From: a phage
DNA: 338 nt
Reading direction: 5' to 3' (one strand)
Sequence record: AH003497.2
Part shown: one piece after another, positions 1 through 338 of the stretch
How positions within the stretch are numbered: position 1 is the first letter of the stretch
Layout of the letters: the number at the start of each line of letters is the position of its first letter
Made by a program: the position numbers and the translations under genes
Notes under the pieces: generated by a model
Database searches by the model: none
What the model was told of the DNA's origin: nothing
What the model saw: only the letters and a program-made list of their open reading frames with translations

Positions 1-11
1 GGGGATACGTG

Positions 12-35
12 CCCCTCCCCACCTACCCGCGCCCC
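12..35 (-). other. Mirror copy of the G-quadruplex motif (G-rich on the - strand, C-rich i-motif-type strand on +)
   Basis: The + strand reads cccctccccacctacccgcgcccc, the exact reverse complement of 304-327. It is the same element by inverted-repeat symmetry, not independent evidence. Confidence 0.45.
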
Positions 36-73
36 TAACATTTTTATTTCCGTCTGTCAATACCCCCTGCATC

Positions 74-110
74 CGATAGGCCCGAACTATCACAAACGGA
101 AAAGCGATAG
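74..110. repeat. Triad of GATAG/CTATC pentamers: GATAG 75-79, CTATC 87-91, GATAG 106-110 (CGATAG hexamer at 74-79 and 105-110)
   Basis: Direct reading: gatag, 7-bp spacer, ctatc, 14-bp spacer, gatag. The innermost copy ends exactly at the inner boundary of the 110-bp inverted repeat. Function is unknown. Confidence 0.5.
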
Positions 111-119
111 CCCAAAACA

Positions 120-219
120 NNNNNNNNNNNNNNNNNNNNNNNNNNNNNNNNNNNNNNNNNNNNNNNNNNNNNNNNNNNNNNNNNNNNNNNNNNNNNNNNN
201 NNNNNNNNNNNNNNNNNNN
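120..219. other. Assembly or scaffold gap (run of 100 N); true length and content unknown
   Basis: Exactly 100 consecutive N characters. A length of exactly 100 is the common convention for a gap of unknown size, so coordinates and distances across it are not physically meaningful. Confidence 0.97.
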
Positions 220-228
220 ATTTTATTC

Positions 229-265
229 CTATCGCTTTTCCGTTTGTGATAGTTCGGGCCTATCG
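229..265. repeat. Mirror copy of the pentamer triad: CTATC 229-233, GATAG 248-252, CTATC 260-264 (CTATCG at 229-234 and 260-265)
   Basis: Direct reading; the same element as 74-110 by inverted-repeat symmetry. Confidence 0.5.
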
Positions 266-303
266 GATGCAGGGGGTATTGACAGACGGAAATAAAAATG
301 TTA

Positions 304-327
304 GGGGCGCGGGTAGGTGGGGAGGGG
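304..327 (+). other. Canonical G-quadruplex motif (four G-tracts of 3 or more, loops 3/5/1 nt)
   Basis: GGGG(304-307) cgc GGG(311-313) taggt GGGG(319-322) a GGGG(324-327) fits the G3+ N1-7 G3+ N1-7 G3+ N1-7 G3+ pattern. Only the motif is seen; folding is not demonstrated. Confidence 0.45.
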
Positions 328-338
328 CACGTATCCCC

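Follow-up and report, generated by a model that had tools for sequence, protein, structure and literature searches.

The perfect 110-bp inverted repeat of a two-piece phage record is almost certainly the inverted terminal repeat of phage PRD1

What kind of element consists of two exactly complementary 110-bp arms that give way abruptly to unrelated sequence on either side of a gap? The question is raised by a stretch of phage DNA of 338 nt, referred to here in its entirety as the window, which consists of two 119-nt pieces of sequence separated by exactly 100 N (120–219). Direct comparison showed that the reverse complement of 229–338 equals 1–110 at 110 of 110 positions (chance probability ~4^-110 = 6e-67). 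The nine bases inside each arm are unlike: read inward, the left arm runs into CCCAAAACA and the right arm into GAATAAAAT, the latter appearing as ATTTTATTC in its plus-strand form at 220–228. An exact 110/110 repeat with non-matching 9 bp inside had already been described in an earlier reading of the letters without database searches (hereafter the sequence-only reading), and the recomparison bears it out. An automated repeat search gave arms of 1–169 and 170–338 at 96%, because positions with N in both arms were scored as matches; the true repeat length is 110 nt.

Both pieces were found to be the ends of one linear genome. By string comparison, window 1–119 is 100% identical to bases 1–119 of NC_001421.2 (Enterobacteria phage PRD1, 14,927 bp, linear), and window 220–338 is 100% identical to 14809–14927, its final 119 bases. 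Searches with blastn against a phage collection matched 119 of 119 nt at 100% to the first 119 bases of AY848689.1, NC_001421.2 and M22161.1, and the 110-nt arm at 100% to M30146.1, the record of the PRD1 right end. AY848689.1 likewise agrees at 100% with both window pieces, flanks included, at its two ends. The perfect inverted repeat of the complete PRD1 genome is also exactly 110 nt long, and past it the two genome ends are unrelated, matching at 7 of the following 21 positions. It is virtually certain that the window joins the two ends of PRD1 (Tectiviridae, Alphatectivirus) in a two-piece record and that the 110-bp repeat is the PRD1 inverted terminal repeat (ITR). Since both pieces are genome ends, the 100 N replace 14,689 bp (PRD1 120–14808), and the picture of the gap as a short interior has to be given up. 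The linear genome physically ends at window bases 1 and 338 (genome bases 1 and 14,927); the repeat therefore cannot extend further outward, as the sequence-only reading had thought it might. The window and the PRD1 reference entries (NC_001421.2, M22161.1 and M30146.1) are all alike in their arms, 9-nt flanks, 110-nt length and position at the physical ends, the sole difference being that the window lacks the 14,689-bp interior and has 100 N in its place. The PRD1 ITR is already well known, as a textbook origin of protein-primed replication, and the identification adds nothing new to it. The PRD1 termini were reportedly sequenced for the first time in 1986–87, by Savilahti & Bamford and by Gerendasy & Ito. 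A short record of two inverted ends and 100 N can represent both termini of a linear viral or plasmid molecule; the 'gap' of such ends-only records may conceal an entire genome, and their edges may be true ends of the DNA. The parts of the window are as follows.

1–110, plus strand: left ITR of PRD1 (genome 1–110), left origin of protein-primed replication; 100% identical to NC_001421.2, annotated in M22161.1 as "5' inverted terminal repeat" 1–110.
1–4, plus strand: terminal GGGG, the 5' end bearing the terminal protein, whose complement is the 3'-CCCC template reiteration; read from the sequence, with the mechanism as summarized in PMC5175343, which cites Caldentey et al. 1993.
1–18, plus strand: outermost 18 nt of the ITR, invariant, with a mirror copy at 321–338; no variable column among the 14 arms of 7 genomes.
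19–75, plus strand: variable central ITR, mirrored at 264–320; 25 of 26 variable columns, none discordant between the arms of one genome.
76–110, plus strand: inner 35 nt of the ITR, conserved, with a mirror copy at 229–263; varies at position 90 alone (in the right arms of PR3 and L17).
111–119, plus strand: first 9 nt of the unique left end, the start of the 'promoter region' upstream of genes VIII and I; M22161.1 misc_feature 111–232.
120–219, no strand: 100 N, placeholder for PRD1 120–14808, 14,689 bp with all 31 annotated genes; from genome comparison.
220–228, minus strand: last 9 nt of the unique right end (PRD1 14809–14817), between the right ITR and the right early promoter (genes XII and XIX); identical to NC_001421.2.
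229–338, minus strand: right ITR of PRD1 (genome 14818–14927), right origin of protein-primed replication; 100% identical to NC_001421.2, annotated in M30146.1 as 'inverted terminal repeat'.

The annotated surroundings of the arms contain the components of a protein-primed replication system. According to NC_001421.2, the terminal protein gene (VIII) occupies 233–1012 and the gene for the DNA polymerase (I), a protein-primed family B enzyme, 1016–2677, while the genes for ssDNA-binding proteins, XII and XIX, are located at the right end. The same order is recorded in M22161.1, in which the ITR (1–110) is followed by the promoter region (111–232) and then by the terminal protein and DNA polymerase genes, and M30146.1 gives, for the other end, the mirror-image inverted terminal repeat, the right early promoter and genes XII and XIX. 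The terminal reiteration is present as GGGG at 1–4 and CCCC at 335–338 and is invariant in the 7 genomes compared below. Six-frame translation of a 119-nt piece yielded one open frame per strand (plus frame 0, minus frame 2); the annotated PRD1 genes begin at 233 on the left and finish at 14687 on the right, beyond both pieces. No RNA family was detected on either strand (Rfam, E ≤ 10).

Among the alternatives, the one that survives best is an origin of the window in an engineered linear replicon or ITR cassette built from PRD1 rather than in the phage genome itself. Synthetic replicons flanked by PRD1-based ITRs do exist (bioRxiv 10.64898/2026.09.28.754915), but the native 9-nt flanks (PRD1 111–119 and 14809–14817) suit the native genome better than a cassette cut at the ITR edges, and we regard such an origin as very improbable. 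The feature would be the PRD1 ITR in either case.

Far less probable still is that the arms are the terminal inverted repeats of an IS, a MITE or a composite transposon in a bacterial replicon. The general shape alone suits this explanation, since a perfect inverted repeat at the element ends and a sharp inner edge are also features of IS, MITE and Tn3-family transposon ends. A search of the arm for further genomic copies, which the sequence-only reading had proposed, returned none in species genomes or E. coli and nothing beyond chance matches in plasmids. Specifically, a PRD1-type 31-mer and a family-conserved 32-mer had 0 exact matches in bacteria and archaea (185,579 species, one genome each), no match was found in 5,426 complete E. 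coli genomes, and the plasmid search (blastn, E ≤ 10) gave three 32-nt Sinorhizobium matches at E=4, which were taken as chance. The zero matches in the 185,579 species genomes lead us to reject a mobile element, a prophage and a host repeat. Within PRD1 itself, no 12-mer of the arm recurs in the genome interior, and neither a transposase nor a recombinase is listed among the 31 genes annotated in NC_001421.2. Target-site duplications outside the arms, another feature that had been suggested for inspection, have no room because the arms stop exactly at the linear genome ends and have no flanks. The PRD1 ITR is thus unlike IS, MITE and Tn3 ends in having no transposase, host copies or target-site duplications; moreover, PRD1 ends are free DNA ends with a protein primer, whereas those of IS, MITE and Tn3 elements are junctions with host DNA. 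The candidates put forward from the letters alone, namely an IS/MITE-like element, an invertible segment or an inverted duplication, fail together on these observations: the arms are the ends of linear PRD1, no other copy turned up in the bacterial, E. coli or plasmid searches, and no transposase or invertase is annotated.

Exceedingly improbable to the same degree is an assembly or sequencing artefact, in which the palindrome would come from a fold-back chimera or from the head-to-head scaffolding of two graph branches. Two 119-nt pieces joined by 100 N do resemble a scaffolding product, and pieces that are common for 110 nt and then fork resemble a branch in a de Bruijn graph. However, four independent PRD1 records (M22161.1, left end; M30146.1, right end; and the complete AY848689.1 and NC_001421.2) contain the 110-nt repeat, as do six related phages that were sequenced separately, and the 9-nt tails run on into the real left and right unique regions of PRD1. 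The sequence-only reading had argued from the sharp inner edge for a genuine terminal inverted repeat and against a fold-back chimera, and in this it was right. Least credible of all is a site-specific inversion switch, for although the inverted repeats do enclose an interior as those around an invertible segment would, no invertase or recombinase is annotated in PRD1, the arms lie at physical DNA ends, and gene order and orientation are the same in all seven genomes.

The identification of the arms as PRD1 ITRs places them in a replication scheme that is documented in the literature. Tectiviruses have linear dsDNA genomes of ~15 kb with ITRs and a terminal protein covalently attached to both 5' ends, and the terminal protein primes their replication, which begins from both ends (PMC5175343). 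For PRD1, the summary in PMC5175343, citing Caldentey et al. 1993, places initiation at the 4th base of the 3'-CCCC template, with three sliding-back steps. A passage in PMC11886824, citing Savilahti & Bamford 1993, describes a displaced strand coated by the ssDNA-binding protein P12, for which annealing of the ITRs as a panhandle, or annealing with the complementary strand, is proposed; the annealing model is also invoked there for restored homology between the ends, with direct evidence for the panhandle said to be 'still lacking'. The 110-bp PRD1 ITRs flanking linear DNA form an orthogonal E. coli replicon driven by PRD1 replication proteins, in which P12 and P19 are dispensable (bioRxiv 10.64898/2026.09.28.754915).

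Following these reports, each ITR end of the window would be an origin of protein-primed replication, and because both carry the same sequence, either end could fire. Initiation would join dGMP to P8 opposite the 4th base of the 3'-CCCC end, after which three slide-backs would recover the terminal bases and processive replication with strand displacement would proceed. The genes for P8 and P1 lie directly inside the left ITR. The displaced strand would then anneal its own ends as a panhandle, or anneal with the complementary strand, which would regenerate a duplex origin and copy one arm onto the other. Such arm-to-arm copying would account for the identity of the arms within a genome alongside their divergence between phages. 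A single arm folded as ssDNA showed no significant structure (z = -1.07; 24 of 200 shuffles fold as well), and the relevant pairing would therefore be arm to arm, in a panhandle, and not a hairpin within one arm.

Similar organization is found in phi29, Bam35, Toil, GC1 and adenovirus, all of which have linear dsDNA, a 5' terminal protein, an ITR and a short terminal reiteration with internal initiation and sliding-back or jumping-back. Nevertheless, the PRD1 ITR has no detectable sequence similarity to the ITRs of these five. Their lengths vary as well, from 6 bp in phi29 to 74 bp (imperfect) in Bam35, 72 bp (imperfect) in Toil and 326 bp in GC1. The initiating base is the 2nd in phi29, the 3rd in Bam35 and the 4th in PRD1, and the number of back-steps also differs (PMC5175343).

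The closest comparison is provided by the relatives of PRD1. An alignment of 14 ends from 7 genomes (PRD1, PR5, PR4, PR772, PR3, L17 and Burkholderia phage CSP1) showed that the six relatives also carry the arms at both ends of a linear genome, that the ITRs are 110–111 nt long in all 7, and that the inner boundary falls at the same alignment column. Beyond this boundary, the left end continues as CCC[A/G]AAACA and the right end as GAATAAAAT in the 7 genomes. The 26 variable ITR columns are unevenly distributed, with 25 in positions 19–75 and one at position 90, so that positions 1–18 are invariant and 76–110 are invariant apart from 90. Within each genome, both arms agree at every variable column except position 90, where PR3 and L17 depart from this rule. 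Compared with the PRD1 reference, the other alphatectiviruses (PR4, PR5, PR772, PR3, L17, Burkholderia phage CSP1 and Erwinia phage RH-42-1) have the same 110–111 nt, boundary, first 18 nt, inner ~35 nt and neighbour genes, but differ in an ITR identity of 80–97%, the differences being concentrated at 19–75, and PR3 and L17 differ further in one mismatch between their own two arms. The ITR is more diverged than the remainder of the genome both between PRD1 and PR3 (80.2% in the ITR, 96.4% in the interior) and between PRD1 and PR772 (90.1% and 97.2%, respectively).

As the arms agree within genomes yet diverge between phages, they evolve in concert. Judged by this alignment, concerted evolution fits replication-linked copying from arm to arm, and not a recent duplication. 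Of the reasons that the sequence-only reading had offered for the perfect identity of the arms, gene conversion comes close to the accepted replication-linked repair and can stand, while a very recent duplication and an artefact can be dropped. The invariant first 18 nt probably represent the core origin recognized by the complex of terminal protein and DNA polymerase, an assignment that we infer from their conservation. The fast-diverging block at 19–75 might be a specificity determinant that co-evolves with the terminal protein and polymerase, or else a recombination hot spot, kept matched by replication-linked conversion of the arms, although we consider this proposal rather unlikely. Its divergence pattern has been visible since the comparative tectivirus genome papers, and any novelty would therefore lie only in the specificity function.

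Several further features emerged from the alignment. Divergence among alphatectivirus genomes is greatest in the central ITR block (identity down to 80%, versus 96% in the interior), which is identical between the arms of each genome. Kinship in the ITR and in the interior is discordant, PR4 and PR772 being 98.2% identical in the former and 93.5% in the latter; this discordance suggests that ITRs may have been exchanged by recombination. The near-identical phages PR3 and L17 share a single T/A mismatch between their arms at ITR position 90, which implies either that arm homogenization is not instantaneous or that the same sequencing difference is present in both records.

The sharp inner edge of the repeat is the point at which a shared origin sequence gives way to two different early-promoter regions. 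On the left, a promoter scan identified a sigma-70-like site at PRD1 144–173, within the annotated 111–232; on the right, an early promoter is annotated 145–172 from the right end (M30146.1; genes XII and XIX). Both are positioned outside the window, which contains just 9 nt of each unique region. The annotated right promoter was missed by the scan because its -35 hexamer is too weak for the scan's rule. Correcting for the one extra base by which the M30146.1 annotation is shifted, the right early promoter lies at 144–171 from the right end (~14757–14784), and the left and right early promoters start equally far, at position 144, from their own genome ends. The sequences between ITR and promoter are unrelated between the two PRD1 ends.

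A perfect TTGACA also occurs inside the ITR, on the plus strand at 279–284 in the right arm and on the minus strand at 55–60 in the left arm. The stretch bearing it, window 279–307 (plus strand) and its mirror 32–60, is oriented outward to the DNA end in both arms. At the corresponding -10 position there is only a poor hexamer (TAGGGG/TTAGGG), and no site was called there by the promoter scans; this TTGACA is probably not a promoter.

The outermost bases differ among public records: PR3 opens with TGGGG at either end, M30146.1 carries a single additional base, and AY441783.1 (PR772) carries two. In many recent alphatectivirus entries, including PRDemerald, PRDazure and the PKJ series, the sequence begins 9–43 nt inside the ITR. 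Evidently, assemblies often truncate or mis-call ITR ends that are capped by protein.

Outside the named isolates, the PRD1-type 31-mer had 0 matches in IMG/VR, and the conserved 32-mer was found there in 2 contigs, one of which is identical to PR4. In IMG/VR and JGI metagenomes together, the conserved 32-mer was located only at the ends of tectivirus-sized contigs (~14.4–15 kb). The second contig, IMGVR_UViG_3300015214_001290 (= Ga0172382_10008414), is a metagenomic alphatectivirus of 14,388 nt. Its left end is short by ~500 nt, and its right end begins at about ITR position 32 and is a PR772/PR5-like mosaic of ITR variants.

Follow-up and report, generated by a model that had tools for sequence, protein, structure and literature searches.

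A G-quadruplex pattern in the terminal repeats of phage PRD1 as a probable by-product of an origin-proximal, strand-asymmetric C/G-rich block

The whole stretch of DNA that was analysed, a window of 338 nt, certainly consists of the two termini of the linear dsDNA phage PRD1 (Tectiviridae, Alphatectivirus), with the interior of the genome masked by N. Its arms carry the 110-bp inverted terminal repeat (ITR) that holds the origin of protein-primed replication, and the PRD1 ITR/origin is an element that has already been known since the 1980s. A sequence-only reading had singled out a G-quadruplex (G4) pattern at each outer end and had linked it to an assembly break and to recombination. The canonical, high-scoring pattern and the shared polarity of its two copies were confirmed, whereas the assembly break and the role in recombination were not, and the four-tract pattern turned out not to be conserved. 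Judged from the aligned termini, the conserved feature appears to be a strand-asymmetric C/G-rich block that adjoins the core origin, and not a G-quadruplex. The PRD1 G4 pattern is thus probably a by-product of a selected strand-asymmetric GC-rich duplex adjoining the core origin, with an AT-rich spacer beyond it, and as a canonical pattern this by-product would be specific to the PRD1 lineage.

Identity and layout of the window

The window is built of 119 nt, 100 N and a further 119 nt. The outer 110 nt of both arms are perfect reverse complements, and the arms differ after nt 110, where GCGATAG is followed by CCCAAAACA on the left and by GAATAAAAT on the right. In a blastn search of a phage collection, both arms matched Enterobacteria phage PRD1 with 100% identity, positions 1-119 at nt 1-119 and positions 220-338 at nt 14809-14927. 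The PRD1 records that match the arms are NC_001421.2 and AY848689.1 (both 14,927 bp) as well as the older M22161.1 and M30146.1. M22161.1 is annotated with the 5' inverted terminal repeat at nt 1-110 and a promoter region at nt 111-232. The first CDS of PRD1 (233-1012) encodes P8, the terminal protein, and the last one (14205-14687, minus strand) the SSB P12. The genes for protein priming are masked in the window and are present at 233-2677 of the matching PRD1 record.

The location of the arms at the extreme ends of the linear ~15-kb PRD1 genome is that of an alphatectivirus ITR, and the terminal reiteration is present as GGGG at 1-4 and CCCC at 335-338. An Rfam scan of the window returned nothing, even at E <= 10, and the plasmid collection yielded only 31-nt chance matches (E = 4). 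The earlier reading had described a gap with two outer arms and had not recognised them; what looked like an odd palindromic mini-scaffold is a classic phage terminal repeat with its origin. The features of the window are compiled in Table 1.

Table 1. Features of the 338-nt window, in window coordinates
Feature	Position	Strand	Basis
Left ITR, PRD1 nt 1-110	1..110	+	100% match; M22161.1 annotation; exact 110-nt repeat
Right ITR, PRD1 nt 14818-14927	229..338	-	100% match to NC_001421.2; reverse complement of 1-110
Unique left flank; the early promoter region, upstream of the terminal-protein gene, starts here	111..119	+	divergence of the arms; M22161.1
Run of 100 N replacing PRD1 nt 120-14808 (14.7 kb interior)	120..219	.	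arm mapping
Unique right flank, past the 5' end of gene XII (SSB P12), which is transcribed leftward	220..228	+	PRD1 match
Canonical G4 pattern GGGGCGCGGGTAGGTGGGGAGGGG, right end, 3'-ending (template) strand	304..327	+	regex; G4Hunter
Canonical G4 pattern, mirror, left end, 3'-ending (template) strand	12..35	-	regex; G4Hunter
Invariant terminal core GGGGATACGTGCCCCTCC, including the GGGG/3'-CCCC reiteration for sliding-back	1..18	+	identical in 8/8 genomes with complete termini
Same invariant core, right end; + strand ends in the 3'-CCCC template	321..338	-	alignment; tract map
Fast-evolving C-rich block, composition held	19..35	+	eight haplotypes
Same variable block, right end, G-rich on the + strand	304..320	-	alignment; tract map
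Variable AT-rich spacer (mirror 292-303)	36..47	+	alignment
Conserved inner ITR with the inverted repeat TTTCCGTCTGT (47-57) / ACAAACGGAAA (92-102) (mirror 237-292)	47..102	+	alignment

The four-tract pattern and its chance expectation

A canonical G4 pattern (PQS) was defined as four runs of at least three G with loops of 1-7 nt. A regular expression search found such a pattern at the right end, with G-tracts at 304-307, 311-313, 319-322 and 324-327 and the loops of 3, 5 and 1 nt that had been read from the letters alone. The left end contains its exact reverse complement, with C-tracts of the + strand at 12-15, 17-20, 26-28 and 32-35, so that the mirror copy, too, had been described correctly as G-rich when read outward. 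The two copies count as one event because the arms form a perfect 110-nt inverted repeat. At both ends the G-rich strand runs 5'->3' outward and is the 3'-ending template strand of the terminus.

Scoring with G4Hunter, which had been proposed as a check, yielded 2.5 over the 24 nt of the motif and 2.4 in a 25-nt window (with negative sign at 12-35). In the test set of the G4Hunter authors, precision was >90% at a threshold of 1.5, and there were zero false positives at 1.7 (PMC4770238). Since the score of the motif exceeds these published thresholds, a G4 fold in vitro is well predicted for the isolated single-stranded PRD1 oligonucleotide.

The frequency of the pattern was compared with that in shuffled sequences. 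Dinucleotide shuffles of the 110-nt ITR contained a canonical PQS in 9.8% of the cases, and this fraction rose to 17% for shuffles of nt 1-40 and to 38% for shuffles of nt 11-37. Shuffles of the whole genome, with one ITR included, contained 0.48 PQS on average, and one or more were present in 38% of these shuffles. The real PRD1 genome has exactly one PQS per ITR and none in the interior. These shuffle frequencies show that, given the C-rich block, the four-tract pattern is not beyond chance. The local composition itself is unusual, with 71-80% C over 24-25 nt of the 5' strand.

Conservation of the terminal repeats across alphatectiviruses

Both termini of eleven alphatectivirus genomes were aligned, and further truncated records were added. 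The termini are complete in eight genomes (PRD1, PR4, PR5, PR772, L17, PR3, CSP1 and RH-42-1), which have five distinct terminal sequences. Three zones can be distinguished within the ITR: an invariant one at nt 1-18, a variable one at nt ~19-47, and an inner one that is mostly conserved among the classic isolates. The end-proximal tract of the G4 pattern (nt 12-15) and half of the next tract fall within the invariant 18-nt core; the other half of that second tract, together with the complete tracts 3 and 4, falls within nt 19-35.

In the variable block at nt 19-35, eight haplotypes were found, with 5-8 differences per 17-19 nt between groups (30-45% divergence). The C content is held at 65-79%, and T is nearly absent. 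A crude simulation of random substitution predicted a drop to about 7-9 C/17 (P = 0.0003-0.035 per pair). On the evidence of this alignment, the composition of the block is maintained, but its sequence is not. The "variable" part of the ITR would therefore not be free: a strong C/G strand asymmetry persists through the turnover of its sequence.

The block is followed by a sharp change in composition; in PRD1, the GC content is 0.73 over nt 1-37 versus 0.15 over nt 38-50. The spacer at 36-47 is T-rich in PRD1 and PR5 (TAACATTTTTAT) and A-rich in the others (TACCAAAATAAT or TACCAAAATTAT). It thus keeps its AT-richness but not its strand identity, unlike the strictly strand-asymmetric C block.

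PRD1 alone has four tracts of at least three G, whereas the other four terminal sequence types have three. No canonical PQS was found in the genomes of PR5, CSP1, PR772, PR4, RH-42-1, L17 and PR3, even when loops of up to 12 nt were allowed; each of these seven has three runs of at least three G plus several GG doublets. The C runs of the relatives tend to be broken into CC doublets, e.g., in CCACCGCCACC. Nevertheless, the ITR block is the strongest G4Hunter region in 8/8 genomes, with scores of 2.2-2.68 versus 1.7-2.04 for the next best region. The only other PRD1 regions with |G4Hunter| >= 1.5 are ~3728-3765 (-) and ~12661-12727 (+). They fall in genes II and VII/XIV and recur at corresponding sites in all relatives, and neither is a canonical PQS.

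The occurrence of the canonical pattern was also evaluated haplotype by haplotype, by shuffling the variable part alone while the invariant core was held fixed. Under this regime the share of shuffles with a canonical PQS was lowest for CSP1 (33%), followed by PRD1 and PR5 (59% each), the PR772 type (71%), the L17 type (90%) and the PKJ types (91-93%). The observed numbers were 1 of the 5 complete terminal haplotypes versus 3.1 expected (P<=0.052) and, when truncated records were completed with the invariant core, 3 of 8 haplotypes versus 5.9 expected (P<=0.019); both P values are optimistic and overstate independence, because the haplotypes form about two clades. The canonical G4 occurs no more often than composition predicts, but somewhat less often. 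Neither the conservation of four tracts in relatives nor an occurrence above composition, both of which would mark a selected G4, was observed, and the haplotype statistics clearly do not point to any selection for a canonical G4. With one bulge of 1 nt allowed, 8/8 variants can be written as a three-tetrad G4. However, this competence is uninformative because 89-100% of the composition-matched shuffles are also competent.

The inner part of the ITR shows several peculiarities. The perfect ITR comprises 110-111 nt in PRD1, PR5, CSP1, PR772, PR4 and RH-42-1. In L17 and PR3 the two copies agree over 90-91 nt and then differ by one mismatch at about nt 91 (CTATCAC versus CTAACAC), and such non-identical copies are unusual given the reported homogenisation of the PRD1 ITRs. 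PR3 also has an extra 5' T ahead of the GGGG at both ends. An 11-nt inverted repeat lies at 47-57 / 92-102 (mirror 237-247 / 282-292), and a 14-nt direct repeat, CGATAGGCCCGAAC / CGATAGCCCAAAAC, lies at 74-87 / 105-118, with the second copy crossing the ITR boundary. Both are conserved in the classic isolates, and they could be putative protein-binding sites. In PRDwine and PRDchartreuse, the first arm of the inverted repeat is replaced by ATCTGGCCGCGT and ATCTAGCCGCGT, respectively.

Scans of viral, metagenome and genome collections yielded no new ITR lineage. The conserved 19-mer ACAAACGGAAAAGCGATAG had 8 matches in the metagenome scan, seven of which were chance matches in unrelated contigs and one of which was the contig already known from IMG/VR. 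In the genome scan, the invariant 18-mer had 7 matches in unrelated taxa versus about 17 expected by chance; a Streptomyces match that seemed to lie near a chromosome end is really located at 1.096 Mb and was discarded. Scans of viral contigs for the DNA pattern and for homology to the terminal protein returned only PR4-like or truncated close relatives. Vibrio autolykivirus 1.020.O, which has a terminal protein and 37% polymerase identity, has no G/C-asymmetric block in its ITR (maximum |G4Hunter| 0.5). The most diverged PRD1-like genome in the collection is Pseudomonas phage LNA9 (OM630588.1; polymerase 78% identity). Its record (vB_PputP_LNA9; 14,342 bp) is labelled circular and complete, but it starts and ends inside genes, and the terminal-protein gene appears to be cut. 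It was rejected as an additional ITR lineage, being falsely circular, truncated and devoid of an ITR. The C/G block accordingly seems to be a feature of the alphatectiviruses, at a comparative depth that is shallow.

The end points of the truncated records are scattered (ITR nt 10, 17, ~20, 30, 32, 44, 111 and others), and the depositing authors ascribe the truncated ends to protein-capped 5' ends (PMC11211187). A different problem concerns PP495480.1 (Salmonella phage PKJ.Vi.20.1), deposited as a complete genome, the last ~85 nt of which (~14814-14896) resemble Illumina/Nextera adapter and poly-A/T and not an ITR end. To judge from these letters, the end of this public record looks like adapter contamination.

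Position of the block at the origin, alternative explanations and known systems

In PRD1, the complex of terminal protein and DNA polymerase (P8/P1) recognises the terminal ~20 bp, and duplex DNA is preferred (PMC5175343, PMC4150772). As summarised from Caldentey 1993 in PMC5175343, initiation takes place opposite the 4th C of the template 3'-CCCC, and three sliding-back steps restore the end. Elongation then proceeds with strand displacement (PMC5175343, PMC4150772). The displaced strands are coated by the SSB P12, and the ITRs have been proposed to anneal as panhandles, according to the citation of Savilahti & Bamford 1993 in PMC11886824.

The geometry of the ends suggests that the G-rich strand would be the template at its own origin, that the polymerase would meet the first G-tract 12 nt in, and that the strand displaced at that origin would be the C-rich copy. 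Because the G-rich strand is the template, the G-rich copy would stay duplex when both ends fire. It would be expected to be single-stranded solely where displacement from the opposite origin has run to completion and it forms the final segment of the displaced strand, and on such a strand P12 and the annealing of the ITRs (in the panhandle model) would compete with any G4.

We infer that the selected property may be a strand-asymmetric GC-rich duplex of the oligo(dC)/oligo(dG) type by the core origin, followed by the AT-rich spacer. The block would most plausibly represent an auxiliary origin region that influences the stability or shape of the end for binding of terminal protein and polymerase, or the first steps of elongation. 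Two observations fit less well with the G4 pattern as a by-product. All variants keep very high G4Hunter scores, and a bulged three-tetrad G4 can always be written; in addition, the simple idea of a GC clamp does not account for the strand asymmetry. In the literature searched, no experiment on PRD1 nt 19-37 was found, and no function has been assigned there to the compositional constraint of the variable ITR segment.

Watson-Crick folding offered no better explanation. Folds at the terminal strand end are weak (about -3.7 to -3.8 kcal/mol) and no better than those of shuffles, and a terminal hairpin was rejected for this reason. A small hairpin can be drawn on each single strand between GGGGA (1-5) and TCCCC (16-20), with a 10-nt loop and about -3.7 kcal/mol (mirror 319-338). 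On the template strand it pairs the 3'-CCCC initiation site with a G-tract and would thus be a competitor both of a G4 and of initiation at single-stranded ends. The inner inverted repeat 47-57/92-102 is the predicted main stem of either ITR strand, and this fold, too, is not better than shuffles.

The strongest alternative is that the G4 itself is functional. The G-rich 3' end, when displaced or breathing, might fold into a canonical G4 in PRD1 or a bulged G4 in the relatives and thereby regulate replication, by gating initiation on single-stranded ends, by timing panhandle formation or by shielding the 3' end from exonucleases. It would fit this proposal that every variant scores high in G4Hunter (2.2-2.72) and that the site tops each genome, that the G/C asymmetry is kept despite sequence turnover, and that the Watson-Crick competitors at the 3' end are weak (-3.8 kcal/mol, no better than shuffles). 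In addition, a phi29-type polymerase is hindered by G4 or secondary structure (PMC10783495), the PRIME preprint calls the PRD1 ITRs prone to secondary structure, and the 5'->3' direction of the G-rich strand toward the end is the polarity seen in eukaryotic telomeres. However, the canonical pattern occurs in only 1/5 complete haplotypes, below the expectation from composition, and the C runs are mostly interrupted, leaving CC doublets. The G-strand would rarely be single-stranded since it is the template, and P12 coats displaced DNA (PMC11886824). Furthermore, a structure 12 nt from the initiation site is expected to block synthesis and not to help it, and the literature searched contained nothing that ties PRD1/tectivirus ITRs or protein-primed replication to quadruplexes. 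We therefore consider a functional G4 unlikely, and a biological role for the PRD1 G4 fold is unsupported.

A bolder version would treat the G-rich block of the alphatectiviruses as a telomere-like G4 switch on single-stranded ends, which would choose between re-use for initiation, panhandle formation and protection from exonucleases. We regard it as distinctly unlikely. If true, no structured-DNA control element would have been described before it in a protein-primed replicon, and it would bear directly on systems for orthogonal replication that are based on PRD1 (EcORep, PRIME).

Alternatively, the C-rich strand could carry the selected function, as a preferred site at which the phage ssDNA-binding proteins P12/P19 or the terminal protein load, as an i-motif that opens the origin, or as a displaced strand that does not form a G4. 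By geometry and mechanism, displacement at each origin begins with the C-rich copy, and its content of 65-80% C with almost no T is maintained. In phi29, too, the terminal repeat of the left end is directly followed by a C tract of the 5' strand (AAAGTAAGCCCCCACCC, G4Hunter -1.4). On the other hand, the right end of phi29 and the ITR of the Vibrio autolykivirus are without such a block, and i-motifs are unstable at neutral pH. There is also no sign of a sequence preference of P12, the structures of which were solved on poly(dT) and repeat oligonucleotides (PMC11886824). A function of the C-rich strand is in our view very unlikely.

Two further explanations have a negligible probability and were refuted. 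An assembly artefact, in which the arms would be a chimera produced by folding back, or one contig joined by scaffolding to its reverse complement, with the break due to polymerase stalling at the G4, is suggested by the short record with reverse-complementary arms around exactly 100 N, which resembles a scaffold gap, and by the many deposited alphatectivirus assemblies that are truncated at their ends, but the arms match the true ends of independent complete PRD1 genomes, including Sanger-era entries with an annotated ITR, they diverge past nt 110 into the correct unique flanks, the N replace 14.7 kb of known interior, and the truncation points elsewhere are scattered and ascribed to protein-capped 5' ends (PMC11211187). 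Ordinary coding sequence of a Gly/Pro-rich protein, which had been named as a finding that could overturn the G4 proposal, might be read into the NCC-like triplet texture (e.g., CC ACC CCC ACC GCC ACC CCC in L17), but the ITR lies outside all annotated genes (first CDS 233-1012, last 14205-14687), the window's sole ORF of 20 aa or more (44-115, -, 23 aa) is off the motif, and the relatives differ by a 1-nt indel within the block.

Two modest points are new, the compositional constraint on the "variable" segment of the ITR and the telomere-like polarity of its G-rich strand. PRD1 ITRs serve as origins in platforms for orthogonal replication and continuous evolution (EcORep, PRIME). Work with such origins could be influenced by a stable G4-prone 3' end, in PCR, synthesis and sequencing and possibly in copy number; substituting the sequence of a relative such as PR5 or PR772 could remove this feature.

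Comparison with known systems leaves no doubt about the element itself: nothing differs from the Alphatectivirus ITR of PRD1, to which the window corresponds in its identical sequence, the 110-bp ITR, the GGGG/3'-CCCC ends and the shared 18-nt core. The G4 upstream of pilE in Neisseria had been cited as a precedent of another sequence. The sequence does differ, and a role as a recombination element is unsupported in the context of a lytic phage origin. Both are intramolecular three-tetrad motifs with short loops in prokaryotic systems. The pilE G4 is chromosomal, depends on a small RNA being transcribed and serves RecA-dependent gene conversion, whereas the PRD1 site is a non-coding terminus of a lytic phage and lacks the pilE-type setting.

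With eukaryotic telomeres, the PRD1 ends share the G-rich strand that runs 5'->3' toward both ends of the molecule and the potential to form a G4. Unlike telomeres, they have no tandem repeats, 3' overhang or telomerase; a terminal protein is covalently attached to the blunt ends as a cap, and their replication is protein-primed.

The adenovirus ITR is similar in being protein-primed and about 100 bp long, with a less conserved GC-rich part further in. It has no sequence similarity to the PRD1 ITR, and its G-rich runs are located on the 5' (displaced) strand, which is the opposite polarity to PRD1. The adenovirus pTP/polymerase recognises a short conserved core at positions 8-17 (PMC4150772), and terminal nucleotides are recovered by jumping back (PMC5175343). 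A further difference from PRD1 is the binding of host factors (NFI and Oct-1) to the auxiliary region of adenovirus (PMC4150772).

The phi29 origin resembles that of PRD1 in its priming by a terminal protein, in sliding-back on a terminal reiteration and in the preference for duplex or frayed ends (PMC5175343, PMC4150772). It differs in that the ITR has only 6 bp, the ends are unlike each other, G4Hunter scores are -1.4 (left) and -1.0 (right), and there is no four-tract motif. At the left end (NC_011048.1 nt 1-24), nt 9-17 of the 5' strand hold a short C tract, directly after the 6-bp repeat (AAAGTAAGCCCCCACCCTCAC). This tract has a PRD1-like polarity but is weaker and absent from the right end, and its likeness to PRD1 may be a coincidence or a shared preference of protein-primed origins.
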